Assembly: GCF_009914755.1 (NCBI RefSeq)
Contig: NC_060926.1
DNA from: the human T2T-CHM13v2.0 reference genome, Homo sapiens
Direction: 5' to 3' (one strand)
Length of the DNA stretch: 64,000 nucleotides
A program made the position numbers and the translations under genes. The notes beneath the pieces are model-generated. The model worked only from the letters and a program-made list of their open reading frames with translations, made no database searches and was not told where the DNA came from. This document shows, piece by piece, positions 1 through 64,000 of this stretch. Positions within the stretch are counted from its first letter, which is position 1, and each line of letters begins with the position of its first letter.

Positions 1-1584
1 AGAAAAGATTGCCCTAAGCTCTTGGCACTGAGAATGAGACATTAAATTACAGGGAAGTATAGGGGTCCCCACGTGAAGTTGGGGAGAGGGCTTGAAGCTT
101 TCAAGCATTAGCAGATATAAAGAAAAAATACATGTGAAAGGGCCTTGGCCAAAGTGGGATGGTGGAAGAGAAATGCAAGGCAGATTCTAGTGCCCCATCC
201 CAACACTCAGAAGATACCCAGGGTCTCCAAAAAATGAGCAGCCAGCCTCAGAGCTCAGAGTTAAAATGAACACAAAGTGCATGGCATTTGCTTTCTTAGA
301 ATGCTAAAATGCACTGCATTGGGCTCCTGTAACTTCTCTCTAGGAAACATCGGGAAAACACACACACTATAATTTACACACAGCAAAGTTCACAGTGAAA
401 CCCAAGAAACGCAACAACTAAAATGCTTAAGCCACAATTTAGGTTGGAGGTTATGGAGGAGCACGCATGGCATTACAGAAAGAGATTGTAGTACAAGGAG
501 GCAGCATTTTGACAACCCTGAGCCCAGGGCCTGGTACATCGTAAGCCCTCAATGCATGCCAGCTCTCTGTCTCTCCTTCACCGTAGGGAGCCTGACTTTC
601 TCAGCCAGCAACCAGTCTATACCAAGTGAAGCAACTGCCTGCTCTGGCAAAGAGGGTTTAGGGCACCTTTTTGTCTTTGCAGGCAGAGTGGAGAGAGGCC
701 ATTTTTGGGCTGTTTTGAGAATGCAACAACTGGGATAATTTTTCAGAATGCATTGAAGGACACCCACACCTTTTGGTATTTCAGTGTTGCAATGACCTAC
801 ACAGAAGCCCATGGGAAAAGAACAGTGCTGAAATCTGTACCTTATAGTGTAAACTTTGAGTAATATCAAGAGGCTAAATTATCTGCATGAGTCACGCTGC
901 AGTACAAATCAGAGAGTGACACCAAAGCAGATTAAAAGACAAGCAGAAGGAAATGATCTGAATAGACACAGAACAGAGACACACTCACCTTTTAGCTCCT
1001 CCAGGCTTAAAGATTCATCAGTACTTTGTGGAGAGTTAACACGAGTATCACCCCTGTTTTGCAGTATGCATTGTATCATGTGTCATACACAAATAGCAAA
1101 TAAATATATGATATATATTTATATTTTATATAGTTTAATATATACTTAAAATATACATTTGAAGGATATCTGAATATAGCATATATAAATTATGCTGGTA
1201 CAAATTATGTATGGAAACTCATTCCATGGAGTGGTTTCTGTTTGGCCTAACTAATCCCTCTCTACAGAACACCTTGCGGTATTATTAAGCAGTGGTACCT
1301 GAGGCCCACTTGAGGACTGAACTCAAGATGTGGATACTCAGAGAAAACAAACAAGGAACACACAGTACAGAATTCTCCTTACCCAGGCCCTGCCTGTCAC
1401 ACCTTCACATAATGCTGGGTGTGACAAAGCATTATGAAACCAAAGGCTTCAGGAAAGCAACACCTGCGCAGAGTCACCTGGCAGCAAGAAGTAATGACGC
1501 CTGCTCTTTCTTCCAGTGTATTTTGTCTGAGATTTTTGAGCTGAACAGCAAGGAAGAGGCCCAATGAGGGTAGTCCTCATTCTC

Positions 1585-2229
<645 letters not shown>

Positions 2230-3769
2230 CATTCTCTTTCTAGGAGCTAATGATTACTGGTGTGTAACCAAAATGCAGAGGACGTTGTGAGATGGAAGAG
2301 TTAAGTGACTTGTGAGACAAAGTATGTAAGTGTAGTAAACCAGGAGCACAGTTCACAGTACCTACCTCACGGTGCCAAGGAATCATTTACAGTTTGATAA
2401 AATAAAGGCTATCTTTTTCCAGAATGGGTCTGGAACGAAGCTCCATTGAAGCAGCTGACAGACTTACTGTCTTACTAACTCACAGGTTTTCTCACTACAT
2501 TAATTAGCAGCCCAATAAGCTATCCATTTGGATCCCCTTCAGAAACCATGATTAGAAGCCATCTCCACAAAGCCCTAAGGTCAAGGCCCCATGACCACCC
2601 TCCAGGCTTGCCACCCATTGTAGTACTTATGTCCGAGTTGCCTCTCACCCCCACAACCCCAGAATCCCATCATTCCTAATTCTGCTGGAGATCCCGGGCC
2701 AGTGACACCACCTCTCACTGTCAGTCCTGCTCTGCAGAGGACAACAGCTTTCTGAGCTTCTCAACATGTCAGTGCTGCCCCTCACCCTTTGTTGAAGGAA
2801 ATGTCCTCTGTGCCCTCCTGGGTTCTTGAGCTCACATGATAAAACCATCCCAACATTCTCTCTTCCCTAAGCCCTCTAATCCCATCCTCAATACCATGCC
2901 ATAACAGTTCTGGCAGCTCCAGCTAACTCATTGAAGGCCGTCATTTCAATCAAACTTTGTGGAGCTATCCCAGCAGTGTTCTAGAATTACCACCATCTCC
3001 TCTGGCTAGAATGTTGAACTCCAAGTCAAAAGAAAGTGCTCTCACATTAAAAAGTATTTTCCTATACCACTTGATATTTCACTTTACCATCCCATTCCAT
3101 CATTCAGCCACCCTGCCAGATGGCCTGATATGCTGAAGAACCACCTCTACACATGTTCCCCGAATTCCTACCAATACATATTAACAACTTATTCGGTGTG
3201 CACCAGACACAGATGCTCTGCAGCCCAGTTGGACTGTGTTCAGACATGACCCAGATTGGCCTGGAAGGAATGAGAGTAACAGGGCCATATCATTAAGAAG
3301 GCCAAGTGTAACCTTCTGGCAAGAAAAGAAAGACTGGCTTGAAGAAGTATATATTGGAATGTGAACAAGAGTAAAGGATGGTAGGTGTGAACAGAGAAAG
3401 AGGGAAGAAAATAGAATGATATATTAGTTTGGCTGCCATTAGAGGTGACTGGTGCTCAGTCCCTCTGACACCTTCTGAGGAGACTTAAAAGATGCATCTC
3501 AGAACTGTTTGCGAGGGAATAAGAGTGGGAAGCATTCATCCACAGGCTCCTGCTCCCCGCTGGTTAAGGGTGGCCCTGGCCACAGTAAATTTCCTGCACC
3601 TGCAGGCTGTATCTGTGCACATGCAGAGCAAGTTCCCAGGGAAGACTCATCAGGGCAGAAGACAGAGGCACACAAGATGGACCAGAGGCAAGGCACCATC
3701 TGATTGCATGTGGGAGATGATGGTTGAAGCTGGAGTGGGCATTGATGGGACAGAGAGGATTCTGAAGTG

Positions 3770-4980
3770 GTGCATAGGGGTATCCAGTATCATTGCCATG
3801 ACCTCCTCTTGCATCTTCCAATGGTCCACTCTCATTCTCAGTTTATTCCTCCTTTCTTGAAAGTCTGACACTCGCTTACTTTGAAACCCTTCTTCACTTG
3901 GTTTCCAAGTACTGCTCTTTTCTGATGTTTCACCCACCTTCCAGATCTTCCTTCTTACCCTCCTTGGCTAGTTCTTGCTCTTCTCAACCTCTACATGTTT
4001 AAGTGCTGTAGGTCTCTATCCTGAGAACTTTTGGTTTTTATCAAGACTCATTTCCCAGTGTTATGGGATCAAATACTATCCATAAACTGCAGAATCTCAA
4101 TTTTATATCTCTATCCCACACTCCCCCAAACTTCAGATTCAACCATCTGTCTATGCAACACCTCAAACTTGACACATCTACAACAAAACTATTGAGTTCC
4201 TTTTCACCACCACTACCACACACACACACACACAAATCTATTTTTTCTTCAGTCTCCTCCAGCTGTAAATTACACCACAGTTCACAAAGTTTCACAGGTC
4301 AAAATCTCAAGATTGTCTTGGAAGTCTCTCTTTGCTACTCACTCCCCATAATCTTCCAAAATGTGTCTTGAATCTGACCTCTGCGTATCACCTCCACTAC
4401 CATCCGGTCCAAGCAGCCATCACCTCTCAGGGAGCACAGCAAAAGCCTCCTCACAGCTGGCTCCCAGTTGTCAATCCTCTGTACAGCAGCTGTGGGATCT
4501 GGGGAGATATGAGTGGGTTTAGATCATCATCCTGCTCTCAATTCCCCAGCAGCTTCCATCACACTTAGAATAAAACCCACACCCCTTTCAACGGCCAGCA
4601 AAGTTATTCATGACCTGCAATGGCCAGTCTTTCCTCAGCATCCTGTCATCTCTCTAATGCTCACTCCAATCACCCTGGCCTCCTTGCTGTTTCTGCCTTA
4701 GGACATTGGCACTTGCTCTTTCTTCAGTCTGCAATGATTTTTCTTTCATTCTACCTTTTGCTTTCGAGCCGCTGCTTTCTCTTTCTTCATAGCATTTAAC
4801 ATTACCTATGTATATATGTAATGCTTAATATAGGTAACATGTAACTTATTTATTTTTCATAAGATCCATGGGGGGAGGAGGAACACTTTTTATACCACTG
4901 TATTCCCAGCACATAAAACAGTAATTGTCACATAGGAAGCACTCAGTTACAAGGTGACCAAAGAATCTATAAATGATTGA
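3770..4980 (+). mobile_element. L2 LINE fragment (old, degenerate)
   Basis: Pyrimidine-rich L2-like text (ccttcttcacttggtttcc, cacacttagaataaaacccac, ccactgtattcccagcac...); boundaries approximate. Confidence 0.7.
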
Positions 4981-5289
4981 AACAAGATGAGAATAGAAAC
5001 AATATCATCAGAAGGAGGAGCAGCAAAATTTTTTAACAATGTAAAAGATAAATATTTATTCTCAGAGCCAATAAAAAGGTGAAAGGAAACTGGTACAAGT
5101 TAGAAATAAAACACTAGAGGAAAAACTGCAAAGAAAAGAAGAGTTCATTTTGAAATATAGATGTTTAAGAATTGAAAAGCTTTTAACATCAGAAAGGAGT
5201 AGTAAAATATTCTACATTTCAGCTCAATGTCTAGGAGTGTTTCCAAGGTGTTTATGACTAAGCACTCTGCCTCTTTGAATAATACATTG

Positions 5290-5530
5290 CAGTTGTGGCA
5301 TGTTACGGTTGAAAAATGTTTCCATGTGCATTATTTCATTTGACCCTGCAAATGACCTTATTGGATTAATCAGACAAGCCTCCCATCCTCATTACATGCT
5401 TATGAAAACAGAGGTTTCTGCAAGTTGAGAACCTAGGCCAAGAGGTCTGGCAGCAGCTGTTAAGAGGCAAAGATGAGATTTGCCAACAAGTTTTTTGACT
5501 CCAAAGTCTAGGCACTTACACCATGCTTTG
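5290..5530 (-). mobile_element. MIR SINE fragment
   Basis: attatttcatttgaccctgcaaatgacc...gaaaacagagg...tgactccaaagtc resembles the MIR core. Confidence 0.55.
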
Positions 5531-5671
5531 CAATCTCAAAGAGCTATGATGATTTTTTAAAAGTAAACACACTTAAATCTGGTGTCAGAGAAGAATAATT
5601 CTTGCTCAATGAAAAGTCTGTCTTTATATAGTACTTTTTAAGATTATCATTTCTGTCAGTATCTACATTTG

Positions 5672-5686
5672 CCACAAGAGGGCTGA
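5672..5686 (+). promoter_or_regulatory. Candidate CTCF motif
   Basis: CCACAAGAGGGCTGA resembles the CTCF core CCACNAGRKGGC; motif match only. Confidence 0.4.
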
Positions 5687-6083
5687 CTATGGCTTAATTT
5701 TGCCCTTGTCAAAAAGAAGCTCTTTTTACAGCTGACACTTTAAAGTTCTCATCTCAATTTGGAAATTTGCCACTCTCGACGCTCTATATCCCTAGCTAAG
5801 TCAGTAATTAATTCAGACAAGCTTATTTTTCAGTCATTCTATTAAACTGTCTTACCATGATTTGGTCTTTTTCTTACGAATGTTTTTTATCTTCTGGTTC
5901 CATATTTCAAGCTGAGCAGCTACAAATATATATTTGCATGATATTCACAAAATACATTTTTCCTTAATTAGATGTAAATATATTAAATTATTCATTTTCT
6001 ATCTTTTCGCAATTCTTTGTACAGAGAGAATATACTGAATTTCTGAGGAAAAGACCAAGGAGCTATAAAAAAGATGCACAGCT

Positions 6084-6382
6084 GGCCGGGTGTAGTGGCT
6101 CACTCCTGTAATCTCAGCACTTTGGGAAGCCGAGGCAGGTGGATCATCTGAGGTCAGAGGTTCAAGACCAGCCTGGCCAATATGGTGAAACCCTGTCTCT
6201 ACTAAAAATACAAAAATTAGCTGGGTGTGCTGGCACACCCCTGTAATCCCAGCTACTCAGGAGGCTGCAGCACAAGAATCACTTGAACCCAGGAGGCAGA
6301 GGTTGCAGTGAGCCAAGTTCACGCCATTGCACTGCAGACTGGGCGACAGAGCAAGACTCAGTCTCAAAAAAAAAAAAAAAAA
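6084..6382 (+). mobile_element. AluS SINE
   Basis: Full dimeric Alu with poly(A) tail. Confidence 0.95.
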
Positions 6383-6385
6383 TAG

Positions 6386-6702
6386 GGCCAGGCATGGTGG
6401 CTCATGCCTGTACTCCCAGCATTTTGGGAGGCCGAGGTGGGCAGATCACTTGAGGTCAGGAGTTTGAGATCAACCTGGCCAACATGGTGAAACTCTGTCT
6501 CTACTAAAAATACAAAAATTAGCCAGGCGTGGTAGTGTGCACCTGTAATCCTAGCTACTGGGGGATTCTAAGGCACAAGAATCACTTGAACCTGGGAGGC
6601 AGAGGTTGCAGTGAGTAGAGATCACCTCACTGTACTCCAGCCTGGGCAACAGAACGAGACTCTGTCTCAAAAAAAAAAAAAAAAGAAAGAAAAGAAAAAA
6701 GA
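6386..6702 (+). mobile_element. AluS SINE in tandem with preceding Alu
   Basis: Full dimeric Alu; both Alus lie within one outer TSD aaaaaagatgcacagc (6067-6082 / 6703-6718). Confidence 0.95.
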
Positions 6703-7126
6703 AAAAAAGATGCACAGCCATTCTGGGTATAAGCTATACTCTCACCTTACTCTTTCACTTGAATTTATAATAGAAAGTATTTTTCTTCACTTTAAGGAGA
6801 AGACTTGATGAAAGCAATCTTGAATATAGCAAATAGCTATGCAGAGAAAGGTTTTGCATGTTTTCATTCAGGTGGTAACTTATTCAAAATAACATTCCCC
6901 TGGTTAGTTTGAAAGATGGACATCCAAACTAAACTCTTACTATGTATAAACTGCCAATTGATGTGGGCCTGATGGGTCTAGATTCTGATAAGCATCTTAA
7001 ATGACACATTGAGGAACACTGCTGTTTCATAATGATCATGGTTTTCGGATTTCCAGATTTAACCAAGGGCTGAATCACAAGCAACACAAGCTTCCCTTTC
7101 TACTGCCAGCCAGGGCCACCCATCAG

Positions 7127-7141
7127 TGGACTTTGACCTTG
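7127..7141 (-). promoter_or_regulatory. Candidate HNF4 DR1 site overlapping an NR5A/ERR half-site
   Basis: TGGACTTTGACCT reads AGGTCAAAGTCCA on - strand (HNF4A consensus); the overlapping TGACCTTG reads CAAGGTCA. Confidence 0.45.
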
Positions 7142-7811
7142 TTTTCAATGACTACCTGTTACCCACCTGATATTGCTGGCTCTCCTTTGTGACTTTTCTG
7201 ATAGCTGCAAAGAACAAGTAAATTAGATGGAGTGATCCCTGCTTCTCACTGTAGCCAAGATAAGTCATGCCTTCGATTTAGGGCAGATTAAGTAGAGGTT
7301 AGCAAACCTTTAGGAACAGATAACTATGATTATGGAAAATTGAGGAATTGTCACCAAATAGCTGAATAGAATTTTGAAAGTCAAATGAGAGAAGAGTCAT
7401 AGCCTAACTCTGATGGAAGAATATACATAAAAGGACAAAAACAGAAAATCATATATCTATATATATGTGTGTATATATATGTGTGTGTAGATATTTCTGT
7501 GTGTATCCACACACACATCACTAAATTATAGAATTCTATAATTTTTACACAGGTTTCAAAATATTTTCTCCTTTGCATGATATTCTCTCAGATACAAGAA
7601 CTGCTGAGTATGTGCATCTCTACCCAGAATATTACACAATGGCAATCAATAATTACCAAACACAATTTTTACTCATGTTTACTATGGTCACATTTTAGAG
7701 CACTACGGTTTTGAAGTACTGAAGTTATTCAAAGTAAAATCTAAACATTTTAAAGATATGGCATTTTCAAAGGAAAATAAGTTTAACATGATTCAATAAC
7801 ATCGACAATAA

Positions 7812-8010
7812 TGACCATGCTTCATCAATTTTAGAAAAAGCTTTTTTTCACATTGTAATACATCAGAAATTTGCAATTATCTTACCAAAAATGGCACCTT
7901 GCAATTAAAATTTGCAACTTTTTGGCTGTTTCTCAGCACTCTCAATGCTGCAAAAGAAATAATGATGTATCTCAGAATTTATGCCTTCTTAAATGTGATG
8001 AAATACAGTA
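7812..8010. mobile_element. TcMar-Tigger-like DNA transposon fossil
   Basis: Degenerate terminal inverted repeats (ccatgcttcatcaattttag ... ttaaatgtgatgaaatacagta). Confidence 0.45.
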
Positions 8011-8451
8011 TTAGAAAAGGCACCAAAAATGTTAGTGATGAGATGAGCTCTTGAAACAGCACCCCGCACCCAGGAGAAAGTAGATGTCTGGTAGATGATA
8101 TTTGTGTGCAGTTGAATAGGATCTAATTGAAAGTTTAAATTGATCTCTTATTCTGCAACTTACTATCAAGTGGCAATAGTAACTTGGTACTACCACTCGG
8201 GTGATCCACTCAGTTGTACCAAGTTAAACAGAAACATGGTTGACTATGGCTGCTGATGGTGAAACAAGGTTTTCCAATGGCTTAGGTTGTACTGTGGCCA
8301 GTAAAAATAGGCTTAGTCTGGGTTGACACAGACATGAAGGACTAAAGGAGAAAATATTACCAAGTTACATCTTCTAAGACTGAGTTTCACCTATTTCGAC
8401 TACCTTTGACCATGTCATGGACTCTTAGGAGAATGAGGAACATTATTCTGT

Positions 8452-8683
8452 AAGTTTTCCAACCTCAACACTATTGATATTTTGGACTAGATAATCATTT
8501 ATTGGGAGTGCAGAGATTTCCCTGTTCATTGTAGGATGTTTAGTAGCATCCACGACCTCTACCCACTAGATGCCAGTAGCACCATGTCCCACCCCCACCC
8601 CCACCAGCTTTGAAACCAAAAATGTCTCCAGCCATTGCCAAATATCTCTGGAGGGTAAAATCATCTTTGTTGTGAACCACTGC
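8452..8683. mobile_element. MER20 (hAT-Charlie DNA transposon fossil)
   Basis: Matches recalled MER20: cactattgatattttgg...cattgtaggatgtttagtagcatcc...cccactagatgccagtagca...aaaaatgtctccag...gaaccactg. Confidence 0.88.
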
Positions 8684-8798
8684 TCTAGGTCTTTTCCCAT
8701 TCTACAATACTTCCAAAAATTTGAATGAGAAATACAGATGAATATGTGCAAAAAGTATACATAATTCATAAGACCTTCCTTTAAAATAATAGAAGTGA

Positions 8799-9099
8799 GG
8801 CTGGTCATGGTGGCTCACACCTGTAATCCCAGCACTTTGGGAGGCCGAGGCAGGTGGATCATGAGGTCAGGAGATCAAGACCATCCTGGCTAACATGGTG
8901 AAACCCCATCTCTACTAAAAACACAAAAAATTAGCCAGGCGTGGTGGCACAGGCCTGTAGTCCCAGCTACTTCGGAGGCTGAGGCAGGAGAATCACTTCA
9001 ACCTGGGAGGCGGAGGTTGCAGTGAGTCGAGATTGCACCACTGCACTCCAGCCTGGATGACAGAGCGAGACTCCATCTCAAAAAAAAAAAAAAAAAAAA
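8799..9099 (+). mobile_element. AluS (Sc-like) SINE
   Basis: Full Alu; TSD atagaagtga at 8789-8798 / 9101-9110. Confidence 0.95.
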
Positions 9100-9429
9100 G
9101 ATAGAAGTGATCTGAAGCTTTAAAGATAACTTCAAGTGTTGAAGTTACCAAAATTCCAGTAGACACAATACTAAAAAAAAAAAAAAATTATAAATAGCAT
9201 TCACTATCAAACTTTTATCTAGACTATGGTTAAAACTATGAAAAACAAATTGCTATCTATGTGGTCAAAAGGGAATCTGAAAAAGTGAGGGGTTGATTTA
9301 TTTGGCTGATGGAATTGTGTTTTCCATTATTGTTATTTATGCCATGAGTAAAAATTTCCTGGTTTTGGTTGTCTGATAAAAACTAACAAAGAACAATGTG
9401 AAAAGGGGCAAACATGATAAAATGCCACT

Positions 9430-10850
9430 GGATAATATCTAGCATTTTCTAAGTGATTGCTAATACCAGGCACAGGGCTATATGGCTTTATATGTATTGA
9501 CCCACTTAATATTTACAACAATCCTTAGAGATAGGCACATTTCCATGAAGAAAATTTGCTTTGCTTAATATTACACAGCTTACAAGTAACGAAGCCCAGA
9601 ACCAAGTTCTGGAGCATCTGACTTCACATCAATCATTCCTGACCACCTCACTTTACGGAAACTATGCAACCATGGCTGCTGAACCTCTCCTATTTGAATT
9701 CTACATCCCAGCTGGACTGGTCTACTCAGAGTTGCTCTCCATGTACCTTGCCTTTCTGTTTCCATTTCTATGCCTTTGCTCCGGCCCTTTTCCCCAGTAG
9801 AAAATTTACTCCCCTGTGTTTTTTTCTAAACTTTATCCCTCCTTTGATGTGTAGCTTTAGGTCCATTTCTTCCATAAGAGTCCCTAAGATTATTCCAGCC
9901 ATAGTGATTTCCCCTCTCTCTGAATGCTTTCTACTGTATGCCGAATTAGTCACTTGTTACAAAAGATTTCCATTTAGAACTCCTGATAACAATAGCTAGT
10001 CTGTCTATGGCCCCTTAGTAAAGGGATTTACACACATCATCTCATTTTTTCCTTACCACGAACCTGTTTGTCGTTGTTGTTGTTGTTGTTATTTCAAACA
10101 GATAAGGAGCTTAAAGGTCAGATTTTACTGGATTATTCAAGGAGACACCTGATAAATGGCAGACTTGAACTTGAATTTAAGTCTCCTAATTCCAAACCCC
10201 ATGATCTTCCTAACAAAAACAAAAAACAAACAAAAAAAAGTATTGTGGCCCAGAAGTGTACAAGTATGTACAAGTCTGCCTCAACAACAATATTACAGTT
10301 TTTGTGTTTTAAGTTCTTCCACTTTCCTCACTCTTACCCCAGTACTTGGTAAACACTTAAAATTGTTTACCTATTGGATGTTCTTTGTCTCCTAACCCTC
10401 AGAGCTTCGAATAATAATAATAGTATTAACTAATGTTTACTAACCTCTGTGCACAAGGCACTGTTATCAGCAGTGGATTGCAAATGAAGAAACCGAGTAT
10501 TAGAGAGATTAGGAGATTAGAAAAGTTGTCCTGTGAACTGAAACACCAATCTAGCTATAGTTGGAATTCTAAACTTGGTTGATAATATAAACTCTCAATA
10601 AACATTAGCGAATTTGTAACTAATGAGTGGTTCCTTGTCAGATACTACTACCTGTATTCTTTCTCATTTAGTCCTAAATACAACTTTTTTTACTCTCTTA
10701 TTACTATTACTATTTTATGTATGTAATTACTATTTTATTCCCATTTTAGGAAGAAGAAAATGAGTTTAGAGAGATTAATGAACAAGTAGAAGGTTGAAGC
10801 AGATTTTCACCCTGCAGCTAACTCCTCACTTTTAACTGTACTTCTCCATG
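9430..10850. mobile_element. Cluster of MIR (and short L2) fragments
   Basis: MIR-core-like segments at ~9430-9650, 10010-10200, 10415-10510 and 10620-10850 (e.g. attcccattttaggaagaagaaaatgagtttagagag). Confidence 0.55.
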
Positions 10851-11574
10851 GAAAACTAATAAGCATCTCTTAAGGCTAGTTTTTCCACAAGTCAAATATA
10901 TATATATTCGTATTCAAGTTTTCAAAAAAGCTCTGCTTTCTCTAATATCACATTTCATGTTGTCATGATGATGGTAGTACTTTAGAAGCAGAGGAGATGG
11001 ACGAGGACACATGTCAGATTATTTGTTTCTCTTGGATGAAGGCTCCTGAGCACCAGCCCATCAGAGAAAATGCTCAGTTTGGCGTTTCCCTAACAGGGAT
11101 TGGGGTGGATCCAGGGAGGCCTGCTGTATGATGGAATGAAGTTTTTTTCCCTGAACCAGTTTGCCCACCCTTGCTGCACATGTGACATGAAAAATGCAGG
11201 CGCCTCCATCAGGAAAGTATTCTTGACAGTACTCAGTGGTCTCAGAGTTATTTGGCACACTCTCAGGTAGCTGACTTCCAAACAATAAGTGATCTGGTTT
11301 TCAGTAAGGTAATTACCAAGCAAACCCACATGGTCTGGAGACCTACGCAGCGTGTTACAACACATTGAACAAATGGCACACCTGAGCAGACTTATTGTCA
11401 GAAAAAAAAAAAAAAACTGTTCACTGTAATCACAAGAATATGTCAAAATTATTCTTTTATTTGTGTACAGGCTTAAGCCTCCTACTCTAAAACCACATTT
11501 TAAGTATTTGCTCACTCATTTTTAGAGCACTGTGGATCTTGCAAGTAGTTTTTATTGCTGTTGCTGTTGTTGAT

Positions 11575-12123
11575 TTTGGTGAAAAGATATGTATCTATAG
11601 ATATATAGATATATTTATAATTAGCCAGCAGGACTCAGTTTAGATGATCACAATTTTGTTGGGAATATCCAAAGCATTGTAATCAGGAGCCAGTCGAACA
11701 TATGTCTTCTTCTCTCCATCAAACCTAATCAGGGTGTTGACCTCGGGCACATCAATGTCACAGAGCTTCTTCACAGCCCGTGTGATCTGGTGCTAGTTGG
11801 CTTTAACATCCACATTGAACACAAATGTGTTGTTGTCTTCTGTCTTCTTCGTGGCAGACCCAGTAGTCAGCGAAAACGTGATGACAGCACAGTGGTCAGG
11901 CTTGTTTCTTCTGGGGCCACTCCTCCAAGGATATTTGGGCTGCCTCCGGAGTCTCAGGGTCTTGGGCCACCAGAAGATGGGTGACGTGCAGATCTTCTTT
12001 TTTTGTGGCTATGGACAGCTTTCAACACTGCCTTCTTGGCCTTCAAAACCTTCGCTTTGGTTTTGGCTTTAGGAGGGGCAGGAGCTTTCTTCTTTGCCTT
12101 CAGCACCATCTTGTGAAAAGGGT
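11575..12123 (-). pseudogene. RPL23AP: Processed pseudogene of ribosomal protein L23a (full length, disabled)
   Basis: - strand translation from ATG 12109: [36 protein letters not shown]...[13 protein letters not shown]...[18 protein letters not shown]...[20 protein letters not shown], ending at TAA 11642-11640, matching RPL23A. Intronless, keeps the 5' pyrimidine tract (cccttttcacaag) and 3' UTR (actgagtcc...cttttcacc) with a decayed A tail. 1-nt frameshift in the A-run at ~11998-12004 and premature TAG at 11795-11793. The pseudogene number cannot be assigned. Confidence 0.97.
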
Positions 12124-12724
12124 GTTTTGTTTTTGTGTTTGTTTTTATACCTCTATGTGTAGTTTAGGAACATTCCCACAACAGTGTGATCCAGGTTTAC
12201 AACTTCCCATCCGGAGAGCACCCCATGCCCAGGGAGATACAAGGCTGGAAATCTTTTGCCTCGTCATCAAGCACTCCTGTTTGGAGAAATTGGGCTGAAA
12301 TGTCATACCAATCTCTTTATCACAGAGCATTCTTTCAGCTTTTTGACATGGAAATAATAAGAAAGAAAAAATATAGTTATTTCAGAGACTGATGGAGAAT
12401 GGCTGTTCTTTTTTCATCAGTGATCACAAACCCCTTGACACTGGAGAATTCATTCACCAGTCAGTGACCATACTTGGGAAATTTTCAGAACACTTTGCTG
12501 AAGTCAATCAACTTAGAAATGGTATCTAATTCTAGAACCATTGTGCCAACATGGAGAAATTTATTATTCATATATGTGAGTTTCCCAGAAGTAAATTTTA
12601 AAGTAATTCTATAGTATAAAATCATACCAAAATTCAACGTGATTTTTTTTTAAAAAAAAGCAATTCTCTCTCTCTCAATGTTTTTCAATTCACTTAGTCA
12701 TTTCATGCCTCAGTTTCCTCCCAT

Positions 12725-14590
12725 TCATTAATTAACTATATATTCGTTGAGTCTCCTATGTACCAGACATTGTAGTCTAGACTCTGTGGATAGAACACCA
12801 CAAAAAATGGATGGAAAATATTTTTTCAAGTGGAAAAAAGTATACAACAAACAAATGCATAAGTTAAATATATGGTATATCAGATAGTGATAAATGCTAT
12901 GAAAAATAAAACAGGAAAGAAAATAGAGAATACCTGGATCGATGGGGCATGGAAGGTGTGCTCTTGCATATGGTATGTGTATTTCCACTAAAAGTCCTGT
13001 TGAAATTTGATCCCCAATGTAGTGGTGTTGGGAGGTGGGACGCATTGGGAGGTGTTTGGTTCATTGGGGGTGGATCTTTCATGAATGGCTTTGTGCCCTT
13101 CTAGCAGTAGTGAATGAGTTCTTGCTCTGGCAGGACTGGATTAGGTCTTGCAGAAATGGAATATTTCAATTTTCTTTCTGGAATAGATTCATTCGCAAGA
13201 GACTGGGTTATTATAAAGCAAGGTTGCTCCTCCTCGTTGGTCTCTCTGCACGCATGAAGAAAAGGGCGGCCCTTTCTTCATTATGTTCTGATCCGACACA
13301 TGGCCTTGACCAGAAGCCAAGCAGATGCTGGCACCATGCCTCTTGTACTTCCCAGCATGCAGAACCCTGAGGTAAATAAACCTCTTTTTAAAAATGAATT
13401 GCCCAGCCTCAAGTATTCTGTTATAGCAACACAAAATGGACTAAAACAGAAGGGGCTGCAACGTTAAAGAGGGCCATCAGAGATTTTTCCTAAGAAGAAG
13501 ACATTCGGGCAAAATAATAATACAGTGAGGGAATGAGCAGTGTGGATGTCTGAGGGAATGCGTTCCAGGCAGACAGGAAAGGAAATGCAAAGCTCCTGTG
13601 GTACAAGGATGTCTGGTACATTCCAGGAATAGCCAGGTGGCCAGTAGAGCTAGAACAGAGTGAGCAAAGGGGAGGAATAGGAGGCCAGATCATATTAGGC
13701 CTTTTGGGTTATTCTAAGAACATTAGCTTCAAGCATTAGACTTAACACATTTGTTTTCAGTGGAGTGACATGATCTTACTTGTATTGTAAAAGGATTATG
13801 CTCATTTCGGTGTGGAAATTAGACTACAGGAGAGCATAAACCCAAGAGTTGACTCATCAAAGAGCATGAAGTAGGAGACTATTGCAATAATCCAGGCAAA
13901 AACCAACTACAGCTTGCATTAAAATAAGACTGATAGATGTTGCTGGATTCCAGATGTATTTCTGAAATAGAGTAAATAGAATTTCATTGGAATTAATGTG
14001 ACATACGAAAGAAGCCAGAAATAACTTCACAATTTTGTCTTAAAGAACTAGAGGATGGAGTTGGCCTTTGCTAAGTAAGGAGGATAGTGGGAGCAGGAGG
14101 TTTCCTAAGCAAAGGTGTGGGGGAGACACCACAGCATCCAGGAGCTCAGATCAGGACACACTGAGTGTAAGCTAGATACCAAAGTGGGGATGTCGAGTAA
14201 GGACTTGCTTATATAAATCTGGAGTACAGGGCATATGTCTACCCGGGAACTAGAACCCTGGGAGGTCAGCATGGAGATGGTATTTTAACCCTTGGGACTG
14301 GATGAGATCATCACGGGGTGAGCCTCCAAAATTCAATGCCAAAACAATGATGAGGAATGAGAGAGACTGAGGAAGAACTGCCAGGGACCTGGGAATATGA
14401 GAGAGAGTGGACAACTCTGTTAAACACCGCTGAGAGGTTCTGTGAGATGAGGACATGCGGTTAACCGCTGGAGTCACGACATTGAGGCCACTGATGACAA
14501 TGATAAGAGTCTTTTCTTCTAAAGACAATCAGGGGAAAAGAATTGAAACTAAGGGTACAGAGAATCTTTTGGAAGCTTCACTCTGAAGGG
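12725..14590 (-). mobile_element. L2 LINE (antisense) interrupted by a MaLR LTR
   Basis: L2 3' end (ttgagtctcctatgtaccagaca) at ~12745 and purine-rich L2 body 13449-14590. Confidence 0.7.
12957..13448 (+). mobile_element. MaLR solo LTR (MST-like)
   Basis: tg...ca ends; gttgaaatttgatccccaatg...aataaacctc...gcaacacaaaatggactaaaaca; 5-bp TSD gaagg (12952-12956 / 13449-13453). Confidence 0.88.
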
Positions 14591-14604
14591 CAGCAAGGGA
14601 GACT

Positions 14605-15415
14605 TTCTTTAAACCAACTTTCTTGAAGTATAAGCCATATACAATAAAATTCACCAGTTCTAGCTGTAGTGTTCAATGAGTTTTGACAAATGTATATACC
14701 TGTTTAAGCACCACCACAATCAAGATATAGAACATTTGTTTTGTTCGTTTTATTGAGACAGTGTTTGACTCTGTCACCCAGACTGGAGTGCAGTGGTGAA
14801 ATCATGGCTTACTGCAGCTACGACCTCCCAGGCTCAAGCCATCCCCCTACCTCAGCCTCCTAAGTAGCTGGGACCACGGATGTGCATCACCATGACTGGC
14901 TAATTTTGTTTTGTTGTTTGTTTGTTTTTCTAGAGACAGTGTTTCACCATGTTGTCCAGGCTTGTCTCAAACTCCTGGGCTCAAGTGATCTTCCCACCTC
15001 AGCCTGACAAAGTATTGGGATTACAGGCGTGAGCCACCATGCCTGACCTAGAACATTTTCATCACCTCAAAAATATCTTTTATGCTCTTTCCAGTTAATC
15101 AGCTTCTCACCCCCAGCCCCAGATCCAGGCAGCTGCTGGTCTGCTTTCTGTCACTATAGATTAGATGTGATTTTTAGAGCTTCACATAAATGGAATCATA
15201 CAGAATATAATCTTTTGTGTCTGGTTTATTTCACTTAGTATGTTTCTGAGCATTATCCACACTGATGTATTTATTAATCAGTACTTCCTTTGTATTGCTG
15301 AGTACTATTCCATTGGATGGAGACACCATAGCTTGTTAATCCAGGTACCTGCTGATGAACATTTGAATTGTTTTCCAATTTAAGCTTTTATGAATAAAGC
15401 TGCTATAAACATTTG
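14605..15415 (-). mobile_element. Old L1M (L1MB/ME-like) 3' fragment interrupted by an Alu
   Basis: tacaataaaattcacc...gagttttgacaaatgtata...ggaatcatacag...aataaagctgctataaacattt typical of antisense L1M 3' UTR/ORF2 end. Confidence 0.85.
14738..15048 (-). mobile_element. AluJ SINE
   Basis: AluJ features (cccaggctcaagc, actcctgggctcaagtgatc); TSD tagaacattt 14728-14737 / 15049-15058. Confidence 0.92.
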
Positions 15416-16291
15416 TGGTTAAGTCCTATCCTTTGTGAATATTTGCTTTTTATCAACAGAGAATTTTTGTTTAAGATCAAGGAATTTGGGAGTTACAGTG
15501 ACAATTGTGGTGATGATGAGATTCTGAATTTGTCACAGTATCTTGGTCCTGCACTGATATGCCTCCTTGAAAAATCAATAAGTATCATTCAGCTATAGTC
15601 ATTTAATATTCCACTCTAGTGAAATATCATGGGGACACTGTTCTTGCTTTCAAGTGGCATATAGTCTGATGAAGAAAACAAAAGTGGAAATAAATTGGAT
15701 TGAGGGCATGCTCCTTAATAGGTTGAAGAGTAAACTCAAGGGATTCTTTGCCCAGAGAGATCAAAACTGGTTGCAGATATAAGTTGGCTCAATAAAATGT
15801 TTATGTATAATGATTATATGAGGTATATCATGCTAAAGAATAAAAATATCAGTGCTAAAGAAAAGTCGGGCATGCTTATGATGTATTTCTAACCCTGAAG
15901 CGTATCATCATTCTGATTATCAACTGCAACCACCATGCTCCTGGGTGCATTATTTGCAAAGCCGGCCGCCCCCTGACTTTAATAACCAACTATCAGCTTA
16001 TGATTGTAGAAGCTTAGCATGTGTTGCTTCTAGTTCAGCCTGATTTGCCTTTTGCATGATCTGTGATAACTTTTCTAACTTTCTATGCCACCATTTCTCC
16101 ATTTGTAAAATGTAATTAACAATATCCGAGTGAGATTAATGAAGTATCATGGGATGTATTATACTTCATAAAGGCAAAATAAAGAGTGTTTACTGAGAGT
16201 AAAATATTAACATGGGAATGTGAGTTTCCCTGTGTTCCCCAAACTTTGACTATTTATTTGTGTATCTATATATGTCTCTCTCTGTCTCTCT

Positions 16292-16293
<2 letters not shown>

Positions 16294-16337
<44 letters not shown>
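16294..16337. repeat. (GT)n microsatellite
   Basis: About 22 perfect GT units. Confidence 0.98.
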
Positions 16338-16340
<3 letters not shown>

Positions 16341-16385
16341 AAACCCTATTTCTTCTAACCTGCTAGGAATAGGTGGGCCAGATAT

Positions 16386-17048
16386 ACTGAGGGAGAGAAA
16401 AGCAGTCCTTGACCTCTGGGAGCTGGCCTGGCACTTACAGCTGGGCACAGGTGTGGTTAGGAGCTGGCCTGGCACTTACAGCTGGGCACAGGTGTGGTTA
16501 GGAGCTGGCCTAGCACACACTGGTGGGCCATGGTGTCTCCTGCCTCCTGTTGGTCATGAACAATCTCACAGACACAAACATCAGACATGGTCACTCTGAG
16601 GCCATCATAAAGTGAGACAAAACAAGACCTCTTCATAATTTTATCTACAAAAAGACAAAAATATAGTTTTTGTGCAATCCATCAAATAGCAAACATCCTG
16701 GTCTCTCCTGCTGAATATGATCGACTGCCACTGCCACTTCTTCACAGTTTTATCCTCAATCTAGATTATCTTCCCCATAGATAAGACTTATTCAGACACC
16801 TAATCACAGAACTGTCCTCTCTCTGACTCTAGCAGCCATTCTAGAACAAAGTCCTGCTTCTTTAGATCCTCCTCAAAATCATCCATCCAAAGTCCAGATC
16901 CTACAATAAGTCATTTTTAACCCCTTCTTATTGATATGTCCCACAGATCTCCATAGTATATGTTTTTCCTCATTGCAGTGAGGAATCAACCCAACTTGTC
17001 TAACTATGGCTGTATCCTTGGTGGTCTCTGACTAAAGGGCATTGACAA
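16386..17048 (+). mobile_element. Endogenous retrovirus solo LTR (family not assigned)
   Basis: LTR-like body (gagaaaagcagtccttgac...catcagacatggtcactctg...ggtggtctctgactaaagggcattgaca) ending in -gaca. Confidence 0.7.
16419..16516. repeat. 41-bp tandem duplication (2.4 copies)
   Basis: ggagctggcctggcacttacagctgggcacaggtgtggtta identical at 16419-16459 and 16460-16500; partial copy 16501-16516. Confidence 0.97.
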
Positions 17049-18833
17049 TATATTTGTGCCAGAATTTTCGGTAAGAAAAAGGGAGGCAGGGCTTAAGATG
17101 CTACATCTCTCAGAAGTGTTTACACTTTACAAATTACTCATGGAGCTTACGAAACCTTCATGAGTCAAGGAATTGGTTCCCCACTGGCATCATGTAAAGC
17201 CCCAAGAAGGGGTGGGGTAGAGGTGGGAATGTTGGGACTGAGCCTACCTACAGAGCTCCTCTACTGATCCCTCTCTTACAATCCCTGCCTTCCCAGTCCC
17301 GGTCAATTATAGACACTACCCTGCCCAGGCTCTGAGTCAGCCAGCCCTGGACAGGGCAGGGATTAACACCAGTGTGTGGAGTCTGGAATTCATCTCCCAG
17401 TTGTAGGTCTGGTGTCTGATGAGCCCTGAGTACCAGGCTGCAGCCCTGTTCTCTAACCAGACTTCAGCCTTAATTTCCTACTTAGTACTCCAGCCCACTG
17501 CTGGGTCTGGAGCTTTGCCTAAAACCATCATATCCCATTTGGCAGGGATTCGACACCTTGCCATGTCTTTGCCCTCATCCGTCCCCTGCGAGGTGGTAGC
17601 TTGTTCCCTATATTCCCAGCTGCTGTCAGTGGTACCAATCTACATATATCCTCCAGAGCCATGATGTGGCTGACCTTTCTGGCACTGCACATTGCTCCAT
17701 TCATTGGGTCTGGAATGGGACCTTTGGCTGAAAAAAAGCCCCCTAACCTGTTTCCATCTGGTACTAGGTTTCTTCAACACTTCCTCTTGGCCAGTGCCAG
17801 AATCCCTGGCAGTTTAGCCCACCCAAGTTATAACAGCTCCACTCACTAGACACGATTTATTTATGTGCAACTGAACACCTTCCTTGGCCATCACCCAATA
17901 CACAAAGTTGCTACAAGAACTAGCCTGCTGAGTCTTCAAGGCTTCCAGACATCATCTCAGATTTAGGAAAGCAACAGGAAATAGGAGGGGGCTGCCTCCC
18001 ACCACATTGAAGATCACAGAGCAAGAACCACAGCTATTACTCCATGTGCCTAAATCACTTCCCAAAAGCAAATACATGCAACTTCAAAAAAATCCCATCG
18101 CATAAAAATACATAAGAACTTAATCAATACTTAAACATTGGGTAGTTACTAGATGTTTAACAAGCTCATAATAAGTACTCAATAAATGTTTGTTCAACTA
18201 ATAAATAGGTTTGACAACTGGGAATGCTGAGATGTAGCTTCTATTGCTGTTACTCACAGCCACACAGCTAGATACCTTAGGGGTGGAACCGGAACGAAAC
18301 TCTCTTGGCTCCAATCCAGTAATCTTCGTACTAGAGGAAAAATCTTTATTAAGTAAATATTGATCAACTTATAACAGCACAAACTTCTAAATCAATTTTT
18401 TTACTGGGCTTTTATCTCTAAAATTATTGAAGTTTTACCAGTTTGGGGAAGTTAATACTGGCTACTTAAGTACTTAAGCACTTGGTCAAGAAATAGGCCA
18501 TATGTGTAACTAAATTCTGCGGTAATATTGGGACAGGAACCTGTCCAATACCAAGAATGTATAAACATTTTTATCATGTAAAAGAATATTTAAATATTAA
18601 TATCACAAAATCTGAACCTTTTTCATGTCCTTGAACCACACAGTAGAAAAGGAGTATACAAAAAAAAAAAAGAGCCAAGTAGGGGAAGAGAGAAACAGAC
18701 ACAGAAAGGAGATTGAAAGCCAAAGAAACACCTTTGCAATTCTCCAGAAATTAACTCTGTCCCTCCCACCTCATCACTATAGAAAAGGAAGCTCTAAAGG
18801 AAGTCTATGGTTCACTCCACTGCTCTTCTTGAA

Positions 18834-18984
18834 ATAGCATTAGGAGAGATACCTAATGTAAGTGACGAGTTAATGGGTGCGGCACACCAACATGGCACAT
18901 GTATATACATATGTAACAAACCTGCACGTTGTGCACATGTACCCTAGAACTTAAACTATAATTTAAAAAAAGTATTAAAAAAAA
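18834..18984 (+). mobile_element. Heavily 5'-truncated L1PA 3' end
   Basis: atagcattaggagagatacctaatg...gcacatgtaccctagaacttaaa followed by A-rich tail. Confidence 0.92.
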
Positions 18985-19104
18985 GAAATCTCCAAGGGCT
19001 GCTAAAAAAAAATACAATTCCCATTAACGTGCAAACACCAGCTGTGTTGGGCCTAACACTCTTTTACACTTTAATTAAAAGGAACCCCTCTAATCAGATG
19101 ATTT

Positions 19105-19275
19105 GATTGCCTTGCTACTTAAAGTGTGGTCCAGGAAGGACCAGTAGCATCAGCAGCACCTGGAAATTTATGAGAAATGCAGTCTGTCCCGCACACCCCA
19201 CACCCACTGATGCGGAATCTGTGGTTTATCAAGACCCCCAGGTGATTCACATGCACAGTGACGATCAATCAACTG
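19105..19275. mobile_element. MER5-type hAT-Charlie fossil
   Basis: aaagtgtggtcc...gcatcagcagcacctggaaattt...agaaatgcag...caagacccccaggtgattc. Confidence 0.75.
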
Positions 19276-20937
19276 ACACTGCTCTCAGCTGTTGTAAAGT
19301 GGCAGCCTTGACTGGTACAGACAAAAAATCATTTTGGTTCCCAAAGGTCTTTAAAGAAGGTGTGGGCAGGGAGCCCTTCAGAGCATTGGAGAAGGTGCCA
19401 AAGACCAATTTGCCTTCTTAGCTTTTTCCTAAGGATCCAGGGGCCTGCAAAACTCTACCTCCACCAAAATCACCTGAGTATGCAATGGATTGCTAAGGCC
19501 TGTGAGGTTCATCTGACTGTGTTGAAATATAGATGATGTACACACAGAACATGTACAAGAATTAATGTAACTGAAACCCCTGTGATTGACTGATCAACTG
19601 TAGTGTTGGGCAAGGGACATTATGCAACTCTCCAAGGCACCCAAATTACAGCCAAGGGGCACCCAGGCATAAGGAGAACCTGGTTCTTGTTGTGTTACTG
19701 TGAGTGTATGTCAGAAGCTCTGATGAGTATGCTTACACCTTCCACACCACGTAAAAATGCAGAATTGTGCAATTAACTAGAGGATGAGGATTGAAAGATG
19801 CTCCTACTCTGAACAATTGAATAAACTATTTGGTGTTCCTTAATCCACTGAAACAAAAATTGCCTAAGCAGTATCTTTTTCAACATAATTACCTATGTTT
19901 AAGATTCAAATAAAAACAGTTACTCCAAACTTTACAATATGCCCTTCCCTTTCTGCCTCCTCCTCCTCTTGCTTTTCTCTCCTCTTCCTCTTTCTCCTTC
20001 TCCTTCAACCTATCTGCTTGTGAGCCTGACTGTCATAATTTTCTGATAGCTTTAATTGTATGTTTTCCCTAAGATGGAGTCTAAACCTCAAGGGTTAACT
20101 GCAGTAACGTCTTTCACCTGTGGAGGGGCACTGACGCGCAGCAGAACCGAAGCAGGCTTTGGGCAACCAACCTCCCGCTGGGCAATTTAACCAGAGTCAC
20201 AATTAGAGACCAAGAGATCTGTTGTTGGGTCTGGTGCGGAGGGAAGAGTGCTCTAATTAAGTTGGGAGCGGCTCAGAAGGAGCAGAAATAGGCAATGATT
20301 CCAGAAGAGGGGAGTTCCAGGAAGCAGCCAGGAGGGAGGGGTGGGAACTCTGATTGCATCCTGGAGCGAGCAACTCATAAAACCCCGAACCCTGCCTCCA
20401 AGGCTTTGCCCCAAGGAGCTTCTTAAAACAGAGCCAGAATTCACTTCATTTAAAAGAATAGCTCAGCATGTAGCCACTAACTCCCTCTAGCAGAGGAAGC
20501 CCCTTGTTTCTCCCTGAAGAATGCAATGAAGGTTGAGCTTCTATCTTGCCAATTACCCCATAATTAGAACAGCTGATGACATACTGAAGGGGGTGCGTGT
20601 GTAAGTGTGCATGCCTGTGTGTTTTGGGAGAGGAAAATCACTCTTCACCCAAAAAGAAAGCTTGAAAGGATGATGCCCATAATTTGTTCATTATCACCAA
20701 CCCACTCCTTTGTAGGGCAACATGCTTTGAGTTCGGAAGTAAATCTAGATCCAGTCCTATGCATAGGTACCTTTGTAAAGAGGACATGAAGCCAGGTATT
20801 TTAGATTGAATTCTGGTTTCTCAAGTAATGTTTAGAAATGAAGAACTCCCTTCCCATTTAACTTCCTTTAACAACAGTCTGTGCCTGCAATGCCAAACTC
20901 TCAGTTTTAAATATTTAGTCCTGCTGAACCTGCATTT

Positions 20938-21080
20938 ATTTGTTTTTATTTTTATTTTTATTTTGAGACAGGGGTCTCACTGTGTTGCCCAGGCTCGTCT
21001 CAAACTCCTGATCTCAAATGATCCTTCCACCTCAGCCTCCAAGAAGCTGAGACTACAGGCATGAGCCACCACAGCCAGCT
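20938..21080 (-). mobile_element. Alu monomer (FLAM/partial AluJ)
   Basis: T-rich tail, gagacaggggtctcactgtgttgcccaggc...tacaggcatgagccacc. Confidence 0.85.
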
Positions 21081-21092
21081 AGACCCACATTT

Positions 21093-21625
21093 TTTAAAAA
21101 AAAATTATTTATTTTGCTCATCCTTTAGACAATACTTTTTTTTTTAATTTGGTGTGTGTGTGTGTTATTATACTTTAAATTCTGGAATACATGTGCAGAA
21201 CGTGCAGGTTTGTTACATAGGCATACATGTGCCATGGTGGTTTGCTGCACCTATCAACCCATCATCTAGCTTTTAAGCCCCACATGCATTAGGTATTTAT
21301 GCCAATGCTCTCCCTCCTCTTGCGCCCCAACCTCTGACAGGCCCTGGTGTGTGATGTTCCCCTCCCTGTGTCCATGAATTCTCCCTGTTACACTCCCACT
21401 TATGCGTCAGAACATGTGGTGTTTGGTTTTCTGTTCCTGTGTTAGTTTGCTGAGAATACGTATGTTTATTGCAGCACTGTTTACAATAGCAAAGACTTGG
21501 AACCAACCCAAATGCCCATCAGTGATAGACTGGATAAAGAAAATGTGGCACATACACACCATGGAATACTATGCAGCCATAAAAAAGAATGGGTTCATGT
21601 CCTTTGCAGGTACATGGATGAAGCT
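21093..21625 (-). mobile_element. L1PA with 5' inversion (twin priming) and probable short 3' transduction
   Basis: Antisense L1 3' end 21165-21457, then a sense-oriented upstream L1 piece 21458-21625 (atgtttattgcagcac...ggatgaagct); flanking repeat agctagacc(c/t)acattt at 21077-21092 / 21622-21637. Confidence 0.9.
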
Positions 21626-22029
21626 AGACCTACATTTATCAGATAATTGTGAAGGCAGCCGAAGAATCTTGTCCCCATAAACATGCTTTCTCTCCTAGAG
21701 ATCTCCAGTACCTCATGAGCTATAGAATATACATGATTTCTAATTATATATAAAGCCAGAAAAATATTGAAATGTGATGATATGCTTTTGGAGGGGCATT
21801 TAAAATCTTATGAACTCCCAATTGACAAAGGAAAAATGACCCATACTTAAATTTGACTTCTTTCCTAGTGTTTTTTCTAGTCTTTCCATGGTTTTTTTTT
21901 TTCAGGATTTTTGAATAAGACATTTCAGTCTTTGTAATAAAACCATCAACAGTATCTCAATCCAAATTTCTAACAGTTTACATTCTTAGGAATGTGTGCT
22001 TTATTAGACTCATAAACAGTAATAATCGT

Positions 22030-22500
22030 GATTGCTACAATTTCGTGAATGCTGGTTCTATGCTGGAAACTGTACTAGGTGCATTCTATGGTCTATTGCT
22101 AATCCTTAATCACCACCCTGTTTGGCAGATGCTATCATTCCCATATTAGAGAGTAAGATAAAGTTAAACAAGGACTAGAGCTATTTCCCTAAGGGGGAGA
22201 TGAGGCATTAACCATGCCTTTTCGGTTAATTCCACAAGTAAATAATACTAGATACTCAGTGTCATCATCTCTACAGATTTATTGCCTTCCTTCTGTGGAC
22301 CAACCTCTTTTCTAGATGTTCATAAACATTGGCTTATTTAATCCTTGCAAAAGTCTCAAGAGATGCCTCTAATTCTCACCAGGGTGGGGGTGAGAAAACT
22401 GAAAATCAGCGATATGCTCAGAAATGGCAAAGTTAAGAACCTAACACAGATTTTTTTATGTCAATTTCAATGCCTTTCCACTAAAATCCGATTGCATCCC
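22030..22500. mobile_element. MIR fragments
   Basis: MIR-core-like text (atcattcccatattagagag..., gagaaaactgaaaatcag). Confidence 0.5.
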
Positions 22501-22685
22501 AGACAAACAAAAATAAGAAAGTCATACTCACTTTTGTAATGTGGCAGGAGCAGCCTGTTTACTGCTGTGCCTTCACTGTCAAAAGCATGCCTGAACTTTT
22601 CCCAGCAGGCAGCTGAAAGTGTAGCGGAATTATCAAAGGGGTGCCATTAGCAAGAACTCTGTTCGAATCTGCTGCGATGCAATAG

Positions 22686-22748
22686 CTTAAGGGAGTGGGT
22701 TGTTTATCCCTTAAGGGAACTTAAGGGAGTGGGTTGTTTATCCCTTAA
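22686..22748. repeat. 29-bp duplicated unit with inverted ends
   Basis: cttaagggagtgggttgtttatcccttaa at 22686-22714 and 22720-22748, spacer gggaa. Confidence 0.95.
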
Positions 22749-23429
22749 CACTTGTTTCTCTATCAGCCAAATGGACATTCTTACCTGTCTCCTCATCATC
22801 TTTGGAAATTAAACTCCATGAGGGCAGGGACTTTGTTTATCTTGTTCACTCCTCTTTTCTCAAATGTTTAAAACATAGAATACACTTAAAATATTTTTGT
22901 AGGGAAAAAGAACATGATTCACAGGTTTTGTAAAGATCAGATGAGTTCATATGTATGAATGTTCTGTTTATTCTTTCTCCCTCCCATCTGAGAGATTAAC
23001 CTTCAAATTAGGTTAGCTTAGTCTTGTAAACTAGATCTGTCTACACATCTAGATATGGATCCTTCTTGACTTCTAAAAAGCCTTATCTTTTAAGTACAGT
23101 TGGAGAATGCCTAAAGCTTTGGGATTTTTAAGATTCAGTGAGTGAAAAACAATTACCAAAATACTTTAATTTGCTTTCTAGCCACTTCATCCATATGACT
23201 TTGAATCGAACACTTAAAACTATCTGAGGTTCTGAGAGTGGGGATGCTATTACACTCTTAAGGTTATTACAAATATTAGCCTAAAAGTATAAAGAATATT
23301 TTTTCTAAATGAAAAATACTTGTCAAAGCATGCTTGTTAATCAAAACTGCTGTCAGTCTAGATTACAAATTCAGATCATTTATCTTAATGATTTGGCAAG
23401 AAGTTTTTAAACTTAATAATTGCATTGAC

Positions 23430-23655
23430 AATAATGATGAGAGCTAATACTCACTGAGAACTTCTAAGGGCTGAGTGCTTACTCCAGCACTTTACATGTG
23501 TCCATTCATTGAAACCTCACATCTCTCCTGTGAGATGGGTGTCGTACATGGGTAAGCTGAGGCACAGGCAGGCTAAGTAAAAGATACAACCAGAAAGTAG
23601 GGTTTGAAGCCAAGCAACTGGATTCAGAGACTGAGCTCTTAACTACTAAACTGTG
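23430..23655 (-). mobile_element. MIR SINE
   Basis: gctaatactcactgagaactt...gcactttacatgtg...aagctgaggcacag...gagctcttaactact. Confidence 0.7.
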
Positions 23656-23692
23656 TGTGTTTCAACTTCATGATTGAGCCATCTCTTTAGAT

Positions 23693-24175
23693 CAGGGTTC
23701 TCTACCTTTTCGCAGATGAACTCCTTCATCAGTCTAACAAAACCTATAGGCTGCCTGTCAGAGTAATGCTCATAATGCTTTAAATAAAATACATAGGATT
23801 ACGAAGAGAATAAATTACTGTGAAAATAGTTATTTAAATGTTTTTAAAACTAAATGTACAACAAGATAACATATTTGCTTCTTTATTACCTGTTAAATAA
23901 CAAGAACTGGTGTGAGGGTCTGATCATTGCTGTTATTTAGTAGATGAATAGCATATGTAATGACATGAAAATGTCTCATTTCTTTTGGTGTCGAAATCTC
24001 AGGTATTGCTAACACTACCGTGGTTTGCAGCTGACGTTCTTGACTGAAGGAAATGCTAAATTTCAGATTTAGAGTAGTGAAAATAAAGATGTAAATTTTT
24101 CCCATCCAAATTTCTGGACCACTGGATTCTGTCCTGCTCTTCTTGAGCAGACCTTCAGTTCAGTAGCCTAACTTT
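23693..24175. mobile_element. hAT-Charlie-type DNA transposon fossil
   Basis: cagggttctc start; aaataaaatacataggattac...; ctaaatttcagatttagagtagtgaaaataaagatg. Confidence 0.6.
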
Positions 24176-24532
24176 AGAACGTGTTTATTGTTTCCAGGTA
24201 ACAGAAAACTCTCACTGGCATACTTTGAAATAGATGTAGGTTTTCCTTTTGAAATATCATGGTAGTTTTAACTTGGACTTTGTTGAAACATGACAAATTA
24301 AAACATGTCAAAGGGCTTATTTTCTATATAGAGTGCAACTCTTTTCTGTTTAGGCTTAACTATCAAAACTAATTTCAACTGTTGCCACATCACTTGAAGT
24401 TCATTAATTAGTGAATATATGGAGATATAAACTCAAGCCAGCCTAATCTAAGAACTGTAATTTAGCCTGCTTGTACATTTCTGTGATACTACAGTACAGT
24501 TCTCGAAAACAATCTGTCTTTATTCTATACAA

Positions 24533-24547
24533 CCACTAGATGGCACT
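24533..24547 (+). promoter_or_regulatory. Strong CTCF motif
   Basis: CCACTAGATGGCACT is a near-perfect CTCF core in non-repeat DNA. Confidence 0.65.
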
Positions 24548-24969
24548 AATTGTTTGCTAGTCCTCTTTCTGCCCAAAATTCTACTCCCCCCCTCCACCCT
24601 CCATTTCCCACCCCCAAATTGAGAAAGGTTTATCTGGCAACTTTATCCACAAAAACTAAGCGTTGACATATCTTTCTGAAATAAATTAAAGCATTTTTTT
24701 CATTCCGTTTTTATCTTTTAAAGACCATTACATCATTTTGTTCTTTCTTCGATTCTCCAGGGGGTTTTTCAAGTCCATTAGAACTTCAGCAATTCAAAAT
24801 GTTTCGCACCAATTAGAACTAGCTTCTTCAAAACATGGTGTGCTTTTCCAGCAAATGCATGATCCATGGGAAGCCTTGCTTCCTATCTGGGATGCCGGCA
24901 ACAGAAGCATTTTTAGAGCAGCAAAATTATTGTGTTACATGTCTTCCTGTCACAGCAGCTAGATACTTG

Positions 24970-25095
24970 TCCTCCACTGCTTCAGAGAAATCACATTTAT
25001 AGGCTGGTGCATCAGTCCTGGGTCATAAATAGGACAAGGGCTGCACTCAATAAAACATTGGACCAACACACTTCTCAGTGATATGGGATTGGTGA
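24970..25095 (-). promoter_or_regulatory. Candidate TATA plus tandem CCAAT promoter
   Basis: On - strand: CCAAT 25092-25088, CCAAT 25061-25057 (31 bp apart), CArG-like CCTATTTATG 25033-25024, TATAAAT 25001-24995. Confidence 0.4.
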
Positions 25096-26013
25096 GAAGC
25101 ATTTTTAAAGGAGTAATAAAATGTAACTATGTTTTAAAACTGTCTCTTGAAATAAGCACATTCTTACATTAGCATCTGAAGTAATGTACTAGCAAGAAGC
25201 ACAAAAAAAGATATATTTCCAGGAGTACTGAAGTCCTACTGTTGTATTTCTTGGTGTAAAACACATACCACTGTGTTAATTTTCATAATTTTGTATATTG
25301 CATGTAGTGTCACATACAATGAACCAATGAGTGCAAGCTACTCTATTAGTCATTTGGATCCAGACGAAGGAATCAGATTGAATGGTTGTCATTGAGGAGG
25401 TAGTATCCCCATTCTCTCTGCCTCTGATAGAAATCACCATTGGAGCTGTGAGTGACAACCCTACCTCTGAGCGTGGGAAATCTGATTGTTCATTGTAAAT
25501 ATTTACACCTCCATTTACCATCCAAAGCCAAACATGTGTTTAGCTTCCCCCATTCTAAAATTTCATCGCAGAATCGATCAACCTTCAAAAAGGTTTATTA
25601 TATCTCCTAAAGTTATGATTGTCAAGAATACAAGACTCCTAATGACATGGATTTTTTTTCCAACAAGAACAGGAAAAAAAGCTGGGTTGGTGGGGAGCAG
25701 TAAATTCTCAAAGCTCAAGAGGCTATTGTTAATATTTGTACCACTCTATTGATTTGGGGCAGAGATGTATGGGTCCATGCAGGGGAGGGCAGCCAGAGGA
25801 AAAGAGTGGGCTGGCATCAGCCAAAACCCAAAAGAGCTTACATGAATGAAATGAGGCTAGATCACAAAAGGAGTTTGTCTTGTCTCCTGGTTTTCCTGTG
25901 GCTGTGTTTATCTGCTTACTGTTGGAGGAATATATATATCCACATGGTATTTGAAAAGCCTTGGCTTTTGTGTCTAATATTCCTAGCCAGTGTGTCAAGT
26001 CCCAGAGCACCAA

Positions 26014-26028
26014 AGTTCATGCAGTTCA
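26014..26028 (+). promoter_or_regulatory. Perfect DR3 nuclear-receptor element (VDR/PXR:RXR type)
   Basis: AGTTCA tgc AGTTCA; motif match only. Confidence 0.45.
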
Positions 26029-26588
26029 CCATTGGTTGCAGGTGGCGTCCCCAGGATTCTCTAGCATGGCTCTATGGGCTAAGAGAGAGACTCTTTCTCC
26101 AGGGCGGGGAGGGGATGAGGGTATCAATTCCAGAATGCACTTGGCACTCACTCACTGTGGTTCTTTGAAACATTCCAAGAGCAGTTTTCCACAGAGTGAA
26201 AAGAAAGTAAGAAGCCAACTCAGTCCCTGGAAATGGAGTGTTAGGGAAAAAAATAATGCTTTCCTGTTCTAATACATTTGTCTTCCTAAAAGCTTCTTTT
26301 TTGTACTTTTTTCCAAAAAATTATTATCTTTAGATCTAGATACAGGAAAAACATTTTCAAAGATACATTTGGTTAAGTGCTTTTTAAGCATTTGTTTGGA
26401 ATTAAGTCTGACATTCTCTTTTTCTCAGATTGCCCTACAAATTAGCACAGAATTATTGGCTTTTACCCAGAGAAAAAGAAGTGGAAAATAATAATAATGG
26501 TATGAAAGTATGGACCAGAACTCTGAATCCTGAAAGAGTTTACTTATTTTCCAAGAGAAGGGGTAGGGTGTAGGCAATAGATTTCGTT

Positions 26589-26606
26589 TGTGTGTGTGTG
26601 TGTGTG

Positions 26607-26639
<33 letters not shown>
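26589..26639. repeat. (GT)n microsatellite, one GC interruption
   Basis: Direct reading. Confidence 0.97.
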
Positions 26640-26674
26640 TTTATACATGCCATGTAAGAATTATTTCATATTTC

Positions 26675-26970
<296 letters not shown>

Positions 26971-29828
26971 AAGAATTATTTCATATTTCAAAAACTTTGT
27001 TTCTTTGGAAAATCAGCCTTGTTGGAGGTAGACTCACCTTTTCCAAATACTTTTGAACATGCCCACTAGTCTTTTCTTTTTCTGGACTTTTTCATCTGGC
27101 CTGCTTATATAATTAGACTACAAATCAATCAGTACAGCTCTTGATTTTCTGCAATCTTTAGCTTCAGGCTCTATGATGATATAATGATCTCACCACATTC
27201 TGCTTAAGCCAGACAATTGGATCTGCCATTTACCTTAGTGTGCCAGGAGGTGAACATGTACTACATTTCAGGAAAAACAGACCGATTTGTTCAGGTGTGA
27301 GCAGTGGTTTCTTAACCGCCAAAGCATTCCAGTTCAACAAGATGTTCCAGGAAAATATAATTTTGGAACCAGTTGGTTCAGCTCTAGGTAGGAGAGGCTG
27401 CTTAATTACTCTCAGGTGGTCTCCAGCAAGAACAGTGTCTCAGCTTCACAGCAACCAAAACCTGCCTGCAGATAGGCAGGCCTTACCCATAAATCTTCAA
27501 GGATAAGAGATGGAAAGTGAACTGGGCCAGGTCTACTTCACGACAGCAGTTACTGGAAAGTGCCAGAACTAAATCATGGGCAGAGAGGGAAGGAGGCACT
27601 AGGTGGAGGGCATGGTAAAACAGAACCTGATGTCTCAGATTCCCCAAGATCTTAATCAGAGTCACTCTGTGCTGTTTTACTGTCTGCATTCCTACCTTTC
27701 TCCAGCCACTTCCCATTACTTTATCTCCCACTTGAAAAGGTTTCGTTTTTTCATAATCTGAAGCAGTTCTACGGATGAATCCAGTCCAGTTTTTTGAGCT
27801 GCGGGTCAGGTATGTCCTGAAACCACTTTCTCCCTCATTCTACTTCACGCAAACGTAAACAACGCAAAGGGCTGCAGGAGAGAGACACCCCGGGGAAACT
27901 AATCTTGTGACAAATTTGCTTTTCTTAGTTGTTTTCCAAAAACTTAAATTCCAAAGTTTTCACTGAGCTACATTCTATTAAAAAAACAATTCTTTCCCAG
28001 CCGTGTAACTGAAGTACATCCTACCCTGGAAAAAGATCAAGGACTATTAATGGCTAAAGAAGATAATTTCAGTGCTTTGACTTAACAGACAAGAGGCCAT
28101 CTTCCTGTAGGGCACAGAGGGAAACCTAGTTTATGCAGGTTTATTTGTTCATATGATGGCAAAAGAGAGAAACCATCTCAATTTACAAGCTAAGACAACT
28201 TAACATAGAGATCATGAAAAAAACACAGTTTGGGAAACGGTGGGAAAGAAGTTAAAATCTATGAGCAGAAAAAAAAAATGAGTTGTAGCCAATGGCCAGG
28301 GTTTTTCATTAAGCTAAATCATAACCAAACATTAATAGGGATCAGAGCTAGATCCAAATATTAAATATATCAGTAATGATAACCAGTGGTATATTAATGA
28401 CATGTCATTAATGTAAGAGGCAGTGGAGAAAAATGCTTATAATATAATGTGATCTTAAAAGCAGAATGCATCTTTGGCTAGAGTCACAGAGTGAAGAAAA
28501 AGAAAAATTAATTTTAAAAAAGCAGAATGCAATTTAAAGACTACAAAATGACATATACAATATTACTTTGACAATTGTAAAAGATTAATATGAATAAAGA
28601 CAAAATGGAATATGCAAAAATAGTAATAGTTGTTACGTAGACAACAGAATTAAATATTTTTTCTTCTTTCCAATATTGTCAATTTACTTCACATTTTTAA
28701 AAGATTAACTTCCAAATCAAAGAAAAAAAGGAACCAAGAAGATTGTGCAAATCGGAAATGGAAGTCACTGCCTTATCAGAAAAATGCCATAATCAAAACA
28801 GTGTATCTTCGTGGAAGGCCCAGCTGCAAAAACACAAATCTAACCTCAAGACTATCAGCTTATTCAGGTAAAGTCACTGATCAATTTGGGCCAAAGCATG
28901 AGGCACTGGTTTTAGTTACTCAACTTGAAAACCATCCCCAGGTTATAGGGAAATGAGAAAAGGGACGCTTAGGCTCCTGAAGAAAGACTTGAAAAGTTAA
29001 ATATGTTTCGTCTGGAAAAAAAAGACTGAGAGGTGATCTCATTTCAGTGTTTGGATACCTGCAACAGATATTCCAGGCCCAAGGATGTGACCTGTCCTAC
29101 TCACTCAGAAGCAATAGGAAACTGCAGAAGGAAAGGGTTACATTAGAAAGATTTCCCCTCAAAGATAATTACATGTTTATTCCAGTTTTAGTCTAAGTGA
29201 CAGGATTACAGTTCCTTCCCCATCTGTAATCCAGGGAGAATAATGCTTGCTGCCTAAGTTTTAATGGATATAACATCTGTAAAATACTTTGAGCTCTTCA
29301 GATGAAAGATGTCACGTGAGTGCAAGGAATTATTGTTATTATTTTTGTCTCCTGCCTTCCCTATTGGTATAAGTTTCTTTGTGACATTTACAGGACCCTC
29401 CAGTCAGCCAGCTGCTCTGTAACATATCATCTCAGTGATATTTTAAATCCTTCACGTGGTTCTGATTGTACCCAGAACAAGAGCAGCTTAATTGTTAATT
29501 GTTTGTCTTGAAGGATGTAGAAGTAGTCACAGCACCCGTTCAGGGTTAGGGGGTCAAGGTTTTTCCTAACATCCACTTCAGGGCTTATGTGCTGGCCTCA
29601 TAGCGGTGGCACGGTTGATGGATCTTGTCTTTCTATTCATTTCCTTTGAACAACTGTCTGACGGCAGAGCATTGAACATATAGCCCTCCTCCACAATTTC
29701 TGTTTTTTAAGAGTCTGCATTCAGCTTCAACTAACATCTAGGGAGTGCCTCTTCAGTGTGTGCCTGGCACTGTTCGCACACCTTCGACATGCACTATCTT
29801 GTTGTTTTTTTAAAAATAACTGTTTTCA

Positions 29829-29943
29829 GCCAGATGCAGTAGCTCATGCCTGTAATTCCAGCACTGTGGGAGGCTGAGGCAGAAGGATCACTTAAGCCCA
29901 GGAGTTGGAGACCAGCCTGGGCAACATAGTGAGACCCTGTCAT

Positions 29944-29972
<29 letters not shown>
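29829..29972 (+). mobile_element. FLAM_C/Alu monomer with (CA)n tail
   Basis: Single Alu arm (aggatcacttaagcccaggag...gtgagaccctgtc) followed by ~14 CA units. Confidence 0.85.
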
Positions 29973-29976
<4 letters not shown>

Positions 29977-30379
29977 AAATAATTTTTTTCCCTACTAAGT
30001 AGCAACATGTCCATATTACTTAAAAAATTTGGAAAAGGCAGGAAACTTTAAAGAAGTAAAAAAAAATAAATGAATAAAAACCTGTATTCCAGTAATCAGA
30101 AACAATTGCTGTAGACATTTTGGTGTATATATTCTTAGTTTCCCTTTCTGTGTGTGCACACCTATGCATGTTCTTTTTACCCACTTGCTGTTATTTCATA
30201 AACTTTCCCATATTTTTAAATTTTCTTCACAAACATGAGTGGTCAGGGTGGCCTAATATTCCATCCTGCGGAGGAGCAGTGAATTGTTACGCTTTACCTC
30301 ACCTAATTTTCAAAATATCTGCATTTCAAATGAATAAAATAATCAATGGATTCTTCGTCTAAGACATTTTATTTTGGAT

Positions 30380-30620
30380 CTTTTACCAAGTCTTTGGTCC
30401 TGAAAACAACCCTGTAAGATAGAAATTATTTTACAGATAAAGAAGTAGACCCATAGGGATGAAGTCTCAGTTAGGGTTAGTAGACCCAGAGGGTCTACTT
30501 CTCAGTCTCAGTTAGGGTTAGAATTAGGGTTAGAATTAGGGTTAGGGTTAGGGTTAGGTTTGTTCCTGGTTCAAACAATCAGAAAACTAAAGAACACAAT
30601 CTAGGCCCAATGACCAACCC
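30380..30620 (-). mobile_element. MIR fragment hosting the telomeric insertion
   Basis: acaaccctgtaagatag...ttttacagataaagaagtagacccatagggatgaagt [insertion] ttgttcctggttcaaacaatcag follows the MIR core order. Confidence 0.6.
30465..30558 (+). repeat. Short interstitial telomeric sequence (TTAGGG/TTAGAA) with TERC-complementary leaders
   Basis: TTAGGG at 30471; in-phase TTAGGG TTAGAA TTAGGG TTAGAA TTAGGG TTAGGG TTAGGG TTAGG at 30512-30558; tctcagttagggttag at 30465-30480 and 30506-30521. Confidence 0.9.
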
Positions 30621-31169
30621 AGGCCTTCCCTGTCATATCATATCAGTAAACAACATGAAACATTGGACTCCTGGATTGTTTTATAGGTTTCCACATAAAT
30701 TGTTCTTCTCAAATTGTGGAAGTCAAAAAATAGTCCTTCGTAATTTGCAGGGTTTTTGAGAATGATGGCATTTTGTCATCTCCTAAACACCTGCATTCAT
30801 GCAATATGTTTACACCCCTTCGTGCTTACCAAGCACTTTCACAGCCTCCTCTTTTATCATCTGATACTTATATTTTCCTTATGAGCCAAGCAGGAAATAT
30901 TGTCCCTATTTTACTTAGTGATAAAAGTGAGGCTCATAGATAGACAGTGACTTACTGATTTATTTCTCACTTTCCAGCACCTTGATGACTATCAATTTTG
31001 TTAATCTTTTCTTTTCCATTGCAATAATTTTCTGGCTCTTCTATCTAGAAGTATCTCCATCTCATTTCCTCCTCCAAATTTTTGCAAATTTTCTAGTTAT
31101 AGTGCTGAACAGAAAAGTAATTTTTCTTACTGTAAACTCTACAGATCTCTGTAAAAAGGGACACTGATG

Positions 31170-31400
31170 ACCAGTAATGTTGAGACCCCTCTATGTGCCA
31201 GACACTGTGGCAAGGCTTGGTACATATTATCTCATTTAATTCTCCTAACAGCTCTTAGAAGTAGATTCTGTTATTTTACATTTTGTTTCACAAATGAAAC
31301 TAATGAAGCTTAAAAGGACAATTAACTTGCTTAGGAAACAGAAATTTGGGACTCAAACAGGGGCCATCTAATCCTTACCTGTGAACTATCATGCTCTACT
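31170..31400 (-). mobile_element. MIR SINE
   Basis: ctatgtgccagacactgtg...attatctcatttaattctcctaacagc...aacttgcttagg. Confidence 0.75.
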
Positions 31401-31519
31401 CCTCCATAAGATCTTGCTCCTAAAGCACATTTTATCAAATGTACTTAGCCTCATGTAAGAAGATTCTCCCCATTTTCAAAAGAATCTAAGGCAGGCCTGA
31501 ACTTATAACAAAGAGGCTT

Positions 31520-31882
31520 TGTTAATTGCGAATGTTCATGTGTGCCCGAAATTCCTATGTTGAAACCTAATCCCCAGTTTGATGGTATTAGCAGGTGTAG
31601 CCTTTGGGAGGTGATTAGGTCTTGAGAGTGAAGCCCTTATGAATTGGATTAGTGTTGTTAAGAAGGGCTATAGAGACCAGAGTTCATCCCTTCTGCCATA
31701 TGCAGACAAAGCAAAAAGGTGCCATCTATGAACCAGGAAATGGGCCCAAGCCAGAGAGTCAATCCACCAGCACCTTGATCTTGGACTTCCCAGCCTCCAG
31801 AACTGTGAGAAATAAATTTCTGTTGTTTATAAACCACTCAGTTTACAGTGCTTCATTATAGCAGTCCAAATGGACTAAGACA
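31520..31882 (+). mobile_element. MaLR solo LTR (MLT1A-like)
   Basis: aattcctatgttgaaacctaatcccc...cttggacttcccagcctccagaactgtgagaaataaatttctg...tggactaagaca. Confidence 0.9.
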
Positions 31883-32130
31883 CTCATAGAACCATGTGCC
31901 TTTATTACAAAAACACACATTTAATCAATAATTTCCTTTTTGCAAGTCAAAGGCTTATCTAATAAAATTATATCACCACCCAGAAGAAATTTGACCAAGG
32001 AGCAGTTAAATAATGGACAAATCTGGATTATTGTGTATTGGCAAGCTCTGTTATAGCATGTGCACAATTCTTTCTCCCTTACTTCACTCCAGCCTCCCAG
32101 TTTCAATCTGGCTATATCTATAATATTAGA

Positions 32131-32175
32131 GACAGACAGACAGACAGATAGATAGATAGACAGATGATAGATAGG

Positions 32176-32215
<40 letters not shown>

Positions 32216-32217
32216 CA
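32131..32217. repeat. Compound (GACA)/(GATA) tetranucleotide STR
   Basis: [GACA]4[GATA]3 GACA GAT [GATA]2 GGTA [GATA]9 GACA. Confidence 0.96.
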
Positions 32218-32353
32218 ATATTGACAGCTACACATTCTCATAGTTTGTTTTAGACCAATTCAGAAATCGCTGGATTTCTGGAACACGCTGCAATGAAGTA
32301 CAGAAGTGGCTGGGATATGTTTAAACATGGATAGCTAAGAAATACAAGAATAT

Positions 32354-32660
32354 GACAAGGCACGGTGGCTCACGCCTGTGATTCCAGCACTTTGGGGGCC
32401 CAAGGCAGTCGGATTATTTGAGGCCAGGAGTTCAAGACCAGAGTGGCCAACGTGGAGAAACCCTGTCTCTACTAAAAATACAAAAAATTATCTGGGCGTG
32501 GTGGTGCATACCTGTAGTCCCAGCTACTTGACTTGGGAGGCTAAGGCATGAGAATTGCTCCACCAGGGAGATGGAGGTTGCAGAGAGCTGAGATGGTGCC
32601 TCTGTGCTCCATCCTGGATGAGAGAGTGAGACTCTGTCTCAAAGAAAAAAAAAAAAAGAA
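32354..32660 (+). mobile_element. Alu (old S/J) SINE
   Basis: Diverged dimeric Alu with A tail. Confidence 0.92.
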
Positions 32661-33057
32661 ATTTTTTTACAAATAAAAGTTCTTATATTCTTAATTTACA
32701 AATAAAAGTTCTCTAGTTCCTGGCTACTGATGTAACAACTGGTATGAAACTTTAGTCAAAGTTCCCATGTTAGTTAAACAGAACCATATGAACAAACAAC
32801 TGGAAGAATTAGAAGAATAACTGAATAATGAAACTAATGATCACATAAGGTAATTGTAACCCAATTTGAATTCCATCTTTACAAGAAGAAATAACTCTCA
32901 TACCTCTTTCCTTTTCCTCTGTGCTAACCCACGCTGATTTCATTTCTTAACCCTATGTGCCTGCATGATTTGAAACCACCTTCCACCAATTTCTCTGATC
33001 CAGACCTAGCTGTACTCCAAATCACCCTAAGTATCAGCATCTTTTCAACCATTCTAA

Positions 33058-33421
<364 letters not shown>

Positions 33422-33549
33422 CCAATTCATACTTTTATATGTCTATAGAATTATCTTCCCCAAACACAAAGCTGATCCTGTCACTCTCCAGGTTTAAAGT
33501 GTCCAATGCTTCCCCACTTTATATATGCTGGAAACCAAATGTCACTTCA

Positions 33550-33740
33550 GCAATGAAGTACAGAAGTGTCTGGGACATGTTTAAACATGGATAGCTAAGA
33601 AATACAAGAATATGACCAGGCACAGTGGCTCACGCCTGTAATCCCAGCACTTTGGGAGGCCAAGGGGGGCAGATCACTTGAGGCCAGGAGTTTGAGACCA
33701 GCCTGGCCAACATGAAGAAACCCCATTTCTACTAAAAATA
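33550..33740 (+). repeat. 191-bp dispersed duplicate of 32290-32480 (unique flank plus Alu left arm)
   Basis: gcaatgaagtacagaagtg...gatagctaagaaatacaagaatatgac plus Alu left arm to actaaaaata, offset exactly 1260 bp. Confidence 0.95.
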
Positions 33741-35555
33741 GAGTAATATTTCTCTAGACTCTTCTCAAGCCCCCTCCCCTCTGCGTCTCCCAGTCTGCAA
33801 GAACTCTACTCTCCAGTCTACAAAACTTACAAGGAGAAAGAGGAGATGGGAAGCAAGAACACCAACAGTTACTGAGCATCTCTCAAATACTGGAGGCCCC
33901 ACTGACCATTAAGGGTCTCATCCTGCTTGATGGGCTTTGAGGCAAGAGGGCTGAAACAGACGTGCTACCTGTAGAGGCTGCAGATGAGGAGCAGTTCAGC
34001 ACAGTGACAGCCAGTGATCATGGGAAGGACTGACAGGCTAGGAGGCAAAAGAAGCAGTGTGACTTGCAGGCAGCAACACAAGAGCTCATAGCAGGAACTG
34101 ATGGCTGGGAGCAGCATGGAACATGCTGCACTGCTCCCTTCCCGGCCCCCCAACTCCTTACACAGCCAGGCCTCAGAATCGCTGTCCTCATGCTGCTTGT
34201 TCCCCATTGTCACCTGTTAGCCATTACTTTTCCATTCTTACACAAAATCCTTTCTTAGCTGCAGTTTATCCCATCTTTCTATTCTATCCTCTGCACCTTC
34301 CTCCTGGAAGCCGTAAGGAATCTCCCTTTGAGAACTTTGGAAACTGAGTCTAATCCAGTCTTCTGTCTTCATCCTGTTGTCATCATGGATGACCTCAACA
34401 CCCACCTTGACAATATGTTTGACATACTCTGCTCAAAATCTCCATAATTACAGCAATCTTTTACCACTCATTAGCCACCCACTCCCCTGGCCATTCTCAA
34501 GGCATTGTCATTGCCCAGAACAGTCTCACTCTGGGCATATTTAACTCCAGTATACCCATCCTTGACCTCTCCTGACCTCATGGCTTTCAGTGAGTATTCC
34601 AGTTCTCAGTCCCTCCCTGTCATTTCATTCCTTTATGCTTTCATAGGGACATACTTTCCTATCCAACCCAGACCCCATGGATTCTCATTTTCATTCAGCC
34701 CATTCACTCCTCCCTTTCAGCAGGTGTTCATGTCTCCAACTTCAGAGAGGAAAAATGATGAGGCTTTTCGACACTTATTCCCTCTGCTCCTAACCTCTAC
34801 CTAAAAATCCATATCTACATAACCCTCCACTTCCCTTTTCCCAGGCTGAAAGGGGAGGTGTTCCTACTCATGAGCAAGGCTAATTCCTTCACCCTAGTTC
34901 TGAATGCTTCCTTTATGTCCTTGTGCCATTAGTTATTCTTTCTTGCCCTTGCATGTTTAATCTCTCCTTTTCCTCTGATTCCTTCCTTACCAGACTGTCA
35001 GTAGAATCAAGTGTCTCACTTTTAAAACCAAAAATTCACTTTTGCTTCCCTCTGACTATCTTCTAATCCTCTCTCCTTCTATTTTCAGGTAGTTTCTTAG
35101 AAGAAATAATCTAAATTCTAGCCCAGTGCTTCTGAAACTTTGTGCATGAATCTGAGGATCACGTTCAATGAGATTTGATTGATCTCATAATCAATGAAAT
35201 TATGACTCAGTAGATTTAGGGTGAGACATGAGAGTCTGAACTTCCAACATGCTCCCAGTTGAGGTCAATGCAAAGTGTTTTTAGGCAATCCACTTCTTCA
35301 ACTCACATTTATTCTTCAACCCACTACAATCTCATTTCTGCCTCATGCCCTCCATACCCTGGCAACTTTGCCAATGACTTCCTATTTGTCCAATCTAATG
35401 GATAGGTGTCAAACTTTATGACATTTTGGGAGCATATCCAGCTTGCTCTTCCCTTTCTGAAACTCTTACCTTGACTTCCGTGACACTATTCGATCGTGGT
35501 ATTTTTCCTCTGTCTCTGATCATTCATTCTTAGGCTGCATAGTTGGGTCCTCTTC

Positions 35556-35921
35556 TGTCTTAGTCTACTAGGGCTGCCATAACAAAATACCATACAATGG
35601 GTAGCTTAAACAACAAAAAGTGATTAAGGTCCAGCAGGATTCGTTTCTGGTAAGAGCTCTCTTCCTGGTTTGCAGGTGGTCGCCTTCTTATTATGTCCTC
35701 ATATGGCCCTTCCTTGATGCGTGCCCATGGAAAGAGGGAGATCTCTCTCTCTCTCCCCCCACCATCTTATACAGCCACCAATCCTGTAATATTAGAACCC
35801 TACCTCTATTATCTCATTTAACATTTTTTACTTCCTAGAAGCCCTGTCTCCAAATACAGCCACATTGGGGATTAGGTCTTCAACATATGAATTTTGGGGG
35901 AATACAATTCAGCCCATAGCA
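35556..35921 (-). mobile_element. MaLR solo LTR (MLT1A-like)
   Basis: tgtcttagtc...ctgccataacaaaataccata...ggggaatacaattcagcccatagca. Confidence 0.88.
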
Positions 35922-36384
35922 TGTTCCTTTGCTCTAGCTTCAAAACTTTACATCCTCCAGGGTTCTGTCCTACTCCTACCCTTCTCATTCCTTGTGCCTT
36001 TTCTGTCTAACCTTATTCACATTCCTGGCTTTAGCTACCAACTGTGTGCCAGTGAGAGTTAAATCTTTATCACAAGCCTAGTTGTGTGTATCCAAACACC
36101 TACTGGTTCACTGTGAAGGAAGAAGGGTTCTTTTAAAAAGAAGAAAGAAAGAAAAACATCCATGGGATATTTCTACATGAATGACCCTCAGGAATCTCAA
36201 ACTCAATAAAACCTGCTTTTCCTCTTCTTTCTTCATCTCTATAATCCATCAATCACAACAGACAGAATCTGGAACCCATCACAGCAAGCCCAGTGTTCCT
36301 GTCCACTCCCACTCCTCTGCACTCAAGTCATTCAAGTTCCTTTATACCACTCTGCTTTTAGAACTCAGGGACTTCCAATCAAGA

Positions 36385-36620
36385 AAGCACAGTGATTAAG
36401 GATGTAGACTACCTGGGTTTGAATTCCAGTTCTACTCCACCACTTGTTAATGATGTGATCTAAGGTCATATACTCATTGTACCTTAGCTTTCCCATCAGT
36501 AAGATGAAGGTTATAAGTATGCTACCTACATCATTGTCTTGTTATGAGGAGTAAATTAAGTAATCCATGTAAAGCTCTTAGCTGAGCACATAATAAACAC
36601 TTTATTAACATTGGGTAATA
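36385..36620 (+). mobile_element. MIR SINE
   Basis: agtgattaagg...cctgggtttgaattccagttctac...ttgttatgaggagtaaattaag...tgtaaagctcttag. Confidence 0.8.
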
Positions 36621-37512
36621 TTGCAGTTGTTTGCTCACTCTTTTCTCTTTTTTTAAAGTATGCTTTTCCTCTCTTTTCTCTCCAGAAAACCTACTCATCT
36701 TTCAAAATCCAGCTCAAGAAAAATGTTCCCAAACTGATGGTATATAGTGAGGTTTGTAGAACTTGGTAAATTTACTAAAAAAATCTTTGAATCATACACT
36801 TGAAATGGATGAATTATATGATTATAAAAATGTGCCTTAAATAAGTTATATTTTAAAATTAGCTCAAGGGTCACTTCCAACACAAATTATTTTTGGCTAG
36901 CCTCCATAAATTAATGATCACTTTTTTATTGACTATGCCCAGTACCTACTTCTATCAAAGTTCCTATACTACTTTTGGACATTTATTTTTTTAACATGTC
37001 TGTCCCTCTTTTCTAAATGTTGACATTTTTTAGAGTAGGGATGATGTATTATGTCTTTGTATAATATCTCTATGTCCCAGCACAGTTAAATAAATGAGGG
37101 AATGAATGAATGCCAATTTCTACAGAAAGAAATATTTCTTAGCCATCCAGAAACTCTCCTACATAGTAACAAAGTATTTGGGAGGAGCTTATGATATCAG
37201 ATATTCTTCTGTTGGAGACTCAAAGACAATGATATTTTGGGACTCCTATGAAGCACTCATTCATTTACTTATTCATTCATTCAATAAAACCATATTATCA
37301 CATCTTAGTAGCTATTAGGAAATTAAATCCAATATGGTTCCTGTCTTATGAGCTTACAGTGTACTAAAAACATCTTTTAAATATCTTGAAGATTTTGGGA
37401 GACAATATACATCCCCAATATACTGTGAAATCCTTAAGAAACAAAACTGAGTCTTATATTTATCCTTTTCATTCTTACTTCATCTATCCCAAACCCTGGT
37501 TTTTTGAGATAA

Positions 37513-37852
<340 letters not shown>

Positions 37853-37869
37853 AAGTTTTTTTTTTTTTT

Positions 37870-38290
37870 TTTAAATAAAATCTTTCGCCTTTATTATTTA
37901 ACTTATAAATACTTTAGTATTATCTCCTATCAATAAAGATGTTTTTGTTTTATTATAAGCATAAAAGCATTATTACACCCCCCAAAATAAATTATTTTTA
38001 ACAGCATCTAATACCCAGTTGTTAACTTTTCTCCATTTAAAAAATGTTTATTTAGTTTATTTGCTGAAATAGTGGTCCAAATAAGGTTCATACCTTTCAT
38101 TTGATTGATGTTAGTCTCTTAAGTCTCCTTAAGTGAGGAACTGTTGTTCCTCACTATTTTCCTCCATGTTATTTATTTGTTGAAGAAACAGCATTATGTT
38201 TCCTGTAGAATTTCCCACATTCTGTGTTTGGCTGATTATATCCTTGTAATGTTGTTTAACCTGCTCTCTTTACCTTGAATTTTCTATAAA
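37870..38290 (-). mobile_element. Old L1ME-like 3' UTR fragment
   Basis: cattattacacc...catctaatacccag...ttatttgttgaagaaac...tcctgtagaatttcccacattctg. Confidence 0.6.
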
Positions 38291-38321
38291 CTCATGATTA
38301 CAGCTAGATTACGTCCAGAAC

Positions 38322-38520
38322 TATGAAGGGTTTGAGTTTTTATCCTACTTGCAAGCTAAAAGTCAGCCTGCCTCCATTTCATGGATGCTGGCAGAAGACA
38401 CAAGACTCCTGGGTCAGAGAAAAAGGATAGTTATTACTCACAGCAATAACAGTAGCCAGATTATCAGCATTTATACTGGTTCCTCAGCCCCAGTTCCCAA
38501 AGGGTGACACAAAGAGGAAA
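38322..38520 (-). mobile_element. ERVL LTR fragment (MER54/73/74-like)
   Basis: tgaagggtttgagtttttatcctacttgcaagc...gacacaagactcctgggtcagaga. Confidence 0.65.
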
Positions 38521-39663
38521 TTTTACAAGCCCCTTGGGTGATTCTAATAGGCAGCCAGGTTTAAGAACCACTGACTTAGAAGCTTCATTGGAGTCAGTAA
38601 CATCTAGATGCCCCTTTCTCTATTCTTACACTTTCAATACCTAATAGTGTTCCTGGCACCAAGTGGGTTCTCAATAAATACTGATAGCTAAATTTACTGA
38701 GTATCTATTACATATTCAAAACATCACTTAATCCTCCCAACAATCCTTTAAGTTAGGTACAAGTGTCATTGTTCCCCTTTTATATTTAAGGTAACGAGTC
38801 ACAGAGTGGCTAACTTACCCAAAATCAAGAAAGTGGGAAAACCATAAATAAAATTCAAGCTCCAGTGCACATGATCTTATCCACTACATTATAAGACTAT
38901 ACAGCACTGTAAAAAGAATGAATGAATTTCCTTGTTTCCTTGAGCAATGCTTTGTTGTATTAAATATGCCCACACATAGGAGATATGATACCTGTTTCTC
39001 TTCCTTGATTGTTAGACCTGAAAAGACCATAGTCTATTCCAATCTTTTTATATTTTGTACAAATAAAGAAGTTAAAGTCAAAAGCGACATGAAACAAAAT
39101 GACATGCCCAAGTTACACAGCTAATTAGTGGCAGAGAGAGAGAGCTAGAACACAAGTAGCAAAGTGCGACACACAGATGAGAACTTGGTAAGTACTTTGA
39201 TGCTGATGATGAAGTGTTGGGAAACAAATAAGTTTTTCCTGTTTCCTCTGTAAAAAAAGCATTTCAATTTAGCTAAAAAACACATGCTGGAGTTCAGAGA
39301 AAGAAAAATGTTTTCAGTGCCAATGACTGCTGACTCAATGCACTTTTCCCTCTTCTCCTCAGAGGTGGTCAGTGTGTGAAGGAAAGGCCTTGGGCATCAG
39401 TCTTGGGGAAGACCACACTACAGGCCTCAGTCATTTGGTCAGTCTCTCTGGTCTGAAATGGGAGGAAGTAACTAGAACTCAAGAGGACAGCATTTAGTCA
39501 CCACCATCTGCCCTCTGAGTGTCCACAGTGGGAAGCCAGATGCCTTCTCTTTCATGTATTCAAATATAAAACATGTCTACTTCATATTTACAGCTAGTGT
39601 TCGAGAGAATCACAGGGCATAGCCCATTTTTGAAGAGAATATTTTTTAAAAAACACCTATGCT

Positions 39664-39984
39664 GGCCGGGCACAGTGGCTCAAACCTCTAATTCCAGCAC
39701 TTCGGGAGGTTGAGGCTGGTGGACCATAAGGTCAGGAGTTCAAGACCAGTCTGACCAACATAGTGAAACCCCATCTCCACTAAAAATACAAAAAATTAGC
39801 CGAGTATGGTGGTGTGCACTTTTAATCTCAGCTACTTGGGAGGCTGAGGCAAGAGAATCACGTGAACCCAGAAGGCGGAGGTTGCAGTGAGCCGAGATCG
39901 TGCCATTGCTGCACTCCAGCCCAGGAGACAGTGACAGACTCCGTCTCAAAAAAAAAAGAAAAAGAAAAAGAAAAAAGAAAAAAG
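39664..39984 (+). mobile_element. AluS SINE
   Basis: Full Alu; TSD aaaacacctat(g/a)ct. Confidence 0.94.
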
Positions 39985-41139
39985 AAAACACCTATACTGG
40001 CTTTGTATTTTGGCCACCTTCTATTTTCTTTGTTACTTTCCCCACCTCTATTACCTACAATCACCTGTTGCACGAGGCAGATTTCATTTCCTGAAGGAAT
40101 GTGACTTAAAAATAAACTCTCAATTTGACTCATTCGGTCACTGAAATCTTTTGTTTTGAGCAGCTTAACATGCCAAGCCCTGTGTCAGATGGAGGATATC
40201 CCAAGAATGAACAATGATATGGTAACTCCCTTCATGAGGTTATAGTTAGGAAGGCATTAGTCAAATACACACACAAATATATAATTGTAAATCATAGTGC
40301 TGTGAAAGCAAAAAAGGGCAAGATGAGCTAGCTGAATTGAGGAAATCTAATGCACATTGAAGTCTAAGAAAAGACTTCTCTGACATTTGTCCTAACACCA
40401 ACATTAGTGATCTGAGCCAGAGCTGCTTCAATAGAATGATGAGGACAGAAATATTTGAGAGCCTTCTATGTGCAAAGCATTGAATTAGGTTGTCCATGAA
40501 TAACAAGAAATCACGGAAATTAGGAGATAATAGATAAATAATAATAAAGCGAGAGTAAGGTGAAAATGGAGTATGACATTCCGTTTCTATGGCATTGGAT
40601 TATTTAGGGTGAAGCGACTAGACATTAGGTTTGGCCTGGGGCAATCATTCAACCTGTACACATTGTACCAAGCTCTGTGATTCGTATTCAAGGGTAGATT
40701 TAAAGGGCCAAGTGGCCTGGGTCATCTACCCAGTCCTCATGAAGGCCTTCTCAGGTCAACAGCTACCCTAAGAAGACTACATTGTATGACTGACCCCAAC
40801 CAATCCTGGAGAAACTGGTAGAAACTAATGTGGATGCCAATTCTGTGTAAAATCCAGTGGCACCGTGTAATTTCATCATATCATTCACCACAGGAAAATA
40901 ATAACAAAACAGTTCCCTATAAAGTGCTGATTTGCAATACTAGGAAAGCATGTAACCTGAAATATTAAATTGCAATTATTAAATAACTAAGTTCATTCAG
41001 CCACAGACATTAATTGATGTCACTACTCCAAAGCATACAACATGATTAAATTGGCCATGGCTGGCTAATGTCCTATTTTGAAATGTCTTCACAAGCGGAT
41101 TTTGTAAAGACAGATCAGGCAGATACTGTCATGGACTTT

Positions 41140-41755
41140 TAATGATTAGTCTGTCTAGGACCCTTCCTCTTTTCTGCAAACAGCACCTATCTTATTTTGG
41201 GAACTCTTTCTCCCCACTCCCTTATTTTTCAGTTCCAATAATTAGGTTCAAAGGGCTGCTGCCCTCTTCTTTCATGAATCCCCTCCCTGGCCACAGTGAC
41301 TGTCTCTAAGATGGGTCTGTGACCCAAGCAGGGCCACATCCAGTTCTTCACCTTCCTAGTCATGGTCATTTGTCCAAGAATGGGCAGGTAATCTACAATA
41401 AGGCCATCTGATGGTCCTTAGATTGCTGAGAGAAAAATCTCTTCCATGTGGATGGCAAAGCTGATAAGATATGATTCCAGGAGCTGCTGGCAGCAGCCGC
41501 AGTCCTAGCTTCATAGAGAAAGCTGGTTTACTGAGAGAAGTGAAGATGGGACATGGGGTTCTGAAAGCATTCAGGTCCAAGTTCCAGTATCAGATTCCCT
41601 GGAGCGTCCCTGGTCCCTATATGCCTGAGGCTTGTGGTTCAGCTGTTCCTCCAATTCTGCAACTCTTCCACTCAGTCAATATTCACTCACAAATTCCCCC
41701 ATTTCACTTGATTTGGAGTTGAATTTCTGCCTCTGGGAACCAATGAAGGTCTGAC
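41140..41755 (+). mobile_element. Old MaLR LTR (MLT1J/K-like)
   Basis: ctggccacagtgactg...gtgacccaagcagggcc...aattccccc...gagttgaatttctg. Confidence 0.6.
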
Positions 41756-42407
41756 AAAAAGCATGATCCATCATGTGTTAGGATGCCTGAGATCACCTTA
41801 TCCAAGGTGCTATGCTCTTTTCTACTCATGTAAATATAAATAACTTAGCACACCACTCCTGCCCTTCCCAGCTACACAATAGAAGTGAGATAGCGATCTC
41901 TCCTCTGAATCACTGGGAAATCTTGGAGAGATTTCTTTAACGGAAAAATGCAACAAAGCAGAACACTCTAGGGCACAATAGAGAACAAGTAAATTGCTCT
42001 AGGAGATAAAACAAGTCTCCTGACATCAGGAGAGGAGTCCTTTAATTTGCATCATAAAGGATGAGTAAAAGTTTGGTTTGCAAGGCAGAGAGCAATCTAG
42101 ATGGAGGAAAACAAACTTGTAAAAGCTTAAAAGTATGTTTATGGAATTGCAAGAAAGTACATGTGATTCACTTATTTTTATAAACTATTTTCCTTCTTTG
42201 GGTAGAGAAGTCAGGATTTTTTTTAATTGATGAGACAGCCTGCATTATAATAAGCATCAGAAATAGCAACAGTTATTTGCTGGGTTCCTTGATTTTCCAA
42301 AGCTATTCTACATAAAAACAACATAATGAATTTGATTTGGTTCAAACCGGAAAGGATTTGTCTCAAGGCACTATGTTCTTACCTAAGTTGATAAAAATGT
42401 AAATAAG

Positions 42408-42608
42408 AGCCTTGTGCAGGGAAACTCCCTCTTATAAAATGATCAGATCTCATGATACTTATTCACTATCATGAGAATAGCACGGGAAAGACCCACCCCC
42501 CCACTCATGATTCAATTATCTCCCACTGGGTCCCTCCCACAACACGTGGGAATTATGAGAGCTACAATTCAAGATGAGATTTGGGTGGGGACAAGCCAAA
42601 CCATATCA
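42408..42608 (-). mobile_element. THE1/MST LTR fragment
   Basis: tcagatctcatg...attcactatcatgagaatagcacggg...gagatttgggtggggacaagccaaaccatatca. Confidence 0.9.
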
Positions 42609-42661
42609 GGTGGTACTTGAAATGCTGCTAAGATTTCCTTAAGCAAAGATAAATTAGAATA

Positions 42662-43871
42662 GAAACTCTCAAACTGTGGTCTGGGGTCCCATGGGGGTCC
42701 CTGTGACCCTTTCAGTGGAAATATGAGTTAAAATTATTTTCAAATAAATACCAAGAATTGTGTGCTTTTCTTCCCTCATTGTCTTCATTGTATAGTTGGA
42801 ACATCTGCATAACTCAGGGAACCAATATTTTTGAAATGACCATTGCATGATGTTACAAACTTATGCATGGGTAAAGGAATCCTTCAGATTGCAAGAGATA
42901 TCAATGGATTTTGATACAACAAAGGATAAAAGGCTTATTGAAATGATTTCAAATTTCACAGAACAATAACTTTTAAGAAACTACCACTTACGGAGTTTTG
43001 GTGTGGTATCAAAGAATTTACAATTATCTGAAAAGGCTGTTAAGAAAACCATCCCTTTTCCAACTGTATTTAAATGAAAGATTGAATTTTCTCCATATGC
43101 TTCAACAAAAACAATATATCCCAGTGAACTAGGAAGCTGGATTCACCATCCTCTATTAAGACAGAAGTTAAAGAGATTTATAAAAATGTAAAACAATGGT
43201 CATCTTCCCACTATTTTTTTTTATTTTAGAAAATTTAGTTATTTTCACAAAAAAAAATGTTACGTGTGTTAACATGTGTTATGTGTTGAATCATGTGCTC
43301 CCAAAAGATGTTGAAGTACTAAGCACCAGTACCTATGAAGATGATCTTATTTGAAAGTAGGTTCTTTACAAATGATTAAGTGAAGATGAAGTCATTAGCA
43401 TGGGTCCTGATTCAATGTGATTCCTGTCTTTGTAAAAAGGAGAAATTTGGACACAGACACAGACATGGGGGAATGCCATCTACAAGCCAAGAAACACCTA
43501 AGACTGCCAGAAGCTGAGAGAGAGAACTGGAACAGATTCTCCCTCATGGGCCTCAGGAAGGTCCTCCCTCAGGCCCTCTTGCCGGCACTTTGAATTCAAA
43601 CCTGTCGCCTTCAGAACTGGGAGACAATAAATGTCTTGTTTAAGCCAGACAGTGTGTGATACTTTGTTACAGCAACCCCAGAAAACAAATAAAACGTGTA
43701 ATTCGTTTATTATTTTTAATCAATGTATTAAAATATATTTAATTTATCCACTTTAATTTCTAATATGACAAATACTAACAGATTTAAGGCACATAAAGAA
43801 AAGCTCTTTGGGTCCTTAATAATTGATAAGAGTAAAAAAGGGTCCTGAAACCCAAAAGTTTAAGGACCACA
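42662..43871. mobile_element. Charlie1-type hAT DNA transposon fossil interrupted by an MLT1 LTR
   Basis: tctcaaactgtggtc...gggggtccctgtgaccctttcag start; aagctctttgggtcc...gggtcctgaaacccaaaagtttaaggaccac end. Confidence 0.75.
43277..43695 (+). mobile_element. MaLR solo LTR (MLT1B/C/D-like)
   Basis: tgttatgtgttgaatcatgtg...ggagaaatttggacacaga...tttgttacagcaaccccagaaaac. Confidence 0.85.
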
Positions 43872-44089
43872 GGATTAGCAGGTTCCTAGTAAAGGGACAA
43901 GAGGAACCGAGGCGGTGGTTCCCAAATACATCCCCTAACAGCTACATCAGACTCCCAGGCTTGCTCCATACCCATTGAATCAGAATTGCCAGAGTTTTGT
44001 TCCAGGAAATTATACTTCTAAAAAGCTCTCCAGCTAATTCCTATATGCAACCTAATGCTTGGAGGCAGAAGCACCCACAATGAGTTGAC

Positions 44090-44750
44090 AAGTATTTCAG
44101 TCAACTCCTTTGGTTTGCAGGAATAGCGATGTACTCAAGTAAGCTCCAGTAATAGGGGAGTCGATTGCAAAGATATACTTGACACCACTGGCATGTCTTG
44201 TGGGATCAGTTATCCCACAAAACAGGTGTTGTAATAGATCCCCCCTCAGAAAGAAGTGGGAGATCACAGCAGGAGTTTGTGGTTCTTCACTCTGCGTTCT
44301 GCCATCAGTATGACTAAGCTTTATGACTACAGGACTCTATACATGCCCTAGTCAGCTTCCCTCTGTCCCTCCTCCAAATAGCTGCTTCTCCATGCTTGTG
44401 GCTGCACATGGCTTTGGATTACGATGCTTCAAATTCACCTCCAGGCAATTTTCCGTTTCTGCTTTATTGCCAACTGTCAGGTTCCTCTTTCTTAATTTCA
44501 GTCCTAGAGATGGAAAATCTGATTGGTCCAATTTGTCTCCTAGAGCCAGGTCATGCTCAAATTTGCTGGACAGCCTATGGCTTTGCTGTCTTGGAGTCAG
44601 ATGCCCATATCTGGTTTATAGTCTGTGAACACGGGGCCTAGATAAACAAGGTGTACGACATAAGAGCCAATACCACAGGCACTGCAGACAGGACATTTTT
44701 CCTTTAGACAGGGCTGTGGGCAAAAGAGGCATTGCAATTAGCATCTTCAG
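44090..44750 (-). mobile_element. Old MaLR/ERVL LTR-like fossil
   Basis: ttggtttgcaggaatag...actcaagtaagc and tctgattggtccaatttg...ggtcatgctc motifs typical of old MLT1 LTRs. Confidence 0.45.
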
Positions 44751-45949
44751 AAAATTTTTGGTTTTGCTCTTGTGATTTCAAAAAAATTTTTTATTTCAAT
44801 TTTTTATTAGGATATCTGATTTGATAAGCTCAATTTTTTTTGACATAAGCATGCCCATAGCTAAACTGATGAATTAGATGATGATTATAATGGTGTGGGT
44901 GATGAGACTTAAAGACCCCAGAAATATAACCTATGTATTTCTCTCTGACCCTCTATTTTATCCATATTCACCTGCTAAGTAACGTAATTCTAGTTTTTTT
45001 TTTATTCTTTCTTCATATTCATTCCTTACTACCCAGCCCCCTGTCTTCTTCTTCCTCCTCCTCCTCCCTAGTTCTACCTGCCTTGTGGTTTTAGATGGAA
45101 AAAAGAAATGAAGCTCAAAGCATTTTCTAATTCCATTAGTTTTACATTACAGTTCAATCTGATTCTTGAACAATTTTATGTAATAGCTTTGTCCTCTGCA
45201 ATTTTAAAGAAGGAAAAACATGCAAATATTAAATTCTTTATCATACATTTAACAACCACTGAGTATTTCAATTATTTGAGTTGCCACTTTACAGCAAGCT
45301 GTAATTGTTGAGACAGGGCAGATACCCTTTCTTTGTGTATTGATACCCATGGATTTTGGCGTGAGAGAGTATAGTTTTTTGGGCGGTAAATTATTTGTGT
45401 GCATGTGTGTATCATTGCATAATTTTTTCTGTGTGTTTGTGTGTATATGTTTGTAGTTTTCTTGGTATGTATGTGTCCTTCAATTGAATAGAATTGCACT
45501 GTTTTCTTCTGTTGTACTGTATATTTTTCATTTGTTGCTCTGAATTAAAATAAGACAGTTTCTATTGTGACTAAATTGGTGGATTGCTCAAAAAAAAAAC
45601 AGAAACATCTCCAAGGTTTTGTTGAATCTAATTAGTTATATGCAACTTATAGTACATCTGATTCTTATTATACGCTTTTGTGTTTTCTCCAGTAAATCAG
45701 TTGAAACTAAGTGGCTGTGGCATTTGACCTACATAATAGTGAAGGTGTAGATTTAAATTTGCATGCTGTATTGTTCTCTATCCTTTATATGTTAAAGTTC
45801 CTCTTAGGACACTTCTAAAAAATTAATGCACATTTTTGTATGCATGATGCCATACAACAATGTAGCACATCAGCTCCTCTTTAGGGAATAATGTTGATTC
45901 AAGTTCATCTTAATCAACTCATACTTCCAACACAACTGATTCATTTATT

Positions 45950-46620
45950 TGTAACGGAAACTATTGGCTCACAAAACTCAAAGTTGAGGAAAGTGGAAAA
46001 CTTCAGGAGCAGTTTGATCAAGGCCTCAGCCCCATTTTTCTGCAGTTGTCAAGACTCTGCCTCCTTTATTTGCTGGCTCTGTCTTCAGGTTATCTTTCTT
46101 CATTGTAGCAAAATGGCCACTATACATCCAGCCTCAGGTTAAATCACATCACCCAGAAGTGAGAACTTATGTCTTCCCACCATTGAACAAAAGTCACCAG
46201 CTTCTCCCTTAATGTACTCATTCTAATTGTGTGCCCATTTCTGAAATAATCACTGTGGCCAGAAAATTATATGCTTTGATTAGCTTAGTCCTGGTTGGAT
46301 TAGATTAAAACTGGCTTCCTCTTTCATGGTAGCAAAATGACTGCAGCAATTACTATGACTATAGCAATTCCGGCCTCACATTCATATATCACATTATTTA
46401 GAAGAGACAGCACTTCTAATTTGGCAATGATTCTACAAAAGACCTGTGCTTCCCTCTATTGGTCACCTGCCCACCTATGAACCACTCACCATAGCAGCCA
46501 GTGGGGCAGAACTACTCTGGGGTCAATTCCTTTGGGGTCCACATAGGAAGCTATTGCTAGGGATGAATGCTACTCAAACCAAATGCAATTATGGAATGGG
46601 GAAGAGGAGAGATGGGTGTC
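45950..46620 (-). mobile_element. Old MLT1-type LTR fragments
   Basis: attggctcac...cttcagg...gtagcaaaatggc (occurring twice)...gtgcccatttctgaaataatcactgtggccag. Confidence 0.55.
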
Positions 46621-48474
46621 AGGGAGGGAGCCAACAAACAATACCCTCTGCACTGATGGCCACCACAGTTAATTTACAAATCTCAGAAGTGGACGACACC
46701 TTCTTCCTTCTCCCTCCTCTATTCCAAATCTATCTCTCCCAAAGATGCATGCTTCCTTGAAGAACACAGACTTCCCACATGTACAGGATTTTTTTTCGAT
46801 CAAACATACCTGACTTTATTCAAGTTGAGTTTACTGTAAAGAAACTTGCTAGAGAAACATCAGTACAAAACCATTTACTCTACTTTTTTCCTAAGTCTAA
46901 TAATTGTTTATAGGTCATTAGACAGTCCAAGACACAATTTCTCACACATCCAATTCTCTTGAATTTTTCTTGCTGTTTTTCAAATATTTGCTTTCTACCT
47001 ATGTATAGCTCAATTTCAAAATTTTTATTCATGTCTAAAATGTGGGTCTTGCTAAGCATATCATAACACCTTAAAAACATTTCACAATCAGGCAGTGCTC
47101 CAGCAGCCGTATTTTTTAAATCAAGCTTGTGAATTCTCTAAGAAGTCCAAGAACAACTGTGAATGGCTTTCTTGAGCACTCTTGCAGGTGCACAGGAAAG
47201 AGTCCTAGCCAGCTGTCTGGGAGGTGCCAGATAGCAGGACACAAATTCAGTCTCCAACTAAACAGACATTCACCTGGAGAACCTGTTATCAGAAATGGCC
47301 TGGATAAAGCCTTCTTCACCTATACAACCAGCAAAGCTATTTCTCTAGTGATTTTGTCTCGCCTTTACTTTCCAGGGACTGAAAAGCTTCGCTAGAAACA
47401 CAAGAAAAAGGAAACTCATTCTTCCAAACTGACTTATGAGAAAATGCAAAGCTTTTGGAAATGTTTCCCAATTTCCCATATCATCATGACTGTTAGAAAT
47501 GTTAAAACACTGGAAAAACAAATGAGATTTTTGCAAATACTATACTCCTATTTCCAAAATGGTTCCAACTTAATAATAAAAGGTTAGACTTTTTTAGATC
47601 AACTTAAAATGTTATAGACAAGGTCTCTCCTAGAGACCCTCATTAGCTGTCATTTTTCCATAGGGGTCAAGAAAAACATCACAATATTACTAAAGTTAAG
47701 TGATGCATGGGGAAGTTTTTTACCCCTAAAAGCCAAATGCTCACAACCAAAAGTCAATGCATATGATAAGCGATGGTGTAAGAGTTTGACAATAGAACAA
47801 CCAGATGGCCATCCAAGCACACGTTCCCCACTGGGACGGTCTCAGTTCTCTTTCCATTCAGTTTTTACATCCACAGCTCCTCACACACCTGGTATAATAT
47901 CTCTTTCTGTGTTTGTTTTGAAAGCTAAAATTTTGTTTTTTGTATGCTGCGTTTCCTGGACAGCATGAGTGTGGTATGATACGTAATTGAAAGTTTTTTA
48001 CTAAGCCCTAGTATTGCACAGATGGGTAAGAAGCAGAAACTGATTACTGAAAAACGGCAGCCCAAAGGACATACGTTTATGCACTTAAATATTTCTGAAA
48101 ATAGAAGTTGGGTCATTATTCCCATTTCCATTTTCAGTGGAGGTGATTAAATCATTCCATCCTGATGATTGCTATGTTGCTGGTAAACTTTCCTAGTGTC
48201 ATTGTTTTTTGTCTAAATTAATTCTGAAAGGCTAATCTAGTTTCTACTTGTAAAAAGTATCTGGAAGTTTCTTTAAGTCTCATAAAACATTCCTGAGAGT
48301 GGAAAATTTAGGTGCATAAGATGTTATAGATCTCCAAACTAAAAGACACTATCCATTATCAAGGAGTGAGGCAATCAATGCTTCTCTCAAGAGTTCCAAA
48401 AAAAAAAAGTGGGAGTGGGGGAAAGAAAGGCAGGAATCAGATACTGGGAGATCAAAACAGCTTTACTGCTTACA

Positions 48475-48509
48475 GAGGAAAAGGAGGAGGAGGAGGAGGA
48501 GGAAGAAGC
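48475..48509. repeat. (GAG)n-type purine trinucleotide repeat
   Basis: aggaggaggaggaggaggaggaagaag. Confidence 0.85.
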
Positions 48510-50752
48510 AAAAGTAGATGAGAAGCTGTGGCTTTGAAGTTATCAATGAATGTGTTCATATTTCACCTTTGAATTTAACAGGCTTGTCCATGTGTCTTGT
48601 TGCCAAAACTAGGCAAGTGCAGACCTCCTGGGCAGCAGTAGTTCAAATGCACTGTCTCTGCAGATCAGTAGGAAAACGGAGAGAGCGAGCGAGCCATGCC
48701 GTGCATGTTCTTCCTCCCAAACGAACCCGTCAGATAGTCCTTCATTTTCTGGAGAGGAGTGAAAGCAGATCACTGAGCAAGGGGAGTCCTCCTTGAACCG
48801 ATGCCCTCTACATCACAGATCCATGAGGCAGTGAGAAAAGAGGCTTCCATTCTAACACCTGCAAGCTCCAGGTCATTAAAAAAAGGTTTCCTTTTTCCAA
48901 AACCTGAATATAACAAAAATGTCACCAAGTGAGAAATTTCCAATAAAATATAATTTTGAAGACAGAAAAAAACCCCTCGAGGAGCAGTAAAACAAAATCT
49001 CAAAACAACCAAAGAACTCAGAGAATTCCTCGATCCCCTCTAGAAAATGACATAAACTGTCATCTAACCTCACACCTGGATATCTAACCCATTGTCTCAG
49101 ACAAGAGGGTCATGAAATTGACTCTGGAGAGCAGAGCTGGCCAGAGATATTGATGCTGGTTCTCCTTCTCACTCTCTGAGGATGTAAATAAACACTAATT
49201 TAGGTGTTGAGAAAGTGGTAGACATGGCAACAATCAGGAGGATGTGGAGGGAGTAACAGATTAAAGCAGGGAGCCCTTACATTTCAGGCAAAGAAGTCCT
49301 TCCCTCTACATGGCTAATTAGACTAAGCTGGCTTTTTGGAAAGGCTGAGACTAAGAAAAGGAAACTTCGGTTTGAGTAGAAGAACAGACCAACCTTGATG
49401 ACAATTAATGCTCAGAGATTAAAATCCTATTTTCCTCCAACAGGAACTTAGTCATAAGGCCATGTGGCCCCAGTTGGAAGGAAACGGGATAAGTAAACCA
49501 GCCCTCCATCCCACTGAGAGCTAGAAGAATGGGCTATCCAAAAACTACAAGGAGATCAACATTTCCTATTCTCTTAAATTGCCATGAGGCTTAAAAGTGC
49601 CAGGAGGGGAAATAGTGAAACAATAATCTGGTGTTTTTGGTTTCTGATTCAAAAGATGTGCTATTGAATAATGAAACATAAAACATTTGCCAAAATCGAC
49701 TTTCTTAATTATTTTCTATTTCCTTGGCCTTTAAACCATTTAAAGGAACAATCACTTGAAAAATAATTGTGGCGTAAAGAATGTGAGATCACAAAACTTT
49801 CAGAGCTCAGAAGTTCCAGTCAGAGAAGAAAACTGAGGTCTTAATCTGGCTTTCCTAATTTCCTGCAACTCCTTAATACAGAGTCTAGCTGGTACCCAAG
49901 TCTCCTCCCCGCCACAGCAATGCTCTTTCTGCTGCACTACTTCAGAAGAGCACCCACATGCTCATCTTTATGAAGGCACACCCTCCTTGAGGCCTTTGGT
50001 GTGAAAGCCCAATTGTTTACAAGCATCGTTTGCAAAGGATATCCAGAATATCCAAAGCAGAAAGCCACACACTGACCACTGCCACATGCCCCATGAAGAA
50101 AAAGGTGCGAATAATGACATTGATTTAGTTACCTGACTTTTTAGTCACTTCTTTTCCTGAAAAATTTGTTTTGAGCTATTGAGTTTTCTCTGATGTGGGA
50201 TACAAGGCAATGAGACCAATTTCTGGAAGCCATACATGAAAGGCTACATCAAGACTTCTTTGGCCTGCTTTACATTTACAAAGGGTCTAAAGAAAGACAT
50301 AACAGGTGGACTTTATTGCCATTTTCAGAAGCAGCATTTTAGATGCAGCGTGCCAAGTCTCACAGTTTCACATCCCATAAATATGCATACATTCATGTTT
50401 ATGATTTCCCTGCATGAATCAGAGATTATGCTATTCTGAAGCACATAAAATTTCATGTGAATTTTATTTTTTGTGTCTTGAAAGATATCATTTATTGATG
50501 GTACATTTCTCATCTGATAGCTGCAATGGAATTTATTTAGCATTTAACAATGTCATTATAGCAGACTCCTTAAGACTATTATATTTCACATGGGCCATAA
50601 ATCAGAAAACTAGACTTTAGAAGAGCTGTCCAAACAATTGAGCCAGTATCGAATAAAACTCTACATTTCCCATCTTTATTAATTTTGATCCTTCTGGCTG
50701 GCATGTTAAAAACTTGGGAGAATACTTCAAAGTAAAAAATGTCAGTTGTCTA

Positions 50753-50962
50753 CTTTTTTTTGTTTCGTTTTGTTTTTTTCTGAGACAGAGTCACTCTCTC
50801 ACACAGGCTGGAGTGCAGTGGCACGATCTCAGCTCAGTGCAACCTCTGCCTCCTGGGTTCAAGCAATTCTCCTTGCCTCAGCCTCCTGAGTAGCTAGGAT
50901 TACAGGCATGCGCCACCACACCCGGCTAATTTTTGAATTTTTAGTAGAGAAGGGGTTTCACT
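50753..50962 (-). mobile_element. 5'-truncated AluS
   Basis: Antisense right arm and linker ending at ggggtttcac. Confidence 0.9.
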
Positions 50963-51093
50963 TTTCAAACTCTTAATACATCCTCTCAGTTCCATGTACT
51001 AAGTGCATATCAAATGCACAGCATTCAACATTTCCTGTGAACAAAACAGAAATATGTCTACAGGAGGCTGAAGAAACATCCCTGAGGTTTCTA

Positions 51094-51148
51094 TTATGTT
51101 GGTGCCATTACTTTGGCAAAAACCGCAACTACATTTGCACCAATCTAA
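51094..51148. mobile_element. MADE1 (Hsmar1-derived MITE), internally deleted
   Basis: ttatgttggtgc|cattactt|tggcaaaaaccgcaactacatttgcaccaatctaa with TA flanks; matches recalled MADE1 with ~20 nt of the left TIR missing. Confidence 0.85.
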
Positions 51149-51784
51149 TAATTGCAAAACAGCCAAAGAACTTGGAGAAGTCCTTGATGTTCTTTATAAA
51201 ACAACGACTCTGAAGAGGGAGTCATCAATTTATAAAATATATTACCCCACACTATTATTTCTCAGGCTGTTCTTTAAGAAACAAAAGATTTCCATGATTA
51301 ATTATTTTGATACATGCTGTGTTACAGAAAGTTAGAGTGTTTTTTTATTGCTAAACTTCCTAGAAATGTGTGTTCATGCACGTGTGTGTGTGTTTGTGTG
51401 TGTGTGCCCTGTATCTTCAAAAATGAGAAAATTGTTTGTGATTCCCAAAATTATCTAAAAATTTCATTCCTATTCCATCTTTGGTTTTGGAGCAACATTA
51501 ATCATTTCCATAAAAACTCCATATGGAAAAACAGATATTTAAAAATTAATCTTAGAGTTCATTTTCATGTTTTGAAACTATGACTCCCAGCTGGATTGTG
51601 AAGTCTGGAGGAACCGTTACATCCCCGTGGCTCTGGTGAGCTCCCAGCCCCATCCATTCCCTCCACTCTTCCCCTTGCTCATTCAACTCAGCGCCCCCCA
51701 GGCACACAAAACCCACTCCTGGCTTGGGCCTTTGCACTTCTACTCAGGTAATTTAAACCTTCCTCCCAAAGACAGTCACATGAC

Positions 51785-52105
<321 letters not shown>

Positions 52106-52231
52106 ATGACTCCTCTTTTCAACCAAAGCTCTACTGAAATAACTCCCTCTATTGTTCTTTTATTTTTTTTTCCCCTTACCTTGTTTTATTTTTCTTCATA
52201 GCACATAACACTACCTGACATTATAACCATC

Positions 52232-52596
52232 TGATATGGTTTGGCTGTGTCCCCACCCAAATCTCATCTTGAATTATAGTTCCTATAATCCCCACGTGTC
52301 ATGGGAGGTACCTGTTGGGAGGTAATTAAATCATTGGGGTGGGTTTTTCCCCATACAGTTCTCATGATAGTGAATAAGTCTCACAAGATCTGATAGTTTT
52401 ATAAAGGGGAGTTCCCCAGCACATGCTCTCTTGCCTGCTGCCATTTCAGACGTACTTTTGCCCCTCCTTCACCTTCTGCCATGATTGTGAGGCCTCCCCA
52501 GCCATGTGGAACTGTGAGTCAATTAAACCTCTTTCCTTTATAAATTACCCAGTCTCAGGTATGTCTTTATTAGCAGAGCAAGAACAGAATAATACA
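52232..52596 (+). mobile_element. THE1 solo LTR (MaLR)
   Basis: tgatatggtttggctgtgtccccacccaaatctcatcttgaatt...aattaaacctctttcctttataaattaccc...aataca; TSD ccatc 52227-52231 / 52597-52601. Confidence 0.95.
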
Positions 52597-53667
52597 CCAT
52601 CTATCCATGTATGTGTTGCTTGTCTCTATCTTTACATTCATTCCAATAAATTATATGCTCCATGAGCTCAGAGACTATGCATTTTTTTCACTAGGGCATT
52701 CCTGCTACCTACCTGGAAAGATAATATATAATATGTAAATATATATATATATATTATATGTACATATAAATATTTATTGAAAGACTAAATCAAATAATTT
52801 TGCAACAAAAAGAGGAATCCAGAGAATCCAGATTTTTGACTCTTTCACAATCAGTTCCACTGAAGGAGCTTCCGACTAGGGTCTCCCTAGCCCCACCTCA
52901 CAGATATATATTAAATTTTTAAATTAAACTTGAGATGAGTCTTTAAAAACATAATGGGGAAAAAGCACATTGGCAGGCCACGCCTGTATCCCACTAGCTG
53001 AGTGTGAAAGAGAGGAGGTCTTTTGGAACGCCTTCTATGCCAACCAGATGACTGGAATTGATTACATGTATCTAAGTCTCACCTCCTTTGTTTTTAGACA
53101 GATGCTGATAGTAACCCAATGGAGCACTGATAAAGAGGACCAAGATGGGTATTGAGAAAACTGTATTCTTTCCACTAACTTTTCACTAACTTGAACAAAT
53201 AATTTAAACTCCCTGGCCCTCCTTTTTCATTGTTCAAATACTAACTAGGTCCATGGGAAGCAGCTTGGAAGAATTCTCCTTTACAAATATGTTAATATCA
53301 CTAGTCATAATTAATTATTAATGTTATCTATGCTAAAGTATATTTAAAAGATGTTGGGTTAAGGAGCTAACAAGTTGTTGTTGCAGAACGTCTCAGAGCC
53401 TTTAACATGTTGACAAATATTATGCCTTCTAAAATGAGGGATATAGTAAGCAGAGTTTTCCAAATTTCTTTAACCAAGGAAGACATTTAATGTCTCCTAA
53501 AATATTCCTCCATGAAACACCAGTTTAGGAAACACTTGAAATGACCTCTGATACCACTTAATACATTGACATAACCTGACCGTGACACCGTCACCCAAAC
53601 AACAATCTTGATGCTACTGGAAAGAAAAGTAACAAACAAAGGAGGTTTAAAAATATTACTGTCCCTT

Positions 53668-54000
53668 GGCTGGGCACAGTGGCTCACGCCTGTAATCCCA
53701 GCACTTAGGGAGGCCAAGGCGGGTGGATCACGAGGTCAGGAGATCGAGACCATCCTGGCTAACATGGTGAAACCCCGTCTCTACTAAAAATATAAAAAAT
53801 TAGCCAGGCGTGGTGGCGGGCGCCTGTAGTCCCAGCTACTCACGAGGTTGAGGGAAGAGAATGGCGTGAACCCTGGAGGTGGAGCTGGCAGTGAGCCAAG
53901 ATCTTGCCACTGCACTCCAGCCGGGGTGGCAGAGCGAGACTCCATCTCAAAATAAAATAAAATGAAAATATATATATATGCATATATATACATATATAAA
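53668..54000 (+). mobile_element. AluY SINE with TA-rich tail
   Basis: AluY diagnostics; TSD actgtccctt 53658-53667 / 54001-54010. Confidence 0.94.
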
Positions 54001-54010
54001 ACTGTCCCTT

Positions 54011-54845
54011 AAAATTTAACAAGAAGAAAAAAAATAACTCTGTAAAAGCTGAGTTTGAATCGACATTTTACCAAAGAAGATATACAAATGGCTAATAAGC
54101 AAGTGAAATGATGCTCAACATCATTAGTCATTAGGGAAATGTAAATGAAAACCACAATGAGATACTAAGATATACCCATTGAAATGTCTATAATCAAAAA
54201 GACTAACAATACTGAGTGTTGGTGAAGATATGGAAAAACTCAAACACTCATACATTGCTGGTACAAATGATACAGCTATTTTGAAACACAGGCAAGTTCT
54301 TAAAAAGTTAAACATACACTTACCATATGACCCAGCAATTTTATTACTAGGTATTTACTTAAGAAAAATGAAAACGTATATCCATAGAAATACTTTCATG
54401 CAAATTTTCTTAGCAGCATTATTTTATAATAGCTAAAACCTGAGATCAATCACATGCCTATCAATTAGTGAAAGGATTAAAAGTGTGGTATATCCATACA
54501 ATAAAAAGGAACAAACTATTGATTCATGCAATATAGATTAACCTTAAAACGTTATGCTAAGTAAAAAAAAGAGGCACAAAAAAACTAAATGTAGTAAAGT
54601 TTCATTTATATGACATTTCTAGAAAAGGCACAGTTATAGAGACACAAGGCAGATCTGTGGTTAACTTAGACTGGAGTTGCAGGGGAGTCAAATACAAATG
54701 GGAACATGGATACTTTATGGGGTCATAGAAATGCTCTAATACTGGATTGTGACGATGCACACTGTATAACTTAAGTCATTGAACTGTGTGCTTACAATGT
54801 GTGCATAGCATGTAAAATGTACTTCAATAAAGCTGTTTCAAAAGA
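54011..54845 (+). mobile_element. Old L1M (L1MB/MC-like) ORF2 end plus 3' UTR
   Basis: caaagaagatatacaaatggctaataagc...atgctcaacatcattagtcattagggaaatg...ccatatgacccagcaatt...caataaagctg; explains ORF 54230..54436. Confidence 0.9.
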
Positions 54846-55318
54846 ACAGTTCATAGATGTCCATATGTGAGGATGGAGCCAGAAATATGATGGAGAATGT
54901 CAACGAAGGGCTTGTGTATTATTCTCAAATGAGACCATTTCTCCTACAGACTTGAATGTGTGCATACAATACACACACACACACACACACACACCCTGGT
55001 GTGACTTACCTGATTAAAACAAGTATTTATTAGTGCTGATGACATCAGGACAGAAATGCTGCTCAGGGACAAATGTGCAAAAACAATAATGTCACTTTCT
55101 GTAAACAAACTGTGTGTGTGTGCGTGTATGTGTGCATGTGTGTGTGTATGTGTGTCTTCTAAAAATACGTTTGTGTGGTCATTATGATATCTCATCTGGA
55201 TCCCTGCAATTGTCTCCCAACCCTTCTCCCTGATGTTAATCTTGCCTCTCACAGAGCAGCCAGAATGGTCTTGTACAAACATAACCCAGATTCCTATCTC
55301 TCCCTTCCTCTCTCAATC

Positions 55319-55410
55319 TGTGTGTGCATGTGTGTGTGTGTGTGTGTGTGTCTTTCTGTCTCTCTCGCTCTGTCTCTCTGTCTCTCTCTCTCTGTCTCTC
55401 TCTCTCCCTC
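55319..55410. repeat. Compound (TG)n/(TC)n microsatellite
   Basis: Direct reading. Confidence 0.9.
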
Positions 55411-55489
55411 AATAAACTGATAAAGCTAAAGGGAGCCACCAAAGGCTCACAGCTTAGGCTTAATACCAGTCTGATTTATTGTGTTCATA

Positions 55490-55953
55490 ATCTGGGTCAG
55501 AAATCTATTCTCAGGAAGTAACATTTAAGCTGAGATCAAAGTAATAAGAAGGATCCAGTTACCAAGGTCCAGAAGAAAAGCATTCTGAGCTGAGGGAAGA
55601 GTGAGTGCAGAGACCCTGAGGCAGGAACAAGCTTAGATGTCAGAGGGACAGAAAAGAGACCAAACCAGTGCAGCTGGAACATAAAGGACCAAGGAAACCA
55701 CGGGAGTTGAAATTGAAGGGGGAGGAGGGGACTAGACCAAGCTGGGCCTCATAGGCCTTGGTACAGTGTTTGGATTTTATTCCAAATGCAATGAGAAGCC
55801 AGTGGAAGGGAGAGATAGGATCTGGGTTGTGTTTTCACAAAACCACTTTGGCTGCTCTGTGGGAGGCAAGAGTGACATCAGGGAGAAGGATTGGGAGACC
55901 ATTGCAGAAGTCCAGATGAGATATCATAGTGACCACATGCACATGTTTTTAGA
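55490..55953 (-). mobile_element. L2 LINE fragment (antisense)
   Basis: aagtaacatttaagctgagatc...gcagagaccctgaggcaggaac...tttggattttattccaaatgcaatgagaagccagtggaagg. Confidence 0.8.
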
Positions 55954-55959
55954 GTCATA

Positions 55960-56200
55960 TGATGGTAAAGAGCAAGGATTACGGCATCCAAAAGATGAAA
56001 GTTCACCTTCCACCTCTGCCACTTCCCATCCAAATGGCTTTGAAGAACTTACTAAACCTCTATGAGCCCCACTTTTCTCATTTATCAAAAAGGAATAATG
56101 TTACTATTTATTTCATATGATTATTACAATGACTCATTGCAATGATATGTACAAAGCACTTGGCAATATATTAAGTGCCTGACAAATGATAGTGATTATG
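55960..56200 (+). mobile_element. MIR SINE
   Basis: atgatggtaaagagc...ttactaaacctctatgagcccc...tgtacaaagcacttggca. Confidence 0.7.
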
Positions 56201-56229
56201 TCACTTTAAAATTCATTCCACCAATTGTG

Positions 56230-56705
56230 CCATTGATGCTGTTGAGGCCCTGCCCCATGCCACCTTGAAGCCCCTGAGTCCATCAGCAGTTGTCAGGGAG
56301 AGCTGCTAGCACAGTCAATGTCCAATCTTAAGCAGCAGCACCTCTGTTCTTTGCCTGAGGATTTCTCTGGCATCATAAGGACTTACTCATCTGTGAACAG
56401 TAGTTATCTGCTCAGCCAGAGGCAACCATCAACTGAGGGAGGACGGCAGCCAGTGGATAAATTTCCCGGGCTCTCTCTCCATCCTCTGGAAGCACATTTC
56501 TTAAGTGTGTTATCAGGCAGTTTCTTGGTTGAGCCTCAGCTGCTCACAGGGTAACCCACTCACTGACTTGCCTTTCACTGGGTTCCCTCCCTTCCCTATC
56601 ACTTTCTCCATTTCCTTACATCCACTTCTTAGGATCACCTCCCAAACAGACCATAACCAAGCCCTTGTCTCATAGTCTGCTCTGTGGGAATCCCAAACTA
56701 GGGCA
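56230..56705 (+). mobile_element. ERVL LTR (LTR16-like)
   Basis: gagcctcagctgctcacagggtaaccc...ccttccctatcact...gccttgtctcatagtctgctctgtgggaatcccaaacta. Confidence 0.65.
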
Positions 56706-57058
56706 AGTTAGCTGTGTGTGCTTAGGCCATCTCACCAGATTCTCTTATCTGGAAACTGGGGTACTTGGGTAGATAACTTCCATAATTCTAAAGGCAGCCT
56801 ACTTATTTTTGTTTACATTTCTACCCAACACATGATAAGTGTGATTTACACTTTTATAATTCAGTCATTTAAACACTTAAATCTGGATACACTTTTTTCC
56901 CTTTGTATAAAGAGTGAATGGATTCTGCACATTTTACAATAGGAAATGACATGCTGTTTGGTTTCTGTGATAACAGGACAGGATATCATAAACTGGACGT
57001 AAAAGTTCAGAATGCCTGTGGAAATAAGGATAGGTTAAACTCGCTCAAGTATTAAGAA

Positions 57059-57575
57059 TGTGGCAGATTGTATTTTCTAAAGATGGTCATGACAATATCT
57101 ATCATCTCCCACCCATGTTTTGGCACTGGGACCTCGCCATGTCCCAGCAGTAGGCAGAATCTTGTTCCTTCCCTTGGAGTTGGTGCGGGTCCTGTCATTG
57201 CTTTGTCTGATAGACATGATGGAAGTAATATTGCCCCAGTTCTCAGTGAGGCATTAACTAGCTTGGCAGGGTTCACTTCCTGTCTTTTGGAAGACAGGTA
57301 GAGGAGAAGGGTGACTTCCCTGAGACTTCCATGCTGTGTGAAGCCCAAATCCCATGGAGAGGCCATGGAGAGGGAGAATGGCAGCAGAATGAGTGAAGAA
57401 ATCATCCTGGATGTGGATCCTGCAGACCCTCCAGGCCCAGCCATTACTAGATGGAGCAGAGAGAGACTACCAAGTGAGCCCTCTATGAATTTCTGCCCCA
57501 CAAAAGCATGAACAAAATAAGTGGCTGTTTTAAACCTCTAAGTGTTGGTGTAGTTTATTGCACAACCGTACGAAT
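57059..57575 (+). mobile_element. MaLR solo LTR (MLT1H-like)
   Basis: tgtggcagattgtattttctaaagatgg...ctgttttaaacctctaagtgttggtgtagttt; explains overlapping ORFs 57052..57511. Confidence 0.8.
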
Positions 57576-58620
57576 GGAAATGAAGAATATTAAAGCAATA
57601 ACTGAAAACTAAGAATTTGAAAATTCATAGAATGTTGTTTCCTAGGGTAAGACTGACTTCAGAAAAAAAAGGCATAGACATGATTTCAGAAAATGTGATG
57701 AAAGTCCTTTTGGGGAAATAGAAACAATGAAAACAGAATCCTATTTGAAGTCTCACTTTTTTCATTAGCTGCAGTGTAATGGAAAACAGCCACCCTGAAT
57801 ATCCAATTTCCCCCAATACTTTAATTCTTTTCTTAGACTGAAAGTTTTAACAATCCACCGCTTACTACAAGTTAAAAAAATACATAATGATTTTTAAAGC
57901 TTTTCTTATTTCTGGACAGCAGATTTTGAAGGTGAAGCTTTAATCACATGCTAGTCTTATAATCACTGCTGGTTTTCGACTGAAGTATTACAAATTGGGC
58001 TTTAGTTCAATTTAAGCTGCATGGGCCAAATCCTACCCTTGGTTATTATAAGCAATTCCCATTGAAATCATTAGTAGTTGTACATGTGTAACAAGGAGAT
58101 AATTTGGCCACATGTGCTTTAGTCTCCATGTGTATCAAGCATAGGCACAGAGGCTGGGCTACACACGGAAAACATCTTGTGCTATTTGGAATAAGTTATC
58201 TTTTTGCTATAATGAGTTCATGTCAACATGATGAAAAGAAAATGCAAATGTAAGGAGAAGCAGCACTTCCTCCCATAGCTTTCCATGTCCTGGTGGCTCC
58301 TGGCAGCGCTGACTCTATAAGCAGTTGCCCCTCCTATTGGTAACAATGGATAGGATCCTCCTCGCCGCCTCCCTGAAGCCCTCCTGGGAGACCTTGCTCC
58401 ATTTACAACTGGCCGGAGGGGCACTGCCTCCTTGTCAGTTCTTGTTTCCAATTCTTCCAGGGTCAACTATCTTCCCTGGCAAAGGGTTCACTTTTGATCA
58501 AACAAATGTTCAATACACCTGCAGCCCAAACCACTGGCCGGAGAACCTTTTCACAGAAAGTCCTGGGGGATATTCACTTTGCTCATTCAATGGTTAGTAA
58601 ACCTTTCTAAGCATCTTAAA

Positions 58621-58810
58621 CAGTGGTTCTCAGTGTTTGGCCTACTTCACAATCACTGGCAGTGCTTATTAAAAGACAGAGTGCTGGGCCCCAGCCCTAG
58701 AGTTTCTGATACAGTAGGATGGGAAAGATGGCCTGAGAATTTGCATATTTAACAAGCCCCCAAGTGATGCCACTGCTGCTGATTCAGAAACCACACTGTG
58801 AAAACCATGG
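58621..58810. mobile_element. MER5A hAT-Charlie fossil
   Basis: cagtggttctca...gctgggccccagccctagagtttctgat...ggcctgagaatttgcat...ccacactgtgaaaaccatgg. Confidence 0.85.
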
Positions 58811-59099
58811 ATCTAGAATTCAGGTGACACCACAGACATAGTGTCATGGAAGATATGGTCATGAATGTACACAGCTTAGCCTTTAGTGGAGGGGGCATAA
58901 AGGCAAATCAACAATTGTGAGATGGTTGGATGAGTGCAATCACAGAGAAAAATATAGGCTTCCTGATGATCCAGGAGCTGATTTAGATAAAGGAGGAGAC
59001 AGTGTGTAATATCTAGTGATTAAATAAACCAACTATAATCAGCATTTGTTGTTTCTGTGTCATTTTTTCCTCCTGGTATCAAAAGAATTGTTTTCCTTT

Positions 59100-60080
59100 T
59101 TGGAATTGACTGTCCCTGGTTTAATGAAATCTTGTCAACATCTGTTGTCAATCACATGGTCCCACTGCTCTGTGACTGGGTGAGCATGTGACCCAGGCTG
59201 CCCAATTTGAGTTCTTTTCTTGGGATTGACAATAACACTGGGAAAGAAAGTCTTTCTCTTTCTGAGATCTCCAGCAATAAGGATGATGTATGCCTGGAGC
59301 TTCTGCTGACCATCTTTGCCATCATGTGCATAGAGCCAGGCTGAGAATGAAACAGTGGCTAATTGTATTTTGCAAATATGTCTCTCATCCCACATGCTCT
59401 TCTTTGATATGCCACCTATAAAGATATGGGGCCTATGTTCCCTTCCCTTGAATCTAGGAAATGAAGTAGTGACACTGTGTGATTCTGAGACTAGAACATA
59501 AATGGCAACTCAGGTTTACCTGGTTTTTTGGGGAATGCTTGCTCACAAAACCCAGCCACCATGCTGTGAGGAAGCCCAAGCAGCCACATAGAGCAGGAAC
59601 AGGTGAATGTTCTGTCCGACAGCTTCTGCTGAAGTCCAAGTGATCCACGAGCAGCAACCGTCATTCCTGTGCGCACATGAGCCTTCAGATTATTCCAGCC
59701 CCCAGTCACCATGTACATTTCGAGCTTTTCCAGGTGAGGCTTCAGACATTGTGTAGCAAAGTAAAACTAATCACACTGTGCCTTCTCTGAGTTCCTGACT
59801 CACAGAAAACCATGAATGTAGTGGAAAGTTTAGCATGGTTCCTTATGTTGCAACAGTAACTAGACATAAACCAGAAATAAGCAGAACTGAGAGATGGGAA
59901 AGAATGACAGTGACAGAGAAAGAGAGAGAGTGACAGCCATGACAGCTTCATTTGAATCCCCTCGTTTAAGCCTTGCCTGAAGATGGATCTATCTCACTTC
60001 AGGCATCCCAGTCACATGAACTAATAAATTCCTATTTTTGCCTAAATTATTTTGAATATGAATTTCTGTCACTTCCAGTC
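59100..60080 (+). mobile_element. Old MLT1J/K-like LTR with nested MLT1G/H-like LTR (~59355-59872)
   Basis: gcatgtgacccaggctg...ccatctttgccatcatg [nested gtggctaattgtattttgc...ttatgttgcaacag] ...ctaataaattcc...tttctgtcacttc. Confidence 0.65.
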
Positions 60081-61730
60081 TAAACAATCGAAGTACAACA
60101 AACTTTAAATATCAGGCAGACAAGGGACGTAAAGGAAGAGGAAAGAGACATAAAACGTAAGACTACCTTAATACCCAATGCCTCTCAGGATGCTGTTAAG
60201 GAGACTGTAAATGTAATTAAAAATTTCTCAGAAATCACTCAAACAGAAGAAAAATAAATATTAGAATCAGGAAAACATCAGGTATGGGTGAACATCTAAA
60301 CCGGCACATCTAGACATGTGCCTGGCCCCTGTACCAGAATGCCTGGTTTCTTATCTCAGACCCACTTTTCATGCCCAAGTCACATTACATAGAGCATTTT
60401 GTACCTCAGTCAAACTGTTGAATAAGCAATAATACAAAAGATAGAGGTGCTGAGAAAGAGCTACAGAAAATCTGGGAAAAAAATGTTTGCAAATTAAAAA
60501 GGAGTAGAACAAGAAAATTATTGATTGAATGGATTTAAAAGTAGGATTTTGACAAGTTTTAAAATATTTTTTAAATTTTGAAGAGTAATTACTTCCCATT
60601 GAGTAATCTGTCTCACTTATTTCACTTCCTTCAAGGACTTTCTGAACCTTACAAAAAAAAAATTGTAGTTTTTTTCTGCTGAGTGCGATTATTCATCCTA
60701 AGCATATCAACTATGAAAAATTATTCCCAAATAAGAAAAAGGAAGCATTTTAATTTATTGGAGGTTTCAGAGTATCATTATATCATTCTACAGGTGCCCT
60801 GAGAAACAGGCAAGGAAATGATTTTTAAAGTTTACAAATAAAGATAGAAGATTTACAATGATTCTTTTCACTGTTTTATTGAAAACATAAAGTTAAGTCA
60901 ATCTTCTTAAACATACTATGTTAATTATCATGATTAGTCAAAGAAAAAATGCTCTGTTACACAGTGAATCAGGCTTAGGGGTGGACATGGTTCTCTGCAA
61001 GTATGCGGTAATCGAAAAAATACTAAACTTGAAGCCATGGTACTTTCACTCAATATTGTTTTGGACAACATGTCAATAGATACATACTTGAAGCCATAGT
61101 GACTCCACTCAATAAATATATTGCTTTGCTTAATGTCTGAGGCAAAATGTCTTCATCAACAAAGTTCCTCATCCCATTCATACAGATGCTACGAGTCTCA
61201 AAACAACTAATGTGAATGTTCTTTCACTAAATTTTACACATTGTGAAGGGCTATTCAAGTTACACAAACAAACTCATACATGTTTAGATTAGATGACCTT
61301 AATATTTCCCTTGTCTGTGTAACTGCTAACCTTCATCAAAGGGAGAAGTGCTTTAAGGAAAATATTACACAGCTTCACATACCCACAGATCACCCCTAAC
61401 ATAATCCTAACATAAGCACCTGGCAGCATTTGCTTCATGGAGTCCTAACAGCATGGGAAGCACCTGGCCTGGGGTTGGTAAGCGTTGGGACACCTCGTGG
61501 GAATATTATTACATGCTAAGAGGACCCAGCAATAGACAATGTAAGCCAGTCACACCTGCAAACTGTAGATCTGATTGGAAATCTCTCTTTAAGACAAAAT
61601 ACACACAAGTAGTTAGTACAAATGATGTGATGGAACAATTAGTGGAAGTTAATTAATTGGGCAAGCAGGATCAATATGGAGGTTTCTCCCACAGCAGGTT
61701 TGCCTTAGGTAGTTAATAAAGGGACATTCT

Positions 61731-62348
61731 TTTTTTTTAATTTTATTATTATTATACTTTAAGTTTTAGGGTACATGTGCACAATGTGCAGGTTTGTTAC
61801 ATATGTATACATGTATCATGTTGGTGTGCTGCACCCATTAACTCGTCATTTAGTGTTAGGTATATCTCCTAATGCTATCCCTCCCCACTCCCCCCACCCC
61901 ACAACAGTCCCCGGTGTGTGATGTTCCCCTTCCTGTGTCCATGTGTTCTCATTGTTCAATTCCCACCTGTGAGTAAGAACATGCAGTGTTTGGTTTTTTG
62001 TCCTTGCGATAGTTTGCTGAGAATGAAGCTTTCCAGTTTCATCCATGTCCCTACAAAGGACATGAACTCATAATTTTTTATGGCTGCATAGTATTCCATG
62101 GTGTATATGTGCCACATTTTCTTAATCCAGTCTATTGTTGTTGGACATTTAGGTTGGTTCCAAGTCTTTGTAATTGTGAATAGTGCCGCTGTAAACATAC
62201 GTGTGCATGTGTCTTTATAGCAGCATGATTTATAATCCTTTGGGTATATACCCAGTAATGGGATGGCTGAGTCAAATGGTATTTCTAGTTCCAGATCTCT
62301 GAGGAATCGCTACACTGACTTCCACAATGGTTGAACTAGTTTACAGTC
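61731..62348 (-). mobile_element. 5'-truncated L1PA (young primate L1, non-Ta)
   Basis: L1 ORF2 C-terminus (ORF 61956..62198, WNQPKCPT...WIKKMWHIYTMEYYAAIK) plus 3' UTR; perfect 16-bp TSD aataaagggacattct 61715-61730 / 62349-62364. Confidence 0.97.
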
Positions 62349-62820
62349 AATAAAGGGACATTCTAAGTAGCATTACCGAAGAGCTGGTGTCTCAGCAGCT
62401 GGCTGCAGAAGAAAGAACAGGAAGTGAGCTGGGAGCACTGGCTGCTTTCCCTTCTTTGAAACTCACAACCAAGAAGCAGTAAGATGTTTCCAAATCCTGA
62501 CAATCACAACAAGACCTGACTCGCCATGATGGCAATGACATGTCTCATTCACTCTGCAGGTCTGTGACAGCTTTACTGTGCTGCTTTGCTCCTCTGGAGC
62601 CACCCAAGGACAGGGTGTATATGACAAAATACCTAGGGGACAAAAGTCAAAATGACTATTCCCCAAAAAGAGATTTCTAAAAATTAATTAAATCACTGCC
62701 TTAACTCCCCACTTACCTTTCTCAGAATAGCTACAGCACAGAGTACCATTATTTAAGCAACCAAGACATTTCATAGTATTATTAGCCGCAATAAAACTTC
62801 CAAATCTCACACAACCCATC

Positions 62821-63209
62821 TGTTATGGGCTGAACTATGTCCCCAAAATATTCATTTGCCGAAGTCCTAATGCCCAGTATTTCAGAATGTGACAATATAT
62901 GTTGATAGGGTTTCTAAAAAGGTAATTAAGCTAAAACGAGCTCCTTCCTCAGGGTGGGATCTGATCCAATATACCTGGTGTCCTTACGAGGAGAATGGGG
63001 TGGTGGGAGAGTTATGCGAAGACACAGAAAGAAGACATCCATCTACACACCAAGGAGAGAGGCCTCAGAAGAAACCAGCCCTGCCAACACCTGGACCTCA
63101 GACTTCCAGCCTCCGGATCTGTGAAATTTAAAAAAAAGAAAAAAAAATCCTGTTGTTTCAGCCACCCAGTCGATGGCATTTTATTGTGGCAGCCCTAACA
63201 AACTATCCA
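62821..63209 (+). mobile_element. MaLR solo LTR (MLT1B/C-like)
   Basis: tgttatgggctgaactatgtcccc...gagaggcctcagaagaaaccagccctgcc...gtggcagccctaacaaacta. Confidence 0.88.
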
Positions 63210-64000
63210 TTTGCATTTAGCCAACCATGATCTAATGGTGCAGGTGTTTTACATTTCTAGAGTTAGAAATCCTGTGTTATCCCATAGCAAATATATCTGA
63301 GAGCCTGACCCAGTTTCTGTGCCCACATAGACGTGAGTTAGGTGTTTTTTATTATCATCAAGTTAATATGCTCAAGATAGAAACCAATTATGCTCTTCTA
63401 CCCCACATCTCACTCCACCATCACCTTTCTTCTTGTTTTCAGCTTGAAAATTATTTTCTGGTGTCCTTTCCAAACAATTAAACTCTGTTTCCCTCTGCTA
63501 ATTATTTCTTTGTGATCAAAGACTCAAGTAAATTCAAATAAACTCTAAGTACATCAGTATCCATTAAATTTTCTCTAACTGAAAAGATCTTTAAGATGAA
63601 GTTCAGTTCCATCTCTTTAGTCTAACACCTGCAAACTAAAACTTAGATTAAACATTGTGCATAAACTATCGAACTACGTAAACTAAGCACATTGCTTCCA
63701 TTCTGATCCTCAACTTCTTGTTCTATTTGTCCTCAATAGTCAAAGAGTTGAGAAAAAAATGTCTTTCCTCCATTCCTCCAGAGGAGAGAAATTAATTTTC
63801 CAGTCATATAAGTGGACACAAGTTTATGGCTTTCTGATTTATGAGTCACAGATCAGAAAACAGACTAAAGATGTTATAAAGTTATTATTATAGCTGTTGT
63901 TTAGATGTCTAGAAAATGGCATTTAATTTTGTCATTCATCTACTTCCAGCAGGGAAAATCATAAATTATATTTATAATAAAATGATATTTACCTCAGTAG

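What the first reader, a model, noticed from the sequence alone, without database searches (positions are those of the whole stretch)
30441..30558. Fossil double-strand-break repair: telomerase-RNA-templated DNA interleaved with templated copies of the flank
Seen: an insertion of ~94 bp in a MIR made of (a) tctcagttagggttag 30465-30480; (b) agtagacccagaggg 30479-30493, a 14/15 direct copy of flank 30444-30458; (c) gggtctacttct 30491-30502, the exact reverse complement of flank 30441-30452; (d) cagt, then tctcagttagggttaga 30506-30522; (e) an in-phase TTAGGG/TTAGAA array to 30558. Known (TERC recalled from memory): human TERC reads ...UCUAACCCUAACUGAGAAGGG..., so TCTCAGTTAGGGTTAGA is complementary to the template plus 5 nt beyond its 3' edge, and cttctcagt (30498-30506) is complementary to ACUGAGAAG. 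TERC-flanked interstitial telomeres are a described but rare class. Inference: the broken end was extended by telomerase primed outside the template, switched to local templated (polymerase-theta-like) synthesis, and the fold-back end cttct re-primed on TERC AGAAG. This would record alternating telomerase and templated-insertion repair in one event.
Basis: partly seen in the sequence, partly recalled or inferred. Interest (0 to 1): 0.85.

Follow-up and report, generated by a model that had tools for sequence, protein, structure and literature searches.

The report
Telomere repeats bearing telomerase-RNA fingerprint
A short stretch of telomere repeats buried inside human chromosome 2 carries, at its edge, bases that match telomerase's own RNA just beside its template, mixed with local copies of the neighbouring DNA; it is a rare but already described kind of scar from an ancient chromosome-break repair.

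Summary
At window 30465-30558 (T2T chr2:222,548,465-558) an 8-unit TTAGGG/TTAGAA array is preceded by two blocks that match antisense TERC exactly: nt 46-61 and nt 45-61. A third piece of 9 nt matches nt 55-63. Between the blocks lie a 14/15 direct copy and a 12/12 inverted copy of the flank.

The 16-mer occurs 3 times in the 3.1-Gb assembly: twice here and once in TERC. No other array in this genome carries 5 or more TERC-adjacent bases.

TERC-flanked interstitial telomeres are a published class. The two published human loci are on chr6 and chr18 and are of another type. Template-adjacent copying is reported for mouse and Xenopus.

- The second block is an 18/18 copy of the first junction and includes 2 flank bases, so it may be a local copy rather than a second telomerase start.
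- Only the left flank is demonstrably MIR-like.
- The repeat consensus resembles the first block, so TCTCAG could be ancestral primer sequence.
- No primate orthologue could be examined.

Verdict: a new human member of a known kind, of moderate interest.

The parts
30392..30459 (+). Left flank: fragment of a highly repeated MIR-like interspersed element. The family name is recalled; no Dfam or RepeatMasker was on hand.
   Evidence: The flank motif occurs 7,505 times in the genome against 59 for the reversed control. nhmmer with an HMM of 30 copies aligns window 30392-30459, E 2.5e-6. 0 of 1,000 shuffles reach the alignment score.
30441..30458 (+). Stretch of flank that served as the template for both local copies.
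   Evidence: It is the source of the direct copy (30444-30458) and of the inverted copy (30441-30452).
30459..30464 (+). ATGAAG: either the last flank bases or filler. Its last two bases (AG) are included in the 18-nt repeat.
   Evidence: Read. The 18-nt copy starts at 30463. Repeat homology here is too weak to assign the bases.
30465..30480 (+). First TERC-type block: exact antisense of TERC nt 46-61, that is the template plus 5 nt on its 3' side.
   Evidence: The genome-wide 16-mer count is 3: two here plus TERC.
30479..30493 (+). Direct copy of flank 30444-30458 (14/15), overlapping the previous block by AG.
30491..30502 (+). Inverted copy of flank 30441-30452 (12/12), overlapping the direct copy by GGG. 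Together with the direct copy it forms a 9-bp hairpin.
   Evidence: DNA fold of 30476-30506: -7.8 kcal/mol, z -4.22, and 0 of 200 shuffles fold as well.
30498..30506 (+). CTTCTCAGT: 9-nt exact antisense of TERC nt 55-63. CTTCT belongs to the inverted flank copy, and only C at 30503 has no local template.
30504..30521 (+). 18-nt exact direct repeat of 30463-30480: two flank bases plus the first TERC-type block.
30506..30522 (+). Second TERC-type block: exact antisense of TERC nt 45-61.
30512..30558 (+). Telomeric array of about 8 units in one phase. Two units are TTAGAA, within a 22-nt exact internal repeat of 12-nt period.
   Evidence: It differs from pure TTAGGG at 4 of 47 bases.
30559..30640 (+). 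Right flank: unique sequence with no demonstrable homology to the repeat family of the left flank.
   Evidence: 832 of 1,000 shuffles reach its score, and 492 to 841 of 1,000 in the four tests.

Best explanation
This is a short interstitial telomeric sequence left by the repair of an old germ-line double-strand break, next to a MIR-like repeat fragment. Telomerase RNA itself was at the break. The G-strand begins with the bases that pair with TERC nt 57-61, immediately 3' of the template, and these bases do not occur in telomeric DNA. I think the broken top-strand 3' end was extended on TERC from nt 61 through the template, giving TCTCAG plus TTAGGGTTAG. The nascent end then left the RNA and went through short microhomology-guided template switches on nearby DNA. 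First came a direct copy of 13-15 flank bases entered through AG. Then came a snap-back inverted copy of 9-12 bases entered through GGG/CCC. Then came a return to the first junction through AG, which re-copied AG plus the 16-mer. Telomerase repeat addition then built the array, and the end was joined to the right side. Shown: all the sequence identities and overlaps. Inferred: the order of steps, that it was one event, and the enzymes (telomerase; a polymerase-theta-like or replicative template-switching polymerase).
For: - There are exact antisense TERC matches of 16 and 17 nt reaching nt 61.
- The 16-mer is found only here (twice) and in TERC in 3.1 Gb.
- Among 36 array edges of the form non-GG + G + (TTAGGG)2.7, 5 have CAG and none extends beyond TCAG.
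- The 4 other 15-mer sites have no array, no further TERC identity, and no repeat homology in their flanks.
- With an array-context pattern, only this locus and the chr11q telomere edge match TCAG.
- The chance expectation is 0.02-0.06 loci genome-wide.
- The flank copies are 14/15 direct and 12/12 inverted. Only 3 of 20,000 shuffles reach 12 nt.
- The hairpin has z -4.2.
- An 18/18 repeat joins the two junctions.
- Precedent in print: 8 of 14 mouse TERC-ITS have a few bases complementary to the sequence just 3' of the template (section read). Xenopus locus 38 has TERC 54-64 upstream in the same orientation. Flank duplication accompanies 4 of 25 primate ITS insertions.
Against: - No empty orthologous site was seen, so insertion of TCTCAG is not shown.
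- The consensus of 30 repeat copies has GCTCAGAGAGGTTAAG at the colinear place, 11/16 to the first block.
With those 14 nt kept, the score is 16.2.
- Only 5 bases are TERC-specific, shorter than any fragment in the published table (8-118 nt).
- No second human locus of this type exists in this assembly, so there is no recurrence to lean on.
- Under my local-copy reading, the 9-nt match to TERC 55-63 is an unexplained 6-base coincidence.
- Direct copying of the left flank onto the left end needs a template strand, such as the sister chromatid or homologue, which simple end resection would remove (inference).
Confidence: 0.45

Rival explanations
1. In one event, telomerase primed outside the template, and synthesis switched to local templated copying. 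The fold-back end ...CTTCT-3' then re-annealed to TERC AGAAG (nt 59-63) and telomerase started a second time.
For: CTTCTCAGT is an exact 9-nt antisense match to TERC 55-63. C at 30503 is the only base of 30481-30521 without a local template, and TERC G58 explains it. The chance of six specified bases is 2.4e-4.
Against: After CTTCTCAG(T), the sequence does not continue TAGGG but restarts at TCTCAG. That needs a further jump with at most 1-2 nt of pairing (reading). The 18/18 identity with the first junction, including flank AG, is explained without TERC. Whether it was one event cannot be tested here.
Confidence: 0.2
2. This is the primer model. TCTCAG, or at least CTCAG, was already in the ancestral repeat sequence at the break. 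Its 3' end paired with TERC nt 56-61 and telomerase simply added TTAGGG repeats from it. Nothing beyond the template was reverse-transcribed. Later or concurrent local template switching duplicated the junction.
For: The repeat consensus carries GCTCAG at the colinear place. The model keeping the block as repeat scores 19.8 bits against 16.9. [quoted passage not shown] Mechanistically this is the most natural substrate for telomerase (inference).
Against: It needs an unexplained 14-nt insertion (30445-30458) in the repeat. With that stretch kept, the model scores no better than the native sequence (16.2). The native HMM alignment instead assigns 30445-30459 to that part of the repeat. Only 1 of 30 sampled copies has CTCAG at that place, and none exceeds 9/16 identity to the block. 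556 of 5,000 shuffled 16-mers reach 11/16 somewhere in the consensus.
Confidence: 0.2
3. Chance or filler. TCTCAG is random filler added at the junction, as at other ITS insertions, and it matches TERC by accident. A later tandem duplication with a small template switch made the second copy.
For: Random additions accompany ITS insertions. The structure reads as a 35-nt tandem repeat at 71% identity. The 15-mer occurs at 4 unrelated sites, about what chance predicts for a 15-mer in this genome.
Against: The expected number of ITS loci with this 6-base match by chance is 0.02-0.06. The second coincidence, the 9 nt to TERC 55-63, adds roughly another 2e-4.
Confidence: 0.1
4. In-situ birth. The repeat sequence drifted to TTAGGGTTAG and the array grew by slippage, without telomerase.
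For: The repeat consensus is 11/16 identical to the block. The 12-nt unit duplication inside the array shows slippage-type change.
Against: It needs five specific substitutions and no others in 16 bases, and none of the 30 copies exceeds 9/16. The published comparisons show ITSs appear in one step. It does not explain the flank copies.
Confidence: 0.03

Closest known systems
TERC-ITS loci (Nergadze et al. 2007, PMC2246262; Sola et al. 2021, PMC8537989)
   Same: Telomeric hexamers at an internal site sit directly beside sequence derived from telomerase RNA outside its template. This is read as telomerase-RNA-templated repair of a double-strand break. Flank modifications typical of end joining are present.
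   Different: The two published human loci (HSA6:33092493, TERC 8-32; HSA18:73830841, TERC 15-45) have the TERC piece downstream of the repeats, from read-through on the 5' side of the template, and it is 25-31 nt long. Here the piece is upstream, on the 3' side of the template, only 5-8 nt long, and present twice. The locus is not in their Table 1. Their screen started from BLAST hits to TERC, which such a short piece would probably not give (inference). My attempt to imitate that screen was uninformative.
Template-adjacent bases at mouse TERC-ITS, and Xenopus laevis locus 38 (TERC 54-64)
   Same: A few bases complementary to the RNA immediately 3' of the template precede the first hexamer, in the same orientation as the repeats. 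This is seen in 8 of 14 mouse loci and in Xenopus type C.
   Different: In mouse these bases come with a long inverted fragment of the 3' domain of TERC. In Xenopus the array is head-to-head. Neither is reported with direct and inverted copies of the flank. No human example appears in the text I read. I could not see the supplements.
Templated insertions of polymerase-theta-mediated end joining, and short replicative template switches
   Same: Insert pieces are identical to sequence within 25 nt of the break. One is direct and one inverted (snap-back), and they are entered through 2-3 nt overlaps. This signature is described in passages of PMC11707537.
   Different: The copies are interleaved with RNA-templated telomerase product. 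I found no paper describing that combination. Searches: 4 papers, none on this, judged from the listing plus passages of two of them; 10 papers holding the motif; by their titles they mostly concern TERC itself and none is about ITSs; listing only. The enzyme cannot be assigned from sequence.
Ordinary short ITS with flanking duplication (Nergadze 2004/2007; Santagostino 2020, PMC7215372)
   Same: A short array of about 47 bp sits at an internal site. Flank duplication is one of the four described insertion modes, seen at 4 of 25 primate loci. By its 8 units and 4 mismatches the locus meets the criteria for the list of 229 human ITSs.
   Different: The duplication is not a simple target-site duplication. 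It lies inside the insert, has an inverted partner, and is bracketed by TERC-type blocks.

Membership tests
Short interstitial telomeric sequence inserted at a break | Short in-phase (TTAGGG)n array at a non-terminal, non-subtelomeric site | tested here: met
   There are 8 units at 30511-30558. The site lies about 20 Mb from the chromosome end (window place given by the hub; contig length). The left flank is found only at this locus by DNA search.
Short interstitial telomeric sequence inserted at a break | Array absent as a block from an orthologous empty locus | not testable with these tools
   No primate or other vertebrate genome is held.
TERC-ITS | Sequence identical or complementary to TERC outside the template, directly adjacent to the hexamers | tested here: met
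   There are exact matches to nt 46-61 and 45-61, and 9 nt to nt 55-63. The template is nt 46-56 in the fetched gene.
TERC-ITS | TERC-like fragment long enough to be found with TERC as query (published fragments 8-118 nt) | tested here: inconclusive
   The fragment beyond the template is 5 nt (7 nt in the 9-mer). A DNA search with the 5' 77 nt of TERC returned only TERC, but it also missed the two published human loci.
TERC-ITS | TERC-like piece and repeats inserted together in one step | not testable with these tools
   This needs orthologous empty loci.
Polymerase-theta-type templated insertion | Insert pieces copied from sequence close to the break, direct or inverted, entered by short microhomology | tested here: met
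   The copies are 14/15 direct and 12/12 inverted, from a template 7-24 nt upstream of the junction, with overlaps AG and GGG. 3 of 20,000 shuffles reach the 12-nt match.
Polymerase-theta-type templated insertion | Dependence on POLQ | not testable with these tools
   This is a fossil event, and replicative template switching gives the same pattern (established knowledge, recalled).
MIR interspersed repeat as host of the insertion | Both flanks align colinearly to the repeat, with the insert interrupting it | tested here: not met
   Left flank: 0 of 1,000 shuffles reach its score, HMM E 2.5e-6. Right flank: 832 of 1,000 shuffles reach its score, and 492 to 841 of 1,000. The family name is recalled, and the consensus was built from 30 genomic copies.

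The most novel reading that the evidence does not exclude
The locus records, in a single germ-line repair event, a broken end handed back and forth between telomerase and a microhomology-driven DNA polymerase. Telomerase started 5 nt outside its template. The product was released after about one and a half repeats. Local direct and snap-back synthesis followed. The snap-back end ...CTTCT then re-engaged TERC at AGAAG (nt 59-63), so the single-stranded RNA 3' of the template acted as an extended alignment site for non-telomeric ends.
Probability: 0.2. Interest if true: 0.65.

Novelty: new member of a known kind. Interest (0 to 1): 0.4.

Why it matters
Whether interstitial telomeric repeats were made by telomerase at breaks or captured from telomeric DNA has been argued mainly from rodent TERC-ITS loci. 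A human array that begins with bases found in TERC but not in telomeres is direct sequence evidence for the RNA being at a human-lineage break. It points to nt 57-63 as usable, either as template or as alignment site.

It also suggests a cheap test on existing data. Tan et al. 2024 report that 22% of tumour neotelomere and fusion junctions carry 1-10 nt of unexplained non-telomeric sequence (passages). Those junctions could be scanned for TERC-adjacent strings.

The interleaved flank copies would, if made in one event, show telomerase and template-switching synthesis competing for one end.

Tried and rejected
1. A DNA search of the genome with the whole locus was swamped by telomeric repeats: 450 matches, none informative about the flanks.
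2. A DNA search with the left flank alone found only the locus itself. Local blastn of both flanks against the window gave only weak hits with E above 0.01.
3. MAFFT of the locus with 30 repeat copies forced the insert onto the repeat and was not usable as it stood. A cheap-long-gap pairwise alignment gave many tiny blocks.
4. By eye I thought three of the four other 15-mer sites were copies of the same repeat carrying the motif at the same place. nhmmer found nothing. Flank-versus-consensus tests were not significant: 61 to 980 of 1,000 shuffles reached the scores. I rejected the idea.
5. My first count of TERC identity upstream of CAG was off by one. It is corrected.
6. The positive-control search with the TERC 5' region returned only TERC and did not recover the published chr6 and chr18 loci, so it says nothing about detectability.
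The human ITS lists of that paper and of PMC2246262 are named as supplementary PDFs in the text. I could therefore not check whether this locus is listed as an ordinary ITS.
8. Earlier scan findings were not open.
9. A search for the 2004 primate ITS paper found nothing in the library.
10. Passages of the Kinzig et al. preprint and of Tan et al. gave no statement on copying 3' of the template.
11. I considered and rejected the A at 30522 as read-through to nt 45, because the same TTAGA recurs inside the array.

Full report
**What is there.**

Window 30441-30558 corresponds to T2T-CHM13 chr2:222,548,441-558 by the hub's placement. It reads, left to right:
- Flank ending in ...AGAAGTAGACCCATAGGGATGAAG.
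- TCTCAGTTAGGGTTAG (30465-30480).
- A 14/15 direct copy of flank 30444-30458 (30479-30493), overlapping the previous piece by AG.
- The exact reverse complement of flank 30441-30452 (30491-30502), overlapping by GGG.
- CAG.
- TCTCAGTTAGGGTTAGA (30506-30522).
- An in-phase array running to 30558.

The repeat finder reports the 12-nt inverted pair (100%, 38 nt apart) and a 35-nt direct repeat (30444-30478 against 30479-30513, 71%). TRF reports 8.0 units of period 6, and a 12-nt period at 94% matches. The direct and inverted copies form a 9-bp hairpin as single-stranded DNA: -7.8 kcal/mol, z -4.22, and 0 of 200 shuffles fold as well.

**The TERC identity is real.**

Rfam RF00024 found the telomerase RNA gene in the same assembly (chr3, minus strand, 353.6 bits, E 3.2e-91). 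The locus reads ...gtctaaccctaactgagaagggcg..., with the template at nt 46-56.

Exact antisense matches:
- 30465-30480 = nt 46-61.
- 30498-30506 = nt 55-63.
- 30506-30522 = nt 45-61.

So each block carries five TERC-specific bases (nt 57-61) that telomeric DNA does not contain. The extra A (nt 45) is not informative, because the same TTAGA recurs inside the array as part of a TTAGAA unit (30524-30534). The two TTAGAA units lie in a 22-nt exact internal repeat.

**More than chance?**

- The 16-mer occurs 3 times in 3.1 Gb: twice here and once in TERC. The reversed control occurs once.
- The 15-mer occurs 7 times, against 2 for the control. The four other sites have no array, no further identity to TERC on either side, and no repeat homology in their flanks. 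About six occurrences of a given 15-mer are expected by chance in a genome of this size (my arithmetic).
- Among 36 sites where a non-GG dinucleotide plus G precedes (TTAGGG)2.7, 5 have CAG. Three of those are paralogous 4q/10q subtelomeric variants. None goes beyond TCAG.
- A pattern allowing a variant second unit finds only this locus and the edge of the chr11q telomere.
- With 83 to 229 human ITS loci (numbers), 0.02-0.06 loci would carry six specified upstream bases by chance.
- The flank copies are independently improbable. 3 of 20,000 shuffles of the 25-nt core reach a 12-nt match to the ±200-nt flanks.

**What is already known.**

Sola et al. 2021 (PMC8537989; I read the abstract, Results, the mechanisms section, and the tables and legends) list 41 TERC-ITS loci in 22 vertebrates. 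Two are human: HSA6:33092493 (TERC 8-32) and HSA18:73830841 (TERC 15-45). Both have the TERC piece downstream of the repeats, explained as read-through past the template. The chr2 locus is not in their Table 1.

Nergadze et al. 2007 (PMC2246262; I read one section and passages) state three relevant things:
- TERC additions were then seen only in rodents.
- Flank duplication accompanied 4 of 25 primate insertions.

Xenopus locus 38 (TERC 54-64, upstream, same orientation) is the nearest published analogue.

The motif as a literal string occurs in 10 papers. By their titles they mostly concern TERC itself and none is about ITSs (listing only). A search for ITS together with 'templated insertion' gave 4 papers. 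None describes the combination seen here, judged from the listing plus passages of two of them.

I could not see supplementary lists. The locus may therefore well be catalogued as an ordinary ITS among the 229 of Santagostino et al. 2020, whose criteria it meets.

**Is the second block a second telomerase start?**

A base-by-base source map shows that 30504-30521 is an 18/18 copy of 30463-30480. That is the 16-mer plus the two flank bases AG before it. So 30481-30521 can be written entirely from local templates:
- 13 nt direct.
- 9 nt inverted.
- 18 nt direct.

Only C at 30503 has no local template. The entries go through AG, GGG and AG. That is the pattern of microhomology-guided template switching, and it makes a second telomerase initiation unnecessary.

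Against this, the local reading leaves CTTCTCAGT (TERC 55-63) as a coincidence of six bases, about 2e-4. But re-priming predicts CTTCTCAG followed by TTAGGG, whereas the sequence has a further TCTCAG. Pairing that would support a 6-nt back-slip on TERC is absent (reading). A mixed path fits every base: re-priming adds CAG, then an AG-mediated return to the first junction. It also has the most steps.

**Is TCTCAG inserted at all?**

The left flank is a member of a very abundant family. Its motif occurs 7,505 times against 59 for the control. An HMM of 30 copies aligns 30392-30459 at E 2.5e-6. I call it MIR-like from memory, because no repeat library was on hand.

The consensus of those 30 copies continues with GCTCAGAGAGGTTAAG. 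That is 11/16 identical to the first TERC-type block and lies at the colinear place. I scored candidate empty sites with the HMM:
- A model keeping the first block as repeat sequence and deleting 30445-30458 as well: 19.8 bits.
- The same model with those 14 nt kept: 16.2 bits.
- The native sequence: 16.2 bits.

The differences are too small to decide. Against a repeat origin of the whole block:
- None of the 30 copies exceeds 9/16 identity to it.
- Only 1 of 30 copies has CTCAG at that place.
- 556 of 5,000 shuffled 16-mers reach 11/16 somewhere in the consensus.

A hybrid stays plausible: an ancestral ...CTCAG-3' end paired with TERC 56-60 and served as primer. In that case TERC was still at the break, but nothing outside the template was copied.

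The right flank shows no significant homology to the repeat: 832 of 1,000 shuffles, and 492 to 841 of 1,000. So 'inserted within a MIR' is not established, and the empty site cannot be rebuilt from the consensus.

**Age.**

The paired copies differ at 1 of 45 sites. The array differs from pure TTAGGG at 4 of 47 positions, which can be two substitutions followed by a 12-nt duplication. At 1e-9 per site per year this gives about 11 My, with a 95% interval of 0.3-62 My. That is too loose to be useful. Published data say that more than 90% of human ITSs predate the human-chimpanzee split.

**Verdict.**

The locus is best filed as a new human member of the TERC-ITS class, of the template-adjacent kind so far described in mouse and Xenopus. 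Its junction is unusually rich, with both direct and inverted flank copies.

The alternating-enzyme, single-event story is possible but not shown. One alignment to primate orthologues would settle most of what is open.

Noticed in passing
L009 (G000:C16:55580953-55581152): This internal chr16 site has TTAGGGTTAG-type hexamers embedded in a unit of about 55-60 nt (CTGGGATGGGC.GGAAAGAGGGG... plus hexamers) that occurs at least twice in tandem. Flank plus telomeric motif were duplicated together, loosely like the locus studied here.
   Followed up: no
L008 (G000:C11:135125077-135125276): The terminal chr11q telomere array starts right after ...GATCAG. Four bases (TCAG) agree with antisense TERC beside the template. 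It is the only other array-context match to TCAG in the assembly, and it is compatible with chance.
   Followed up: partly
L005, L006, L007 (chr4q and chr10q ends): Three subtelomeric arrays share the same variant stretch ...GGGTTATGGGTTACAGTTAGGG..., as expected for the paralogous 4q/10q subtelomeres.
   Followed up: no
window 30512-30545: Two TTAGAA units lie in a 22-nt exact internal repeat of 12-nt period. This suggests two G-to-A changes followed by duplication of a 12-nt unit, rather than four independent changes.
   Followed up: partly
window 30454 versus 30489: The only difference between the flank and its direct copy is T in the flank against G in the copy. The repeat consensus has G at the aligned place. 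The copy may therefore preserve the ancestral base and the flank changed later, though the alignment there is weak.
   Followed up: partly
window 30465-30480 versus repeat consensus: Antisense TERC nt 46-61 and the MIR-like consensus segment GCTCAGAGAGGTTAAG are 11/16 identical. Breaks at this place in such repeats could therefore expose ends partly complementary to TERC. I did not test whether ITSs are enriched at this repeat position.
   Followed up: no
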